Shown here in pieces: positions 1 to 64,000 of a stretch of DNA of 64,000 bases. Numbering within the stretch: position 1 is the first letter of the stretch; the number at the start of each line of letters is the position of its first letter. The DNA is taken from assembly GCA_017445225.1 (NCBI GenBank), contig JAFSUN010000004.1, positions 3,280-67,279 on the forward strand, read 5' to 3'. The DNA is from Erysipelotrichaceae bacterium. GTDB taxonomy: Bacteria > Bacillota_I > Bacilli_A > Erysipelotrichales > Erysipelotrichaceae. The notes below the pieces were generated by a model that did not search any database, was not told the DNA's origin, and saw only the letters and a list, made by a program, of their open reading frames with translations. The position numbers were made by a program, and so were the translations under genes.

Positions 1-40
1 ATAAAAAGAAACCTCTTCATAGCCCCATTGTATAAAAAAA

Positions 41-90
41 CATAAAACAAAAACTCTCGGGTATCGGGAATTCCCTGTATCCGAGAGTTT
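41..90 (-). terminator. Rho-independent terminator downstream of the XRE-family gene
   Basis: Arms AAACTCTCGG/CCGAGAGTTT at 51-60 and 81-90. On the minus strand the hairpin is followed by TTTTTGTTTT. Confidence 0.6.
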
Positions 91-100
91 ACTTCGATGA

Positions 101-985
101 TTATTGCTGCGAGCTGTCCCATATTACCGTTATCTCAGGGTTACTGATCAGGTCCTCAAGTGTATCCTCTGAGGGAAGAGTTTCCAGATCATCATGATAG
201 TATATGACATATCGTATCTCGAACTGCGAGGTGTCGGGATTCTTGGGAACATGCCACTCATTACTGTATACCATGACATAATTTTTCTGCCTTGGAGCGA
301 AAAGCCTGTCAAACCTGGTAGTACTAACCGTAAAGATCAGGCATTCTACTTCTCCTTCTCCTGTTTTCAACGATATCATTTTTCCCTTCCCTGGCAGCCT
401 GTCCAAAGAGAGTTTCTGATTCTTTACCGATATCTCGACATAACTGGAATACCTGTCCAGATTGCTGCCATAGGCAACCTTGACCTGAACATTATCCGTC
501 TTCAGTTTCAAAGGGACAGCTGAGTTCTTCAGATAACTGACATACATGCTCCCGGCAGCTGTGACAATGACCAGGGTCATTAACACCAGAAGCGCCTTCC
601 TGAGGTTAGTGATGATACGGTCATATCTGTTTCTGGTCTTCTCGCGCTCTGCCCTGGCCTCCTGAACGAAGGCGTCATTCTGCGATTTCAGGGTCTCGAT
701 CTGCAGCTGAAGCGTCCTGTTGTTGTCTTCGAGTTCAGCCATTCTCCTGTTAACCTCTGATTTGTAGTTTTCATCAAAGCTGGTCGTCAGATTGAAGAAT
801 TCATCAAAACTGATTGAAAGGACATCGCAGATCTGGGCCATGGTAAAAACATCAGGCAGACCCTCACCGGTCTCCCATTTCGATATCGTCTTATCCGTCG
901 TGTTCAGACGGTTGGCCAGCTGCCTTTGGGTAAGCTTGGCCTGTTTTCTTTTCTCCCTGATCAGATTTCCCAGTTCGTTCTTCAC
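101..985 (-). CDS. Membrane-tethered XRE-family HTH regulator (HTH, coiled coil, one TM segment, extracytoplasmic domain)
   Basis: N-terminus LTQRQLANRLNTTDKTISKWETG is a Cro/C1-type HTH. A heptad-rich segment follows (ELEDNNRTLQLQIETLKSQNDAF), then a hydrophobic helix LLVLMTLVIVTAAGSMYV. GTG start lies 6 nt after GGAAGGTGAG. Confidence 0.75.
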   Translation of the reverse strand: MKNELGNLIREKRKQAKLTQRQLANRLNTTDKTISKWETGEGLPDVFTMAQICDVLSISFDEFFNLTTSFDENYKSEVNRRMAELEDNNRTLQLQIETLKSQNDAFVQEARAEREKTRNRYDRIITNLRKALLVLMTLVIVTAAGSMYVSYLKNSAVPLKLKTDNVQVKVAYGSNLDRYSSYVEISVKNQKLSLDRLPGKGKMISLKTGEGEVECLIFTVSTTRFDRLFAPRQKNYVMVYSNEWHVPKNPDTSQFEIRYVIYYHDDLETLPSEDTLEDLISNPEITVIWDSSQQ

Positions 986-1023
986 TTCTGCTCACCTTCC
1001 AAAAACATTTTACTCTACTAAAC

Positions 1024-1053
1024 CATCAAAAAACTCTCGGATTTCGAGAGTTT
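1024..1053 (-). terminator. Rho-independent terminator of the GPH transporter gene
   Basis: Arms AAACTCTCG/CGAGAGTTT at 1031-1039 and 1045-1053. A T-run (TTTTGATGG) follows on the minus strand. Confidence 0.65.
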
Positions 1054-1070
1054 AATGATTTAATGTACTT

Positions 1071-2504
1071 CTACTGTTCGATCTCGCCTCTCTGCAGCCT
1101 TCTTTCCTTCAGTTCCGCCGTAACCTTATCCTTCATTTCCTTAGGATACTTGATGAACAGCAGCGGAATTACATATAAGGCGGCGCCGATGGCCGGGCCA
1201 ATCATGAACAGCGGCCAGATCCACTTGCTGAACTTTTCGGAAACGGCAGCTCCGGCTTCAATGGCCTCGGCATCGTATTCCAGGAAGGTCAGCAGGAAAC
1301 CGGCGATGACGGTATTAAGAGCCGTAGAGATCTTGTCACAGAAGGTCTGAGCCGCAAAGGTAATGGCCTCTGCTCTCTTCCCCGTCTTGTATTCCATGTA
1401 GTCGATTGAGTCTCCCCACAAAGCCGTTCTGGCAATGCCAAACATCTGACCGGGAATGGAGCCGATCGCAAACAGCACGGCACAGATCCAGATCCGGTTG
1501 CCTTCAAAGCCGATGATGAAGGCGATGACACGGGTGATGACAGTGGCGAGGTTGGCGATGATCAGAACGTTTCTCATGCCGCCTACCTTTTCCGACAGCT
1601 TGGTCGTTAAGAACATGCCGACACCGGAGAACATGTAGGTGATGCCGGTAAAGATGGTCATGACGGTCAGGCCGCCGATCTCCTTGCCGAATAAGGTAGC
1701 GGTGACCTTGTGCTGAAAGAAATAGGCACCAGGTACGGTTAATGAAAGTCCATTAAGAATGTTGCCCAGCAGTACCAGCATGACGATCTTGTTGTTAAAC
1801 AGCATCTTCAGATTATCCCTGAAGGACTCGGTCTGGGTCTCGGAGTTTACCCTGATGCGCTCCTGGGCACTGGCTGCCAACATTGAAATGATCATGCCGA
1901 AGAAGCCGAAGATGATGGCCGCCAGGAAATAGATCCTTTCGGTGCTCCAGCCGGCATTCTTCAGACTGTCCATCATGGTCGGGAAGACACCGACAACGCC
2001 AAAGCCGATGGCAGCGAGAATTCTTCCCCACTGGGACAGCTTTTCTCTTTCTTCGGGAACGTCGGTCATGACCGAGGTCATCGACCACATGCTGACGTCC
2101 TGAATGGTGAAGATCATGTCATAGGCCAGATACAGGATCAGTACGTAGATGGCCTTGGGAATGTCACCGACAAAGTGCCAGTTGGTAAACAGCAGTATGA
2201 CGATGATGCCGATCACTACCGGGGTCAGTTTCAGGAATGGGCGGAACTTGTTGCCGTTCTTGAACTGATGGCGGTCGATCAAAGTACCCATCACCGGGTC
2301 ATTGACGGCATCCCAGATCCGGGCAATGCCCAATACGATGCCGATGGTCCGGCCCTCGATGTAGAGGACATCCGTACAGTAGACAAAGAACCAACCCATC
2401 ATCAGGGCGCAGGAAAGGTTCTGGCCGAAAATGCCGAACACGTATTTAAGGGCTTCCGAACGCGGTACCCGTCCGCCCTTAGTAACCATTTTTTCTTCTT
2501 TCAT
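1071..2504 (-). CDS. Glycoside-pentoside-hexuronide (GPH) family sugar:cation symporter (MFS-type)
   Basis: 477 aa with about 12 hydrophobic segments. GPH signature D-x-x-N-D-P-x-x-G-x-x-x-D-R is present (WDAVNDPVMGTLIDRHQF...FRPF). Confidence 0.8.
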   Translation of the reverse strand: MKEEKMVTKGGRVPRSEALKYVFGIFGQNLSCALMMGWFFVYCTDVLYIEGRTIGIVLGIARIWDAVNDPVMGTLIDRHQFKNGNKFRPFLKLTPVVIGIIVILLFTNWHFVGDIPKAIYVLILYLAYDMIFTIQDVSMWSMTSVMTDVPEEREKLSQWGRILAAIGFGVVGVFPTMMDSLKNAGWSTERIYFLAAIIFGFFGMIISMLAASAQERIRVNSETQTESFRDNLKMLFNNKIVMLVLLGNILNGLSLTVPGAYFFQHKVTATLFGKEIGGLTVMTIFTGITYMFSGVGMFLTTKLSEKVGGMRNVLIIANLATVITRVIAFIIGFEGNRIWICAVLFAIGSIPGQMFGIARTALWGDSIDYMEYKTGKRAEAITFAAQTFCDKISTALNTVIAGFLLTFLEYDAEAIEAGAAVSEKFSKWIWPLFMIGPAIGAALYVIPLLFIKYPKEMKDKVTAELKERRLQRGEIEQ

Positions 2505-2589
2505 TATTCTATCTCCCTGTTGTTACATTACTAGAATAGCACAATTACCCCGCGGGAGAAAACGCTTTATGCATTTCCGATTGGAAAGC

Positions 2590-2616
2590 AGATCAAAAGG
2601 CCGCCTGGCGGCCTTT
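2590..2616 (-). terminator. Rho-independent terminator of leuS
   Basis: GC-rich hairpin AAGGCCGC-CTG-GCGGCCTT, followed on the minus strand by TTTTGAT. Confidence 0.7.
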
Positions 2617-2624
2617 CGTCTTAT

Positions 2625-5024
2625 TTATGCAGCAACTATATTAACGATCTTGTTCTTGATGATGATGACCTTGCGGATCGTCTTGCCGGCGGTAAAGTTC
2701 TTAACGCCTTCCAGCTCCATGGCCTGCTCTCTGATCTCGGCTTCTTCACAGTCAGCCGGAACCATGATTTTGCCTCTGACCTTGCCGTTGACCTGAACGA
2801 CGATCTCGATCTCATTCTTTACCAGCTTGCCTTCATCATAGGTCGGCCAGGATTCATAAGCTAAGGTATCCTTGCCGGTGTAGTGCTGATGGATTTCCTC
2901 GCAGACATGCGGAGCGATCGGGCTCAGCAGCTTGATGAAGTTGATGATCATGTCCTTATTGACCTTATCGACCCGGTAGCACTCATTGATGAAGATCATC
3001 ATCTGGGAGATGGCGGTATTGAAGTTCAGGGAATCGATGTCCTCAGTTACCTTCTTAACGGTGAAGTTATAGACATAGTCCAGTTCGGGAGTCGGCTCAG
3101 CGGTGATCTTCTCAGGGGTCTCCATTGCCAGTCTCCAAACTCTTTCGATCCACCTTCTGGCCCCTTCAACACCCTGTTCACTCCAGGGCTTGGAAGCCTC
3201 CAGCGGTCCCATGAACATCTCGTAAAGCCTCAGGGTATCGGCACCGTAGGCTCTGACGATGTCGTTGGGATCGACGATGTACTGCGGATAGCGCTTGCCC
3301 ATCTTGATGCCGTTTTCGCCCAGGATCATGCCCTGGTGAACGAGCTTGTGGAACGGTTCCTTAACGGGAACGATGCCCTTGTCATAGAGGAAGTTGTTCC
3401 ACATCCGGCTGTACAGCAGGTGTCCGACCGCATGTTCCGGTCCGCCGACATACAGATCGACCGGCAGCCAGTGTTCCATCAGCTTACGGTCAGCGATCTC
3501 CTGATCATTGTGCGGATCGATGTATCTCAAGAAGTACCAGCTGCTGCCGGCGGAACCCGGCATGGTACTGGTTTCCCTTCTGCCCTTCTTGCCGTCAACT
3601 TCCACGTTGACCCAATCGGTGGCCTTGTCCAACGGTGACTTGCCGCCCTTGGGAGCATAGTCATCCAGTTCCGGCAGAACCAGCGGCAGCTGATCCAGCG
3701 GTAAGGCGATCATCGAATCATCCTCAAAGTGGATGACCGGGATCGGCTCGCCCCAGTATCTCTGACGGGCAAAGATCCATTCTCTCAGACGGTAGTTGAC
3801 CTTCTTTTCACCCAGTCCTCTTTCGGTAAGCCAGGCGATCATGGCATTGATGGCTTCTTCCTTGCCCATGCCATTCATGAATCCGCTGTTGATGTGAATG
3901 CCGTCCTGCGTCCAGGCTTCCTTCGTAATGTCGCCGCCTTCCAGCACCGGAATGATATCCAATCCGAACTTGGTGGCGAATTCCCAGTCACGCTGGTCAT
4001 GAGCCGGAACGGCCATGATGGCACCGGTTCCATAGGTGGCTAATACATAGTCGGAGATCCAGATCGGGATTTCCCGGCCGTTGACCGGATTTATCGCATA
4101 GGCGCCGGTGAAGACACCGGTCTTGTCCTTGTTCAGTTCGGTCCTCTCCAGATCGCTCTTGGTGGCGCATTCCTTCTTGTAAGCCTCTACGGCGGCTTTC
4201 TGCTCAGGGGTGGTTATCTTATCGATCAGTTTATGTTCCGGCGCCAGAACGCAATAGGTGGCGCCAAACAGGGTATCGGCACGGGTGGTAAAGACGGTGA
4301 ACTCATCGTCATGACCAGCAACCCTGAATTTCACATGAGCGCCATAGCTCCGGCCGATCCAGTTTCTCTGCATTTCCTTGGTGCTCTCCGGCCAGTCGAT
4401 CTCTTCCAGTCCTTCCAGCAGGCGGTCGGCATACTTGACGATGTCGATGACCCACTGCTTCATGTTCTTTCTGATGACCGGATAGCCGCCTCTTTCGCTC
4501 TTGCCGTCGATGACTTCATCGTTGGCCAGAACGGTGCCCAGCTCCTCACACCAGTTGACCGGCATGTCCACGCACTTGGCGAGGCCTTCTTCAAACAGCA
4601 GCGTGAAGATGTACTGGGTCCACTTGTAGTAGGACGGATCACAGGTTGAGACCACGCGGTCCCAGTCATAGGAGAAGCCGATGTTCTTTAACTGATTGGT
4701 AAAGAACTCGATGTTGTTTCTGGTAAAGGTATCGGGATGGTTTCCGGTCTGGATGGCATACTGCTCCGCCGGCAGTCCGAAGGAATCGAATCCCATCGGA
4801 TGCAGGACGTTGTAGCCTTCCATTCTCTTCTTACGGGAAACCACGTCAGTTGCCGTATAGCCTTCCGGATGGCCGACGTGCAGGCCGGCACCGCTGGGAT
4901 ACGGGAACATGTCCAGAGCATAGAACTTGGGCTTGCTGAAATCCCAGGCATCGGTCTTGAAGGTCTTATGGTCCATCCAGTACTTCTGCCACTTCTTCTC
5001 GTTCAATTCATGGTTATAACTCAT
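2625..5024 (-). CDS. leuS: Leucine--tRNA ligase
   Basis: 799 aa starting at [20 protein letters not shown] motif (HVGHPEGY) and KMSKS-like KMGKR are present, with class Ia architecture. The ORF-track start at 5276 runs into the T-box leader, so I use the ATG at 5022-5024. Confidence 0.95.
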
Positions 5025-5241
5025 AGTAACTCTCCTCTGCGCCAAAACAAAAGGCGCACTTCCTAAGGACGCCTCAGCGCGGTACCACCTTAGTTCATAT
5101 GCCTGACATATGCACCTCAAATCAGCCTTAACGCGGCCGTCACGTTCTGCTCCCGGGTGAGTTCGGCTGGCAGTCGTATCAGTTTCCACCGACCACTGAC
5201 TCTCTAAGACTTCTGCTTCGCTTACTGGTCCGTTCTTCGCT
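5025..5241 (-). promoter_or_regulatory. T-box leader (tRNA-Leu sensing), specifier CUC
   Basis: The minus strand reads AACUAAGGUGGUACCGCG, the conserved T-box sequence (plus strand cgcggtaccacc at about 5078-5089). It also has a stem-I AGAGAG motif and GAA-CUC-A in a specifier-loop context. A short hairpin GAGGCG/CGCCUU plus UUGUUUU precedes the SD GAGGAG. Confidence 0.85.
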
Positions 5242-5247
5242 ACAGAT

Positions 5248-5276
5248 ATCTTACAAAAATGAGCCCTCAATGTCAA
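5248..5276 (-). promoter_or_regulatory. Sigma-A type promoter of the leuS T-box leader
   Basis: On the minus strand: TTGACA (5271-5276), 17-nt spacer, TAAGAT (5248-5253). Confidence 0.65.
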
Positions 5277-5291
5277 TCAGCCGGAACAAAG

Positions 5292-5300
5292 TGCTATAAT
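5292..5300 (+). promoter_or_regulatory. Extended -10 promoter (TGcTATAAT) placed for a leaderless transcript of the radical-SAM gene
   Basis: TATAAT at 5295-5300 is preceded by TG at 5292-5293. The ATG at 5307 lies 6 nt after the -10 with no SD in between. Confidence 0.55.
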
Positions 5301-5306
5301 TTAGCC

Positions 5307-6239
5307 ATGATCAATCCATACCCCCATTCCGAGGATAACAAGCGTTATCAGACCATGAATTACTATACCAAGAAGACCTATGGCTCCCGGGTCTACAAGG
5401 TGCCCATTGAGGCCGGCTTCACCTGCCCTAACCGCGATGGCAACAAGGCTTACGGCGGCTGTGTTTTCTGTGCGGGAGGCTCCAACAGCTTCCCCGGGAT
5501 CTCGCAGAAGGATCTCAGGGAACAATACCGGCAGCGCAAGGAGATCTTCGAGCACAAGTGGCCCCAGGGATTGCCGATGGCTTACTTCCAGTCCTACTCC
5601 AACACCTATAAGCCGCTGGCGGAATTAAAAGAGCTCTATCAGCCTTTCATCGCCGATGATCAGGTCTTCGGCCTGGTGATCGCCACCAGATGTGACTGCC
5701 TTGATCAGGAAAAGATCGGCTATCTGCAGGAAGTTGCCCAAAGAAAGGAAGTATGGCTGGAACTGGGCTTGCAGAGCATTCATGATCAGACCTTAAGGGA
5801 GATGAACCGCCAGGAAACCCTCGATGATTTTCTGGTGTGCATAGACAGATTACAGAATACCGGCATCAAGACCTCCGTTCACCTGATCAACGGCTGGCCT
5901 TCAGAATCTGAAGAGATGATGCTGGAGACCACAAGAGTCGTCGGAAAGCTGCCGATAACGGCGGTAAAGATCCACATGCTGCATGTGCTCAGGAACACGC
6001 CTCTGGGAATCAGATACCGGCAGGAGCCCTTTGAACTGTTGAGCAAGCAGCAGTATACCGAACTGGTCGCCCGGCAGATCACTCTGCTAAGGGAAGACAT
6101 GGTAGTAGAGCGAGTGACCGGTGACGGTCTGGCCAGCGAGCTGCTTGCCCCCCTATGGACGATAAAAAAAGTCAGTGTCATCAATGACATTGACAAGATA
6201 CTGGCCGCAAACAACTGGTGGCAGGGAAAATTCCGCTGA
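5307..6239 (+). CDS. Radical SAM protein, TIGR01212 (YtqA-like) family
   Basis: N-terminus NKRYQTMNYYTKKTYGSRVYKVPIEAGFTCPNRDG...GGCVFC matches the characteristic CPNRDG/GGCxFC arrangement of this family. 310 aa from the ATG at 5307. Confidence 0.85.
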   Translation: MINPYPHSEDNKRYQTMNYYTKKTYGSRVYKVPIEAGFTCPNRDGNKAYGGCVFCAGGSNSFPGISQKDLREQYRQRKEIFEHKWPQGLPMAYFQSYSNTYKPLAELKELYQPFIADDQVFGLVIATRCDCLDQEKIGYLQEVAQRKEVWLELGLQSIHDQTLREMNRQETLDDFLVCIDRLQNTGIKTSVHLINGWPSESEEMMLETTRVVGKLPITAVKIHMLHVLRNTPLGIRYRQEPFELLSKQQYTELVARQITLLREDMVVERVTGDGLASELLAPLWTIKKVSVINDIDKILAANNWWQGKFR

Positions 6240-6258
6240 GGACCCCTGCCACTGTTTT

Positions 6259-7023
6259 TTATAAGTTCTTTTCGTAAATGATCCTTAAGCCCTTGAGCAT
6301 CAGATCGTTGTCGAGAATGATCGGAGTCTCGCAATACGGGACAATCAACTTGGCCAAGCCGCCGGTCGCCACGACCTTGCAGGGATAGCCGAGCTCTTTG
6401 GTCATTCTTCTGATGATGCCGTCCAGTAAGCCTGCCTGGCCATAGACAGTGCCCGACTGCATGGCCTCAACGGTCTGCCCGTTGATGACCTTGGCGGGAG
6501 CGGTCAGATTGATCTTGGGAAGCTTGCTGGCATTGGTTCCCAGCGCATTGAGGGAGATGCCGACACCCGGGACGATGACGCCGCCGATGAATTCGCCCTT
6601 ATCATTGTCAACCATGATGGTGGTAGCCGTGCCCATGTCGATGACGATGTTGGGATAGCCGTACAGTTCGTTGGCCGCTACGGCATCAACGACCAGGTCA
6701 GCACCCAGAGCCTTCGGATCTTCGATCCTGATCTTCAGTCCGGTCTTGATGCCCGGGCCGACGATCAGCGGTGTTACCTTGGCAGCGAACTTGACCGCAT
6801 CTCTGATCTCATAGGTCAGCGGCGGTACGACACTGGAAATGATGGCGCCTTCGATCCTGGTGATGTCCACGTCGTGGATCTCAAAAAGAGCATGCATCAT
6901 GACCGCATATTCACTGCTGGTCTTGTTCAGATCGGTCGCTACCCGGCTGGAGAAAACCGTCTTCTCCCCATCCAGCAGACCGATTTCGGTATGGGTATTT
7001 CCCATGTCAATGGCTAGAATCAT
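6259..7023 (-). CDS. coaX: Type III pantothenate kinase
   Basis: MILAIDMGNTHTEIGL (ASKHA phosphate-1 motif) and later DMGTATT. 254 aa. Confidence 0.9.
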   Translation of the reverse strand: MILAIDMGNTHTEIGLLDGEKTVFSSRVATDLNKTSSEYAVMMHALFEIHDVDITRIEGAIISSVVPPLTYEIRDAVKFAAKVTPLIVGPGIKTGLKIRIEDPKALGADLVVDAVAANELYGYPNIVIDMGTATTIMVDNDKGEFIGGVIVPGVGISLNALGTNASKLPKINLTAPAKVINGQTVEAMQSGTVYGQAGLLDGIIRRMTKELGYPCKVVATGGLAKLIVPYCETPIILDNDLMLKGLRIIYEKNL

Positions 7024-7032
7024 ATTTACCTC

Positions 7033-7623
7033 TTACATCTTGCCGACTGACTTCAGCACGCGGGCAACGACCGGAGCCAGGATGGCATTGATCGCTACTT
7101 CCAGTACGAAGTTCATGCCGATCATGATAATGAATACATAATAGATGACCGATGAAGCACCGGCAGCGGCCGCCCAGCCTTCTACCAGCGGTCTGAAGAT
7201 CGTCAGAACGCCCAGAGAGAAGATTCCGGTATTGATGAGCGGAACCAGGATGGAGGCCACGAAGACGGCAACCATTTCATTTTTCTGAGCAATCAGCTTA
7301 TAGGCCCAGCCGGAAATTAGCCCGGCCAGAGAGGTCTTCAGATAGATCATCGCAATGCAGGCAACCGGATTGTACTGAACCATCAGTAATCCGCCCTGAT
7401 CAGCTCCGGTAACGGAAGCGATCGTAATGATGGTGGCGCTTACCGCACCGAGAAAACAGCCGGCTAAGGGTCCGCAGACGATGGCACCGACCACGATCGG
7501 GATCAGTGACAGTGAAATGGTATGGGGGCCGATCCGGATGGAGCTGGCCATCAGCTGTAAGACGACGATGGCGGCAGCCAGTAAGGCAACAGTTGCCATT
7601 TTCTTGGTATTGTTCTTTGTCAT
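7033..7623 (-). CDS. ECF transporter S (substrate-capture) component, possibly pantothenate-specific
   Basis: 196 aa with about 6 TM helices and the small size typical of S components. It lies 9 nt upstream of coaX on the same strand. Substrate assignment is inferred from context only. Confidence 0.65.
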   Translation of the reverse strand: MTKNNTKKMATVALLAAAIVVLQLMASSIRIGPHTISLSLIPIVVGAIVCGPLAGCFLGAVSATIITIASVTGADQGGLLMVQYNPVACIAMIYLKTSLAGLISGWAYKLIAQKNEMVAVFVASILVPLINTGIFSLGVLTIFRPLVEGWAAAAGASSVIYYVFIIMIGMNFVLEVAINAILAPVVARVLKSVGKM

Positions 7624-7699
7624 GTTCTACCTCCTGCTTTCATTCCCATGGTGCGCTCTTCACGACCTGTCTAGGGATATGACTACAAATGACGAAATA

Positions 7700-7727
7700 A
7701 TTATAACAAAATGAATTCAAACTTCAA
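7700..7727 (-). promoter_or_regulatory. Sigma-A promoter for the ECF-S/coaX unit
   Basis: On the minus strand: TTGAAG (7722-7727), 16-nt spacer, extended -10 TGTTATAAT (7700-7708). Confidence 0.6.
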
Positions 7728-7735
7728 TGAGTCTT

Positions 7736-8161
7736 TTAATCTTCTTCCTTCTTGCCGACGACCTTCCTGACGACATTGACGGCTTTCTCGCCGGTCTCCC
7801 TGATCTCGCCGCCGATGCGCTTGAGATCCTCACCGCTGAACTTGCCGTCTTCACCTAATAAGGCCTTGCCGACCTTGGATTCCTTGAAGCCTTCCCCCAT
7901 GCGGTCGAAGTCATCCCTGCCCAGCTTGCCGTCTTCGCCAAAGATCTTCTTGCCGACCTTGGATTCTCTGAATCCTTCGCTCATGCGGCTGAAATCGTCC
8001 TTGCCGAGCTTGCCGTCTTCACCCAGGATCTTCTCACCGGCCTTGGTGTCCCTGAATTCTTCCGCCAGCTGCTTAAAGCCTTCCTTGCTGTCAGCGATTA
8101 CTTCCCTGGTAGCTTCCTTGAATTCCTTGAAGCTTCCTTCAACCTTTTCTCTTTCAGTCAT
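7736..8161 (-). CDS. Highly charged repeat protein of unknown function
   Basis: 141 aa with no TM segment and three 28-aa tandem units (..GEDGKLGxDDFxRMxEGFxESKVGK..). Confidence 0.7.
   Translation of the reverse strand: MTEREKVEGSFKEFKEATREVIADSKEGFKQLAEEFRDTKAGEKILGEDGKLGKDDFSRMSEGFRESKVGKKIFGEDGKLGRDDFDRMGEGFKESKVGKALLGEDGKFSGEDLKRIGGEIRETGEKAVNVVRKVVGKKEED
7796..8047 (-). repeat. Three tandem 84-nt coding repeats inside the 141-aa protein gene
   Basis: The DNA string cttgccgtcttc(a/g)cc...cttgccgaccttggattc recurs with an 84-nt period, corresponding to aa 39-122. Confidence 0.8.
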
Positions 8162-8183
8162 GTCATAATCCTCCCATATTGTT

Positions 8184-8990
8184 CTATGTCAGTACGTGCT
8201 TGAAGAGATAATCTCCAAACCCGCCTTCATCACAGTTAAGATCCGTTACGTCTTCACAGACCCTCTTTGTCTTTTCAAAGCCGTCCTTCAGACAGATGCC
8301 GTGGCAGCATTTCAGCATTTCCTCATCGTTTTCACTGTCACCGAAGGCCATTACCTCATCCGGTGAGATCTCGTGCATTTGACAGATCCTTAACAGCGTA
8401 TGGCCCTTTGAGGTTTCGGGATGAATGAATTCCAGCATGGTCTTCTGGCTTTGGACCGTCAGCCACTTCTCTGAAGGATGCCGGGATACGAATTCTCTGA
8501 CCACCGGCATCATCTCTTCCTTCATTCGGTAGAGGATCTTGGCAGTCGGCCTGGCCCATACCGGTCCCTTATCCTTAACCAGATAGGACTTCAGATCATT
8601 ACGCTTGCAGGAAGCCAGAAGATCACCATCTATCTTTTCTATCAGCATCCCGTCCTCATAGTAAACATAAGGGTTCAAGCCAAAGGGTTCCATCATCTCC
8701 CAGATTTCCTTCAGCGTTTCACTGGAAAGCAGCTCAAATTCATATTCCCGACCGTATATCCTATCCAATAACTGGGATCCGTTCATGCCCATGATGAAAG
8801 GAATCTCATGTCCCAGATCATTCTTTTTTTCCGTATGCTTAAGCATGTGAACTGTCTTGCCGGAAGCCAGAACGAACGGGATACCCCTTGCGTGAAGTTC
8901 TCTTAATGCTCTCTTGTTCAGATCACACCATGCCTTTCCGGTTGGCGCTATGGTGTTATCGAGATCTGCTGCTACCAGTTTAATATTCAT
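8184..8990 (-). CDS. Cof-type HAD-IIB family hydrolase (sugar-phosphate phosphatase-like)
   Basis: N-terminal DLDNT (DxDxT motif), ASG(K), and C-terminal GDSENDEEM. 268 aa. Confidence 0.85.
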   Translation of the reverse strand: MNIKLVAADLDNTIAPTGKAWCDLNKRALRELHARGIPFVLASGKTVHMLKHTEKKNDLGHEIPFIMGMNGSQLLDRIYGREYEFELLSSETLKEIWEMMEPFGLNPYVYYEDGMLIEKIDGDLLASCKRNDLKSYLVKDKGPVWARPTAKILYRMKEEMMPVVREFVSRHPSEKWLTVQSQKTMLEFIHPETSKGHTLLRICQMHEISPDEVMAFGDSENDEEMLKCCHGICLKDGFEKTKRVCEDVTDLNCDEGGFGDYLFKHVLT

Positions 8991-9060
8991 GCAAGCCCAT
9001 TCCTTACCATTATAATCTTATCATCGTTGACGTCTTGTGAAAAGAAAAACGCGAACCACC

Positions 9061-9094
9061 CAAAGAAAACAGGAGATGGAATTCCATCTCCTGT
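9061..9094 (-). terminator. Terminator of the S8 protease gene
   Basis: Perfect 26-bp palindrome ACAGGAGATGGAATTCCATCTCCTGT (9069-9094), followed by TTTCTTTG on the minus strand. Confidence 0.7.
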
Positions 9095-9113
9095 CATTTT
9101 TTCCTGTCAGGAA

Positions 9114-12100
9114 CTAGTCCTGAAATCTCCTTCTGTATGTCAGCATTACATATGCCGCACCGATCAGAGATACGCCGTACAGGCTTACCCACAGACCTAA
9201 GTTGGATGAATCACCGGTATCCGGAGAAGTTCTCTCACGGAAGCTGATGACAACATCGGTATTCTCATTGATCTTGATGGTCAGCTTGCCCTTCTTGTCG
9301 GCCTTGACTTCTTCACCGTTTACGGTGATGACATCGATCTCATAACCCTCATCTGGTGTGATGGTAATGGTGATGCTCTCGCCGTTTACGACATCAGCGT
9401 CAGCGACGTCAGCGACACCGTGTTCGCCAACTTCAACATGGACACTGTAGGTCTCATTGCCGAGTGAGTAGGACTGGCTGCTGCCTTCGCCGCTGTTGAC
9501 TTCCTTGTTGGAAATTGAGATTTCAGTCTCAGTTTCCGGATCAAGTGAATTGAAGGTCAGTTCAGCAACAACCTCATCATTGTCAACACCCTCTTCGGAG
9601 ATGAATCCGAATACAGCCTTGCCGGCTTCGGTATCGACGTTGAAGGCATTGTAGGCTTCCTCTGATGAATAGCTTACCAGTTCAGCCTTTTCAGGATCCC
9701 AGGTAACTTCGTATAAACCGTTGGTGGCCTTGCCGTCTTCAGCAACAGCTGTTAAGGCTACGGTCATTCCGTTCGGGTTCTCGCCTTCCTCAGGCATGTC
9801 AGCATCGATGATCTCAGAATCGAATAATACGTGCGGATTATCGAATACGGTAACGGAGTTGAGTCCGCCCTTGACCTTATGATCGCTCGGTTCTCTGATT
9901 GGCTTGAGATCAGCTGTTTCCAGTTCAATCTTTCTGATTTCCGGAGTCAGACCCTTGAAGCGGTTGCCCGCATCCCCGCCTTCACCCTGGAGTTCAAACA
10001 GACCGGTTGCCGGCCAGACGTCCTTGCCGAAGGATGCCTGGTAGACGACGCCCCATTCATCGGCCGTGCCAATGATCTCAGCGCTGGACTCAAAATTGTA
10101 CTTGGCCCAGTATAACTCTTCATCTGCACCGACGTAAATTGACTGCCAGATAGTGTTATCAGCTTCCATTCCAAACTCGAAGTATGGAACTCCATCTTCC
10201 TGGAAAGTAATAAGATAGTTTTCCGGGCTGATACCGATCATGTATACACCGCCGCTCTGGGTCAGTACGGCATAGACGCTGAAGTTATAGCCGGCGTATG
10301 GCATGGTGAAGTAATAGCCTAAGCCAATGATGCTTTCACCGCCGATATACTCTGAAAGGTCGAAGCCGTTTCCAGGGATGGAGCCCGTGGTTACGTCAAC
10401 TTTTAACATCCAGGTCGAGAAAGCAGTAAACATCGTGTTGCCGACGCCATCATCAAACGGTGCCAGGTCGGTAAAGCCAACCATCTGAGTACCGCCTAAT
10501 GCGGTCGTTTCAAAGGTAACAGGGTCGATCCTGTAGAGGACACCATCGCCCATCGTGGTATCGGCGTCATAGGTTCCGCCGTAGAGGTTACCGTCAGCGC
10601 CATAGGCAATGGCGGTCAGACGGTCTCTTAAGGCTGTCCCATGCAGAGGGGTGTAATCCGGTAAGTCACCGACATCAAATTCGGAGATCCAGACACTGCC
10701 ATTCTCATCCCAGACAACGCCGTTAAGCTTCTTGTTGATCTTGAAGACGGTGATCGTTGCACTGTCGCTCTTTTCGGGATCGATTACGCTGGTAGCGGTA
10801 ATGGTGGTAGAACCAACCTTCTTAGCGGTTACGACACCCTTGGCATCAACGGTAGCGATGGACTCATCTTCGGACTTCCAGGTTACATCTTCCTTAACGC
10901 CCCATGGAGATACGGTGGCCTTGAGAGTTACCTTCTGATTGACGAAGGTATTGACTTCCTTCGGGCTGACGGTTACGGTAACTTCCTCGTTTTCCAGTTC
11001 GTCCTCATTGAGGTTGATCTTGTAAGTTGTGCAGTTAGCGGCGTAGTCATAGATCTCAACCATCAGGTGTTCGCTGTATCTTTCAGAGATATCGAAGTCG
11101 ATGCTCATCTCAGCGCCTTCGGCAGCCTCTTCATCAGCGCCTACGGCATCATAGACGTAAACATCTCCCTCATATTCGTTATACAGGGCAATGGCAGAAA
11201 TGTACTGATTGTCCTGAGCCGTGATCGTAATGCCTGTAATGTCGCCATTTTCATCGCCGGTTACTTCAATGTCCTTGATTTCCGGAGCGGTATTGTCAAT
11301 TCTGACAGAGGTGGAGGTGAAGGCACCAGGTCCAACCTTATCCCAGTTGACCTTGCCGTTTTCCAGATAGTATTCCGGAGCAAAGGCCAGAGTCATGGTC
11401 AGGGTTTCGCCTTCCTTAACATCTTCAGGGATGTACTCAACTTCCATGGTGTAGTAAGTATTATACCATCTTGCCTGATTTACATGGTAGAAGGCCGGAA
11501 TCATCTGTTCCTCGGAAACTTCTGCAAGTACCTTGCCTGATGAATCCGTGATCGTGTATTTGCCTTCGGCAGCCGCTCTGATCTGGGTATGCCGACGTCC
11601 GTAAATCATGGTATCACCACTGATGGCGTCTCTTTCCGGATGATAGGTTTCATCGCTGATCATCGGGTTGCCGCCCAGCAGATAATAGCCGCTTTCGCCC
11701 GGGTACTGGATCAGAGTAGCCTGTACATTCTGCTGCTGGTGAGCAACAAAGGTGTAGCTGAGTCTGTCTTCCGTACCGGCCAGGTATTCTTCATATGAAC
11801 CGATGTCGGTCATGGACGGTTCCGTCCAGCTGCCATAGTAGCCGATGACCGGGATTGAATGCTCAACACCGGCATCGCCTTCTTCGCTGGCCTCTTCGGT
11901 AGCGAACAGGTAGCCTTCGATCCAGGCGCCATAGTAATCATATTTGTCAATATCCTTCAGGGTAACGTCGGCGGTGATGGTGGTTGAACCGTCAGCCGGG
12001 ACGAAGGCATTGCCCTTATTCAGGATGTTCAGGGCCAGATAGGCGTCATGGGTATCGATGTCGCCGTCTTCATCCAGGTCAGCATTTTCCTCAAAGTTGA

Positions 12101-14774
12101 TGGTATCATGCAGACCGACAACGTATTCAAGCATGTACTGAGCGTCGTCCTTGTCATAGTCACCATCGCCATCGAAGTCATACAGAGCTCCCATGTCTTC
12201 CATCGGAACGTATTCCTCGCCATTGACGGTCCAGACAATGTCAGCGGTCAGCGGAACAGTCATCGTGTCTTCATAGTCGGAATAGGTTATTCCGATATTT
12301 CCTTCAGCATCCGGAATTGACGGTGCATAGTAGAAGAAGTTGTCCTGGGTGAAGAATTCACCGTTGAGTTCATAGGTTACATCCTGATCAGTCAGGTTGT
12401 TCAAGGTAAAGGTTACGGTGAACTTGCCGTTTCTGTCCGGATCATCACCGAGTTCAACCTTGATCTTGCCGTCCTTGGCACTCTTGGTGGCACTTTCGTC
12501 CATCATGACGAAGGTCTTGGCAGAGGTAGCCTTATCGATGGCAACAAGACCTGAGCCCTGCTGCATTACCGGATAGTAGCTGCCGGAGTTGCCGTCGATC
12601 AACGGAGTAGCCGTGGACATTAACAGGCTGTTGGTCAGCTGTCTCTGGGTCAGACCGCTCTTGGCAAGCAGGTCGTTTTCCCTGATGTACTGAGCCAGAA
12701 CGCCGATCAGGCCGGTGACCTGAGGAGCAGCCATGGAAGTACCGGACATCAGCTCGTAAGCCTGTCCGCCGGCAACGGCACCGTTTACTGAATAGATGTT
12801 TCCGCCAGGTGCGGTGATTTCCGGCTTCAGTGTCAGATCGCCCGGAATGCCCCAGCTGGAGAAATCACTCATTGTATAGTATTCGCTGTTGTAGGACTCG
12901 GAAGCAATGTCTTCAGCATGGCTGATCTTGCCGATGTAATAGTTGATCGTTGTTTCCTTGTCGTCAGGATAGGTGAAGGTGTAGCTTCCGGTTTCTGAAG
13001 CATTGGCCTTCAGCTTGCCGCCATCTTCCAAAGTAATGGAAACGCACGGATTCGTATAACTGTAGCCGGTCAGGTTCATGTTGATGACACCGGCAGTATT
13101 GTTGACGATGATGGTCGCAACAGCACCGGCTTCAACACAGACGTTGCCCTTGGCGAAGAATGAGCTGGAGCCACGGTTAACGGCTGCCACCTTGCCTTCG
13201 ACCAGATCAGCGATCGGTTCAATCAGGCTGACGCCGCCCTCTTCCGGGTTGGCGCTCATGCCGGCGCAGTCAATGTAGATGTAATCATATTCCTGGCCGA
13301 TGAGGGTCGTGATCGGCTTGTTGCTGTAACCGCTGGTCTCATTGTAGAAGATCATGTCGTCGCCGACCTTCAGGTAAGCGCCGGTAACGCCGTCATTCTC
13401 TACGGAAGCAACGGACAGGGAATTGGCATAGGTGGCCGGTGAGCCGCCGGTTGCCCAGCTGCCGCTCTCCAGGTATGGATAGGTTAATCCGGAGATCGCC
13501 TGTCCCGGAGTAGCGAACTGATACCAGTGATAGCTGTTTCCGGCTGAGTTGACCCATACCAGAGCGCTCTTGGCGAGCTTGTTCAGGATGGCTTCATAAG
13601 TCGTATTGACGGTAAAGCCCGGATAGGCGCCGCCTAATGACAGGTTGACGGAATCACATCCTAAGACGATGGCGTCTTCAATGGCGCTCATGTAGTCGGA
13701 ATCGTAGGCGCCGCCGCCCTTTCCGAAGACCTTCATGACGTAAAGCTGAGCATCAGGTGCTTCGCCCTGGGTTCTTACTTCTTCCAGTGCATTGACGAAT
13801 TCACCGTTCTTCTCAACAAAACGGTTAGCTGCCGCAATACCGGCTACATGGGAACCGTGTTCACCCTGGTTATCGGTATCATGGGTAACTTCGAGGTCCT
13901 GGTCAACATAGTTGATGGCATAAGGCACCTTGGTTGACAGATAAGCGCTGGAAGCGCTATTGATGAACTTCGAAGCATTCAGCTGACTCCAGACATCGGC
14001 GATATCGGATGCGGTTGCCAGCTTGATGTCCTTGCCGTCAGCCCTGACTTCCTCGATGGCATGGTCAAAGGCCTTTGCATCAAAGGAGCGGTGGTCGGTA
14101 TCCAGACCGGTATCGACGATGGCGACCTTGCTGCCGGCACCGGTATATCCGGCGGCCCACAGCAGCTGGGCACCGGTCATGCCGGTAGCGTTGGAGTTAT
14201 TAGGTCCTTCCGATTTCTTGGCATCATCAGGTGCATACATGTTTTCAATGGCAACATCCTTGACACCTTCAATGGCCTTGATCCTGTCAATGTCATTTAC
14301 GTCTACATAGGCGGAAATGATGTTGGCAGCCAAGGTCAGGTTCCAGACGACATCAAGCTTGCCGCCGTTCAGAACTTCCTTCTCAATTCTGGAAGTAACG
14401 GCTGACTGCTTGGCAGCCAGGGAGCTGCGGTAATACAGCGCCTGGGCGGTGCCGATCTTGTCATTGGCATAACGATCGAGAGTGGCCTGACCATCAACGA
14501 CGATGGAAACACGGATCTTTCCTTCCTTGACATAAGTCTCTTCAAAGGCAAGCTTGTCTTCGTTCTTCAGAGACAGTCCGACGAATTTTCCGTTTTCGAT
14601 CTTCTCCCAGGTAACACCCTTGTTGCTGCCTGAGGAAGGTACGACCTCTTCGGATGGCTCAGAGCCGGTATCTTCTGCTCTAACTACGTTAGCGTAATTG
14701 GTTACTGTTCCCAGCATCATCGACAGAGATAATACTAAAGCCAGTAATCCGTTAAAGATTCCCCTCTTCTTCAT
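9114..14774 (-). CDS. Cell-wall-anchored multidomain subtilisin-like (S8) serine protease, lactocepin/C5a-peptidase-like
   Basis: 1886 aa with a signal peptide. Catalytic motifs are VAIVDTG (D221), HGSHVAG (H306) and GTSMAAP (S680), with a PA-like insert between His and Ser. A Big_2-like module covers aa 1265-1344. The C-terminus has SPDTG, a hydrophobic helix and RRRFQD. Confidence 0.9.
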   Translation of the reverse strand: MKKRGIFNGLLALVLSLSMMLGTVTNYANVVRAEDTGSEPSEEVVPSSGSNKGVTWEKIENGKFVGLSLKNEDKLAFEETYVKEGKIRVSIVVDGQATLDRYANDKIGTAQALYYRSSLAAKQSAVTSRIEKEVLNGGKLDVVWNLTLAANIISAYVDVNDIDRIKAIEGVKDVAIENMYAPDDAKKSEGPNNSNATGMTGAQLLWAAGYTGAGSKVAIVDTGLDTDHRSFDAKAFDHAIEEVRADGKDIKLATASDIADVWSQLNASKFINSASSAYLSTKVPYAINYVDQDLEVTHDTDNQGEHGSHVAGIAAANRFVEKNGEFVNALEEVRTQGEAPDAQLYVMKVFGKGGGAYDSDYMSAIEDAIVLGCDSVNLSLGGAYPGFTVNTTYEAILNKLAKSALVWVNSAGNSYHWYQFATPGQAISGLTYPYLESGSWATGGSPATYANSLSVASVENDGVTGAYLKVGDDMIFYNETSGYSNKPITTLIGQEYDYIYIDCAGMSANPEEGGVSLIEPIADLVEGKVAAVNRGSSSFFAKGNVCVEAGAVATIIVNNTAGVINMNLTGYSYTNPCVSITLEDGGKLKANASETGSYTFTYPDDKETTINYYIGKISHAEDIASESYNSEYYTMSDFSSWGIPGDLTLKPEITAPGGNIYSVNGAVAGGQAYELMSGTSMAAPQVTGLIGVLAQYIRENDLLAKSGLTQRQLTNSLLMSTATPLIDGNSGSYYPVMQQGSGLVAIDKATSAKTFVMMDESATKSAKDGKIKVELGDDPDRNGKFTVTFTLNNLTDQDVTYELNGEFFTQDNFFYYAPSIPDAEGNIGITYSDYEDTMTVPLTADIVWTVNGEEYVPMEDMGALYDFDGDGDYDKDDAQYMLEYVVGLHDTINFEENADLDEDGDIDTHDAYLALNILNKGNAFVPADGSTTITADVTLKDIDKYDYYGAWIEGYLFATEEASEEGDAGVEHSIPVIGYYGSWTEPSMTDIGSYEEYLAGTEDRLSYTFVAHQQQNVQATLIQYPGESGYYLLGGNPMISDETYHPERDAISGDTMIYGRRHTQIRAAAEGKYTITDSSGKVLAEVSEEQMIPAFYHVNQARWYNTYYTMEVEYIPEDVKEGETLTMTLAFAPEYYLENGKVNWDKVGPGAFTSTSVRIDNTAPEIKDIEVTGDENGDITGITITAQDNQYISAIALYNEYEGDVYVYDAVGADEEAAEGAEMSIDFDISERYSEHLMVEIYDYAANCTTYKINLNEDELENEEVTVTVSPKEVNTFVNQKVTLKATVSPWGVKEDVTWKSEDESIATVDAKGVVTAKKVGSTTITATSVIDPEKSDSATITVFKINKKLNGVVWDENGSVWISEFDVGDLPDYTPLHGTALRDRLTAIAYGADGNLYGGTYDADTTMGDGVLYRIDPVTFETTALGGTQMVGFTDLAPFDDGVGNTMFTAFSTWMLKVDVTTGSIPGNGFDLSEYIGGESIIGLGYYFTMPYAGYNFSVYAVLTQSGGVYMIGISPENYLITFQEDGVPYFEFGMEADNTIWQSIYVGADEELYWAKYNFESSAEIIGTADEWGVVYQASFGKDVWPATGLFELQGEGGDAGNRFKGLTPEIRKIELETADLKPIREPSDHKVKGGLNSVTVFDNPHVLFDSEIIDADMPEEGENPNGMTVALTAVAEDGKATNGLYEVTWDPEKAELVSYSSEEAYNAFNVDTEAGKAVFGFISEEGVDNDEVVAELTFNSLDPETETEISISNKEVNSGEGSSQSYSLGNETYSVHVEVGEHGVADVADADVVNGESITITITPDEGYEIDVITVNGEEVKADKKGKLTIKINENTDVVISFRERTSPDTGDSSNLGLWVSLYGVSLIGAAYVMLTYRRRFQD

Positions 14775-14818
14775 AAAATCCTCCCTTCAAATAGGTTAAA
14801 AAAAACTCATAGCATTAT

Positions 14819-14827
14819 TTTATACCA
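14819..14827 (-). promoter_or_regulatory. Candidate extended -10 promoter of the protease gene
   Basis: Minus strand reads TGGTATAAA about 45 nt upstream of the ATG. The -35 is weak. Confidence 0.4.
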
Positions 14828-14925
14828 ACAGTCCCTGAATTGAAACAGAAAACACTGCAATTTTTACAATTTTTACTAATATTTACATTGCTTACATCAA
14901 AAATATGTAAATGTTTACATTTTCT

Positions 14926-14954
14926 TTGAAAACCTGTTTTCGATAATATATAAT
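14926..14954 (+). promoter_or_regulatory. Sigma-A promoter of the M28 peptidase gene
   Basis: TTGAAA (14926-14931), 17-nt spacer, TATAAT (14949-14954). RBS GAGAGG precedes the ATG at 14983. Confidence 0.7.
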
Positions 14955-14982
14955 CACTGTATATAAACGAGAGGTACTATAT

Positions 14983-16302
14983 ATGGATAAGAATCGCGCA
15001 TGGGATCTGCTGAATGAAATCAGCTTTGTACGTGTTGCCGGAACTAAGGAGGAACTGAAGGCCGCCAACATTCTCAAGAAGGCTGCCGAAGCCGCCGGTG
15101 CCGAAGCCGTCATCGAGGACTTCGAGATCGAAGAAGCCACCATTTCCGAAGCCACGCTGGAAGTGCTGGAGCCTGAATACTGCCGTTATCCGGTCATTGG
15201 CATCGGCAAGACCAAAAACACCAAAAAGGAAGGTGTTGTCGGCGGCTTCAAGTATCTGGAAAACGTCAAGGAAGCCAACCTCGCTGACATCAAGGACAAG
15301 ATCGTCCTGATGCAGGGTCGGGTCAGACCCGACATGATGAAGAAGATCGCCGAGAAAGGCGCTCTTGGCTACATCATGATCGGCGGTGACTTCTACGAAG
15401 AGGAAAGCATCAAGAACGAGTTAAGGCCGTCAAATGCCTTCGGCAAGGACAATCCGCTGCCGGGCTTACGGATCCACATCGACAATGCCGAAAAACTCGT
15501 CCGTTCCAACCCTACCAAGGTCAGAATGGTCTTCCGCAACCGCAATAAGAAAGGAACCAGCCACAATGTCATCGCCACCATCCCGGGAACCGACTTAAAG
15601 GACGAGGTGATCGCCTTCAGCGCTCACTATGACTCCGTTCCCTACTCCAAGGGCAGCTGGGATAACGGCACCGGTTCCGTCAGCATCATGGAACTGCTGC
15701 ACTACTTCATCCAGAACCGTCCGAGAAGGACCCTGAAATTCATCTGGTGCGGTTCCGAGGAAATCGGCCTGGTTGGCTCCCGGAAGTATTGCGAAAAGCA
15801 CAAGGATGAACTCGACAAGTACATCTTCAACATCAACTTCGACATGACCGGCGTCACGCTGGGTTATGAATTCGTCTGCTGCTCCTGCTCCGAAGACACG
15901 CTGCATGCCATCCAGTATGTAGCTGACCTGGAAAACTACGCCCTTTCCACCGAACTGGGCACCTATTCCTCCGACTCCAGCAGCTTTGCGGGAGCCGGCG
16001 TACCGGCCTGTACCTTCGCCAGACTGAACCCCAGAGGCGGAGCACAGATCCACAATCACCACGATAACATGGATCACCTGGATCCCGATTCCTTCATGAT
16101 CACCATCAACTTCGTGGCCAAGTTCGCTGACCAGATTGCCAATGCGCCGGTCAACCCGATCCCGCGCCGCTTCGCTGAATCCGTCCAGAAGAAGATGGAT
16201 GAAATGAAGAAATTCATGGGCCGGGACGAGAAGAAGGACAAGGATAAGAAGGACAAGAAGGATAAGGACGCCAAGCCGGAAAAGAAGGAAAAGGACAAAT
16301 GA
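14983..16302 (+). CDS. M28-family metallo-aminopeptidase with a Lys/Asp-rich C-terminal tail
   Basis: Motifs SAHYDSVP and WDNGTGS, and a GSEE metal-ligand pattern. 439 aa. Tail: RDEKKDKDKKDKKDKDAKPEKKEKDK. Confidence 0.8.
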   Translation: MDKNRAWDLLNEISFVRVAGTKEELKAANILKKAAEAAGAEAVIEDFEIEEATISEATLEVLEPEYCRYPVIGIGKTKNTKKEGVVGGFKYLENVKEANLADIKDKIVLMQGRVRPDMMKKIAEKGALGYIMIGGDFYEEESIKNELRPSNAFGKDNPLPGLRIHIDNAEKLVRSNPTKVRMVFRNRNKKGTSHNVIATIPGTDLKDEVIAFSAHYDSVPYSKGSWDNGTGSVSIMELLHYFIQNRPRRTLKFIWCGSEEIGLVGSRKYCEKHKDELDKYIFNINFDMTGVTLGYEFVCCSCSEDTLHAIQYVADLENYALSTELGTYSSDSSSFAGAGVPACTFARLNPRGGAQIHNHHDNMDHLDPDSFMITINFVAKFADQIANAPVNPIPRRFAESVQKKMDEMKKFMGRDEKKDKDKKDKKDKDAKPEKKEKDK

Positions 16303-16434
16303 TGAATAAGGATGACATCTCCTGAAGGATGCCATCCTTTCTCTTCCACCCCGAATTCCCGAAAACCGCCATTACAGACATTACAGATATGATATTATTA
16401 ATTCAGAGGAAACCCTGACAGAAAGGTGATCAGC

Positions 16435-17232
16435 ATGGAATACCGACGGCTCCCCTTCGAGCAGTACTTCATCAACACCAGTGAAGACCGCAACAATACC
16501 GGAAAGAAGACGTATACGGTCGTATACACGCCTTTCGTATACAATGACGGCGGCTTCTCCGAGATGCTGAAGATCGAGCACGAAATGAATTTTGAGATCC
16601 ATTATGAGCCGGACCGGGACGTGATCCAGATCAACTTCCAGAAGACCGTCGGCATGCGGGACTGGTTCGTCAATGTCCTGCAGCAGTCGATCAGGTACTA
16701 CGATGCCATCGATTTTGAGGATGAAAAACTGCAGCTGATGGTCCATCACGGCTGGGGCAACATGTACCGTTCGATCAAATACGACATCAGAGACTCCTGG
16801 GAGTTTCTCCAACGTGAGCATCCCCAGGCCGAGACCGAGATCGTCGGCTGGTCCTTAGGCGCCAGCCAGGCCATTCTCTGTGCCCAGGACCTCAATTACA
16901 ACTTCGGACTGAAGCCTCATCTGATCACCTTCGGCTCGGTTTCACCCTTCGTGGCCCTTAAGGACGAGCGCCAGCGCATGCGCCGCTATCTCGACACCAT
17001 CTGCAAGGAATGCTGGAACTTTGCCGACCTCAACGACATCATCTCCTACCTGCCCCCTTTCCGGGGAGCGATGATGATCCGCCGGGTCAATGTTTCCACC
17101 GAAGGCAGCCGGTCATTGGGGCGTCTGTTAAAGCCGTCTTATTACCATATGGCCTATGACCGTCAGGAACTCTATCAGGACCTGGAAGACGGAGATACTG
17201 AAGAGACTGATTTTGACCACCCAAAAAGCTGA
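16435..17232 (+). CDS. Class-3 lipase-like alpha/beta hydrolase
   Basis: GWSLGAS nucleophile elbow (GxSxG). ATG at 16435 lies 6 nt after AAAGGTGA; the ORF-track start at 16426 is a GTG inside the RBS. Confidence 0.6.
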   Translation: MEYRRLPFEQYFINTSEDRNNTGKKTYTVVYTPFVYNDGGFSEMLKIEHEMNFEIHYEPDRDVIQINFQKTVGMRDWFVNVLQQSIRYYDAIDFEDEKLQLMVHHGWGNMYRSIKYDIRDSWEFLQREHPQAETEIVGWSLGASQAILCAQDLNYNFGLKPHLITFGSVSPFVALKDERQRMRRYLDTICKECWNFADLNDIISYLPPFRGAMMIRRVNVSTEGSRSLGRLLKPSYYHMAYDRQELYQDLEDGDTEETDFDHPKS

Positions 17233-17248
17233 CAGCGTCAGCTTTTTT
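17223..17248. terminator. Bidirectional terminator between the lipase-like and C-N hydrolase genes
   Basis: AAAAGCTGAC-AGC-GTCAGCTTTT, flanked by an A-run and a T-run. Confidence 0.7.
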
Positions 17249-17307
17249 CATGTATTTACAGTGTTTCATTGAGGAAAATGATCATTGGCGATGTCATTTT
17301 CTTTTTT

Positions 17308-18018
17308 TCAAGCCTCTGTAATCAGCACCGCTTCCGTATCAAACGGAATCCTTTCCACGATCTTCCCTTTGCAGAAATGAAAGGCACCGCCATGGCTGAC
17401 CGGATCACGGTCAAGCGGATTTACCATCAGGGCCTCTTGGCAGACCAGGGCTGCCTGATTCGCATAGTCCTGTACCAGGCCATCCTGCCACTGCTCAAGC
17501 GAGTAGTTTACATAGACCGGCCATAATAACAACCCGTCAGTTCTAAATCTCTCCGGAAACTCCCAGAGGTCGCCGCAAAGGGCGATCATCATCTTCCTTC
17601 CCCGGAAAAGGAAATCCGTGACCTCATTGCCTTCACAGTAGTGATCATCAGTTCTGGTGTATTCCTTCCAGCCTTTGGAGATCCGGCGGTAGTTATGGAT
17701 GATCTTTCCGCCGTCGATCACGGCACAGGAGGAGTAGATGCTCTCCTGATCCCGCTCCAGGTAGCCCAGCAACAGAGCCGTTTGATACTTAACGGTCCAG
17801 TTTTTCAACTGCTGAAACGTCGGTGAATCCCTGGTAATGGCGACATTCCGGTCGCTTTCATAATTCCAGCTGAGGGCATCAAAGCCCTGCAGAAAAGCCT
17901 CGCCAAAGCACAGCAGATCCGCCCTTCCCTCATTCAGCTTCAGAAAGCGTTCGATCTGGCTCAGGTTAAAAGCCGTATTTCCGTTCTCACTGCGGCAGCT
18001 TACCAGTCCAATCTTCAC
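17308..18018 (-). CDS. Carbon-nitrogen hydrolase (nitrilase superfamily) protein
   Basis: FGEAF (Glu), a conserved Lys region and ALCGDLWEFP (Cys) fit the E-K-C triad. 236 aa, GTG start after GGGGAGATG. Confidence 0.75.
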   Translation of the reverse strand: MKIGLVSCRSENGNTAFNLSQIERFLKLNEGRADLLCFGEAFLQGFDALSWNYESDRNVAITRDSPTFQQLKNWTVKYQTALLLGYLERDQESIYSSCAVIDGGKIIHNYRRISKGWKEYTRTDDHYCEGNEVTDFLFRGRKMMIALCGDLWEFPERFRTDGLLLWPVYVNYSLEQWQDGLVQDYANQAALVCQEALMVNPLDRDPVSHGGAFHFCKGKIVERIPFDTEAVLITEA

Positions 18019-18102
18019 GGCACATCTCCCCTTTTCTTACTTAACAGTATAGCACACAGAAGAAAATCACCGGATGGGTGATTTTCTGACCATGATTCGG
18101 TT

Positions 18103-18573
18103 TTAGTTCAGTACGGCATCATAGCCGTTTACCCGGTCTCCGGTAATGGTAATGGGATAGCACCTGCCAAAATCAGCCGTCAGGGTAATTGGTTCCAAAT
18201 ACCTTACCAGTTCTTCGGGGTAAATGTTATCAAAGTTCGGGTCGCAATACTCGGTCACGATGCGAAACCGCATTTTCAAAGTGACCGTATCGCCCAGGCC
18301 TTCATAATCACTTTTATGGAAATTCCAGTAGAGAACATCATCATGTCTGATCAGCGAACGGTCTGCGTTCGAGACCCCGCCGCCGCCTTCATGCCCGTCA
18401 ACGCTGTGATCCATTACCAGTAAGCCGATGTCTTCCTTCAGGTCCAGCTGAACCCTGAACATGATCTCATCTGCCTGCGGTTTCGGCGGACAGGTGCTTT
18501 GAATGTACAGCACGGCAGCGATGATGAGGGCTGCCAGGCCAACGAGGATCGCAATTCCCTTTTTTCCTCTCAC
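18103..18573 (-). CDS. Hypothetical membrane-anchored protein
   Basis: 156 aa with an N-terminal hydrophobic anchor IAILVGLAALIIAAVLYI. Strong RBS AGGAGGAAGG before the GTG. I recognise no family. Confidence 0.6.
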   Translation of the reverse strand: MRGKKGIAILVGLAALIIAAVLYIQSTCPPKPQADEIMFRVQLDLKEDIGLLVMDHSVDGHEGGGGVSNADRSLIRHDDVLYWNFHKSDYEGLGDTVTLKMRFRIVTEYCDPNFDNIYPEELVRYLEPITLTADFGRCYPITITGDRVNGYDAVLN

Positions 18574-18661
18574 GGTTCCTTCCTCCTGTCATGATTCTTT
18601 ATCGTAAATTGTACTGACATCAGGCCTTTTCAACAAGCAGCTGTCGTCAATCTTAATAATT

Positions 18662-18712
18662 TCATAATAAAACCCCTGACCGTACCTTGTCTGTTACAGA
18701 ATCCGGTCAGGG
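18662..18712 (-). terminator. Terminator of ssrA
   Basis: Arms CCCTGACCG/CGGTCAGGG (18674-18682, 18704-18712), followed by GTTTTATTATG on the minus strand. Confidence 0.65.
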
Positions 18713-18719
18713 ATCATTC

Positions 18720-19075
18720 GGTGGAAGTGAGGGGAATCGAACCCCTGTCCAAAACGTGCCTCACATTCAGATGTCTACAGTTTAGTTCATCATTGGGTTT
18801 AACAGGATTACCGTGATGAGCAGCGGATCATCCTGCGATCTCCATGAGTTTTCGTCACCGGGTTATTGAGAATTACCGATGCTTATCCTTTGTCTTTGAC
18901 ACCAATTCCTGCCCCATTGGAGAAGACAGGATTGACGGCTGCGAGCTATTTATTCAGCTACTAAGCAGCGAAAGCTAACTGACGGTTGTCGGTTATATTT
19001 AATTTTCGATCTTTGAGGCAATCACGCCACTGCAACCTGAATCCAACATCGCCCTGTCGAAACCAAGACACCCCC
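18720..19075 (-). ncRNA. ssrA: tmRNA (transfer-messenger RNA)
   Basis: 5' end GGGGGUGUCUUGGUUUCGACAGGG and 3' end GGACAGGGGUUCGAUUCCCCUCACUUCCACC form a tRNA-Ala-like acceptor with G3:U70. An internal reading frame reads ...GAC AAC CGU CAG UUA GCU UUC GCU GCU UAG UAG (..DNRQLAFAA, double stop). Length 356 nt. Confidence 0.92.
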
Positions 19076-19088
19076 AAGTGCATTGATT

Positions 19089-19116
19089 ATTTTACTACAC
19101 TCCCGGATTTTGTCAA
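19089..19116 (-). promoter_or_regulatory. Sigma-A promoter of ssrA
   Basis: On the minus strand: TTGACA (19111-19116), 16-nt spacer, TAAAAT (19089-19094), 13 nt upstream of the mature 5' end. Confidence 0.65.
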
Positions 19117-19118
19117 TA

Positions 19119-19688
19119 TCACTGCTGATGGTCATAGAGGCCCAGTTCCCTGAGCTTGTTGTAGACCAGGTGCAGCGGGAAGCCCATCACCGTGTAGTAA
19201 CTGCCCTTCATGCGGGGAATGAAGACGCTGGCCCAGCCCTGAATGGCATAGCCGCCGGCCTTGTCATAGGGTTCCCGGGTCTGAATGTAGTCCTCGATCT
19301 CCTGATCGTTGAGCTTGCTGAAGGTGACGTAGGCCACATCGTGATCAACATATTCTTCCTGGCCGAGGATGGCGATGGAAGTGATGACCTTATGGGTTTT
19401 GCCCGATAACATCTTCATCATCTTCCGGGCCTCGGAAAGGCTGTGCGGCTTGCCCAGGATGTGATGATTGACAACCACGACCGTATCGGCCGCAATGACC
19501 AGATCGTCCCTGCGGTTCTTCTTGATGGCCATGGCCTTGCGGTAAGCGAGATCTTCGATCTGCTTTTCCAGCGGCAGTTCTTCATTAAGTGTCTCATCGA
19601 TGTTGGGTACGATGACACGGTAGCTCAGATTCAGCTTGTCCATGATCTCTCTTCTTCGTGGGGAAGCTGATGCCAGAATGATTTTCAT
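19119..19688 (-). CDS. maf: Maf-family nucleoside-triphosphate pyrophosphatase (septum formation protein)
   Basis: MKIILASASPRRREIM..., AGGYAIQG. 189 aa. Confidence 0.9.
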   Translation of the reverse strand: MKIILASASPRRREIMDKLNLSYRVIVPNIDETLNEELPLEKQIEDLAYRKAMAIKKNRRDDLVIAADTVVVVNHHILGKPHSLSEARKMMKMLSGKTHKVITSIAILGQEEYVDHDVAYVTFSKLNDQEIEDYIQTREPYDKAGGYAIQGWASVFIPRMKGSYYTVMGFPLHLVYNKLRELGLYDHQQ

Positions 19689-19705
19689 ATGTTGTTTACC
19701 CCTCT

Positions 19706-21679
19706 CTATGCCGACTTGATCTCCAGGATCATGTCTCTGATCTCCGCCGCTCTCTCAAAGTCCAGAATACGGGCGGCTTCTCTCATTTCCTTTTCCAGCC
19801 GCTTGATCAGTTCTTCCTGCTGTGAGGCTGACTGCTTCATCTTGCGGCTCATGTACTTGACCGCCATCTCGTGGGTCTCACGGGAGTGAATGGCTTCCCG
19901 GATCTCCTTGCGGATGGTGGTCGGCACAATGCCGTGTTCCTCGTTGAATTTCTCCTGAATGGCTCTTCGGCGGTTGGTCTCATCGATGGCCTTCTGCATT
20001 GATTCCGTGATCACGTCGCCGTACATGATGATGGTGCCGTTGACGTTACGGGCGGCACGGCCGATGGTCTGGATCAGCGATCTTTCGCTTCTTAAGAAGC
20101 CTTCCTTATCGGCGTCCAGAATGGCGATCAGCGAGACTTCCGGAATGTCCAGGCCTTCCCGCAACAGGTTGATGCCGACCAGAATGTCGTACTTGCCCTT
20201 TCTCAGGTCGCGGATGATCTCGGTCCTCTCCAGGGTCTTGGTCTCATGGTGGAGATAGGCCACCTGATAGGACATCCCCTGCAGATACTTGGTCAGATCT
20301 TCCGCCATCCTGACCGTCAGGGTGGTGATCAGCGTTCTTTCGCCGCGGGCGATCCGCCGGTTTATCTCATTGATCAGATCATCGATCTGGCCCTTGGTCG
20401 GTCTGACTTCGATCCGGGGATCCAGCAGGCCGGTCGGCCGGATGATCTGTTCGGTAACGTGATGATCGACCTTGTCCAGTTCCCAGTCGCCGGGCGTTGC
20501 CGAGACGAAGATGACCTGGTTGATCAGACTTTCAAATTCGTCAAACTTCAGCGGCCGGTTATCCAGGGCACTGGGGAGTCGGAAGCCGTATTCCACCAGG
20601 GTCTCCTTGCGGCTGCGGTCGCCGTTGTACATGCCCCTTACCTGCGGTACCGTGACATGGGATTCGTCGATGATCAGCAGATAATCCTTGGGGAAGTAGT
20701 CAAACAGCGTGAAGGAGCGGGTACCGGGCGCCCGGAATTCCAGCTGGCGGGAATAGTTTTCAATGCCGGCGCAATGCCCGAATTCCCGCAGGGCTTCCAG
20801 GTCATAGGTGCAGCGCTGCTCCAGTCTCTCCCTTTCCAGAGGCTTGTTCTGCTCTTCAAAGTACTTCAGGCGCTCCTTGAGTTCCTGTTCAATGTTATCG
20901 CAGGCCAGTAAGATCTGGGACTTGTCCTTTACATACCCGTTGGCCGGGAAGATGTTGTAGACGGTATAGCCGTTCAGGGTATTCTGGGTGATCGGGTCCA
21001 GTTCCACGATGCGGTCGATCTCATCGTCAAACAGTTCGATCCGCAGGATGTACTGATCGGTGTAGCCCAATACGATGTCGATGACGTCGCCTCTTACCCG
21101 GAAGGTTCCCCTCTTCTGCTCCATGTCATTGCGGCTGTACTGCCTCTCCACCAAAAGTCGTAACAGTTCCTCTCTGGTGATGTGCTGACCGGTCCTGACG
21201 GTGAAGAACATCCCCTTGTACTGTTCCGGGTCACTGGTGGCATAGATGCAGGCTACCGAGGCCACGATGATGGTATCGCGGTGTTCTAAGAGAGCATTGC
21301 AGGCGGCTAAGCGCAGCATGTCCAGCTCATCGTTGATCATGGCGTTCTTTTCAATGTAGGTGTCGGTCTTGGGAATGTAAGCCTCCGGCTGATAGTAATC
21401 GAAGTTGGAGACGAAGTATTCCACATGGTTGTTGGGGAACAGTTCCTTGAATTCGCTGTAAAGCTGCCCGGCCAGGGTCTTGTTGTGGACGAAGACCAGG
21501 GTCGGACGGTTGACCTGTTCAATGACGTTGGCAATGGTAAAGGTCTTGCCGGTTCCCGTGGCACCCAAAAGAACCTGGTAGCGCTCATGGTTCTTGAGCC
21601 CGTTTACCAGGGATTGGATGGCCTCGGGCTGATCGCCCTTGGGCCGGAAAGATGAAACCATTTCAAACTTATCGTTCAT
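19706..21679 (-). CDS. uvrB: Excinuclease ABC subunit B
   Basis: 657 aa with GATGTGKT Walker A, a DESH box, helicase motifs and the C-terminal UVR motif ([22 protein letters not shown]). Confidence 0.95.
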
Positions 21680-23109
21680 TACTGCTTAGCTAACTCCAGG
21701 GCCTTGTTCATCTGGGTATCATAGGTTGCCTTATCGGTAGCCCACTTGAAGACCAGAACGCTGTCAAGGCGGGTGTAGGTATCCTTATCTAAATTGCCAC
21801 TGACCTTGATTCCGTTGTCCTTCTGGAACTGTTCAATGGCTGTCTGCGTCTTCTGGGAGAAGTAGCCGTCGGTCCGGTCAGTACCATAGCCCAGGAAGTC
21901 GAGGATCAGTTGGGCTTCGGCAACCCGCGGCGAAACGCTGTCAAAGGCGTACACCTCATCGTCATCCAGGGTGACATAACTGAGGTAAAGAGCATCGTGC
22001 AGCTTTACTTCATGGTCGGGATCGATGCCGTTGCCCTGAACGAACTTGCCGCTGTCGCTCTTCCAGATGACATCGGTATACTTCAGAGCGCTGCCGTCAC
22101 CGAAGATCTTGGAGACCTGAGCGACTCCCTTGCCATAGGACTTGGTGCCGACGGTAATGGCCTGGCAGTGTTCGGTAAGAGCCAGGGTAAATACTTCCGA
22201 GCAGGAAGCGGAATTGCCGTTGAGCAGGATCACGATCTTTTCAAAGTCATACTTCTGACTGCCGACGACCTTGTCCAGGATCTCGCGGCCGTCGCGGTAT
22301 TCTTCCCGCATGATGATCTCGCCGTCCTTCATGAAGTAACGGCACATGATGTTCAGGGTGTTGGCATAGCCGCCGCCGTTGTTGCGCAGGTCAATGATGA
22401 TGCGGTTGACGCCGGCCTTATTGATCTTATCGAGATGACGGGCCAGTTCCCCGCCGGTACCGGTACCGAAGGAGGAAATGTTCAGAATGCCGACATTATC
22501 CCTGATCTCGGAGAACACCGTGGACTCGATCTGGACTCTGGTAACGGTCTTTTCAATCACGGTGCCGTTACGGTCGATCTTCAGACGGACGTCGGTGCCG
22601 GCCTGGCCGCGGATCATGGAGGTAATGGTATCGATGTCAACATTCTTACAGAGAGTGTCATCAACCTGAATGATGATGTCGCCGCCCAGTATTCCGGCCT
22701 TCTCGGCCGGTGAGGACTCCAGAACATCGATGACGAAGATATTGCCGTCAAGAGTGGTATAGCGGACGCCGATGCCGACAAAGGTCGATTCCAGGGAACC
22801 GGAAAAATCGGCTACCTCTTGAGGGGTCATGTATTCGGTATGGGGATCGCCCTGGGCATTTACCATGCCCTTGATGGCGGATTCGATGAGCTGGCTGCGG
22901 TATTCCGGCGTGTCCTGGCCGTAGTAAAAGTTCTCGGAAAGGATGTTATAGACCGATTCCAGGGTGGAGAAACCGGTACCCGGCTTGCCGGGATTAAGCG
23001 ATCCGTTGCCGGTGATCAGGGCTACGCCGTAACCCAGTATGAAAGTTATTAATATTACCATTACCGCAAAGGTAATTATCAGGGCATTCTGTTTTCTCTT
23101 CTGACTCAT
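21679..23109 (-). CDS. S41-family C-terminal processing peptidase with PDZ and a C-terminal peptidoglycan-binding domain
   Basis: PDZ segment ([13 protein letters not shown]), RNNGGG, catalytic-Ser region NGNSASCSE and a PG_binding_1-like tail ([28 protein letters not shown]). ATG at 23109 follows GAGGT. Its stop overlaps the uvrB start (TAATG). Confidence 0.85.
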
Positions 23110-23199
23110 AAAAGATACCTCAGGAAACATTGTAACACACATGTGGGGTTTTTTCACTTTTTTGACAGTAAAGGGCGTGCCCGGCACGCCCTGTCATCA

Positions 23200-23793
23200 T
23201 TATTCTTCTTTCCTAATTCCGGTTACCAGATACATCCGGTCATCGGATATCACCGCTTCCACAGCCAGTGTCTTATTCATCACGGCCGCCAGTTCTTCCG
23301 CGGCCGGCAGTTCCTTCTTCAGGTTGGAAGCTACATTGCCATGATGACGGTTTACCGCCGCCCGGCTCATGCCGTGGGCGATGGTCAGCCGGCCTTCCGG
23401 TTTCAGAAAGGCCGCCAGGACCGTGATCAGTCCTCCCAGATCGGCAAAGTGGGGAGCGGCATTGTAGACGATGATACTGTCAAAAAGCCGCCCGAAAGCG
23501 AACTGCGTTGCGTCGGCGCAGATCACCCGGACCCGCGGGTCCCTCTGATATTTCCGGTCAGCTATCGCCGCCATCTTCGGTGAGATGTCGATGGCTGTCA
23601 CACTGTTGACTCCTCTTTTCAGATAGTCGCTGATCAGCACCCCGGTTCCGCAGGCCACGTCAAGCACCTCGATTCCGGCCCGGATGCCGGCGTGATCAAG
23701 GATGGAACTGATGACCTCCTCATTGCGGATCATGTGGGCGTCCCAGCTGTCAGCCAGGCTGTCAAAAAAGCTGATAATATCGTCTATGTTCAT
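23200..23793 (-). CDS. Class I SAM-dependent methyltransferase
   Basis: Motif I VLDVACGTGVL. 197 aa. Confidence 0.8.
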   Translation of the reverse strand: MNIDDIISFFDSLADSWDAHMIRNEEVISSILDHAGIRAGIEVLDVACGTGVLISDYLKRGVNSVTAIDISPKMAAIADRKYQRDPRVRVICADATQFAFGRLFDSIIVYNAAPHFADLGGLITVLAAFLKPEGRLTIAHGMSRAAVNRHHGNVASNLKKELPAAEELAAVMNKTLAVEAVISDDRMYLVTGIRKEE

Positions 23794-23870
23794 GTAAGAT
23801 CCCCAGATAACACGTTTTCAGGGTTGAAGAGCTCCATGAGAGTTTCTCCAACCAGTTCATTAATTATTGA

Positions 23871-24986
23871 TTATTCCAGCACCCGGCACTTCTCCAGCAG
23901 TGAAATGATCGGCAGATGCTGCGGGCAGGCCGCTTCACACTGACCGCACTGGATGCAGTCACTGGCCTTGCCTCTGCCCTGGGTAACGATGACGTATTCC
24001 CTTTTAGTCCTGAATTCCGGTGAACCCTTCTTGCGGTTTTCCACCGTGAAGATCTCCGGGATCGGAATGCCCATCGGACAGCCCTTGGTGCAGTAATGGC
24101 AGGCGGTACACGGTATTGACTTATCCTCGTTGATGGCCTGCTGAGCCTTTCTGATCACTTCCTGTTCATGGTCGCTTAAGGGCTGGAAGTCCTTCATGAA
24201 GCTGAGATTGTCCTTCATCTGTTCAACGGAACTCATGCCGCTGAGAACCGCCAGCAGGTTTTCCTTTTCGGCCACGAAGCGCAGGGCCCAGGAAGCATAG
24301 GACAGGCCGTTGTTTTCGGCATCAAAGATCGCCTTGACGGTATCGATCGGATCGGCCAGAATGCCGCCCTTGACCGGTTCCATGACGACGACCGGTTTGC
24401 CGTATTCCCGGCAGATCTCCCAGTTGCGCCGGCTCATGACGCCCGGATTCTCCCAGTCAGCATAGTTGATCTGCAGCTGAACGAATTCGGCATCGGGATG
24501 CCTGGTCAGCAGTTCGATCAGCAGTTCGGGATCGCCATGGAAGGAGAAGCCGTAATGCTTTACCAGTCCCCTTTCCTTCAGTTCCCGGACGTAGTCCCAG
24601 ATCCCGTATTCCTCATACTTTTGCCAGTTGCCGCGCTGAATGGCATGGACCAGATAATAGTCAAAGTAACCGGCATTGGTCCGCTCCAGCGAGATCTCGG
24701 TTTCCCGTCTGGCTTCCTCCCGGGTCAGCTTGGCATCAGGCTGAATGATCAGCTTGCTGGCGAGGGTATAACTGTCACGGGGATAGCGGTCAACCAGAGC
24801 CGCTCTGATGGCCTCTTCCGAGCCCGGATAGGCAAAGGCGGTATCAAAGTAGGTTCCGCCAGCTTCTCTGAACAGGTCGACCATCACCTTGACCTGTTCC
24901 ACATCGATGGTTCCATCAGCCAGCTTGGGCAGCCTCATTAAGCCAAAACCCAGTTTCAGTTTTTCTTTTCCTGTAAATACGCTCAT
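23871..24986 (-). CDS. Aldo/keto reductase fused to a C-terminal 2x[4Fe-4S] ferredoxin-like domain
   Basis: AKR N-terminus (LGFGLMRLP...DTAFAYPGSEE), followed by CTACHYCTKGCP and CIQCGQCEAACP. ATG at 24986 follows AAAGGAAG. Confidence 0.8.
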   Translation of the reverse strand: MSVFTGKEKLKLGFGLMRLPKLADGTIDVEQVKVMVDLFREAGGTYFDTAFAYPGSEEAIRAALVDRYPRDSYTLASKLIIQPDAKLTREEARRETEISLERTNAGYFDYYLVHAIQRGNWQKYEEYGIWDYVRELKERGLVKHYGFSFHGDPELLIELLTRHPDAEFVQLQINYADWENPGVMSRRNWEICREYGKPVVVMEPVKGGILADPIDTVKAIFDAENNGLSYASWALRFVAEKENLLAVLSGMSSVEQMKDNLSFMKDFQPLSDHEQEVIRKAQQAINEDKSIPCTACHYCTKGCPMGIPIPEIFTVENRKKGSPEFRTKREYVIVTQGRGKASDCIQCGQCEAACPQHLPIISLLEKCRVLE

Positions 24987-25107
24987 GTTCTTCCTTTCTA
25001 ACCCCAGCAGTAGTATTATCTCATCATTATCATTATATACTTTCAACCCCTTCTCTTAAACTGTCAGCCGCAAAAAAGCCTTCAGGATGTCCTGAAAGCT
25101 TTGTTCT

Positions 25108-26529
25108 CTAGTACCACTTATGATAGGTCAGGTTATAGATCTCCATCGGGTTTTCGAAGCACGGTGCCGCCCCGCCCCGGTAGTAGCAGGCTCCGGAGAT
25201 CTTCTTGACCGCGCCGAAGTAATAATTGTTCTTGTCCTTGAACTTCCTTACAGCCTGCTTGATGCTCAGATTGGTTCCCATCTTGATGATTCCCAGGTGC
25301 AGGTGAGCGCCGCTGGAGTTGCCGGAAGAGCCGAGTTTGCCGACGACGGTAGATCCCTGAGTAACCAGATCACCGACCTTGACGTTAACGGCGCTTAAGT
25401 GCTGGGCGATTACCTCATAGGTTACCTTGCCGACCTGAACGACATACAGAACGTAGTTGCCGTGGCCGTTTCCGCACTTGGATCCCAGATAGCCGTATGG
25501 ACAGCCGGTATGGACGTCAACGACATAGCCGTTGGCTACGGCATAGACGGATGAACCGTACTTGCCGGCCAGGTCAACAGCCGGATGGAAGCCGCTGTTG
25601 GGATTGTTCGGAGTATAGTAGTAACAGCCGGAGGAAACGTAGTAACTGGTCTTTAACGGCTTGCCCCACTTGCTGGAAGCATAGTAGCCATCCAGGGCCT
25701 TGTCGATCTCTTCCATGGCCTTTGAAAGGGCGGAGACATCACCCAGCTTGGAGTCGATGGACTTCTCCAGCTGGCTCTTCTTGGCCCGGTAGGCGGCCAG
25801 CAGTTCGGTATGCTGGGCCTTCAGGGAGACCAGATTCTTCTTCAGAGTGCTGAGTTCGCTCTTGCGCTGTTCCAGATCATCCTTCTGACTGGCCAGTTCG
25901 CTCTTGTCAGCCTGCAGGAGCTCTCTTTCGTGATTGATCTCACCGATCTTCTTACTGTCATAGTTGGTGAAGGAGTTAAGACCGCTGAAGGTTCTTAACA
26001 TGTCGATGAAGCTGTCAGCTTCCATGATCAGCTGAACGTAGAGGTTCAGGGTCATGTTCTTCTGGTTGGCCATCATCCGGGCCTTGATCTGTTCATTCAG
26101 ATCGCTGATCCGGCCTTCTCTTTCCTCGATCTGGAGGTTAAGGGCGGAGATGTTGGCTTCAACCTTGGTGATCGACTGTTCAACCAGCTTGATGCTCTTT
26201 TCAACGCTGGATACCTGCCCGGCGATCTTGTTTACCTGGGCCAGTTCCGAAGCGATGTTGGCCTTAAGCGTAGCCAGATTGTTCTGATTGCGCTTGATCT
26301 CCGCTTCCAGATCGGACTGTTTCTTTTCCAGATAATCGCGGAAATCCTTGCAGAGGTTCTTCTCGGCATCGGAAAGACCGGATGAGGAACACAGCTGATA
26401 GTAATACTCCTCATTCTTGGAGAAGTCGGTATCAGCCTGGACCATGAGTCTTCTCCGGCTTCTCTCCGGGAAGATCAGACAGCTGAGGCAGAATACCGCT
26501 GCCAGGATGATCTTGATCGTTTTCTTCAT
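25108..26529 (-). CDS. Coiled-coil + M23 peptidoglycan hydrolase (PcsB/EnvC-like partner of FtsEX)
   Basis: Signal peptide, about 250 aa of heptad-rich coiled coil, and a C-terminal M23 domain (HPAVDL..., GAHLHLG). The ATG overlaps the ftsX stop (ATGA). Confidence 0.8.
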   Translation of the reverse strand: MKKTIKIILAAVFCLSCLIFPERSRRRLMVQADTDFSKNEEYYYQLCSSSGLSDAEKNLCKDFRDYLEKKQSDLEAEIKRNQNNLATLKANIASELAQVNKIAGQVSSVEKSIKLVEQSITKVEANISALNLQIEEREGRISDLNEQIKARMMANQKNMTLNLYVQLIMEADSFIDMLRTFSGLNSFTNYDSKKIGEINHERELLQADKSELASQKDDLEQRKSELSTLKKNLVSLKAQHTELLAAYRAKKSQLEKSIDSKLGDVSALSKAMEEIDKALDGYYASSKWGKPLKTSYYVSSGCYYYTPNNPNSGFHPAVDLAGKYGSSVYAVANGYVVDVHTGCPYGYLGSKCGNGHGNYVLYVVQVGKVTYEVIAQHLSAVNVKVGDLVTQGSTVVGKLGSSGNSSGAHLHLGIIKMGTNLSIKQAVRKFKDKNNYYFGAVKKISGACYYRGGAAPCFENPMEIYNLTYHKWY

Positions 26530-27431
26530 CGACGCCACCTCAGATACTTATTGACAGACAGGAAGGATCCGATCAGTCCGACCACAATGCCGATCAGCAC
26601 CAGGAATGCCGATACCTGATAGGCAAAGGGATTGACCGGTAACAGGGACAGGACATTGCTCAGAAGCTTTCCGCCCATTTCCTGATAGACATAACGGTAA
26701 CTTACGATCGTAACAATGACCGGGATGATGGCTCCCATGATGCCGATGAACATGCCCTCAATGACGAAGGGCTGGCGGATATAGCTGTTGGAGGCGCCAA
26801 CCTGACGCATGATGCTGATCTCCTTGTTACGGTTGTAGATGGTGATCTTGATGGTATTGCTGATCATGAAGATGGCCAGGATCGTCAGTGCGGCGATGAT
26901 CAGATAGCCGATGCGCCGGACGCCTGCCAGAATCTTCATGAAGTTTTCGGTGGTAACGCCGCCGAATTCGGAATCCTGCATGCCATGGACCTGCCTGATG
27001 CGGTCATTGATGGCCGTCAGTGAATAGCCGGAGGCTACTCTGATCAGAAAAGCCCGCGGCAGCGGATTGTCTTCGCGGTAGGATTCATAATATTCGCCGT
27101 TTTCTCCCTGGGAAGCGATCCATCTGTCCAGTTCGGCATCCTTATCGGAATACTCAACGGAGATGATGCCTTCAATCTTTTCCAGCTGTCGCTGCAGGGA
27201 CGGGATCTCGTCTTCGTTGACTTCTTCCGCGATCGTCGCATAGATGGCAATGCTCTCCTCGATGTTTCTGGTGATCTGGGAGATGTTGCCGACGATCAGG
27301 GTCAGCAGGCTGACCAGGACCAGCGTAAAGGTAACGGCACTGGCACTGGAGACTGCCATGGCAAAGTGACGGAAGATACCCTGGAAGGCTTCCTTGAAGT
27401 GGCGGCTGATCATTCTAAACATTATGAACAT
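26526..27431 (-). CDS. ftsX: Cell-division ABC transporter permease-like protein FtsX
   Basis: Four TM segments with a large first extracellular loop, immediately downstream of ftsE. The start is ambiguous: ATGs at 27431 and 27422 both overlap the ftsE 3' end. Confidence 0.85.
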   Translation of the reverse strand: MFIMFRMISRHFKEAFQGIFRHFAMAVSSASAVTFTLVLVSLLTLIVGNISQITRNIEESIAIYATIAEEVNEDEIPSLQRQLEKIEGIISVEYSDKDAELDRWIASQGENGEYYESYREDNPLPRAFLIRVASGYSLTAINDRIRQVHGMQDSEFGGVTTENFMKILAGVRRIGYLIIAALTILAIFMISNTIKITIYNRNKEISIMRQVGASNSYIRQPFVIEGMFIGIMGAIIPVIVTIVSYRYVYQEMGGKLLSNVLSLLPVNPFAYQVSAFLVLIGIVVGLIGSFLSVNKYLRWRR

Positions 27432-28101
27432 AGCCTCCTTCTTTTAAATCGGAAACCACATGACCGTATTCGATCTTGATGGTGCGCTTGCGGTATTTCT
27501 CAACCAGGTTGATGTCATGGGTGACCATGATGACGGTAGTTCCGTTGCCGTTGATCTTTTCCAGCAGTTTGATGATCTCATCAGATCTCTCAGGGTCCAG
27601 GTTGCCGGTCGGCTCATCGGCGATCAGGATCCGCGGCTTGTTGGCGATGGCCCTGCCGATGGTAACTCTCTGCTGCTGGCCGCCGGAAAGCTCATCAGGG
27701 AAGCTCTTGGCCTTATCGGCCAGGTCGATGATCTCGAGGACTTCTCTGACTCTCTTGCGGATCTCACGGCGCGGTTTATTGATCACTTCCAAGGCGAAAG
27801 CGATGTTTTCTGATACGGTCTTGCGTTCCAGCAGACGGTAGTCCTGGAAGACAACGCCGATGTTGCGGCGGTACAGGGGAACCTTGGAGAAACGCAGTTT
27901 GCCTACATTGACCCCATTGACCTCTACCAGGCCCTTGGTAGGTATCTCCTCCCCGTCCAGTAGCTTGATGAAGGTACTCTTGCCGGAGCCCGTCTCACCG
28001 ATGATGTAAACGAATTCGCCGTCAAAGATGTCGATGCTGACATCGTTCAGGGCGTTGACTCCGTTCTTGTAAGTCTTATAAACGTTCTGTAAATGAACCA
28101 T
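27415..28101 (-). CDS. ftsE: Cell-division ATP-binding protein FtsE
   Basis: 228 aa with GETGSGKST, LSGGQQQR and ILIADEPTGNLD. Confidence 0.92.
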   Translation of the reverse strand: MVHLQNVYKTYKNGVNALNDVSIDIFDGEFVYIIGETGSGKSTFIKLLDGEEIPTKGLVEVNGVNVGKLRFSKVPLYRRNIGVVFQDYRLLERKTVSENIAFALEVINKPRREIRKRVREVLEIIDLADKAKSFPDELSGGQQQRVTIGRAIANKPRILIADEPTGNLDPERSDEIIKLLEKINGNGTTVIMVTHDINLVEKYRKRTIKIEYGHVVSDLKEGGYVHNV

Positions 28102-28134
28102 TCATTTCCCTCCAAAAAGCAAATGCTATAAATC

Positions 28135-28162
28135 ATTATAGCATTTTTTCAACATATATCAA
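28135..28162 (-). promoter_or_regulatory. Sigma-A promoter of ftsE-ftsX-M23
   Basis: On the minus strand: TTGATA (28157-28162), 16-nt spacer, TGCTATAAT (extended -10; TATAAT at 28135-28140). Confidence 0.6.
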
Positions 28163-28181
28163 ATAATTGACATAAACCGGA

Positions 28182-29030
28182 TCAAACACGGTATTCATAG
28201 GTGAAGCCTTCACCCTTGATCTCCTTGGCATCGGAGACGATAACGAAGGCATAGGGATCGGTCTCTTCGATGTATTTCGACAGCTTCACGTACTGCCCCT
28301 TCTGGACTACCGTCATGATGACTTCCTTGGGATTGCCGGTATAGCCGCCCTTGGCCAGCATGATGGTCGTACCCCTTTCCAGATCCTCGTGAATGTACTT
28401 GTTGATCTGATCCTTCCTGTCGGTAATGATGTACAGCGCGACCGCATTGTCGTTTCGCGGTATCATCATCGCATTGATCGCCTTGCCGGAGAGATAGATG
28501 TAGATGACGCCCATCATCACCTCTTCCATGCCGTAGACGCATAAGCCGGCGATGGCGATCGTCGAGTCGATCAGGATGTTGAGGGTGCCGATCGGGATGT
28601 TGGTATACTTGTGGGCGATCATGATGGGAACATCGGTGCCGCCCGTCGAAGCATTGCAGCGGAAGACCAGACCGAGGCCGATGCCGGCGATCACGCCGCC
28701 GTAGATCACGGCCAGAAACTCATTGATCTCCAGCTTGACCGGGAATTTGCTCAGAAACTCCAGCATGAACGGATAAGTCAGAGAACACAGTGCCGTCTTG
28801 ATGGTGAACTCCCGGCCTAAGACAAAGGCTCCCATCAAGAAGAACAGCAGGACGAAAAAGTCAACAATGTAGTTGGCCGGAACATTGATGAAATTGGAGA
28901 GAATTACCGCGATGCCGGCACAGCCGCCGGACAGAATGTCAAACGGCAGTACGAAGTACTCGACCGAAACGGCCAGCAGGAAATTCCCAAACAGAATGAT
29001 CAGCGTCTCTATAAACTTTGTCCTCTTCAT
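28182..29030 (-). CDS. YitT-family membrane protein (DUF2179 C-terminal domain)
   Basis: 282 aa with 5 TM helices plus a soluble C-terminal domain ending in ..VIVSDAKEIKGEGF, the typical YitT layout. Confidence 0.75.
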   Translation of the reverse strand: MKRTKFIETLIILFGNFLLAVSVEYFVLPFDILSGGCAGIAVILSNFINVPANYIVDFFVLLFFLMGAFVLGREFTIKTALCSLTYPFMLEFLSKFPVKLEINEFLAVIYGGVIAGIGLGLVFRCNASTGGTDVPIMIAHKYTNIPIGTLNILIDSTIAIAGLCVYGMEEVMMGVIYIYLSGKAINAMMIPRNDNAVALYIITDRKDQINKYIHEDLERGTTIMLAKGGYTGNPKEVIMTVVQKGQYVKLSKYIEETDPYAFVIVSDAKEIKGEGFTYEYRV

Positions 29031-29079
29031 TTCTTACCCCATTAAAGGTTCAACCTGTCAGCTGAACCTCATTTTCATT

Positions 29080-29208
29080 TTACCAGGAATCTGAATCCCG
29101 GCTCGTATAGTTTCTTCCGGCACCGTACCCGGCGATCTCCTTGGAGCTGAACTGGGAACAGCCGGCCAGAAGCAACATTGCCATGATGGCAGCCAGTAAC
29201 TTTTTCAT
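29080..29208 (-). CDS. Small predicted lipoprotein (42 aa), absent from the ORF track
   Basis: My own translation is MKKLLAAIMAMLLLAGCSQFSSKEIAGYGAGRNYTSRDSDSW. It has a lipobox LLAGC. The ATG at 29208 directly abuts the TAA (29209-29211) of the DUF2207 gene. Confidence 0.6.
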   Translation of the reverse strand: MKKLLAAIMAMLLLAGCSQFSSKEIAGYGAGRNYTSRDSDSW

Positions 29209-31101
29209 TTACCATCCTCCTCCTGATGAACCGCCGAAGCCGCCTCCGGAGAAACCTCCTGAGGAGCCGGAAGATCCGAATGATCCTCCGCCGGAACTGG
29301 ATGACGGCGGTGCCACCGTAAAGCTTTCCTCGATGATCGTCATATGGCTTTCCAGGGAATGCATCATATGATAGTGATCGGTGTAGGCCTGGCTGTAGTA
29401 CCAGGTACACGGTTCAATCGTCAGATTCTTGAAATGATCATTCCAGATGTCCGTCAGGCCTAAGGCATAGGCATACGGCAGAATGTCATAGAAGTAATAG
29501 GGATTTTCCTCCAGCAGCATCTGCAGGCGGTCCTGCTCGGCGTAGATGATGAAGTTTCTCAGACCCAATACCTGGCCCAGCAGTTCACTGGCATAGGCGG
29601 TCCGCTTCTTCATCAGCATTACCTCCACCAGCAGCACCATGTTGAAGGCGGCGGTGACGATCAGATACAGCGGATTGACCGACGCCTTGATGGTATGTAC
29701 CAGAGCAATGATGAAGGCAACGGCGAACAGAACGGCGGCTCCCAGCCAGATGAACAGGCTGGTATACCACCTGTACTGGAATCTCTTCTTGTCGATCCTG
29801 ATCATCAGCACTGAACACAGGGTGATCATGATGGCGATGCCGAAACAGCTGATGAAGGTCACCCCACCGTCATAGCGGTAGCGGTAGCTCACGAAGGCGG
29901 TATAGAGAACCAGCGGCAGTGAGGATACGATGACCCCCAGGATCTGCAGGCACAGGGATTCCGTGGTTACCAGGGAGCGGTTACCGGTGAAGTACTTATC
30001 CAGCTGCTGCTCCGTCTTGTAGATGGTGCTGTACAGCTTGGACTTCAGGCTTTCAACGGTTACCCGGTCGCCCTTCTTGAAGATCCGGTTGAACAGGGTC
30101 TTCTCATAGCCCCGGCTGCTGGCTTCCAGATCATTGATCTTTTCCAGCACCAGGTTCTTCTCTTCTTCTTTGATGGTGATGAGTCCCCTTCTTCCCCAGT
30201 CCAGGATCAGGGAGATGACATCGCTGTCATTGGCTTCCCCGTCGATGATGACACCGACCTCCGCCGAGGTGATGCCGCTGGGAGCGTGGAACTCCACGGT
30301 TTCGATCAGCGGATCGTCCTTTCCGAAGATGAAGAAGACGATCGCCATGATGATGGTAACGGCCACGCCCAGAGCCATGGAAGTCCTGGCATAGCTGTTC
30401 ATGTCCGGGAAGACGTAGTAGTTATCCGGCAGAGTCAGCTGAACGGTTATTGCCTGTCCGGCCTTCAGCGGTTCATCATAGCTGCCACTGATCGTATTGC
30501 CGATCACTTCGACATTCAGAGGTCCCTTGCTGCCGGGGGTTACCCCGACCGGGGAAGAGAACTGCAGCCGGTTGGCATCGAAGTTCTTCGGCATCGAGAT
30601 CCTGAAGTTGACGCTTTCGGTAACGGTATTCCACTTGCCGGAAGTGATGTTCATGAAGAACATCTGCAGGCCGTCCAGATCCAGGTCCCGGGTCACGATC
30701 TGATACTGGAACTTGTAGGTCTCGTATTCAGCCGCATAGCTCTTGGCGGAACCGATCTTGAACTGGACACCGTCGGAAAAACGCTTGATCTCACACTTGT
30801 GATCCGACAGGATCTTAGGATGAATGACCGGGAAGTCATAGGTGCGGTATTTCTTCTCGCCATTGATCTCCCAGGTCATGTTGTATTTTCTTGGAATGTT
30901 CACATAAATGCCGTGAAGCTGCTGGGTAAAGTGAACATTCATCGTCTCACTTACCAGAATGCTTCCGTCCTCATGCACTTCCATCTCCACAGTGTGATTG
31001 ACAATATCAAAGCCTTCTTTAGCGAACGCGGTTAAAGATGTTGAAAACAGCACTGCGGCCACGGTACATGCGGCCAGAAAGACACTTATGAACTTACGCA
31101 T
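29209..31101 (-). CDS. DUF2207-family membrane protein with a Gly/Ser-rich C-terminal tail
   Basis: 630 aa with a signal peptide, a large extracytoplasmic N-domain, TM helices and the tail SSSSGGGSFGSSGSSGGFSGGGFGGSSGGGW. It is paired with LemA (overlap TGATG), the usual partnership for this family. Confidence 0.75.
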   Translation of the reverse strand: MRKFISVFLAACTVAAVLFSTSLTAFAKEGFDIVNHTVEMEVHEDGSILVSETMNVHFTQQLHGIYVNIPRKYNMTWEINGEKKYRTYDFPVIHPKILSDHKCEIKRFSDGVQFKIGSAKSYAAEYETYKFQYQIVTRDLDLDGLQMFFMNITSGKWNTVTESVNFRISMPKNFDANRLQFSSPVGVTPGSKGPLNVEVIGNTISGSYDEPLKAGQAITVQLTLPDNYYVFPDMNSYARTSMALGVAVTIIMAIVFFIFGKDDPLIETVEFHAPSGITSAEVGVIIDGEANDSDVISLILDWGRRGLITIKEEEKNLVLEKINDLEASSRGYEKTLFNRIFKKGDRVTVESLKSKLYSTIYKTEQQLDKYFTGNRSLVTTESLCLQILGVIVSSLPLVLYTAFVSYRYRYDGGVTFISCFGIAIMITLCSVLMIRIDKKRFQYRWYTSLFIWLGAAVLFAVAFIIALVHTIKASVNPLYLIVTAAFNMVLLVEVMLMKKRTAYASELLGQVLGLRNFIIYAEQDRLQMLLEENPYYFYDILPYAYALGLTDIWNDHFKNLTIEPCTWYYSQAYTDHYHMMHSLESHMTIIEESFTVAPPSSSSGGGSFGSSGSSGGFSGGGFGGSSGGGW

Positions 31102-31649
31102 CAGAATTCTACTTTGACGGCTTTACGCTGTGAATCATCAGCTACTTCAAACAGAGCAGCCTTCTGCAGGCCCTTGCTGTTGGCCACGATGCTGGCCGGG
31201 AAGGTCTGAATGCCGGTATTGTACTGCCTGACGACACCGTTGTAGTAACGGCGGGCGGTAGCGACATCTTCTTCAATAGAACCCAGCTGTGACTGCAGGT
31301 TCAGGAAGTTGGTGTTGGCCTTTAAGTCAGGATACTGTTCGGCTAAGGCTAATAAGCCTCTGACGGCGGTGGTAACCTGAGTTTCGGCTTCGATCTTCTC
31401 ATTGGTGGTATGAGCGCTGTTTCTGGCAGCGATGACCTTTTCCAGAGCCTCGGTCTCATGCTTGGCATAGCCCTTGACGGTGGCGACCAGGTTCGGGATC
31501 AGTTCAGCTCTCTTGGCCAGGTAGACATCCATGGTGGCGAACGCTTCTTCAACCTTGTTCTGCAGAACGACGAACTTGTTGGATGTGGAAATGAAATACC
31601 ATGCAGCAAGAACTACTGCCACGATAAGTGCGATTAATACATATTTCAT
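31101..31649 (-). CDS. LemA-family protein
   Basis: N-terminal TM helix, then ...NKFVVLQNKVEEAFATMDVYLAKRAELIPNLV...ARRYYNGVVRQYN. ATG at 31649 lies 8 nt after AAGGAGAG. Confidence 0.85.
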   Translation of the reverse strand: MKYVLIALIVAVVLAAWYFISTSNKFVVLQNKVEEAFATMDVYLAKRAELIPNLVATVKGYAKHETEALEKVIAARNSAHTTNEKIEAETQVTTAVRGLLALAEQYPDLKANTNFLNLQSQLGSIEEDVATARRYYNGVVRQYNTGIQTFPASIVANSKGLQKAALFEVADDSQRKAVKVEF

Positions 31650-31766
31650 AATATTTCTCTCCTTTTTTATCACATTAAATTATATACTCAAAAAAATTCT
31701 CTGTCTATAATTCACGATTTTTCTATACTTTTTGAAACAAAGTGTTATAATTGAATAGCCGCAAGG

Positions 31767-31843
31767 CGGGATGTAGCACAGTTTGGTAGTGCACCTGGTT
31801 CGGGACCAGGGGGTCGCAGGTTCAAATCCTGTCATTCCGACCA
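31767..31843 (+). tRNA. tRNA-Pro (anticodon CGG), CCA encoded
   Basis: Hand-folded cloverleaf: acceptor CGGGATG/CATTCCG, D stem GCAC/GTGC, anticodon stem CCTGG/CCAGG with loop TTCGGGA, T loop TTCAAAT. 77 nt. Confidence 0.9.
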
Positions 31844-31846
31844 TCG

Positions 31847-31873
31847 ACCGGAACTGCTGTTCCGGTTTTTTTG
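31847..31873 (+). terminator. Terminator after tRNA-Pro
   Basis: ACCGGAAC-TGCT-GTTCCGGT followed by TTTTTTT. Confidence 0.8.
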
Positions 31874-31924
31874 TTGCAATTTCATCCCTGCTCGTGTATA
31901 GTAACTATCGTTGTGCCCGGCACA

Positions 31925-31968
31925 CACGTGAGTTCGTAACCATCCTCACGTAAAACAAAACTAAGGAG
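31925..31968 (+). promoter_or_regulatory. preQ1-I riboswitch controlling queT
   Basis: A short hairpin CGUGAG-UUCGUAACCAUC-CUCACG is followed by the A-rich tail UAAAACAAAACUAAGGAG, which runs into the SD. This is the same architecture as the B. subtilis queC element (..AAAAAACUAAGG). It sits before a QueT-type transporter. Confidence 0.7.
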
Positions 31969-31978
31969 AAACTGAAAC

Positions 31979-32479
31979 ATGAAAAACAGACAACTGAAAC
32001 TGACCGCCCAGGCTGCGATGATCGCTGCCGTGTACGTCGCCCTGACTTATGTCTTTGCCCCGATCTCCTTCGGTGAGATCCAGGTAAGGATCGCCGAAGC
32101 CCTCACCATTCTGCCGGTCTTCACACCGGCTGCCATCCCGGGGCTGTTCATCGGCTGCCTCATCGGCAATGCCATCTCCGGTGCCGTTGTTCCCGACATC
32201 ATCATGGGCTCCATCGCTACCCTGTTAGGCGCTCTGGGAACCAGGATGCTGAGAAAGCAGTCACCCTTCATCGCCGTCCTGCCGCCCATCATTGCCAACA
32301 TGGTGATCGTGCCGTTCGTACTGCGCTATGCCTACGAAGTCCAGCTGCCGATCCCCTTCATGATGCTGACCGTCGGCATCGGTGAAGTCCTCTCCTGCGG
32401 CGTTCTGGGCATCATGCTCTACTATGCCCTCTACCGGCACAGAGCCCAGATCTTCAGGGAAGAGGATTCCCTTTCCTAA
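31979..32479 (+). CDS. queT: Queuosine-precursor transporter QueT (ECF S-component-like)
   Basis: 166 aa with 5 TM helices, N-terminus LTAQAAMIAAVYVALTYVFAPISFGEIQVRIAEAL. The riboswitch context supports the call. Confidence 0.8.
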   Translation: MKNRQLKLTAQAAMIAAVYVALTYVFAPISFGEIQVRIAEALTILPVFTPAAIPGLFIGCLIGNAISGAVVPDIIMGSIATLLGALGTRMLRKQSPFIAVLPPIIANMVIVPFVLRYAYEVQLPIPFMMLTVGIGEVLSCGVLGIMLYYALYRHRAQIFREEDSLS

Positions 32480-32543
32480 GCGGAGCGCAATGTCATTAAC
32501 GGCAGATAATTTAGTCAGAACTATTATCAACATTTAGCAAGTT

Positions 32544-32572
32544 AAAAAGTGCAGAATAATCTGCACTTTTTT
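32544..32572. terminator. Bidirectional terminator between queT and the zinc-ribbon gene
   Basis: AAAAGTGCAG-AATAAT-CTGCACTTTT with flanking A- and T-runs. Confidence 0.75.
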
Positions 32573-35026
32573 CTATATAGAATCATCTTCGAATAACGAC
32601 TCTTGATATTCTCCTGTGCCCTTACATCTTGGGCACTTCTTTCCATAGAATCTGTCTTCAATTCTATCTTTCCATTGATAACCACATAAATGACATTTCC
32701 AATAGATCATACTATGACTTTTTGATGTAAACATAGTTGGAAGACGAGTTCCATTTTTTTCAAAATCCCACTCTTTAGCCAACTCAGGTTTTATAGTCGC
32801 TAAATCATTAAATCCGGGTAATATTTTATGTCCAGAACAATACGGACATCCCTGGTTTTGTCCTGTTCTATTAGCCACTTTTTGCATAAAACTATGGCCT
32901 TTATTACATTTCCACCATGCAGTTTCCCGGCCTTTATATGCAACCTCAACAGGGCTCCTTTTATTCTTCTCAAAGTCCCACTCCTTTACAAGATCAGGAC
33001 GCATGGTAGCCAGATCATTTACTCCAGGGACGAACTGTTTCTTAGCAGTTTCTGACATTTTCTTTCTTGCACAATTTGGGCATCCATGTCCCTCTGCTCT
33101 GGCATATCTGCTTGCTGGCACCGCTTGCCATTCATAACCACAAACACTGCATTTCCACCAAATCCGTTTTCTGTTACTTGTTGCGACAGTATTATACGGT
33201 GTCAAGTATCCATTCTTGGTAGGATGCCACTCTTCAATCAAATCTGGACGTACAGCAGCAAAACTGCTCTTTTCCATTTTGCTTTTCATTATCTCTGAGA
33301 CAATACCAACATCTCTCTGACAATCTACATCTGGTTCAATTGAAAGATTATACTTCTTGTTGATATAGTCGAATAGCTGACTAATTGATTTATCTAATTC
33401 ATGATAGTTTTTGTAACCACCTTCTGTAACAATTATGAAACTGCCATCAAACAGTTCTTCACAACCCTTTTCTCTAATCCTTACTAAATCTATACCTAAA
33501 GATTTGAGTTGTTCTGTTTTTTTTAAATCCTTTAGAATGCTTTTATGCCATCTACTTCCATCATATTCAATTCCCAACTTTAGTGACGGAATATATATGT
33601 CAATTTCTTGCCGACCTAAAACATCACTTCTATATGAATTAACTGCGTCATCAAAATGTTTCCTGACATAGTAATAAACCATTTGTTCTGGTTCTGATGT
33701 TCGGTAGGCTTTTGCACATTCAGGACACCCCTGTCCTTTTGATCTCAGATGGATACTTTTCTTCCATTCATTTCCACATCTTGGACATAGCCACCATACC
33801 TTCTCAGAACTAGCTCTTGTAAAATCATTTGGAGTCAACACCCCATTTTTAGTTGGATGCCATTCTTTCGCCAAATCTGGTTCCAATGCTGCAAATGTAT
33901 TGCCAGCTGCTTTCATATTTTTAACTTTATTACCTGAGCTGATTCTTTTGCTACAGGCAGTACATACAAGATGTTTATTCTTTGTTCTTCCATATATAGA
34001 CATCTCATATGACTTTCCGCATTCAAAGCATTTCCACCACACCCGACTGTGGCTTCCCTTTAGTACATCTTTTGGTGTTAGATCTCCGTTCTTTTCTTTG
34101 TCCCATAAAACTGCTATTTCAGGATAATTAGATTCTAAGTCATTGAATCCGACTAACACCCTTTTTCCTGAACAGTATGGACAACCTTGCTTCTGATTAG
34201 TTCTAGCTGCCGGCGTCATTAAATAACTATGATTCTTCTTACATAACCAATACACTTTCCTACCTGTGGAACTGGCTGTAACTTCATACGGAGTAATAGT
34301 GTTTTTCTTGTAATCCCACTCTTCCAGTAATTCAGGATACCGATCTGCTAAAGAACCCCCAGTAGTAAGAATAGCGTTCCTTCTTGCTTGAGCTCCCCTG
34401 CGATTTCCACAGTCTTTACATCCTCTTCCTGTAGTTCTTTCATATATGGAAGCTCGCCATTTTCTTCCGCAGGTTTTACAAATCCAATTTACTTTTGTGT
34501 TGCTTTTAGCATATATTTCATCTGGATTTATAGTATTGTTCTCATAATCCCATTCATCCAATAATTCTGGATGTAGACTAGCCAAATCATTGAAACCTTT
34601 TAGCACTTTTTTTCCTGCACAATATGGACAGCCCTGATTCTGGAAAGCTTTACTGGAAATCTTCTGCAGATATGAATGACCCTTTTCGCATTTCCAAAAC
34701 GCATTCTTGTTTGCATATTGGGCAACTTCAGTAGGGTTAAAATCGGTGTTTTTATCATAATCCCATTCAGCTAACAAATCTGGTCGTTTAGTTGCCAGAT
34801 CATTAAATCCTGCAAGAACTTTAGTACCAGCACAGTATGGACAGCCACTACCCCTTGTTCTGGTTGCTATTGATGTTTCCCAAGATCCGCCGCAATTTGG
34901 GCATTTCCACCAAACTTTGATATTGCTTCTCGGCGAAAAATCCTCAGGTCTAGCTCCGAGGTTCTTATCATAATCCCAATATCCATTTACAACAGCCGGA
35001 AAAGCTTCTTTCAAGTTCTTCTTCAT
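32573..35026 (-). CDS. Poly-zinc-ribbon protein with a central DUF559/Vsr-like (PD-(D/E)xK) endonuclease-fold domain
   Basis: 817 aa with nine ~70-aa modules of the form W(D/H)xxKN...P.....S..KVWWKC..CG..W...I..R..G.GCP.C.G. They begin at W17, W88, W159, W237, W308 and W389, and again at W600, W683 and W753. Between them lies EIDIYIPSLKLGIEYDGSRWH (aa 474-494), which matches the DUF559 pattern x-D-F-x...L-x-I-E-x-D-G-x-x-H. The gene is visibly more A+T-rich than its flanks. Confidence 0.8.
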   Translation of the reverse strand: MKKNLKEAFPAVVNGYWDYDKNLGARPEDFSPRSNIKVWWKCPNCGGSWETSIATRTRGSGCPYCAGTKVLAGFNDLATKRPDLLAEWDYDKNTDFNPTEVAQYANKNAFWKCEKGHSYLQKISSKAFQNQGCPYCAGKKVLKGFNDLASLHPELLDEWDYENNTINPDEIYAKSNTKVNWICKTCGRKWRASIYERTTGRGCKDCGNRRGAQARRNAILTTGGSLADRYPELLEEWDYKKNTITPYEVTASSTGRKVYWLCKKNHSYLMTPAARTNQKQGCPYCSGKRVLVGFNDLESNYPEIAVLWDKEKNGDLTPKDVLKGSHSRVWWKCFECGKSYEMSIYGRTKNKHLVCTACSKRISSGNKVKNMKAAGNTFAALEPDLAKEWHPTKNGVLTPNDFTRASSEKVWWLCPRCGNEWKKSIHLRSKGQGCPECAKAYRTSEPEQMVYYYVRKHFDDAVNSYRSDVLGRQEIDIYIPSLKLGIEYDGSRWHKSILKDLKKTEQLKSLGIDLVRIREKGCEELFDGSFIIVTEGGYKNYHELDKSISQLFDYINKKYNLSIEPDVDCQRDVGIVSEIMKSKMEKSSFAAVRPDLIEEWHPTKNGYLTPYNTVATSNRKRIWWKCSVCGYEWQAVPASRYARAEGHGCPNCARKKMSETAKKQFVPGVNDLATMRPDLVKEWDFEKNKRSPVEVAYKGRETAWWKCNKGHSFMQKVANRTGQNQGCPYCSGHKILPGFNDLATIKPELAKEWDFEKNGTRLPTMFTSKSHSMIYWKCHLCGYQWKDRIEDRFYGKKCPRCKGTGEYQESLFEDDSI

Positions 35027-35044
35027 GGTTTTTATTTCGTTTTT

Positions 35045-35053
35045 ATTATAGCA
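35045..35053 (-). promoter_or_regulatory. Extended -10 promoter (TGCTATAAT) of the zinc-ribbon gene
   Basis: On the minus strand TGCTATAAT ends 18 nt before the ATG. No SD is recognisable in the short leader. Confidence 0.45.
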
Positions 35054-35147
35054 AACATGTAATAGATATCATCCTTCACATCTGTAAAAAACAACAAAAA
35101 GAAGAATCTGACGACTCTTCTCTCGTTTCCTTGCTTTTTCTTTTAGT

Positions 35148-36494
35148 TTAGTCTGCCAGCGTTCCCATCGGGTCCCACGGTTCCAGTTCCACCAGGGGCT
35201 GCTCCAGGAGCTTTCTGGTTTCTCTGGAGAGATAGTTCTTGTCAACGACCGCCTGGAAGACGTAATCGTCAAACCACTGGTCACTGGCCACATAATAGCC
35301 GTCACGGCCGGCCTTCTTGCCCCAGCTGTTTTCAATCTTCCATTTCAGAGGCTTGCCGTTCTTTAAGTCAACCCCTTCAAAGACCATGGCATGGTTCATG
35401 GCACTTTCACCATAGGTCAGCTTGTCGCCCTTGGTAAACCAGTGCTTAATGCCGCACATCTCGGCGATGGCCGCGGTCGCCTCGTCAAAGGTACCGCTCT
35501 TGTCTTCCGAGCCCTGGCCGCAGTCCGAACCGAACCAGACCGGATGGCCGTCCTTCAGCTGGGCGATGACCGCCTTCTTGACCTCGTCGATCGGCAGGTT
35601 CAGATATCTTACCGGCTCCCCTTCCACGACGTTGCCGAGGTGCTTGACGGTATACATGGCATTGAACGGCTTGTCATGGGATGGGGCATTGATAAGCGAT
35701 ACGTAGTCTTCGATCTTGATGCCGATGTACTTGCGGAAGAACTCCCTGGGGGTGATGTCCCGCTCTTCGATCAGCTTTTCATCCTTGTCATGGACCACCA
35801 GGTCAAAGCTGACCGGCGGCTCGCCCAAGGCTATGACCAGGATCCGGTAGATCTCCTTCAGCATTTCTCTGCGGGTCTTCAACAGTTCCTTCCGGCTCAG
35901 ACCGTCCTTAACGGCCTTGCGCAGCACTACGGCATCCTCTCTTAAGCGCTTGGTCATCAGCTGGGTATACTTCCAGGTGTCACGGGCATTGGCGCTGTCC
36001 GGATAGGCATATTTCGGGCAGACTCCGTACTTGTTTACCAGGTTGACGATCATGTCCCACTGACCCCCATCGCCTAACGGATCGCGGTTGATCCAGTTGA
36101 ACAGTCTTCCCTCTACCGGCTCATCAGCCAGTTCGATCACGGTATTCAGATAGAAGTTGGCCTTTTCCAGCTTGTCCCAGAAATGCAGATAAGCCTGGGA
36201 AAGCTCAAAGTCCTCTACCTTGTTCTTCTTCATGAATTCATAGCGGAAAACGTTGGTAGCGGCGAACAGCCAGCAGCGGCCGCTGCTTTCCTGATTGGTT
36301 ATCGAACCCTGCTTCAGTTCGATCGAGAAATTGGTGTCGTTACGGCGCAAGGCCTTGTAGTCAACGGCAGCCTTGTCAATTCCGACGCTGTTGGAGGCAT
36401 TGGCAGCGACCTTATAAGCTTCATTACTGTTAAAGTCCCGGAGATATTCCTTCACATCATCAGCACTTACAGTGGTTCCAACTAAGTCTCTCAT
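35148..36494 (-). CDS. pepC: Aminopeptidase C (C1-family bleomycin-hydrolase-like cysteine peptidase)
   Basis: Active-site QESSGRCWLFAATN and C-terminal ..ENSWG..GYY. 448 aa from the ATG at 36494, which follows AGAGGAAA. Confidence 0.9.
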   Translation of the reverse strand: MRDLVGTTVSADDVKEYLRDFNSNEAYKVAANASNSVGIDKAAVDYKALRRNDTNFSIELKQGSITNQESSGRCWLFAATNVFRYEFMKKNKVEDFELSQAYLHFWDKLEKANFYLNTVIELADEPVEGRLFNWINRDPLGDGGQWDMIVNLVNKYGVCPKYAYPDSANARDTWKYTQLMTKRLREDAVVLRKAVKDGLSRKELLKTRREMLKEIYRILVIALGEPPVSFDLVVHDKDEKLIEERDITPREFFRKYIGIKIEDYVSLINAPSHDKPFNAMYTVKHLGNVVEGEPVRYLNLPIDEVKKAVIAQLKDGHPVWFGSDCGQGSEDKSGTFDEATAAIAEMCGIKHWFTKGDKLTYGESAMNHAMVFEGVDLKNGKPLKWKIENSWGKKAGRDGYYVASDQWFDDYVFQAVVDKNYLSRETRKLLEQPLVELEPWDPMGTLAD

Positions 36495-36574
36495 ATGATT
36501 TCCTCTTTTCCTTATGAAACTTACTATAGTACAAAAAGGCCGCTTCGGCAAATCATCCGCATGAAAAAAAGGGA

Positions 36575-38452
36575 TCAGATGATCCCTTCGGCATTATCAA
36601 GTATCTTCTTCAGGACGCTGTCTTCATCCAGGCCGTAGCGCTTTCTTAGCTCTTCAATGCTGCCATGCTCCAGATAGCGGTCTTCCAGAGTGATCGGCAG
36701 CAGTTTCATGTCGATGCCGTTTTCCTTCATCGCCGCCTGCAGACGCTGGCTGTAGCTGTTGGTGTAGACGACTTCCTCCATCATCACGGCCAGCTGATGA
36801 TCGGCCGCCATCTCCTTGATCAGATCAATGTCGATGTGGGAAAGGAAGCGGATGTTGACGACAGTGGCCTCGTAACCCCGATTGAGCAGTTCTTCCCGGA
36901 CCTTCATGGCGGTTTTCACCATGACACCGGTCGCCAGTAACAGGATCTTCTTTCCTCTTACCAGCACTTCATTGCGGTTGCAGGCGATCGGCTGGCGGTA
37001 TTCGCTCAGTTCTTCGCCGGCCTGCGAACGGGGATACCGGACAGCGATCGGGCCGTTGTGGACCTCGATGGCATACTCCAGCATGTCTTCCAGCTCCTGC
37101 CGGTTCTTCGGTGACATCACCGTCATGTTCGGTACGGTTGTCAGGAAGGCCTCATCGAAGATCCCCTGGTGGGTCTTGCCGTCGTTGCCGACGATGCCGG
37201 CACGGTCAATGGCGAATACCACATGGAGATTCTGCATGCAGACATCGTTGACGATCTGATCATAGGCCCTCTGTAAGAAGGTCGAATAGATGGCTGCCAC
37301 CGGCTTCTTGCCGGCCTTGGCCAGGGCTCCCGCAAAGGTAACGGCATATTCTTCAGCGATGCCGACATCATAGAAGCGCCTTGGGAACTGCTTATGGAAG
37401 TCATACAGTCCGGTACCGTAAGGCATGGCGGCCGTAATGGCGATGACGTCAGGGTCCTTCTTAGCCAGCTCCAGCATCTTGGCGGAGAAGACGTCGGTGT
37501 AACTGGGACCCTTCTTTACCTTCAGGCTCTGGCCGGTTTTAATATCAAAGCGGTCAACGCCATGGAACTGAGCCGGGTGGTCTTCAGCCAGCTTGTAGCC
37601 CTTGCCCTTGACGGTCAGGGTGTGGATGATGACCGGCTTGTTCAGCCGCCAGGCATTGTTAAGAGCCTGGTAGACCTGCTCGATGTTATGGCCGTCGATC
37701 GGTCCGATGTAGATGATGCCCATGTCCTCAAACATCATGCCGGGGACAAAGAGCCGCTTGATGGATTCCTTGGCATTGTAGATGCCGTCATGCAGATAAT
37801 CGCCGACCACCGGAATGGAATTGATGGCCTTTCTGACGGCCTTCTTGACAGCGGTGTACCGGTTGCTGGTCCGGATGCGGCCCAGGTAATTGGCCATGCC
37901 GCCGACATTCTTGGCGATCGAGCGTTCGTTATCGTTCAGGACAATGATCAGATTGCTCTTGAGCTGGGACAGATTGTTCAGGGCTTCCATTGTCAGACCG
38001 CCGGTAATGGCACCGTCGCCAATGACGGCGACGATCTTCTCATCGGTCTTATTGAGCTGACGGGCTGCCGCAAAGCCGCTGGCTACCGCAATGGAAGTTG
38101 AGGCATGACCGGCCACAAAGCTGTCACAATCGCTCTCCTGGGGATCCGGAAAGCCGGAAACGCTGTCGAGCTGGCGCAGTGACATCAGCTGATCCTTCCT
38201 TCCGGTCAGGATCTTGTGCACATAGCTCTGATGTCCCACATCAAAGACCAGCTTGTCCTTGGGGAAATCCATGAACCGGTGCAGGGCGATGGTGATCTCC
38301 ACCATGCCCAGGTTGCTGGCGAGGTGGCCGCCATTGCGGCTGGTGACCTCCAGCAGATAGTCCCGGATCTCTTCAGAAAGCTGGTCGAGCTGGTCGGCAG
38401 GAACCTTCTTTATGTCATTGGGTTCTCTGATTGAATCTAAAATCTTTGTCAT
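36575..38452 (-). CDS. dxs: 1-deoxy-D-xylulose-5-phosphate synthase
   Basis: GGHLASNLG, VFDVGHQSY and GDGAITGG (TPP motif). 625 aa from the ATG at 38452, which follows AGAGGT. Confidence 0.95.
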   Translation of the reverse strand: MTKILDSIREPNDIKKVPADQLDQLSEEIRDYLLEVTSRNGGHLASNLGMVEITIALHRFMDFPKDKLVFDVGHQSYVHKILTGRKDQLMSLRQLDSVSGFPDPQESDCDSFVAGHASTSIAVASGFAAARQLNKTDEKIVAVIGDGAITGGLTMEALNNLSQLKSNLIIVLNDNERSIAKNVGGMANYLGRIRTSNRYTAVKKAVRKAINSIPVVGDYLHDGIYNAKESIKRLFVPGMMFEDMGIIYIGPIDGHNIEQVYQALNNAWRLNKPVIIHTLTVKGKGYKLAEDHPAQFHGVDRFDIKTGQSLKVKKGPSYTDVFSAKMLELAKKDPDVIAITAAMPYGTGLYDFHKQFPRRFYDVGIAEEYAVTFAGALAKAGKKPVAAIYSTFLQRAYDQIVNDVCMQNLHVVFAIDRAGIVGNDGKTHQGIFDEAFLTTVPNMTVMSPKNRQELEDMLEYAIEVHNGPIAVRYPRSQAGEELSEYRQPIACNRNEVLVRGKKILLLATGVMVKTAMKVREELLNRGYEATVVNIRFLSHIDIDLIKEMAADHQLAVMMEEVVYTNSYSQRLQAAMKENGIDMKLLPITLEDRYLEHGSIEELRKRYGLDEDSVLKKILDNAEGII

Positions 38453-38644
38453 TACGATACCTCTATGCTGTGACAGAGACACTGAGGTTGGGTCAGTAAA
38501 GGAAGCGTTGATTTGATTATGTCTCTCTGTCTGCACCCCTATTCTACCATAAGATGGCCGGTAAGCTTACACAAACTGGCCGGTTTTCCGGTTTTCAGGC
38601 CCAAAATAAAGGGTTAGATTTTCTCTAACCCTTTGCTTTTACGC

Positions 38645-39421
38645 TCAGAATCTGTAATGATTGTGCCTTGGGTCGCGCTGACGGTAGTAATCCTGGCCTC
38701 TTCTGACGCTGTAGGCACTGTTGCGGTAATAGTAGCCCATGTCATATTTGCGTCTTGGCTGGGAGGTTACGTTGCGGTAGTACTCAATGGCCTCTTCGAT
38801 GTCTTCTCTTTCGCCGTGGATGATGGCATAGATGACTTCGCACATCTCCTCGCAGGCCAGATAGCATCTGTCGTATTCATCGGTATCGAAGCCGTTGACC
38901 GTTGAGCGGTTCATGTGGAAGGTAATGGTGTTGTACCATTCACTGTTGACATTCAGAACGACATTGAAGCTGTAGCTGTATTCATAGCGCTTCGGGTTGT
39001 AGCTGACATCCTTGCCGTCCGGTCCCTTCTGCTTCAGTTCCCTTTCGGTTTCATGGATGTTCATGTCACTGCCAACCAGCTGATCAAACCTGAGGATGTC
39101 AGGATTCTCTGAACGCCAGTTGGAATAGGACGTGATGATCATCTTCCGGTTGTCCATGTCGATGTACATCTTGACGTTGCCGCTGCCGACGACATGGGTG
39201 ATGTTGAAGTTTCTGACTTCAGCATCATTGGCTTCTCTTTCAGCCAGATGACGCTTGATGTCTTCCAGCGTATATCCCCTGTAGCCGCTCAACCATGGTG
39301 ACAGCTTATTGGCACAGGACTTGCATAAACGGCCGTCTTTCAGCTTGGTTCCACCCAGCAAGCCGACCTTCTCACCGCAGATATCACAGGTTTTTCTTTC
39401 AAAAGCATCAAATAATCCCAT
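38645..39421 (-). CDS. DUF4428-type zinc-ribbon protein of unknown function
   Basis: N-terminal CDICGEKVGLLGGTKLKDGRLCKSCANKL (CxxC...CxxC) and a Tyr/Arg-rich C-terminal tail. 258 aa. Confidence 0.6.
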   Translation of the reverse strand: MGLFDAFERKTCDICGEKVGLLGGTKLKDGRLCKSCANKLSPWLSGYRGYTLEDIKRHLAEREANDAEVRNFNITHVVGSGNVKMYIDMDNRKMIITSYSNWRSENPDILRFDQLVGSDMNIHETERELKQKGPDGKDVSYNPKRYEYSYSFNVVLNVNSEWYNTITFHMNRSTVNGFDTDEYDRCYLACEEMCEVIYAIIHGEREDIEEAIEYYRNVTSQPRRKYDMGYYYRNSAYSVRRGQDYYRQRDPRHNHYRF

Positions 39422-39492
39422 ATTATACCTCCTGTAATTATTTCTTACTTCTTATTAATGTAATTCTACCACACAGCCGCCGTTCCATAAAG

Positions 39493-40536
39493 TTATTTTA
39501 CGCGGAAGCGGTAAACCGTCTTGCTGGTATGCCAGACGTCAGGGCTGATGAGGGAGCTGGCAAAATGGCCGTAGTTCAGGCTGTTGGGGAAGAACTGAGT
39601 CTCCAGGCAGAAGCCCTCGTTTTCCTGATAGTCGGTGTTATCCTTGCCGCCTTCGGCATTCAGATAATTGCCGGTATACAGCTGAACACCCGGACGGCTG
39701 GTATAGGCGGACAGCTCAATGCCGGTCTCCTCGCAATAAGCCCGGGCAAACTTTCTTAACCGGCCATCCCAGTCGTTGATGACGAAGTTATGGTCATAGC
39801 CCTTGCAGATGGCCAGCTGTTCATCGTTAAGATCAAAGTCCCGGCCGATCTTCTTCATGGCGGTGAAATCCATCGGCGTACCCTTGACGCTGCGAACTTC
39901 ACCGGTGGTGATCAGGAATTCCCTTACCGGGGTATAGTAATCGCACTTCAGCTGCAGATACTGATCGAAGATCTTACCGCTGTTATGGCCGGCCAGATTG
40001 AAGTAGGCATGGTTGGTGACGTTGAAGACGGTCCGGGCATCGGAGAACATCCGGTACTCGATGTCCAGCTTGTCGTCATCGACCGTATACTTAACGGTGA
40101 TGGTCCGGTTGCCCGGCAATCCCAGTTCACCGTCAAACAGCTCCAGGCGGAAGGTGACGGACTTCTCGGTGATCTCTTCGCAGTCCCACAGTTTCTTGTG
40201 AATGCCGTAGATCTTGCTGGTGTGCAGATTATTGCCGTTGTCATTCTGTTCCAGATAGTAGGTGTTGTTGCCGATGCTGAAACTGGCATTGGCAGTACGG
40301 TTGGCACTCGGCCCGACGATGGCTCCCAGGCAGCAGGGATTGGCCATGTAGCTCTCCAGGTCCGGATAGCCGAGGATAACGTCTCTTTCTACCCCGTTTT
40401 TGTCTTTGAGAATGGCGCCTGTCGTTACGGCTCCGAAATCACTGACCTTTACCGTCAGCTTATCGGAAGAAATAACGTAAACTGATGCTTCCCGTCCGTT
40501 GGGCAGAAAGCCAAAGGATTCTTTTCTGATCGTCAT
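39493..40536 (-). CDS. galM: Aldose 1-epimerase (galactose mutarotase)
   Basis: ..GYDHNFVI.., ..NLHTS.., ..FCLETQ.. fit the epimerase family. ATG at 40536 lies 9 nt after GGAGG; the ORF-track start is a TTG inside the RBS. Confidence 0.85.
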   Translation of the reverse strand: MTIRKESFGFLPNGREASVYVISSDKLTVKVSDFGAVTTGAILKDKNGVERDVILGYPDLESYMANPCCLGAIVGPSANRTANASFSIGNNTYYLEQNDNGNNLHTSKIYGIHKKLWDCEEITEKSVTFRLELFDGELGLPGNRTITVKYTVDDDKLDIEYRMFSDARTVFNVTNHAYFNLAGHNSGKIFDQYLQLKCDYYTPVREFLITTGEVRSVKGTPMDFTAMKKIGRDFDLNDEQLAICKGYDHNFVINDWDGRLRKFARAYCEETGIELSAYTSRPGVQLYTGNYLNAEGGKDNTDYQENEGFCLETQFFPNSLNYGHFASSLISPDVWHTSKTVYRFRVK

Positions 40537-40581
40537 TAATGAAACCTCCAAATCTCATCTATATTGTATCATATCCTGCTT

Positions 40582-42123
40582 TCAATATAATCTCTTCAAT
40601 ACTCCGTTTTCCAGGATCATCGTCACCGTACTCACCTCTTCGATGAACTTGCGGTCATGGGAGACGGCGATGATACAGCCGGTATACTCCCTGAGCATCC
40701 TTCTAAGCTGCGGACTGGAGAGCGGCGACAGATTGCGGGTCGGCTCATCCAGCAGCAGAACATTGCACCTCTCCAGAATCAGCTTTATTAAGAAGATCTT
40801 GCACTTCTGGCCTTCAGACAGATCAGCCAGTTTATGGCTCATCTCTTCGGTGGTAAACTTCATGGCTCCCAGCATCGTATTGGCCCTCTGAACGTCTTCC
40901 CTTCTTTCCGACAGCGCAAGGAACTGCTGAGCGCTCAGATTCTGATCCATCAGGTCGGCATAGTTCTGCGGCATGTAGCCCAGGATGATGTCGGGGCGGT
41001 CCCTTAACTCCTGATAGATGATCTTCATCAGGGTCGTCTTGCCCGAGCCGTTATCGCCGATGATGCAGACCTTATCCCGGCCATGGACAGCAAGATGGAT
41101 CTCGCCAGCCAGTTTACGGCCATCCGGGGCAAACAGCCCTTCCAGATTCAGTGACAGGATCACCTTATTGTGATTGAGGGGTTCGTTTTCAAAGAAGAAG
41201 TCGATGGCCTCCTCAGGTTCGTACTTCTCGGTCAGGTTTTTTCCGGTTTCATCCAGTTTCCGGCCCTGAGCTTTCAGCGACTTCATCTTCTTCTTCAGCA
41301 GCTGGCCGCCATGGGGATCCTGACGGGAGATGGTATTCTGGCGGTGTTCCACCTTCTGATAGATCTGCCGGTAGCGCTCCATCTGCTTGCGGAATCTGGC
41401 ATGTTCACTGACCGATATCTGATTGGTCTTTTCAATGAAGCCCAGCCTTTCCCGGGCATAATCCCGGTACGGCAGCCGCGAAAAGGTGGCCCGGGGCTGA
41501 TTCTTGGCCTTCAGCTGTTCCAGATGGAGAATGGCATTGCTGGTGTTTTCCAGCAGGACTTCGTCGTGAGTAATGTAAAGCACCGGCAGTTCGGTATCGT
41601 TAATGAAATCCTCCAGCCACAGCAGGGTCTTGAGATCCAAATCGTTGGTCGGCTCATCCAGCAGCAGGACGTCCGGCTGCTGATACATCACCCGGGCCAG
41701 GGACAGGCGGACCTTCTCGCCGCCGGAAAAGGTGCCGATCGCCCGCTCTTCCTCAAGAACGGACACGTCAATTCCCAGCATCTTGAAGACATCCGTCAGC
41801 CGGCCATAGTGTTCGTAGCTTTCCAGGGGAAACTCATCACCCGGCTCATCCTTGACCAGATACTCCAATGGCGCCGAATCCAGCCATTTCGCTTCAACGG
41901 TCTGCGGCAGATAGCCGATCCTTTCCTTGCCCCGGTCGATGTTTCCGGTAATAGTCACGTAATCGCTGACATCGATTCCGGCCAGGACCTTCAGCAGCGT
42001 GCTCTTGCCGTTGCCCTCCTCACCGATCAGGCCGACCTTGTCTCCGGGATTCAGGACAAACGAAAGACCGCTGAGCAGCGTTCTTCCCTTCAGAGTTCTG
42101 ATTTCCAGATTGTTAACGATCAT
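40582..42123 (-). CDS. ABC-F family ATPase (two ABC cassettes, no TM domain)
   Basis: Cassette 1 has GEEGNGKST, FSGGEKVR and LLLDEPTNDLD. An interdomain linker of about 100 aa rich in K/R/Q follows. Cassette 2 has GDNGSGKTT, LSEGQKCK and LLLDEPTRNLS. 513 aa. Confidence 0.85.
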   Translation of the reverse strand: MIVNNLEIRTLKGRTLLSGLSFVLNPGDKVGLIGEEGNGKSTLLKVLAGIDVSDYVTITGNIDRGKERIGYLPQTVEAKWLDSAPLEYLVKDEPGDEFPLESYEHYGRLTDVFKMLGIDVSVLEEERAIGTFSGGEKVRLSLARVMYQQPDVLLLDEPTNDLDLKTLLWLEDFINDTELPVLYITHDEVLLENTSNAILHLEQLKAKNQPRATFSRLPYRDYARERLGFIEKTNQISVSEHARFRKQMERYRQIYQKVEHRQNTISRQDPHGGQLLKKKMKSLKAQGRKLDETGKNLTEKYEPEEAIDFFFENEPLNHNKVILSLNLEGLFAPDGRKLAGEIHLAVHGRDKVCIIGDNGSGKTTLMKIIYQELRDRPDIILGYMPQNYADLMDQNLSAQQFLALSERREDVQRANTMLGAMKFTTEEMSHKLADLSEGQKCKIFLIKLILERCNVLLLDEPTRNLSPLSSPQLRRMLREYTGCIIAVSHDRKFIEEVSTVTMILENGVLKRLY

Positions 42124-42141
42124 TTACTTACCTTACTGTTT

Positions 42142-45100
42142 CTATTTCAGATCTTTTCTTGTCTGCAGCACCTGCCGCCAGTAAGCGGCCATTTCACTGT
42201 CAGTGCCGGCGTATTCTTCGGTAATTTCCACCGCCTTTTCCAGGATGGCCAGGGCTTTCTGACGGACTTCCCCTGCCCAGCCGAATTCGGCAGCGGTCTT
42301 ATCAATCGAGGTGATGGTACCGGGCTGACGGTTCTTCAGCCAGCTGTTCCGGTTTTCATAAGCCTCGCAATAGTATTTATAACTCTCTTCCTTCTTCCCG
42401 CTCATGGCACAGCCATAGGCCAGATCCGCCAGCAAACCCGCCAGACGCGGATCTCCTGCCGCCTGCTCGACGGCCTTGAGCTGGTAAGGATAGGCTTCCT
42501 GATAACGGTCGGCAAAGGTATGGCAGTCGGCGATTGCTGAATACAGGACCGACGGCTTGGGATCCTTGTCCGACGGTGATTTCTGAGATATGGCCAGAGC
42601 GGTCTGATAGCACTCCCTTGCCTTATCCAGCTGACGGTTCCAGAACCGGCACATTCCCTCCTGATTATGGTAGTAAGCCAGCCAGACCTTCTCCTTTTCA
42701 TCGAGGACGATGATCCGGCAGATCTCTTCATACTGCTCAGCCGCAACCGCAAAGTTCTGCAGGGAGAAATTGCAGTAGGCCAGACGCTTCAGATACAGTA
42801 AGACCGTAGGATCAGTGGGACCCCGTAGTTCACGGGCTTTTCTTATCAGTACATCATATAAAGCGACCGCTTCCTGATTTCTTTCTTCCATATAATACAG
42901 CCAGGCCAGATGATCCATCGGTAAGGGCAGATAGTCAGCTGCCTCCAGGACAAAACCCTGCTTCTTTAAGCACCGGCAGGCGGTCTCCGCCAGCTTCAGG
43001 CCTTCTTTCTTCCAGCCGAACTTGTAACAGGCACTGGCCATGTAGCTCATTATGTCCTGCTGACGGTGGTCAGCGTCTTCCTTCTCCAGTAATTCCTCCA
43101 GATAGTCCCTAACTTCTGGCGGCAGCGGCTGTTTCAGCTGCTGACAGGCTTCGGCAATGCCGGCAAAAATGGCCGTTATGTGCAGGCCGTTCTGCTCATC
43201 CATCGTCTTCTTTTCCTGCCACACCCGCTCATAGATGTCCAGAGCCTTGGCCCATTCACCTTTTGCCAGATGATCGCGGCCCTGGGCTTCCATGACGGTA
43301 ATGGTCCGGATGTGATGAGGACCCAAGGCCTCCATGGCCTGGCGGTAGGCATCCTCCAGGTATTGGCGGGCCTTCTCCCGTTCGCCCTTGTTCTGATAGC
43401 TTTGGGCCAGGTTATACAGATCGATTATCCGGTTTTCCGTATCATCCTTCTTTCGCAGTTCCGCTGCCCACCTGGTATGTTCAATGGCCTTGTCATTATC
43501 ACCGAGAGTACGGTAAATGTAGGCCAGATTGGATACGGCGGTAGCCATGTGACCGGTAAATTGCGGTGACTGGGCGGCCGCCTGACCGTAAACCTCCCTG
43601 AAAACTTCCTTAGCCGGTTCATACCGCCTGAGGTTTTTCAGGGCCAGACCGTAGAGCAGACAGTAATTCAGGTACAGATAGCGCCGGGAGGCAACTTCTT
43701 TCAGTTCTCTCATGCCGGTCTTCAGATGCTCCAGCACGTCTTCCGTATGATTGCACTGGATCCCTGTCAGGGCCAGCTGATATAAAATGATGTATTTCTT
43801 CTCGGAATTCTCCGGCAGACCCCGCTGGATATTCGTAAACATCCGGTAGACCGTCTGATACATGCTGAGGGAATAGACCCTCTCCAGCTTGTCGGCCATC
43901 CACTGGTAGGCGGCGTCATAATCATCCCTGTTAAGATCTCCCCGCGACATGATCACGGTAGCGTCTTCCAGCACCTTCATGTATTCACTGTTCTCATAGC
44001 TGTCCCAGGGTAGCTTACGGTAGTATTCCATCTTGGCTGCCACCGTTCTCTCCAACAGCCGGGGATTGTTCTTACGGGTATCTTCAGCGATGACCTTCCT
44101 TACCTGCTCGTGCATGTAGTAGCGGACATCGCTGTCCTTGACGATGATGGTATGCTTGATAAAGTTTTCGTAACACTCTTCGTAGAAGACCGGCAGCACC
44201 TGCCGACAGACGGCATAAGCTTCATCATCCGTCCAGCTCTGTAAGACCGCCAGCACCCGGGCCACGTTCTGATCGTCATTGTCCATGTATCTTAAGAAAC
44301 GCTCGATGACCTGTTCCCGGGATGACCCGAAGGATTCCCCGGTAATGGTCTTGCCGGCAGCCAATTGCTCATAGTAGGTCGTCACACTCAGATCCAGAAA
44401 CAGCGGCGTTCCGCCTGAGATCTTATAGATCGGCTGCAGGAATTCTTCCGGTATGCCCGCCGTTCTTAGGAAGTCCAGGGAATCCGCCTCATTGAGGTCG
44501 CCGAGTTCGTGTTCTTCAATGGCCCCCTGCCAGAAATCATCGTATTCATCCCAGCGCAGCCGTTCCCTTCCGCCGATCACCCACAGCACGCCCGGCACGG
44601 TTCTGATGATGTCATCGCGCAGCCAGATGTCATAGGCATTGGCGTACCCATAGGCGGTGTAGGAATTGACCAGTTCCTCATAGGTATCCAGGCAGATCAC
44701 CAGCGGCAGCCGGAAATCATCGGCGGCATTCTCGGTATTGCGGCAGAGGTCCCGGGCAAAGTAGAAGGACGCCTGATCCTCCAGTTCATTGACCTGCAGC
44801 TTGCCGATGGCACTGATCTCCTCATCGAGCTTCTTCTCGTCGAGGTTCCAGATCTTCTGCATCTTCTTATAGTATTTACCGGTCTCCTCCATGATCGTCT
44901 TGCCCGTCTTGACGGTAGAAAGAATCGATGAGGCTCCGGGGATGAACTTGGCGGCGATGGAGATCATCGGATCATCCAGCAGATCCTTCTCCGATACGGT
45001 CTTGTAGACCGGGTTGCCGCATTTGATGTTGTAGGTTATGTTCAGGGCATCGGATAAGGGAAAGGAAAGTCCCTGCTTCTTCAGCAGGTTTCTTAACTTG

Positions 45101-45381
45101 TCCAGGACATACATCTTGTCAGTACCGTGGGCAAAGTCATAGGTCACGTGAACGATTTTCTTCAGATCGCTGTGCTCGCCGTTGTAGCGGTCCAGCAGCC
45201 GGTTGATCTCGTTGATCAGCCGGGTCTTGCCAAAACCCCCGATCCCGTAATAGGAAATGACATTGAATTCGTCCGTGTTTCTCTGCGCGTCATTGAAGAT
45301 CCTGTTGAAGGCCTCCTTCGGCTCTGTCCGGTCGGTAAACTTCCGAACTGCCAGTATTCTCTTTACCGGTGCTTTTCCCAT
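42142..45381 (-). CDS. STAND-class P-loop NTPase (NB-ARC-like) with a long C-terminal TPR array and no recognisable effector or DNA-binding domain
   Basis: 1079 aa from the ATG at 45381, which follows AGAGGGG. Walker A YYGIGGFGKTRL (nt 45223-45246), Walker B LPLVICLDTYEE and a GxP-like ISGGTPLFLD. The C-terminal ~550 aa are degenerate 34-40-aa TPR-like repeats (..NLAYIYRTLGDNDKAIEHTRWA.., ..LAQSYQNKGEREKARQYLEDAY..). Confidence 0.8.
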   Translation of the reverse strand: MGKAPVKRILAVRKFTDRTEPKEAFNRIFNDAQRNTDEFNVISYYGIGGFGKTRLINEINRLLDRYNGEHSDLKKIVHVTYDFAHGTDKMYVLDKLRNLLKKQGLSFPLSDALNITYNIKCGNPVYKTVSEKDLLDDPMISIAAKFIPGASSILSTVKTGKTIMEETGKYYKKMQKIWNLDEKKLDEEISAIGKLQVNELEDQASFYFARDLCRNTENAADDFRLPLVICLDTYEELVNSYTAYGYANAYDIWLRDDIIRTVPGVLWVIGGRERLRWDEYDDFWQGAIEEHELGDLNEADSLDFLRTAGIPEEFLQPIYKISGGTPLFLDLSVTTYYEQLAAGKTITGESFGSSREQVIERFLRYMDNDDQNVARVLAVLQSWTDDEAYAVCRQVLPVFYEECYENFIKHTIIVKDSDVRYYMHEQVRKVIAEDTRKNNPRLLERTVAAKMEYYRKLPWDSYENSEYMKVLEDATVIMSRGDLNRDDYDAAYQWMADKLERVYSLSMYQTVYRMFTNIQRGLPENSEKKYIILYQLALTGIQCNHTEDVLEHLKTGMRELKEVASRRYLYLNYCLLYGLALKNLRRYEPAKEVFREVYGQAAAQSPQFTGHMATAVSNLAYIYRTLGDNDKAIEHTRWAAELRKKDDTENRIIDLYNLAQSYQNKGEREKARQYLEDAYRQAMEALGPHHIRTITVMEAQGRDHLAKGEWAKALDIYERVWQEKKTMDEQNGLHITAIFAGIAEACQQLKQPLPPEVRDYLEELLEKEDADHRQQDIMSYMASACYKFGWKKEGLKLAETACRCLKKQGFVLEAADYLPLPMDHLAWLYYMEERNQEAVALYDVLIRKARELRGPTDPTVLLYLKRLAYCNFSLQNFAVAAEQYEEICRIIVLDEKEKVWLAYYHNQEGMCRFWNRQLDKARECYQTALAISQKSPSDKDPKPSVLYSAIADCHTFADRYQEAYPYQLKAVEQAAGDPRLAGLLADLAYGCAMSGKKEESYKYYCEAYENRNSWLKNRQPGTITSIDKTAAEFGWAGEVRQKALAILEKAVEITEEYAGTDSEMAAYWRQVLQTRKDLK

Positions 45382-45475
45382 GATTATTCCCCTCTTTTTT
45401 CTCTTCTCCCTCTCATTATAGCCCATCTGCCGGCCGGATTTCCGCAAAAGGCACTAAAAAGACGGGAAAAACTAT

Positions 45476-45504
45476 TTGAATTCATAATACTTGTTTGTTA
45501 TAAT
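45476..45504 (+). promoter_or_regulatory. Sigma-A promoter of secG
   Basis: TTGAAT (45476-45481), 17-nt spacer, TGTTATAAT (TATAAT at 45499-45504). Confidence 0.7.
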
Positions 45505-45533
45505 AGTTAGGCATTTGGAAAGGAGTCAATACT

Positions 45534-45767
45534 ATGTTAGATATCCTAATTATGGTCGACTCAGTCGCTATTATCCTGTTAGTACTGTTACAGAGCGGAA
45601 AGTCAGCAGGCGTAAGCAGCGCCTTCATGGGCGGAAATGGTGGATTAAATCTTTTCTCTAACGTAAAGGAAAGAGGACCGGAGAGAACCCTTTCACTGTG
45701 CACCTTAGGTGCCGGCATTCTCTACCTGGCTCTGGTACTTATTAAGTTAATCGTTTCCAAGAGTTAA
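45534..45767 (+). CDS. secG: Preprotein translocase subunit SecG
   Basis: 77 aa with two TM helices and LLVLLQSGKSAGVSSAFMGG. Confidence 0.9.
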   Translation: MLDILIMVDSVAIILLVLLQSGKSAGVSSAFMGGNGGLNLFSNVKERGPERTLSLCTLGAGILYLALVLIKLIVSKS

Positions 45768-45789
45768 AAGACCACACGGTCTTTTTTTT
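45768..45789 (+). terminator. Terminator after secG
   Basis: AAGACC-ACAC-GGTCTT followed by TTTTTT. Confidence 0.7.
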
Positions 45790-45804
45790 CAAAAAAGAGG
45801 TTTT

Positions 45805-46254
45805 ATGGAGAAGACAATCGCAGTAAACCGCAAGGCCAGACATGAATACTTCCTGGAAGAATTCTATGAGGCCGGGCTGGTTCTCACAGGAACGGAGATC
45901 AAGAGCATCCGGGGCGGCCATGCCCAGTTCAAGGATGCCTATGTGGACTTCACCGGTGGTGAAGCTTTTATCCGTGACATGCACATTGCCCATTATGACC
46001 ACGGTAACATCTTCAATCACGAGGAGACCCGCGACCGCAAGCTTCTGCTGCACAAAAAGGAGATCCGCGATCTGAAGAAAAAAGTGACCGTCAAGGGCTA
46101 CACCGTAATTCCCGTCCGCCTTTATCTGAAGAAAGGCCTCGCCAAGATGGAGATCGCCCTGGCCAAGGGCAAGGACCTCTATGACAAGAGACAGAGCGAA
46201 AAGATGAAGGATGCCCAGAGAGAGATCGAAAAAGCAACCAAGATGCGTTATTAA
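45805..46254 (+). CDS. smpB: SsrA-binding protein
   Basis: IAVNRKARHEYFLEEFYEAGLVLTGTEIKSIR... 149 aa. Confidence 0.95.
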   Translation: MEKTIAVNRKARHEYFLEEFYEAGLVLTGTEIKSIRGGHAQFKDAYVDFTGGEAFIRDMHIAHYDHGNIFNHEETRDRKLLLHKKEIRDLKKKVTVKGYTVIPVRLYLKKGLAKMEIALAKGKDLYDKRQSEKMKDAQREIEKATKMRY

Positions 46255-46265
46255 AGGAGATAAGA

Positions 46266-46739
46266 ATGATCGTTATTGAAATGCAGGACGGCCGGAAGAT
46301 GAAATTCGAACTTGACAGTAAGAATGCTCCGATCACCGTCGCTAACTTCCTCAAGCTGGCTGAAAGCCACTTCTACGATGGATTGACCTTCCACCGCATC
46401 ATTAGGAACTTCATGATCCAGGGCGGTGACCCCACGGGTACCGGCATGGGCGGCAGCTCTCAGAACATCAAGGGCGAATTCCTTGCCAACGGTGTCGATA
46501 ACCAGCTGAAGCATGTCCGCGGTGCCATCTCCATGGCCCGCAGTTCCCATCCGGATTCCGCCAGTTCCCAGTTCTTCATCTGTCACGTTGACACACCGCA
46601 TCTGGACGGCAGCTATGCCTGCTTCGGCAAAATGATTGAGGGCTTTGACGTCCTCGATGATCTTGCTTCCGTCCGCACCGGCTTCATGGACCGGCCTCGG
46701 ACACCGGTCGTCATGAAACGCGTATACGTTGAAAAGTAA
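46266..46739 (+). CDS. ppiB: Cyclophilin-type peptidyl-prolyl cis-trans isomerase
   Basis: FHRIIRNFMIQGGDPTGTGMGG and SQFFI. 157 aa. Confidence 0.9.
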   Translation: MIVIEMQDGRKMKFELDSKNAPITVANFLKLAESHFYDGLTFHRIIRNFMIQGGDPTGTGMGGSSQNIKGEFLANGVDNQLKHVRGAISMARSSHPDSASSQFFICHVDTPHLDGSYACFGKMIEGFDVLDDLASVRTGFMDRPRTPVVMKRVYVEK

Positions 46740-46955
46740 AAAAGAAACCGAAGCAAGGGGAGAATGTAACGAAATAGCGTAGATCTCCAAATAGTTCGGG
46801 GGTCTAGCGATAATTTGGGGGGGACAACTCTGGGGGTCAACACTCAGAATATATTGTAGATTAACCCCCAATCCTCTATATTTTTAATGATTTATTATCC
46901 ATGTCTACTTGACAAGAGTCAGTTCACTATCTGGGGGTTTTAACCTACAAATATC

Positions 46956-46978
46956 CACCCGCAAGCGGGTGTTTTTTT
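46956..46978 (+). terminator. Rho-independent terminator, 217 nt downstream of ppiB
   Basis: CACCCGC-AA-GCGGGTG followed by TTTTTTT. It functions only in the plus orientation. Confidence 0.75.
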
Positions 46979-47099
46979 CGGTTTGGGCATAACCCTTGTC
47001 TACAGGCAGCGCACAAGTGCGCTAATTGGTGCCTGCCAGCCTGTATCATCATTATTAGTACCCCTAAAAGGGGCTCTCGGATCAAACAAAGCCAACTGG

Positions 47100-47287
47100 G
47101 CGGTCTCTCTATCGGCTTTCAGCTGATTGGCAATGGTATTCCTTGTTTACCCTCGTGCTCTTTCCTCCAACTGTCCAATACTTTGATATGGTGTGACGGT
47201 TAACACCGTACCCCTTTCCAATTTACTGAAATTTGGCTTGTTTCCTATGTTCTCTAATATCAGTAGTTCTCCTTCCAGAATCTTCAT
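47100..47287 (-). pseudogene. Frameshifted N-terminal HTH fragment of a transposase/recombinase-type gene
   Basis: My own translation gives MKILEGELLILENIGNKPNFSKLER. After a 1-nt shift in a G-run it continues YGVNRHTISKYWTVGGKSTRVNK. This is an xxGVNRHTISKYW recognition-helix pattern typical of IS transposase N-termini. No catalytic domain follows. Confidence 0.4.
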
Positions 47288-47415
47288 CTGATACGATCCT
47301 CCTTGCGAGAATTGTATCAAAAAATCAGCCGCTATTCGCTTAGATCAAACTGCCATTTTTGGCACTTTTTATTCCAGCATTTTTGGCTGATTTTAGTTTA
47401 ACATTATCATCAAAA

Positions 47416-47628
47416 TCAGGAGTTTACCTTTAAAGGTTTAGAATGTATATACTTCTTTTTGGTTAGTTGTTTTCCACACCACGGGCAATAATAAATCTCA
47501 TTGTATGACTCTTTGTCAAAATAATTGATACCATACTTTCTGCGTCTTTGAAGATAACAAATACTCTTTTCTGTTGTTCTGTCTACAGAACACTGTCTTT
47601 CCATCGAACCGCAACAAAACTTATTCAT
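47416..47628 (-). CDS. Small Cys-rich CPWCG-motif protein (paralogue of the upstream gene)
   Basis: MNKFCCGSMERQC...ICYLQRRRKYGINYF...IYYCPWCGKQL. The ATG at 47626-47628 overlaps the stop of the upstream gene (ATGAATAA). Confidence 0.6.
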   Translation of the reverse strand: MNKFCCGSMERQCSVDRTTEKSICYLQRRRKYGINYFDKESYNEIYYCPWCGKQLTKKKYIHSKPLKVNS

Positions 47629-47938
47629 GTTTATTCCTTTCAAACAATTCATGAATGTTCTTAAAAAAAGCTATCTCTTCCTTATCTGTCGACGAAGAAC
47701 AAGTATACTCATTGAATTTATGATTGTATATCGAAAATATGTTTTTGTCAGTTGTGCCATTATTTTTTAGTTTTTCACCACACCACGGACAATAGTTTAA
47801 GGAAATACACTCTCCTGAAAAAGCGTTTATCAGATAATATGTGTCTTCTGATTCATCATAATAGGCCACTTTGTCACTTGCAATATAATCATCTATGTCT
47901 TCAACAACATTACATCTCATTCTTTCACAATCATGCAT
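47621..47938 (-). CDS. Small Cys-rich CPWCG-motif protein
   Basis: 105 aa: HDCERMRCNV...VAYYDESEDTYYLI...ISLNYCPWCGEKL. RBS TGGAGA. A+T-rich. Confidence 0.6.
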   Translation of the reverse strand: MHDCERMRCNVVEDIDDYIASDKVAYYDESEDTYYLINAFSGECISLNYCPWCGEKLKNNGTTDKNIFSIYNHKFNEYTCSSSTDKEEIAFFKNIHELFERNKHE

Positions 47939-47952
47939 ATCATTATCTCCAT

Positions 47953-48066
47953 TTATTTATTGTTTCCGATATTGTAAACTGTGCAGTTTCCATATCCGTC
48001 ATATTCATATCTCGCTGCCAAAGAACCATTGGAATCAAGAATCTCTATTGTATTATCTATGCTTTC
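47953..48066 (-). pseudogene. Start-less 37-codon remnant resembling an RHS/YD-repeat unit
   Basis: My own translation between two in-frame stops is ESIDNTIEILDSNGSLAARYEYDGYGNCTVYNIGNNK. The xxGxLxxxYxYDxxGN pattern is the YD-repeat consensus. It ends 14 nt before the ATG of the 105-aa gene. Confidence 0.35.
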
Positions 48067-48104
48067 TTAATGCGGATGTATCTGGTTCATCTGTTTTATA
48101 ACGT

Positions 48105-48683
48105 TTATGATTTTTTTAAGGAATACTTTACTTTTGCAATAATCAACCGTAGCTTATTACCAAACATGCCAACCGGAACATAAATCTCTTCGCCATCATA
48201 TTCTCGCAGAACATCGTAAATCTCATAAAACTCTGTCTCTACGCAATACAGATGACTATTGGCACATATATTGCTCACTGTTTCTACAGACAAATTGCAC
48301 TGTACATGGACATAAAAATCGTATCCAACATCAATTACTAATTCCCTTCCTACTATAACACCCCAGACTCTATTTCTCAGGCAATCACGAATGAAACTTT
48401 TTATCTTCATTACATGATATTTCTTGCTTTGTCTCCATTTATAGGACTGTATTGTCCACCTCTCCAGACGCCTGATTTCAAATGAGTCTGTTTTACTGCT
48501 TATGGCAATTTCCTCAATGGTTTTAAGGTATAGTTCTTCAACTCTTTCATACTCTTTTCGTGTCAGAACAGGAAAACAGGACTTTTTATTGATATCAGAA
48601 TAACCTGTCCACTCTTTTGGATAACGATACTTTCCATTTTCATCATAATCGTTGGGGTTATATTTAGATATTTTATAAAACAT
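48105..48683 (-). CDS. Hypothetical protein (192 aa), unknown family
   Basis: Good RBS (AGGTGA). MFYKISKYNPNDYDENGKYRYPKEWTGYSDINKK... A+T-rich. I recognise no motif. Confidence 0.6.
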   Translation of the reverse strand: MFYKISKYNPNDYDENGKYRYPKEWTGYSDINKKSCFPVLTRKEYERVEELYLKTIEEIAISSKTDSFEIRRLERWTIQSYKWRQSKKYHVMKIKSFIRDCLRNRVWGVIVGRELVIDVGYDFYVHVQCNLSVETVSNICANSHLYCVETEFYEIYDVLREYDGEEIYVPVGMFGNKLRLIIAKVKYSLKKS

Positions 48684-48880
48684 AATTAGTCACCTATCCA
48701 TTTGAGAAATTCATCAAAAGTACCTAATCTCTTATTATCAGAAAGAATGTCTGACAGTTTTTTTGCCATCTTCCAAACGCCACCTTTATGTGCATCAGCA
48801 TCTGGGGAATTATATGTTTTTCGGGTTATAGTGGACTGGTATGTCCTTTTAGTGGCTTACGGATCCATATGCTTACAATT

Positions 48881-49243
48881 TCATGCTGCTTTAATTCCAG
48901 CTTCCTTCATTCTATATCCTACCAGACTCATGTAACCCAGACTGCTGTGCAATCTCTTCCGGTTATAGAAGATCTCTATGTAGTAAAACAAATCCTTCTC
49001 CACTTCTTCAATTGTACTATATTTCTTCCTGTAGAAACATTCCTTCTTCCTACTGGCAAAGAAACTTTCCATGCAGCTGTTGTCATATGGACATCCTCCC
49101 TTGCTCATGCTTCCTTCTATGTTGTTTTCCACCAACATCTTCTGGTATTTCTTACTGCAGTACTGACATCCCCTGTCATCGTGGAATATCAACCTATTCT
49201 CCTTGTTTCCTCTCTTTACCAGCGCATTTCCCAACGCATTCAA
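48881..49243 (-). pseudogene. IS3-family transposase OrfB (rve/DDE integrase core) C-terminal fragment
   Basis: ..LIFHDDRGCQYCSKKY...SMSKGGCPYDNSCMESFF...FYNRKRLHSSLGYMS matches the HSDRGSQY / CYDNAxxESFF / FYNxxRxHSxLGY pattern. The N-terminal two-thirds (DD residues, OrfA) are missing, and the fragment abuts the eno stop. Confidence 0.8.
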
Positions 49244-49299
49244 AGAAAAGAAGATCCGAAATACTTCAGATCTTCTTCCACAATACTTACTTGGATGAC

Positions 49300-50691
<1,392 letters not shown>

Positions 50692-50788
50692 TCATTTCTT
50701 TTTTACCGGTACAAAGGTAGTAAAAAGCGCCTTCTTGGATTATCATTATGGTGTAGCAGAATTAACTGATTAAGAAAGGAAAAACAGC

Positions 50789-51964
50789 ATGAGCAGATAC
50801 GATACCGATTACAGCAAGATGCGCTTTGCGACCCGCGCCATCAAGAGCGGTGAAGGCCCCGATCCGGTGACCAAGGCCCTCAATACCCCCATTTACGAAA
50901 CTTCAACCTACGGCTATGAGACCGCCGAACAGTATGATGAAATGCTGGCGAGAGGCGCTAAGTGGGAACCCGATCTCTACATCTATTCCCGCACCACCAA
51001 CCCGACGACCAACGCCCTGGAAAAGAAGGTTATGGCCCTGGAAGGTGCTGAGGATGCCGTCATCTGTTCCTGCGGCATGGCCGCCATCTCCAATGCCCTG
51101 TTATCAAATCTGAATGCCGGTGACCATGTCATCTGCTCTGACGATACCTTCATGTGTACCTCCAGCCTGTTCGCCGACATCCTGCCGGCCAAGGGAATTG
51201 AAACCTGCCGGGTCGAGGTTCTGAATGTTGAAAACATCGAAAAGGCCATGAAGCCCAACACCAAGGTCGTCTACCTGGAAGCCCTGTCCAACCCGCAGCT
51301 GAAGCTGGCTGACTTACCGGCCATTGCCGAGATCGCCCATAAGCACGGCTGCAAGTTCATCGTTGACAACACCTTCCTGTCCCCGGTCGTCATGCGCCCG
51401 TTAAAGTGGGGAGCTGACATCGTCGTCCACTCCGGTACCAAGTACTACGTCGGCCATGGCGATGCCCTGTGCGGAATCGTCGCCGGCAGCAAGAAGGACA
51501 TCGACCGAGTCCGTTATTACTACGATAACTTCGGTTCCCATATCGCTCCTTATGACTCCTGGCTGGCTTTAAGAAGCGTCAGAACAATGCCGTTAAGAGT
51601 CAGAAAGCAGTCGGAAAATGCCATGGCGCTGGCCAGATGGTTTGAAACCCGGCCGGAAGTCGACTTCGTCACCTATCCGGGATTAGAAAGCCATCACCAG
51701 CATGAGCTGGCAACCAGGATCTTTGAAGACGGACTGTACGGCGGCATGCTGTGCGTTCACTTAAAGGGCGGCTATGAGGAAATGTGCCGGTTCGCCGACG
51801 CCACCAGAATTCCGCCAATCGCCACCTCACTGGGCGACGTGGTAACCCTGATGTTCCCGAAGAGCGCCTACAACAACCTGATCCGCATCTCCACGGGCTG
51901 CGAAGATGTTCAGGATCTGATCGATGACTTCACTCAGGCCTTTGATCAGTATAACCGAAAATAG
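50789..51964 (+). CDS. PLP-dependent Cys/Met-metabolism enzyme (methionine gamma-lyase / cystathionine gamma-synthase family)
   Basis: YSRTTNPT, DNTFLSP and HSGTKYYVGHGD (PLP lysine). 391 aa. Confidence 0.85.
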   Translation: MSRYDTDYSKMRFATRAIKSGEGPDPVTKALNTPIYETSTYGYETAEQYDEMLARGAKWEPDLYIYSRTTNPTTNALEKKVMALEGAEDAVICSCGMAAISNALLSNLNAGDHVICSDDTFMCTSSLFADILPAKGIETCRVEVLNVENIEKAMKPNTKVVYLEALSNPQLKLADLPAIAEIAHKHGCKFIVDNTFLSPVVMRPLKWGADIVVHSGTKYYVGHGDALCGIVAGSKKDIDRVRYYYDNFGSHIAPYDSWLALRSVRTMPLRVRKQSENAMALARWFETRPEVDFVTYPGLESHHQHELATRIFEDGLYGGMLCVHLKGGYEEMCRFADATRIPPIATSLGDVVTLMFPKSAYNNLIRISTGCEDVQDLIDDFTQAFDQYNRK

Positions 51965-52044
51965 GAAATCAGTAATACGGGGAATTTCTGATATCTCCCC
52001 TGTCAGACAGACAGCGGAAACAATCATCTCTAAGAGCATTTGTT

Positions 52045-52090
52045 AACCATCTGGAATTACAGATCAGCTGTGATCCAGATGGTTTTCTTG
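52045..52090 (+). terminator. Terminator of the PLP-enzyme gene
   Basis: 11-bp arms AACCATCTGGA/TCCAGATGGTT (52045-52055, 52074-52084), followed by TTCTTG. Confidence 0.6.
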
Positions 52091-52134
52091 TTCAGACAAC
52101 TTAGGCCTGATAATGCTTGTTTTCAATTGACCAA

Positions 52135-52169
52135 CAGAAAACCGGAACGTACTCCGTTCCGGTCTTTTG
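52135..52169. terminator. Bidirectional terminator downstream of pgk-tpiA
   Basis: ACCGGAACG-TACTC-CGTTCCGGT with T-runs on both strands. Confidence 0.7.
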
Positions 52170-52184
52170 CATATGGTATTTCTT

Positions 52185-54122
52185 CTACTTTACAGCGTTG
52201 ATGATGGCTGTGAAGGAATCAACCTTCAGGCTGGCTCCGCCGATCAGAGCGCCGTCGATGTCTTCTTCGGCCATGTAATCAGCGATGTTTTCCGGCTTGA
52301 CGCTTCCGCCGTACTGAACTCTTACCTTATTGGCGACATCATCACCGAAGTTCTTTCTGACTTCGTCTCTGACGATGGCACAGGTAGCCTCAGCGATTTC
52401 CTTGGTGGCGTTCTTACCGGTTCCGATAGCCCAGATCGGCTCGTAAGCGATAACCAGGTTGGCAACATCCTTGCCATCCAGGCCGGCTAAGCATTCCCTG
52501 ATCTGAGTTCTTACCCAGTCTTCAGTCTGGCCGGCTTCGAACTGTTCGAGGGTCTCACCGCAGCAGATGATCGGGGTGATTCCGGCAGCGATCAGTCTCT
52601 TGGCCTTCAGGTTAACGGTCTCGTTGGTATCACCGAACATCTGACGTCTTTCTGAATGACCGATGATGCACCACTTGACACCGATTTCTTCCAGCATCGG
52701 TACGCTTACTTCACCGGTGAAGGCACCGCTGTCCTTGAAGTGGCAGTTTTCAGCAGCGACGATCAGGTTCTTGGCGTTCTTGACGCTTGACTGTAAGGCC
52801 AGGAAGCTGGTGGCGACACCGAAGGTAGCCTTATTGTGGCATAACGGATCGATGGCCTTGATGAATTCCTCAGCCTCGGCGATGGTCTTGTTCATCTTCC
52901 AGTTACCGACGATGATCGGCTTACGGCCCTTATCTTCGATGATGGCAATGCCAGGTAATACCTTGCCTTCCATGTATTCCAGAGAAGCTCCGCCACCGGT
53001 GGAGATGTGAGTGAACTTGTCCTTGAAGCCTAACTTCATGGCAGCTGCAGCTGAGTCGCCGCCGCCGATGACGGTTGTGGCACCTTCCAGCTTGGAGATG
53101 GCCTTGCAGACTTCTTCGGTACCGACAGCGTACTTGTCAACTTCGAATACGCCCATTGGTCCATTCCAGACTACGGTCTTGGCGCCTTCGAGTTCCTTGG
53201 CAAACAGAGCGATGGTCTTAGGTCCGATATCCAGGCCCATGTAGCCATCCGGGATGTTTCCTTCAACGACGAATGATTCGGTATCTGCCGGCGGGAAGCT
53301 GTTGGCTACTACCGTATCAACCGGTAAGATGATTCTGCCATTGGCCTTTTCCAGGAAGCTCTTGGCCAGGTCGATCTTGTCAGCTTCCAGTAAGGATGTG
53401 CCGACAGTCTGTCCCTTGGCAGCCAGGAATGTATAGGCCATGCCGCCGCCGATGATGACCTTGTCGGCCTTGCCTAACAGGTTTTCAATGACAGCGATCT
53501 TGTCGGATACCTTGGCACCGCCCAGAATGGCGACCATCGGACGCTTGGGATCATCGATGGCTGCGGCCAGGTTTTCAACTTCCTTCTGTACCAGGTAGCC
53601 ACAGGCACTTGGCAGGATGGAAGGAATGCCGACGGTTGAAGCATGAGCTCTGTGAACTGATCCGAAGGCATCGGAAACATACAGTTCGCCTAAGGAAGCC
53701 CAGTACTTTGATAAATCAGGGTCGTTCTTGCTTTCTCCCTTTTCATAACGGGTATTCTGAACTAATAAGATCTCGCCGTCCTTTAAGGCTGCGGCCATTT
53801 CTTCCAGCTGCGGGCCTCTGGTAACCGGGCAGAATGAGACCTTGGCATCAACCAGTTCCGCCAGTCTGACGGCAACCGGAGCCATGTTGTTCTTCTTCTT
53901 GTCTGCTTCGCACTTGACAGGGTCCTTGTGGTCGACCTTGCCCAGGTGTGACATCAGGATAACTCTGGCGCCATTGTTGACCAGGTAATTGATGGTCGGT
54001 AAGGCAGCCTGGATTCTGTTGTCATTGGTGATGACGCCGTCTTTTAACGGAACGTTGAAGTCAACTCTGACAATGACTCTTTTTCCTCTAACGTTTAAAT
54101 CTTCTACTGTTTTCTTAGCCAT
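52185..54122 (-). CDS. pgk: Fused phosphoglycerate kinase / triosephosphate isomerase
   Basis: A single 645-aa ORF. The N-terminal ~395 aa are PGK ([26 protein letters not shown]). The C-terminal ~250 aa are TIM ([28 protein letters not shown]). There is no stop or frameshift between them. Confidence 0.93.
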
Positions 54123-54203
54123 ATACTCCTCCTATATGCATTTAGATTATACCACGGCAGGCGGTATATTATTCCCAAAATATGTTCACTTGCGGTCAAA
54201 TAA

Positions 54204-55343
54204 CTACTGAACGCCTCTCAGCTGGGCATGCGGTATGTAGCGGCGGACGATTTCCAGCAGTTTCTGCATTTCCCGGTCATCATAGGCGCTGTAGCCCCTT
54301 CTGACGCACTGGGGACCGTCGACGAATTTCTGCAGGTAATAATGCCGGCTGTTCTTCAGCCACTCCGCCATCATCTCAATGTCCTTGCGGTCATGAAACT
54401 GGCGGACCACGGTGGTCCTGAACTCATAGTCAACCGGATCCCTTAACAGGAATTCGATCGATTCCATGATCCGGTCCATCTTCAGACTGCCTTCCGGCAT
54501 GCCGACCGTCATGGCGTACTTGTCGGGAACGTTCTTGACGTCCATCGCCACGTAGTCCACCAGTTTCTCGCTGACCAGATCCTTTAAGACATCGGGACGG
54601 AAACCGTTGGTATCGATCTTGACCTTATAGCCCATGTCCTTGACCTCGCGGATGAAGTCGGTGATCTCCGGCTGCAGCAGCGGTTCCCCGCCGGTGAAAC
54701 AGACCCCGTCCAGGATTCCCTTCCGCTTATTCAGGAAATCCAGCACGTCGACCGGATCGACATACGAGAAGTTCTCCGGTATGTAGACCAGATCCCGCCG
54801 GAAGCAGTAAGGACACTTGAAATTACAGCCGGAAGTATGAATGGTACCGGCTACCAGGCCCGGATAATCGCTCAGGGACAGCTTGTCCAGCCGGCCGATC
54901 CTTACCTCGGAGTACTTCTGCTGCGGGGAGATGGCCCGGACGTTTTCCTTGACGCCGGCAAACTGCTCCTCCACGTTCTCACTGTCCAGCCCTTTCATCA
55001 GCTGGTTGCAGCATTCGTTGCGGAAGTTGTAGAGAACGTTGATGATCTCGCCGGTCTTCTTGGTCGTATACAGTCTCTTGACCCGGCGGTCCTTCTCATC
55101 GGTGATGACGCTGATGTATTCCTGTTCGATCAGCCGCTGAATGCCCTTGGTGGTGGTTCCCTTGTCGAAATCAGCCATCCTGGTCAGCTGCTGCATGGTA
55201 ATGCCCTCATTCTCATATATCAGCAACAAAAAGATCATCTGTCCGCTGCCGATGCCGTATGGGGCCAGATAACGGTCGAAATACTTCTGCACGTAGCGGT
55301 AGATGACGGATATGTTCATGATGAAATTGTTCTGACTGTTCAC
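54204..55343 (-). CDS. MarR-type winged-HTH domain fused to a glycyl-radical-enzyme activase-like radical SAM domain (NrdG/TIGR02495-like)
   Basis: The N-terminal ~140 aa are MarR-like (GIGSGQMIFLLLIYENEGITMQQLTRMADFDKGTTTKGIQRLIEQEYI). The C-terminal half has GCNFKCPYCF (CxxxCxxC) and FTGGEPLL. The likely start is the GTG at 55343, 9 nt after GGAGG; an ATG at 55319 is the alternative. Confidence 0.75.
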   Translation of the reverse strand: MNSQNNFIMNISVIYRYVQKYFDRYLAPYGIGSGQMIFLLLIYENEGITMQQLTRMADFDKGTTTKGIQRLIEQEYISVITDEKDRRVKRLYTTKKTGEIINVLYNFRNECCNQLMKGLDSENVEEQFAGVKENVRAISPQQKYSEVRIGRLDKLSLSDYPGLVAGTIHTSGCNFKCPYCFRRDLVYIPENFSYVDPVDVLDFLNKRKGILDGVCFTGGEPLLQPEITDFIREVKDMGYKVKIDTNGFRPDVLKDLVSEKLVDYVAMDVKNVPDKYAMTVGMPEGSLKMDRIMESIEFLLRDPVDYEFRTTVVRQFHDRKDIEMMAEWLKNSRHYYLQKFVDGPQCVRRGYSAYDDREMQKLLEIVRRYIPHAQLRGVQ

Positions 55344-55451
55344 TGAGAGCAACCTCCGGAATGATTGGACTTCCAAGTATATTTTAGAGTTTGGACCCTG
55401 TTTAGTCAACTTTCATACAAGAAAAAGCACCTGTTGCCAGGTGCCTTGCGG

Positions 55452-57011
55452 TTATTTAACGCTGGTGCGGCGGTGATTCAGGGTTCTGATCTCGCCATCC
55501 AGTTCATAGGTTACGCTGTCTTCCCTTTCACTGATGATCCGGCCTCTTTCAAACAGGGCCCGTACCTGAGAGAGCTGCTGCTTCTTGGTCTCGTCATAGT
55601 TCTGCAGATTGTCACTGGTTAATAAGATGCCGCCATGCAGAGCGCTCATGGTATAGAGATACTCCTTCTCCTGCAGGGTCAGTTTGATGTTGTCGTCTCT
55701 TAGGAAGAAGACATCGGGATCGCTTAAGAAGGCCCGGTTGTTGAGCTGACGGCGGTAATAGGTGGTATCGATGGCATTCCGGGTGGACACTCTTTCCTTG
55801 TGAATGATGCGCATGATGGGCTTGTCATTCCAGTCCAGGGAGACGTCGCAGCTGACGCGGCAGTAGTCGACATTGCCGAAGGCCGGCATCAGCGGTACAC
55901 CGCAGCCTAAGATCAGCTTGCCGGCGCACAGATCCCGCAGCCATCTCATGGCATCCAGCATCTTGCCGCCTCTGGTGCGCTTTTCGTCACCGAAGACTGC
56001 TCCGGCATACAGGAAATCGAGCTTGACGAGGTCAAAGCCCCATTCATCGAAGACCCTTCTGAAGACCTTGGTGATGTAATCGCGGACTTCCGGATTATCG
56101 AGATCCAGGGAAACGAAGCCGCCCCAGTTACAGCCATCCAGCCAGGGTTCTCCCTCGTGTTTCAGCAGCCAGTCGGGATGGTTCTTATAGATCTCACTGC
56201 TGGTATTGCAGACAAAGGGTGCCAGCCACAGTCCGGCCTTGAAACCGGCTTCGTGGATGCGGTCGCAGCTGGCCTTCATGCCTTCCGGGAACTTGACGGG
56301 ATCCGGCTCCAGCCAGTCGCCGACATTGGGTTCCCAGCCGTCATCGATCTGGAAGAGATCGCCCGGCTTCAGAATGTCCTTGCAGCCCTCGAGGTCAGCG
56401 GCGATGTAATCAGCATTGATGTCCTCATAGCGGTTGTACCAGCTGGAATAGCCGAACAGCTTTTCCCGGGTGTTGGGAATGACGAACAGCTTTCTGAACC
56501 AGCTGTCGAACACTTCCTGCTCACCGCCCTCCAGATAGCAGAATTCCAGCGCCGTGAAGTCACCGTCGACTTCCAGGCCCTTGCAGTCACGCTCAATGTA
56601 GAGGCGGTCGGTACGGGTATTGTAGCGGAAGAGGTGATAGCCGTTTTCCTCACTCAGCGAGGCAAACAGACGGTAACGGTCCTTATCGCGGAAATAGCAG
56701 TAGGAATAGCCGTGGATCTCGCCCCGGTTTTTGCCGTACGGGTAGAAATGATAGTCGCCATAGCGGTCGAGGGAGAACTTGTCGATCAGAGCCCTGGGCA
56801 GATGGTTAATGCCCCTTTCGCCGCCGTAGCGGTTGTACTCGGGACTCCAGGTCCAGGTCTGATAGCCGTTGAAGAACATCCGGTCGCTTTCTTCCATCTG
56901 AATGGTCAGAAGCACCTTGTCGATCCGGCCGTGGTAGTTGACGGTGATGCGGTTTTCTTCCTGCAGCTCACCTCTGCCTGTAATCTCATTTACCTGCCAA
57001 ATGTATTTCAT
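55452..57011 (-). CDS. Alpha-galactosidase-like glycoside hydrolase (clan GH-D, GH36/GH27-type)
   Basis: FQIDDGWE and the nucleophile region VKLDFLYAG. 519 aa. Confidence 0.7.
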   Translation of the reverse strand: MKYIWQVNEITGRGELQEENRITVNYHGRIDKVLLTIQMEESDRMFFNGYQTWTWSPEYNRYGGERGINHLPRALIDKFSLDRYGDYHFYPYGKNRGEIHGYSYCYFRDKDRYRLFASLSEENGYHLFRYNTRTDRLYIERDCKGLEVDGDFTALEFCYLEGGEQEVFDSWFRKLFVIPNTREKLFGYSSWYNRYEDINADYIAADLEGCKDILKPGDLFQIDDGWEPNVGDWLEPDPVKFPEGMKASCDRIHEAGFKAGLWLAPFVCNTSSEIYKNHPDWLLKHEGEPWLDGCNWGGFVSLDLDNPEVRDYITKVFRRVFDEWGFDLVKLDFLYAGAVFGDEKRTRGGKMLDAMRWLRDLCAGKLILGCGVPLMPAFGNVDYCRVSCDVSLDWNDKPIMRIIHKERVSTRNAIDTTYYRRQLNNRAFLSDPDVFFLRDDNIKLTLQEKEYLYTMSALHGGILLTSDNLQNYDETKKQQLSQVRALFERGRIISEREDSVTYELDGEIRTLNHRRTSVK

Positions 57012-57025
57012 CTTAAGCCTCTTTT

Positions 57026-59356
57026 CTAGTTTTCCCTGCGGACTTCAAAGCGCAACTGGACCGGTGCCAGATCCCCGGCCTTAACGGTCAGGATGGCCTC
57101 CCCGGTTTCGCCGGTCGTCTTCAGATAGGTACCGGTCATGCCGCCTTCAGCGGTAACGAATCCCGGGCCGACCAGTTCAACCGGGCCGCGGCACTCGAAG
57201 CTTACCGGCAGCTGAGCATAGACGGCGACGGTATCATTTTCATCGAGGATCCGGACTCTGATGGCCGCCATGTCATAGGTCTCCCCTTCCGTCAGCACGG
57301 CGGTATTGGCCTTTGCCTCCAGATGGAGCCGGCAGTTGGGCTTCAGGGTCTTGCTGGCAACGACTTCGCCGTTCTTGACGGCATCATAACGCCATACCGT
57401 GGCTTCCCCGCCCCAGTTGCCGACATACTTGCCATACAGAGCAACCCCATCGCTGTACTTGAGATGATATCTCAGCATCGCATAGCCCATCTTGGCGGTA
57501 TCCTTAAGCGGCATGCTGGAGATGCCGTGGACGGCTGCCGACTTCAGGCAGTCATGCAGGAGTTTTTCCTTGTTGCCGGTGAAACCCTCGTTGGTCTTAA
57601 GCAGTTCACCGATGGTATCGTCGATCAGTAACGGTCCGTGCTTCATGGCCTTGAATTCACTCTGAGAGAATTCCGCTACGAAGTCATTGTTCTTATAGAG
57701 TCTGACGCTGTCAGCGTTGGTAAAGGCATAGACCTTGGATAACATGCCGCCCGGATAGTCACCGATGTCCATCGAGGAACCGATCTCCAGAACCGGGGTC
57801 TCATCCTGCTGGCTGGCGTAAACGCTGGCGGCCAGCTTCGGATTGCGGAAGCCGTCCATGACACCATGGTAACAGACCCTGTCACCGGAACCGAAGTCCT
57901 TGTGGGTGGCATAGTCGAACATGCACCACTGATAGCTGCCGACATGCTCGCCATCGGCCATCGCATCATTCATGACCCGGGCATGCCTCAGGGCGTGCTC
58001 CTGTCTCTTTTCAATGTAGTCGAAGGACTTGGTCGGGAACATGTGGCCGTTGCTTTCGGTTATCAGCAAAGGCTTCTTCTCCTTGGTGACCTTGTTCTTC
58101 TTCTTGACTCCCGGCGTCTTGCCGTTATGGGAGAAATCGTTATAGGTATAGACATCTTCGAGCAGATGGCTGTTTTCAATGTAGCGGACACCGCCGGTAG
58201 CCCGGGAAGGATCCAGGGTATGGGCAATGTCGTTGGTCTGGCGGTAGAACTCGTCATCATCCTGGCTCTCGTTGATGCGGACGCCCCAGAGATAGATGCT
58301 CGGATGGTTGCGGTACTGCATGACCATCTCGCGGGTATTCTCCATGGCCTGCTGTTTCCAGGCATCGTTGCCGATGTGCTGCCAGCCCGGGATCTCGGTA
58401 AAGACCAGCAGTCCCAGATGGTCGCAGGCTCTGATGAAGGCCTTGGATTGCGGGTAATGGGAAGTACGGACGGAGTTGCAGCCGAGCTCTTCTTTCAGGA
58501 TCCGGGCGTCTTCCACCTGCAGGGAGTCGGAAACGGCATAGCCCAGATACGGGTAGCACTGATGGCGGTTGAGGCCGCGGATGAAGTACTTGCTGCCGTT
58601 GAGCAGGAATTCATTTTCTCTGAATTCCACGGTCCGGAAGCCGAATTCCTCTTCCCGTACGCTCTTGCCGACAGTCGCCCGGCAGCGGTAGATGACCGGA
58701 GACTCGGGACTCCAGGGTCTGACATCTTCAAACTTCAGGCGGATCTCATCATCCTTTCCGATATATCTCTTGATGACGTTGTCCTCGCTGTCGAGGATCT
58801 CGATCTTCTTTTCCACCTTGTGCTGATAGGGATCGACGCTGACCTTGATGACGGCCTCATCCAGCTGTGGCGTATAGATGAACAGATCATCGATGTAGGT
58901 CTTCTCTCTGATGTCCAGCCAGACCGGACGGTAGATGCCGCCATAGGTGAGATAGTCAATGACGAAACCGAACGGCGGTACTTCGCCGTTTTCGGTGGTA
59001 TCCAGCCGGACGGCCAGAACGTGATCCTGACCGCGCTTTACGTAATCAGTCAGCTCGGCTTCAAAGGCGGTATAGCCGCATTTATGGGTTACCAGTTCAT
59101 GACCGTCGAGGTAGACGGTGGCGATGTGGCCGGCACCTTCAAAGTGAACGAATACCCGTTTGTAAGCCAGGCTTTCGGTGATGTTGATGATGGTGCGATA
59201 ACCGCAGATCATCTGGTATGACTTGTCATCAACGTAATGATAAGGCACTTCCTTTACCGTATGCGGCAGGCGTACGGTGGGAAAGACGCCTTCATTGCGC
59301 ATGAACGCTTCTGTCCAGTTTTCGGTAAACTGCCAGTTATTGTTTAATCCTGTCAT
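57026..59356 (-). CDS. Glycoside hydrolase family 2 protein (beta-galactosidase/beta-glucuronidase-like)
   Basis: Sugar-binding N-domain, NSVRTSHYP and WGVRINES (acid/base region). 776 aa. Confidence 0.8.
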   Translation of the reverse strand: MTGLNNNWQFTENWTEAFMRNEGVFPTVRLPHTVKEVPYHYVDDKSYQMICGYRTIINITESLAYKRVFVHFEGAGHIATVYLDGHELVTHKCGYTAFEAELTDYVKRGQDHVLAVRLDTTENGEVPPFGFVIDYLTYGGIYRPVWLDIREKTYIDDLFIYTPQLDEAVIKVSVDPYQHKVEKKIEILDSEDNVIKRYIGKDDEIRLKFEDVRPWSPESPVIYRCRATVGKSVREEEFGFRTVEFRENEFLLNGSKYFIRGLNRHQCYPYLGYAVSDSLQVEDARILKEELGCNSVRTSHYPQSKAFIRACDHLGLLVFTEIPGWQHIGNDAWKQQAMENTREMVMQYRNHPSIYLWGVRINESQDDDEFYRQTNDIAHTLDPSRATGGVRYIENSHLLEDVYTYNDFSHNGKTPGVKKKNKVTKEKKPLLITESNGHMFPTKSFDYIEKRQEHALRHARVMNDAMADGEHVGSYQWCMFDYATHKDFGSGDRVCYHGVMDGFRNPKLAASVYASQQDETPVLEIGSSMDIGDYPGGMLSKVYAFTNADSVRLYKNNDFVAEFSQSEFKAMKHGPLLIDDTIGELLKTNEGFTGNKEKLLHDCLKSAAVHGISSMPLKDTAKMGYAMLRYHLKYSDGVALYGKYVGNWGGEATVWRYDAVKNGEVVASKTLKPNCRLHLEAKANTAVLTEGETYDMAAIRVRILDENDTVAVYAQLPVSFECRGPVELVGPGFVTAEGGMTGTYLKTTGETGEAILTVKAGDLAPVQLRFEVRREN

Positions 59357-59499
59357 TATCGATCCCCTCCTGTCAGGTCATTATTATTCAGATAAAAACA
59401 ACTGTCTTATTCCAACCTTCATTATAGCAAACTGTTCCCCCGTTAGAAACACCATAACCGCCATTTGCCAAAGAAAAAAGGCTTGCGCCTTTCCTGTTT

Positions 59500-60420
59500 C
59501 TATAATACCAGCTGGAACTCTTCCGGATTGAAGCGCGGGCAGACATTTTCCTTGGTCGCGATGACCGCCGAAGCCAGTCTGGTGCCGATTACACACGACT
59601 CCCGGAGGGTTTTTCCATAGGTTAGACCTACTGCCACCCCGGCAAAGAAGCTGTCGCCGGCACCGGTCGTATCGATGACATCGACCTTCTGCGGGGGTAC
59701 AAAGCCATGATCACCGGTATTATCGGCATAGACCGCTCCCCTGTCACCCAGGGTGACGACCAGTTTTTCCAGCTGAGCCAGCCGGACCTTCTGAGCCACC
59801 TTTTCGCTCATTTCTTCCACGCTGATGTCGCCGAATTCCTCTGAGAACAGCATTTCCGCTTCCTGATCGTTGCAGACGAGACAGCCGGACTGCCTGATGA
59901 GATCTCTTCTCTCCATGGCCAGCGACATGTTGGAGACCACGGAATAGACCTTCTTGCCGTGTCTGGCCGCAAAGCCAAAGATCTTGTTAAGCAGTTCGGG
60001 TTCCATGTCGATCTCCACGACGACACTGTCGCAGCTGCCGATGATCTCATCCCCGAATTCATCGAGCACCTTGCCGACGGCATCGAGATTGGGACGCTTG
60101 GAGATGGAAGCCACCACGTCACCGTTATTGTCAAAGACGGCCAGCCAGGTTCCCAGACCGTCTTCCGTGCGGACGATGTATCTGGTCTCGACCCCATGGC
60201 GCTTCAGTTTGTTTATGACATCGGTACTGATGCCGCTGTTGTCCAGCACCGTAACAAAGGCCGGTTTCAGGCCGATGTTGCCGATGTCCTCAACGACATT
60301 GCGGGACACCCCGCCGTGCACCTGAACGATGCGGCCGACATTACGGCCGGCCGGGATGTACTGACTGTCAGGATATCCCTTCACATCAACAAACGTAGCT
60401 CCGAAAACAACGATTCCCAT
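59500..60420 (-). CDS. PfkB-family carbohydrate/nucleoside kinase
   Basis: C-terminal DTTGAGDSF motif. 306 aa from the ATG at 60420, which follows GGGGGTGAG. Confidence 0.8.
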   Translation of the reverse strand: MGIVVFGATFVDVKGYPDSQYIPAGRNVGRIVQVHGGVSRNVVEDIGNIGLKPAFVTVLDNSGISTDVINKLKRHGVETRYIVRTEDGLGTWLAVFDNNGDVVASISKRPNLDAVGKVLDEFGDEIIGSCDSVVVEIDMEPELLNKIFGFAARHGKKVYSVVSNMSLAMERRDLIRQSGCLVCNDQEAEMLFSEEFGDISVEEMSEKVAQKVRLAQLEKLVVTLGDRGAVYADNTGDHGFVPPQKVDVIDTTGAGDSFFAGVAVGLTYGKTLRESCVIGTRLASAVIATKENVCPRFNPEEFQLVL

Positions 60421-60506
60421 GGTACTCACCCCCATCGATAGGAATATCATACACTAAAACATCAGTGACAGAAACAAAAAAAGTCCGTTTACGGACTTTT
60501 TGACGG

Positions 60507-60579
<73 letters not shown>

Positions 60580-60645
60580 GTGCCTAATAATAATACTCCA
60601 GCAGGTTCTCTGTTGTCAAACATAGTTTTTCAATATTGCACATAT

Positions 60646-61164
60646 TTATTTGCCGAAAACCAGTTTTCGCAACTGTCTGATGGCCTTATTCCAGTCATCT
60701 TCGCTCAACAGACCGTTATGGGAGAGGATCTCATAGTAAACGTTCATGTAGCTGTAGTAGACATGACACTCCTCAAAGCCGTTGGCCAGATAGAAGTTCT
60801 TCCTGTTCACCCGTTCCTGGTAGTTGTCAGCTTCCGGCAGGATCCTTTCGATGTCGACGGCGATCCGGTAATCCCGGTACTGCTGCAGGATCATCTGCAG
60901 GATCTCGGTTCCATAGCCCTTCTTACGGTAGCGCGGGGCTACGCAGAAGTATCCCAGATAGGCCATGTCATCCTTCAGAAAGACATAGCTCATGCCGATC
61001 AGCCGCTCATCCAGATAGTAGCCATGCATGATGTTTTCTTCGCTGATCCCCCTTCTGAGCATGAAGAAAGGAATTCTTTCCGCCGAAGGGAAAGCTCCAT
61101 CATACATTCGGCCGATCGCCTTGAGATCGGCATCTTCTCTGGTTATGATCCTGTCTTTCAGCAT
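60646..61164 (-). CDS. GNAT-family N-acetyltransferase
   Basis: YRKKGYGTEIL acetyl-CoA motif (R-x-x-G-x-G). 172 aa from the ATG at 61164, 2 nt after the upstream stop. Confidence 0.75.
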   Translation of the reverse strand: MLKDRIITREDADLKAIGRMYDGAFPSAERIPFFMLRRGISEENIMHGYYLDERLIGMSYVFLKDDMAYLGYFCVAPRYRKKGYGTEILQMILQQYRDYRIAVDIERILPEADNYQERVNRKNFYLANGFEECHVYYSYMNVYYEILSHNGLLSEDDWNKAIRQLRKLVFGK

Positions 61165-61166
61165 AA

Positions 61167-61727
61167 TTAACTCAACACCTTGTAAACCAGACACAGGACC
61201 GCCACGGCCATAAACATGACGGGCATGTAGAGATACCACCTGCCGCCCTTATTAAAACCATAGAAGTCTTCCCACTGCTTCCGGTAGACGACCTTATACC
61301 AGTACAGACAGCCGTAGACAGCTACCGGGATGACTCCCAGCAGAGCCGTACTGATGTCTATTTTTCTTCTTTCAAACACCAGAAAGGAGATGATCGCCAG
61401 TAACGGCGTCACCAGATGCATGAACAGTTCCCTTCCGCTCAACAGCGCTTTTAAGGAACCGGTAGTCGGCGCCAGAAACAGAAAGACCGTCAGCATCGTC
61501 ACGGTCAGACTCACCGTCCCTAGGTACTTAAGGGTCCAGGACAGCTGTGATTGGGGCCAGATGACAATGCCTAAGGCAGCCAGGGCACAGAAGACGTTGG
61601 AGATGACGGTAAAGAACTGAAAGAACCATTTCAGATAAGCCGTCGTCCACTTTCCTTCATGGCGGAAAAAGGTTATGAAGATGATCAGGGTAATGATGAA
61701 TATCAGCAAGTTCATGAACAGTTCCAT
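61167..61727 (-). CDS. Hypothetical integral membrane protein (about 6 TM)
   Basis: 186 aa with hydrophobic helices throughout. I recognise no family. Confidence 0.6.
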   Translation of the reverse strand: MELFMNLLIFIITLIIFITFFRHEGKWTTAYLKWFFQFFTVISNVFCALAALGIVIWPQSQLSWTLKYLGTVSLTVTMLTVFLFLAPTTGSLKALLSGRELFMHLVTPLLAIISFLVFERRKIDISTALLGVIPVAVYGCLYWYKVVYRKQWEDFYGFNKGGRWYLYMPVMFMAVAVLCLVYKVLS

Positions 61728-61730
61728 TTT

Positions 61731-62546
61731 TTATCTGTCTCCTTCCGGCAGCCAGGAAGCGATCGCGGAAACCGTTTCCGAGCGCTGTTGCTGCGGTGAT
61801 ATCAGCGCCTGGCCGTCACCCTTCTGAAAACCGTAACTGCCGAACTGGCAGTGATTGCCGCCGGCAATCACCAGTTCCTGACTGTCGTTTGGCCACAGCG
61901 ATTTCTTCTCTTCGTAGACCTTCAGCTCCAGACAGCCATCCTCGCTGCCGTAGATGGATAACAGCCGCAGGTCATCAGGCAGCTTCCTGGTTGAATAACT
62001 CGCCAGCAAGATCAGCCCGGCCAGCTTTTCCGGGTTCTTGGCCGCATACAGGGCTGCGGCCGAGCCGCCCAGGGAATGGCCCATCAGATACCATTGGGGA
62101 TAATCGTAACCGGCCATGATCTTATCCGCTGAACTGACGCCCAGGACGGCCATCCTTAACGGCATCCTCACCAGAAAACAGTCGGCTCCTTGTTCAGCCA
62201 GTTCAAACAGCAGCGGTGCATAGGCTTCCTCAGCCACCTTGCCGCCCGGATAGAAGATGATGGCTTTATCGGTACCGGGGCCGTCAAAAAAATAACCGCT
62301 GGCGACTTTGGAAACCCTGACGCCGTCATGGCTCACCAGATAATCACCGGCGGACGGATCAGCGTGATAGTAAATCTGAAAGTACCCGAACGTGCCCACC
62401 GCCATCAGCAATCCGGAGACCGCCACGATCAGCAGGGCCTGCCGGCTGCGGGAGTATTCCCTTTTAGCGGTCAGAAACCTGGTGATGACGTAGCCCGCCA
62501 GAATGGTAACGGCCAGAAAGGCCAGGGAGATAAATACATATTTCAC
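61731..62546 (-). CDS. Alpha/beta hydrolase with an N-terminal membrane anchor
   Basis: GHSLGG nucleophile elbow. 271 aa, GTG start. Confidence 0.75.
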   Translation of the reverse strand: MKYVFISLAFLAVTILAGYVITRFLTAKREYSRSRQALLIVAVSGLLMAVGTFGYFQIYYHADPSAGDYLVSHDGVRVSKVASGYFFDGPGTDKAIIFYPGGKVAEEAYAPLLFELAEQGADCFLVRMPLRMAVLGVSSADKIMAGYDYPQWYLMGHSLGGSAAALYAAKNPEKLAGLILLASYSTRKLPDDLRLLSIYGSEDGCLELKVYEEKKSLWPNDSQELVIAGGNHCQFGSYGFQKGDGQALISPQQQRSETVSAIASWLPEGDR

Positions 62547-62650
62547 TGCTAATACCCCTTCTCTTTTTCAGCAGTCAGTCGACAGAAACGATGATTTCAG
62601 GAGTTTTCTGGATTGACGCTAGTTTCCACCTTTCCATGGTTCTCCTGTCA

Positions 62651-62992
62651 TTACCTCAATATCTTTTCCATTTTCCGGCCCTTGGCCAGTTCGTCTACCA
62701 GCTTGTCGAGCCAGCGGATCTTCTGCAGAAGCGGATCTTCGATTTCCTCGACCCGGACGCCGCAGACCGTTCCCGTTATCAGTTCCGCCCGGGGATTGAT
62801 CGCCGGAGCCTGCTCAAAGAACTGCCGGCAGGTAGCCTCAGGATCCCAGACTTCCGGCTGATAACCGGTCAGCCAGCTGATTATCTCATCAACTTCCTGC
62901 CTGGTCCTTCCCTTGCGCTCAGCTTTCTGGACCAGCAGCGGATAGACCCGGCTGAACTTCATGTCAAAAATACTCTGTCTCATCTTCTTCAC
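62651..62992 (-). CDS. DUF2200-like small protein
   Basis: FSRVYPLLVQKAERKGRTRQEVDEIISWLTGY resembles the DUF2200 family as I remember it. The start (GTG 62992 or ATG 62983) is ambiguous. Confidence 0.6.
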   Translation of the reverse strand: MKKMRQSIFDMKFSRVYPLLVQKAERKGRTRQEVDEIISWLTGYQPEVWDPEATCRQFFEQAPAINPRAELITGTVCGVRVEEIEDPLLQKIRWLDKLVDELAKGRKMEKILR

Positions 62993-63741
62993 TTTTCCTT
63001 CGCCAGCAGTTTTAGAAAGCGGGCTTCATTCATCTGCTCATTGGTCACATATTCGCCATCAAGAAACAGGGCGTAAGTCGTAACCGGTGTCGGAGCATTC
63101 TGGGCTGTCTTACGGTCGGTAATGTGAATGGCCTTAAAGGCCACTCCTTCTCTTTCAGCCGTCGTCTGTAAGACCGGCACGTAACGGGCATTGAACGGAC
63201 ACTGGCTGGTATAGTAGAGCACATAGCCTTTCTCTTTGATGTGCGGATGTCTGGCGCATTCCCTGAAGCGGGGCTTTTCCGCGGATGGGAAGAACGGCAG
63301 ATACCACAGCTGAATGCCGTTATCCGCTTCATCAGCGACTTCAAATCCTTCGTGCTTCAGAAACTTCGGATCGGCCAGAAATGGCTTCTTCTTCTCCGAG
63401 GAGAGAATGCACAGGCCATGCTTTCCCTGAGCCTTACTGTCGGCGATGCAGGCTTCCAGCAGATCGCCGCCATAACCATGGCCCTTTAGGGAGCCCGCGA
63501 CCCACAGGCAGTCGATGTACATGTAACCGGCGGCCTCGATGGGATTCCAGGCGTTTTCAGCTGGCAGGTATTCGATGAAACACTTGCCCCTCTCCGTACT
63601 CTTCAGAAAGACCAGGCCTTCCGAAAAGCGGTCCTTCAGCCAGGCTTTCTTGGAAGCGACCTGAACATCCCGGTCATTGGAAATGGCACAGCAGATGTGC
63701 TCCTTGTCAATGTTATCCGCTGTTACTCTGATGTATTCCAT
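62989..63741 (-). CDS. GNAT acetyltransferase with a YoaP-like C-terminal domain
   Basis: GNAT core (..LKGHGYGGDLL..) followed by ..YYTSQCPFNARYVP... 250 aa. Confidence 0.65.
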   Translation of the reverse strand: MEYIRVTADNIDKEHICCAISNDRDVQVASKKAWLKDRFSEGLVFLKSTERGKCFIEYLPAENAWNPIEAAGYMYIDCLWVAGSLKGHGYGGDLLEACIADSKAQGKHGLCILSSEKKKPFLADPKFLKHEGFEVADEADNGIQLWYLPFFPSAEKPRFRECARHPHIKEKGYVLYYTSQCPFNARYVPVLQTTAEREGVAFKAIHITDRKTAQNAPTPVTTYALFLDGEYVTNEQMNEARFLKLLAKEK

Positions 63742-63743
63742 TT

Positions 63744-64000
63744 CTAAGCCTTTCTGATCGGGTGTCTGATCACCGTCTTCATTTTCTCCGGTGCCGTCTT
63801 GCGGGCATCGGTCAGATAGATCTCATGATGTCTTCTTTCATCAGACAGATCATTTACGTAGCCGTTATCCTTCAGATACTGGTCCATCAGGGCGACGGTA
63901 GCCGGCTCATCGTCATAGGGCCCGATGTGCAGGCACTGGACGCACAGCCCCTCTTCGACCGTCAGAAATTCCACCTTGGAGAAATCCTGCTTCTTCTTGC
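63744..64000 (-). CDS. GyrI-like small-molecule-binding domain protein (C-terminal part; the gene runs off the window)
   Basis: ..CLHIGPYDDEPATVALMDQYLKDNGY...HHEIYLTD. The ORF is open to the window edge. Confidence 0.6.
   Translation of the reverse strand, partial: KKKQDFSKVEFLTVEEGLCVQCLHIGPYDDEPATVALMDQYLKDNGYVNDLSDERRHHEIYLTDARKTAPEKMKTVIRHPIRKA

Follow-up and report, generated by a model that had tools for sequence, protein, structure and literature searches.

A probably horizontally acquired zinc-ribbon-array protein with a Vsr/EDxHD-type nuclease core in an Erysipelotrichaceae bacterium

Between queT and pepC of an Erysipelotrichaceae bacterium lies a lone gene for a protein of 817 residues, in which a nuclease-like core is embedded in an array of zinc ribbons, and the questions that this locus raises are what such a protein does and where its gene has come from. 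The most probable answer, to which we would give about three chances in four, is that the protein is an array-guided DNA endonuclease of the Vsr/EDxHD type and that its gene was acquired horizontally. The locus was analysed within a stretch of 64,000 nucleotides, referred to here as the window. A sequence-only reading had placed the open reading frame (ORF) alone between the terminator of queT and pepC, and its coordinates, strand and flanking genes agree with the features below.

31979 to 32479, plus strand: queT (PF06177), one flank, convergent with the 817-residue ORF
32549 to 32566, both strands: predicted intrinsic terminator hairpin GTGCAGA-ATAA-TCTGCAC, with an A-run and a T-run on its sides (sequence and folding)
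32573 to 35026, minus strand: the whole ORF including the stop codon, a predicted zinc-ribbon-array/Vsr-type endonuclease of 817 aa (ORF call, Pfam and NCBI)
35045 to 35072, minus strand: promoter-like site, ATGATA, 16 nt, TG-n-TATAAT (pattern match only)
35097 to 35124, minus strand: terminator-like hairpin after pepC (fold z = -3.25)
35148 to 36494, minus strand: pepC (Peptidase_C1_2), the other flank

The ORF starts with ATG and its product is identical to an NCBI entry named 'DUF559 domain-containing protein [Erysipelotrichaceae bacterium]'. Its neighbours, PepC, DXP synthase (dxs), QueT, LemA and DUF2207, are housekeeping genes and do not form a defence island. None of them is a methyltransferase, and the upstream side carries pepC and dxs instead of an adjoining retron reverse transcriptase (RT). 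No integrase, transposase or repeats were seen close to the ORF, no paralogues were found in the rest of the window, and an Rfam search of the 64 kb gave no intron family, the ORF being intergenic.

The hairpin at 32549-32566 folds with -15.1 and -16.1 kcal/mol (z = -5.3 and -6.1) and forms a bidirectional terminator common to queT on the plus strand and the ORF on the minus strand, while that at 35097-35124 is predicted to set the transcription of pepC apart from that of the ORF. An extended -10 promoter belonging to the gene, and the lack of a Shine-Dalgarno sequence, had also been proposed. A TG-extended -10 is indeed present (TATAAT, 35050-35045), with 18 nt between its end and the ATG, and no Shine-Dalgarno sequence precedes the ORF. 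Promoter-like sites around the ORF are, however, no commoner than in shuffled sequence (5 found compared with 7.8 expected), so the candidate promoter is well placed but statistically unsupported.

The gene had been described as A+T-rich relative to both flanks and foreign in its codon usage, and the composition of the window bears this out. Sliding-window GC is 0.34-0.42 over the ORF and 0.50-0.59 in the flanks. Measured against the 42 other ORFs of the window, the GC of the gene (0.383) has a z-score of -3.3, and its GC3, 0.294 compared with 0.674 +/- 0.097 (z = -3.9), is the lowest in the window, of which the gene is the strongest compositional outlier. An A+T-richness inherent to the family was rejected because the GC of homologues matches that of their own low-GC hosts. 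The nearest homologues occupy unrelated loci, and in the closest relatives of PepC (79% and 65%) synteny is lost and different genes follow PepC, in line with the earlier view that the gene is not native to or conserved at this position. A scan of reference genomes with PepC gave only relatives of at most 41% identity. Contigs with an identical QueT either carry the gene or end before reaching it, and no clean gene-less pepC-queT allele was found that would mark the boundaries of the insertion. Composition and locus together suggest that the gene was acquired horizontally, recently and from a low-GC donor; it may have arrived as a single-gene insertion that brought its own promoter and terminator and required no partner gene. 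Purifying selection is seen in all regions of the protein (pN/pS 0.22-0.27, dN/dS 0.16-0.20), which points to retained function of the putative endonuclease gene. Faster evolution of the arrays than of the core was rejected at a coarse level, dN/dS being similar throughout.

Within the protein the following parts were assigned.

32606 to 33229, minus strand: C-terminal array of three DUF4379 modules (Pfam, motif positions, module identities and HMM envelopes)
33239 to 33703, minus strand: predicted nuclease core, aa 442-596, a Vsr/DUF559-like domain and, after it, an extension of two helices (conservation, Pfam and AlphaFold2)
33518 to 33607, minus strand: predicted catalytic motif E474-x-D476...E487-Y-D489-G-x3-H494...D500-x2-K503 (conservation in 113 cores)
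33686 to 33688, minus strand: E447, upstream of the main catalytic motif (conserved in 111 of 113 cores)
33698 to 34978, minus strand: N-terminal array of six DUF4379 treble-clef modules (Pfam, motif positions, module identities and HMM envelopes)

Pfam DUF4379 (PF14311) matches nine stretches of the protein with an E-value of 1.7e-157 (512 bits against a cutoff of 24.5). Ahead of the core lie six modules (aa 17-71, 88-142, 159-212, 237-291, 308-364 and 389-443) and behind it three (aa 600-658, 683-736 and 753-807), an arrangement that had been read from the sequence and on which Pfam, motifs and HMM envelopes agree. Two CxxC pairs had been attributed to every module. The nine modules stand, and motif positions place four predicted zinc ligands in two knuckles in each, but the CxxC...CxxC pattern holds for only six, the first knuckle of modules 2, 4 and 8 being C-x3-H, which is the norm of the family (71% of 1,372 modules). 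Pairwise identity between the nine is 25-54% and at the DNA level only a single 101-nt stretch is repeated, at 75%; on these grounds a recent origin of the modules by internal duplication was rejected. Entropy mapping separates a fixed scaffold (W, N, P, WW-C, G-H/C, W, R, C-P-x-C) from variable family positions equivalent to 396-404, 415-416 and 422-432. The fold of DUF4379 has been solved in the kinetoplastid mitoribosomal proteins mS66 and mt-SAF33 (E 1e-17 to 4e-11) and in an LSU assembly factor; these are the only solved structures and all sit in ribonucleoprotein complexes, so that a DNA specificity of DUF4379 itself is putative. With the mitoribosome structures, CapR and a 2025 paper on homing endonucleases (HEGs), both discussed below, the statement that such arrays are catalogued only as 'probable zinc-ribbon' is out of date.

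The core, first estimated at about 90 residues, extends in its conserved form over about 155 (aa 442-596). It is full-length in 112 of 120 homologues, the other eight consisting of ribbons only. The central segment EIDIYIPSLKLGIEYDGSRWH spans aa 474-494. Across 113 homologous cores D476, E487 and K503 are invariant (113/113 each), as the nuclease reading had required of the acidic residues, and E447 (111), D489 (110) and H494 (110) are nearly so, with D500 present as Asp in 86 and Glu in 24. In the two-helix extension (aa ~540-596) D572, S588 and P594 are invariant. The five positions of the EDxHD motif would then be E447, D476, D489, H494 and D500, E447 and D476 being placed by spacing and by alignment with the structure 3hrl.

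Assignment of the core to the DUF559/Vsr type agrees with the profile searches. Pfam DUF559 (PF04480) matches aa 443-520 with 23.4 bits against a cutoff of 20.6, rising to 26.6 bits for the isolated core, and among PDB entries the core profile matches I-Bth0305I best (3r3p, E 0.002), the alignment keeping EYDG..WH...D..K in register. With the Vsr model of Pfam the protein gives no match, and its score for MTES_1575 (PF18741) lies below the cutoff of that family. Among 36 homologous cores the Pfam matches were to MTES_1575 (24), DUF559 (12), DUF2726 (11), PvuRts1I-N (3) and Vsr (1). A single-sequence search of the PDB with the core reached the DUF559 structure 3hrl at an E-value of 0.8 only. 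The AlphaFold2 model of the core (pLDDT 94.2, pTM 0.88) has the order alpha-beta-beta-beta-alpha-beta. As a check of the fold it gives a divided answer. Foldseek against the PDB found nothing at E ≤ 1e-3, with Vsr, 3hrl and 3r3p outside the top 50 and EcoT38I (0.036) and PspGI (0.13) the best restriction enzymes, whereas against viral predicted structures there were 56 significant matches, among them proteins that carry the annotation DUF559, Vsr, restriction endonuclease or homing endonuclease, the best of the 56 with a TM of 0.75 and an rmsd of 1.6 A; zinc-ribbon proteins of giant viruses also match structurally. Predicted together, the core and its neighbouring modules 6 and 7 give a model (pTM 0.83) that points to a defined packing of the three, and in Foldseek against the PDB only the ribbon of this model was matched, through mitoribosomal proteins.

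The protein is one more member of a family that is already catalogued and very large, and for that reason we do not regard it as new in kind. Merk et al. (NAR 2025, PMC12350094) presented proteins that combine a ribbon array with a Vsr-like nuclease as a large outgroup of homing endonucleases that had gone unrecognised, and had already remarked on thousands of unannotated relatives. The idea of a modular sequence-reading nuclease, either homing and selfish or defensive, agrees with published work on its relatives. A close parallel is AR9 g146 of a Bacillus phage, a 'Hef-like homing endonuclease' that likewise joins tandem treble-clef zinc modules of about 60 aa to a Vsr-like nuclease. BLASTP against this intron-encoded AR9 enzyme gives an E-value of 9e-14 over three modules and the core, both proteins have the motif EID...E-x-(D/N)-G..WH, and one array of the AR9 HEG scores both as CapR and as DUF4379. 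The phage intron HEGs have 3-5 modules (PMC12350094) with the nuclease near the C-terminus, whereas here there are nine and the nuclease is embedded between six and three. The residue equivalent to D489 is Asn in the AR9 HEG and in I-Bth0305I. The AR9-type genes are borne by introns while the gene studied here is free-standing in a bacterial chromosome, and its close relatives, unlike AR9-type HEGs, are found in defence islands and integrative elements.

I-Bth0305I is the prototype of the EDxHD homing endonucleases (PDB 3r3p), with catalytic positions E170, D196, N208, H213 and D222 (Taylor et al. 2011, PMC3239194). Its N208, H213 and D222 are in register with the core in the profile alignment, and the E/D/x/H/D positions are all present in the 817-residue protein and conserved among homologous cores. 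Both are multidomain, with a footprint of about 60 bp reported for I-Bth0305I and a long site predicted for the protein described here. The phage enzyme differs in being intron-encoded and only 266 aa long, with another N-terminal DNA-binding region that has no DUF4379 arrays, and it lacks the two-helix extension. Members of DUF559 and REase_MTES_1575 share with the core the signature D...E-x-DG...H, aligned with the DUF559 crystal structure 3hrl, but DUF559 typically occurs as a small domain on its own or fused to a helicase, and not within a zinc-ribbon array.

For the modules, CapR of a Vibrio cholerae PLE satellite, a sister domain of DUF4379, is a zinc-dependent, sequence-specific binder of dsDNA, and mutation of its cysteines abolishes binding (Netter et al. 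2021, PMC8096241). In CapR and the CapR-domain HEGs of phage ICP1 a treble-clef-like Cys4 module is the DNA-binding unit on homing-type nucleases in a mobile-element conflict (PMC8096241). CapR itself is a single module without nuclease, the ICP1 enzymes carry a T5orf172/GIY-YIG-type nuclease in place of a Vsr-type one, and the Pfam CapR match to the 817-residue protein is weak (E 0.034). The 'putative restriction endonucleases' of giant viruses (Lausannevirus and Insectomime; PMC5513546) also combine several DUF4379 with a restriction-endonuclease-like domain, though with fewer modules, in viruses of eukaryotic hosts and as multi-copy families.

By scanning metagenomes with a core profile built from six close cores we found matches to 28,567 representatives of clusters at 50% identity, and for 999 the E-value was 1e-30 or lower. 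Beside the closest homologues are genes for a type IIG R-M enzyme, a retron RT, a type IV restriction enzyme, DrmB and DrmC (DISARM), AbiU and HEC-07; other homologues are cargo on integrative mobilisable elements. On co-localisation with defence genes the picture is mixed. Strong PADLOC matches adjoin four of seven homologues checked by hand, but among 150 neighbours from 57 non-redundant loci, counted with no background rate alongside, defence matches are scattered and most neighbours are not defence genes. Mobile-element markers dominate there, the commonest neighbours being integrases, Xre-type regulators, a second ribbon gene, TA-like pairs, Mob and resolvase, and no partner gene is conserved across the 57 loci. 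One homologue (P0017, locus L016) lies next to a retron RT (RT_Ec107-like at 5e-114) with a retron inverted-repeat signature of 17-nt a1/a2 arms, though Rfam found no retron ncRNA in L016. PADLOC-DB v2.0 has no defence model for the 817-residue protein, the only match being at the level of the ribbon (DruE3, E 1e-5, 63 residues), and an NCBIfam search gave no informative match.

As to DNA binding, cleavage chemistry, oligomeric state, target and role, we infer the following. The protein would be a self-contained, metal-dependent DNA endonuclease, its EDxHD core (plus K503) set inside nine CapR/DUF4379-type zinc modules. Each module may hold one zinc on its fixed scaffold and present its variable face to a short stretch of DNA. 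In this way the six modules before the core and the three after it would align the enzyme with a long, asymmetric site and so place the central nuclease. The nuclease could nick as a monomer, or cut both strands as a dimer like I-Bth0305I, whose family is marked by homodimers that break both strands at a long pseudopalindromic site; if it is monomeric, the asymmetric 6+3 array would imply an asymmetric site. Its biological role would seem likely to lie in conflict between genomes, and as a stand-alone nuclease it may attack incoming phage or plasmid DNA. This is slightly favoured over purely selfish homing, although we would rate it a little below an even chance.

In the purely selfish alternative, a free-standing HEG would cut the gene-less pepC-queT allele and recombinational repair would copy the gene in, without benefit to the host. 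The catalytic motif and type of module are the ones found in phage HEGs of the EDxHD/Vsr and CapR classes, relatives in phages carry the annotation Hef-like HEG and are located in introns, and relatives have undergone multi-copy expansions in giant viruses and fungi. The clean intergenic insertion of a single gene with its own putative promoter and terminator, with no integrase, transposase or repeats near it and no conserved partner among homologues, would also fit such an element. However, arrival from the donor by homology-dependent homing is impossible for a gene of 38% GC in a genome of 52% GC, and homing between bacterial chromosomes requires the rare co-residence of two alleles. Moreover, every long-enough contig with an identical QueT carries the gene, the closest homologues are found in defence islands or as cargo of elements and not at a recurrent conserved target, and bacterial arrays, with a median of 11 modules, are much longer than those of phage HEGs. 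We consider purely selfish homing rather unlikely.

Two other explanations keep the array but change what it does. A domesticated, non-cutting DNA binder, acting as a CapR-like repressor or occlusion factor with the nuclease-like domain kept as a scaffold, has a precedent in CapR, where this class of module is reused as a pure DNA binder, and in ribbon-only relatives such as the eight coreless proteins among the top 120 homologues and a 340-aa phage protein. With all catalytic residues intact here and 97-100% conserved in the 113 cores, and with purifying selection on the core equal to that on the arrays, we find this very unlikely. It is just as hard to credit that the ribbons recognise structured RNA, as in kinetoplastid mitoribosomes, in an RNA or ribonucleoprotein binder that may cut RNA. 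The restriction of solved DUF4379 structures to mS66, mt-SAF33 and the LSU assembly factor would favour it, but DNA is the substrate of Vsr, DUF559 and EDxHD endonuclease domains, dsDNA is bound by CapR, the closest module that has been tested by experiment, and those relatives whose setting is known are homing endonucleases encoded in introns. A housekeeping Vsr-like mismatch-repair endonuclease is the least credible of all, since membership of the core in the Vsr superfamily, the single Pfam Vsr match among 36 cores and the structural matches to Vsr-annotated viral models are set against foreign composition, a locus at which the gene is not conserved, no adjacent cytosine methyltransferase, no Pfam Vsr match in the protein itself and a nine-module array that has no counterpart in Vsr.

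Taken as a whole, the preferred explanation, an array-guided endonuclease of foreign origin with a role in defence, is tentative, its parts together being slightly more likely to fail somewhere than to hold. We propose that the gene be annotated as a zinc-ribbon-array Vsr/EDxHD-type endonuclease, horizontally acquired. A bolder generalisation, which we regard as speculative and improbable, is that the DUF4379/CapR module is a true DNA-reading unit, each covering a fixed number of base pairs with specificity from the variable positions, and that Vsr arrays of 6-17 modules are a third programmable protein scaffold after zinc fingers and TALEs, used by bacteria and their mobile elements for sequence-specific immunity from a single gene and, in one lineage at least, as an Ec107-type retron effector. 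If the modules do read DNA in a modular way, nature would offer in these proteins nucleases for long sites with a recognition array that can be extended, of interest to genome engineers, and this would help to explain how single-gene nucleases spare their own genome. Members of the family were found in defence islands, on integrative elements and in one retron operon, which raises the question of whether bacterial relatives of phage HEGs may serve as immunity genes.

The protein encoded by the 817-aa ORF is predicted to be an array-guided, metal-dependent DNA endonuclease of the lineage of Vsr and EDxHD, the homing endonuclease family typified by I-Bth0305I, and we put the probability of this at roughly three in four. 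That its core is a nuclease is a well-supported prediction. The sequence-only reading had seen a DUF559/Vsr-type signature in a core of ~90 residues; the signature holds, and the conserved core is actually ~155 residues long (aa 442-596). DUF559 is matched at aa 443-520, over the curated Pfam cutoff (26.6 bits for the isolated core, cutoff 20.6), and the best match of the core profile in the PDB is the I-Bth0305I catalytic domain (3r3p, E 0.002). Among 36 diverse cores the Pfam matches were REase_MTES_1575 (24/36), DUF559 (12/36), DUF2726 (11/36) and, more rarely, PvuRts1I-N (3/36) and Vsr (1/36). Residues S444, E447, Y453, E474, D476, P480, E487, Y488, D489, G490, H494, K503, R516, E519 and D572 are invariant or nearly so in 113 homologous cores. 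The active site of I-Bth0305I comprises E170, D196, N208, H213 and D222, equivalent to E25, D51, H64, H69 and D97 of Vsr (Taylor et al., PMC3239194). In the profile alignment D489, H494 and D500 fall on N208, H213 and D222, a register confirmed by the H213A substitution of the crystal, which is visible in the alignment. D476 and E447 were assigned to EDxHD positions by spacing and by alignment to the DUF559 structure 3hrl. All five positions are conserved at 97-100% in the 113 cores.

Support from structure, which comes from predicted models, is mixed. AlphaFold2 gave a pLDDT of 94.2 and pTM of 0.88 for the core alone, and 93 and 0.83 for module 6, core and module 7 together. The core model has the order alpha-beta-beta-beta-alpha-beta, as in restriction-endonuclease-like folds, with D476 in strand 2 and E487-x-D489 in strand 3. 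A Foldseek search of the core against solved structures returned no significant match (the best restriction endonucleases were at E 0.04-0.14), and Vsr, 3hrl and 3r3p were absent from the top 50. Among predicted viral structures, 56 matched at E<=1e-3. A treble-clef protein of a Listeria phage came first (TM 0.75, rmsd 1.6 A), and other matches carry the annotations DUF559, Vsr, restriction enzyme, NUMOD3 or homing endonuclease.

Around the core, Pfam finds nine DUF4379 stretches (E 1.7e-157). Two CxxC pairs had been read in every module; this is right for six of them, but in modules 2, 4 and 8 the first zinc knuckle is C-x3-H. These three are 50-54% identical to one another, the modules either side of the core are 47% identical, and identity among all nine is 25-54%. 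At the DNA level there is a single repeat, of 101 nt at 75%. The array is therefore old, and recent amplification of modules is ruled out. In a survey of 1,372 modules from 120 homologues (median 11 modules per protein, range 6-17), C-x3-H was the dominant first knuckle (71%). The equivalents of W389, N394, P399, S406, W411, W412, C414, G418, W421, R428, C434, P435 and C437 were near-fixed, with high entropy at 396-404, 415-416 and alternating positions 422/424/426/427/429/430/432. From these alignments, the modules look like a fixed zinc scaffold that would bear an exposed specificity face.

The sole experimental structures for the module are kinetoplastid mitoribosomal chains. A profile of the nine modules matches mS66, mt-SAF33 and an LSU assembly factor (E 1e-17 to 4e-11; chains 7aor_at, 6hiv_DS for mS66, 6sga_Fd for mt-SAF33 and 6yxx_E2), and the same chains top the Foldseek list for the three-domain model. 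The DUF4379 fold is therefore experimentally established, though in ribonucleoprotein settings. Its presence in kinetoplastid mitoribosomes and their assembly intermediates is an unexpected eukaryotic reuse of a bacterial and viral module.

The ORF was confirmed as real, and its neighbours were named from Pfam marks on sister contigs.

Features of the window around the ribbon-array gene and in a second AT-rich islet
31979..32479, +, queT, convergent with the 817-aa ORF
32549-32566, bidirectional, strong terminator hairpin between queT and the 817-aa ORF, serving both genes
32573..35026, -, 817-aa ORF
35148..36494, -, pepC, upstream neighbour of the 817-aa ORF
48105-48683, -, islet ORF of 192 aa, GC3 0.32, no Pfam match
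48788-49318, +, islet ORF of 176 aa, GC3 0.35, no Pfam match

With the hairpin at 32549-32566 and a further one 3' of pepC, the gene is an independent transcription unit. The extended -10 promoter-like site proposed for it is well placed, 18 nt ahead of the ATG, and a Shine-Dalgarno sequence is indeed absent there, but the pattern is no commoner than in shuffled sequence. No preQ1 riboswitch was found upstream of queT at the Rfam threshold.

By composition the gene stands out more than any other in the window, which bears out its description as an A+T-rich island. Sliding-window GC is 0.34-0.42 inside it and 0.50-0.59 in the flanks; its GC is 0.383 (z = -3.3 against 42 other ORFs) and its GC3 0.294 against 0.674 +/- 0.097 (z = -3.9). 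AT-richness as a family trait is ruled out, as homologues, in hosts of 28-47% GC, differ from their own flanks by only -0.05 to +0.05. This copy, at 0.383 within flanks of 0.521, does not follow its flanks, and its low GC therefore marks a recent transfer from a low-GC donor. The nearest available relatives lack the gene downstream of pepC, where a DUF1848 gene (79% PepC identity) or an aminotransferase (65%) comes next; these two did not yield a clean empty site because synteny around them has drifted too. Contigs with identical QueT that reach far enough all carry the gene, 94 nt from queT. Purifying selection acts throughout the gene lineage, on arrays and core alike (pN/pS 0.22-0.27 against a 67% homologue; dN/dS 0.16-0.20 against a 50% homologue). 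tRNA and tmRNA genes are classic integration hotspots; the window has a tRNA gene at 31767-31840, some 140 nt ahead of queT and about 730 nt short of the AT-rich gene's left edge, and a tmRNA gene at 18719-19075 (-), and the insertion abuts neither. The second AT-rich islet (46800-49320), between cyclophilin (46266-46739, +) and enolase (49300-50676, -), is probably another small insertion gained horizontally.

The architecture is already known, being catalogued by Pfam and NCBI and read as a homing-endonuclease outgroup in 2025. DUF4379 with an endonuclease was noted in giant viruses in 2017 (PMC5513546), and in the account of Merk et al. (2025) an EDxHD/Vsr-like nuclease is joined to three to five CapR/DUF4379/DUF723-like domains, this form has unannotated relatives in the thousands, and it makes up a large unrecognised outgroup of EDxHD/Vsr homing endonucleases (PMC12350094). 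The tested relative functionally closest to our modules is CapR of the Vibrio PLE satellite, which in gel-shift assays recognises a specific phage promoter, loses DNA binding on mutation of its CxxC...CxC cysteines, and shares its domain with the DNA-binding part of phage ICP1 homing endonucleases; its authors note a likeness to AR9, PBS1 and Lausannevirus endonucleases (PMC8096241). In the intron-encoded Hef-like homing endonuclease of Bacillus phage AR9, whose gene sits within a split RNA polymerase beta-prime gene, one module scores as CapR and the next as DUF4379; its alignment to the 817-aa protein spans three modules and the catalytic motif (E 9e-14). In length, arrays of the bacterial proteins far exceed those of the phage enzymes.

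NCBI already lists the exact protein, under the name 'DUF559 domain-containing protein [Erysipelotrichaceae bacterium]', and 112 of the 120 best homologues have the full core embedded in an array. At E<=1e-3 the core profile picks up 28,567 cluster representatives (50% identity), of which 999 remain at E<=1e-30; the matched segment is mostly internal, in proteins 300-1,270 aa long. Among phages, 156 records contain relatives, and those with short arrays often carry the annotation homing endonuclease. Relatives are also present in 156 plasmid records (query coverage >=80% in 39), mainly from Bacillus, Rhodococcus and Streptomyces. Precomputed Pfam lists give a DnaJ J-domain (PF00226) to homologues P0015, P0020, P0033, P0081, P0086, P0091, P0100 and P0107; one such long-array protein comes from Legionella impletisoli. 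In the temperate Bacillus phage vB_BtS_BMBtp15 a 340-aa ribbon protein (L112:2177-3199) lies between lysis cassette and repressor, the usual place of prophage accessory ('moron') genes.

Genomic contexts of the closest homologues, which sit away from a pepC-queT interval, with identity to the 817-aa protein
P0002, 67%: 15 nt upstream of a type IIG R-M enzyme (PADLOC E = 0)
P0017, 50%: L016:6798-10433, also L017-L020; 28 nt downstream of a retron RT (RT_Ec107-like, PADLOC 5e-114), then MazG-like, SLFN-type helicase, type IV restriction enzyme (7e-107), WYL, HIRAN and Cas9
P0003, 51%: adjoins HEC-07, Macro, ADP-ribosylglycohydrolase and SbcCD
P0061, 39%: preceded by DrmB, DrmC and AbiU, with a second ribbon gene on its other side
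P0047, 39%: NERD and antitoxin genes around
P0120 and P0007, 36% and 34%: cargo of integrative mobilisable elements

P0017, found on at least 24 contigs, has the same nine modules plus core. Upstream of the RT on L016, a perfect inverted repeat of 17 nt encloses 194 nt (fold z = -3.6), the pattern that marks the a1/a2 arms of an msr-msd ncRNA. Neither zinc-ribbon nor Vsr effectors appear in the retron classification of Mestre et al., who find no protein consistently associated with the Ec107 clade. On this single observation, ribbon nucleases of the P0017 type may be a new retron effector type. Ribbon-array genes often stand side by side in pairs (L026:8001-12994, L029:4031-12194, L113:6884-8907). 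Examples are a pair coding for 927 and 737 aa in which the stop of one gene overlaps the start of the other, a divergent pair coding for 791 and 1397 aa, and a pair on a Lactobacillus plasmid that has a tyrosine recombinase next to it. Such pairs could reflect use as two subunits or as a heterodimer, or else local duplication.

A less selective sample of 57 non-redundant metagenome loci gave a more moderate picture than the closest homologues. The commonest of 150 nearest neighbours were tyrosine integrases (5), Xre-type regulators (5) and a second DUF4379 gene (3), followed by DUF4160/DUF2442 pairs, Mob_Pre, resolvase, excisionase and NERD at 2 each; methyltransferase, AbiJ and PDC-candidate matches were scattered, and ordinary housekeeping genes occurred too. 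No conserved partner gene was found among the 57 loci. The present copy is flanked by housekeeping genes and the protein is not recognised by PADLOC.

As to its role, we would tentatively favour attack on incoming foreign DNA, a reading that falls a little short of even odds, over purely selfish homing. Counted for it were the defence and mobile-element contexts of the nearest relatives, the length of the bacterial arrays, and a composition so foreign that the gene cannot have arrived through homology-dependent homing. A purely selfish element, for which the homing-endonuclease lineage, the clean intergenic insertion of one gene and the dispensability of a partner speak, seems less likely. A domesticated non-cutting binder, an RNA-directed protein and a Vsr-type repair enzyme are minor alternatives.

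The 817-aa gene thus belongs to a known but uncharacterised kind. That its family seems often to land in defence islands is suggestive, rather than proof, of a defence role such as the attack on foreign DNA favoured here, and with its mixed neighbours and no conserved partner the family behaves as a self-sufficient accessory gene that moves with mobile elements.
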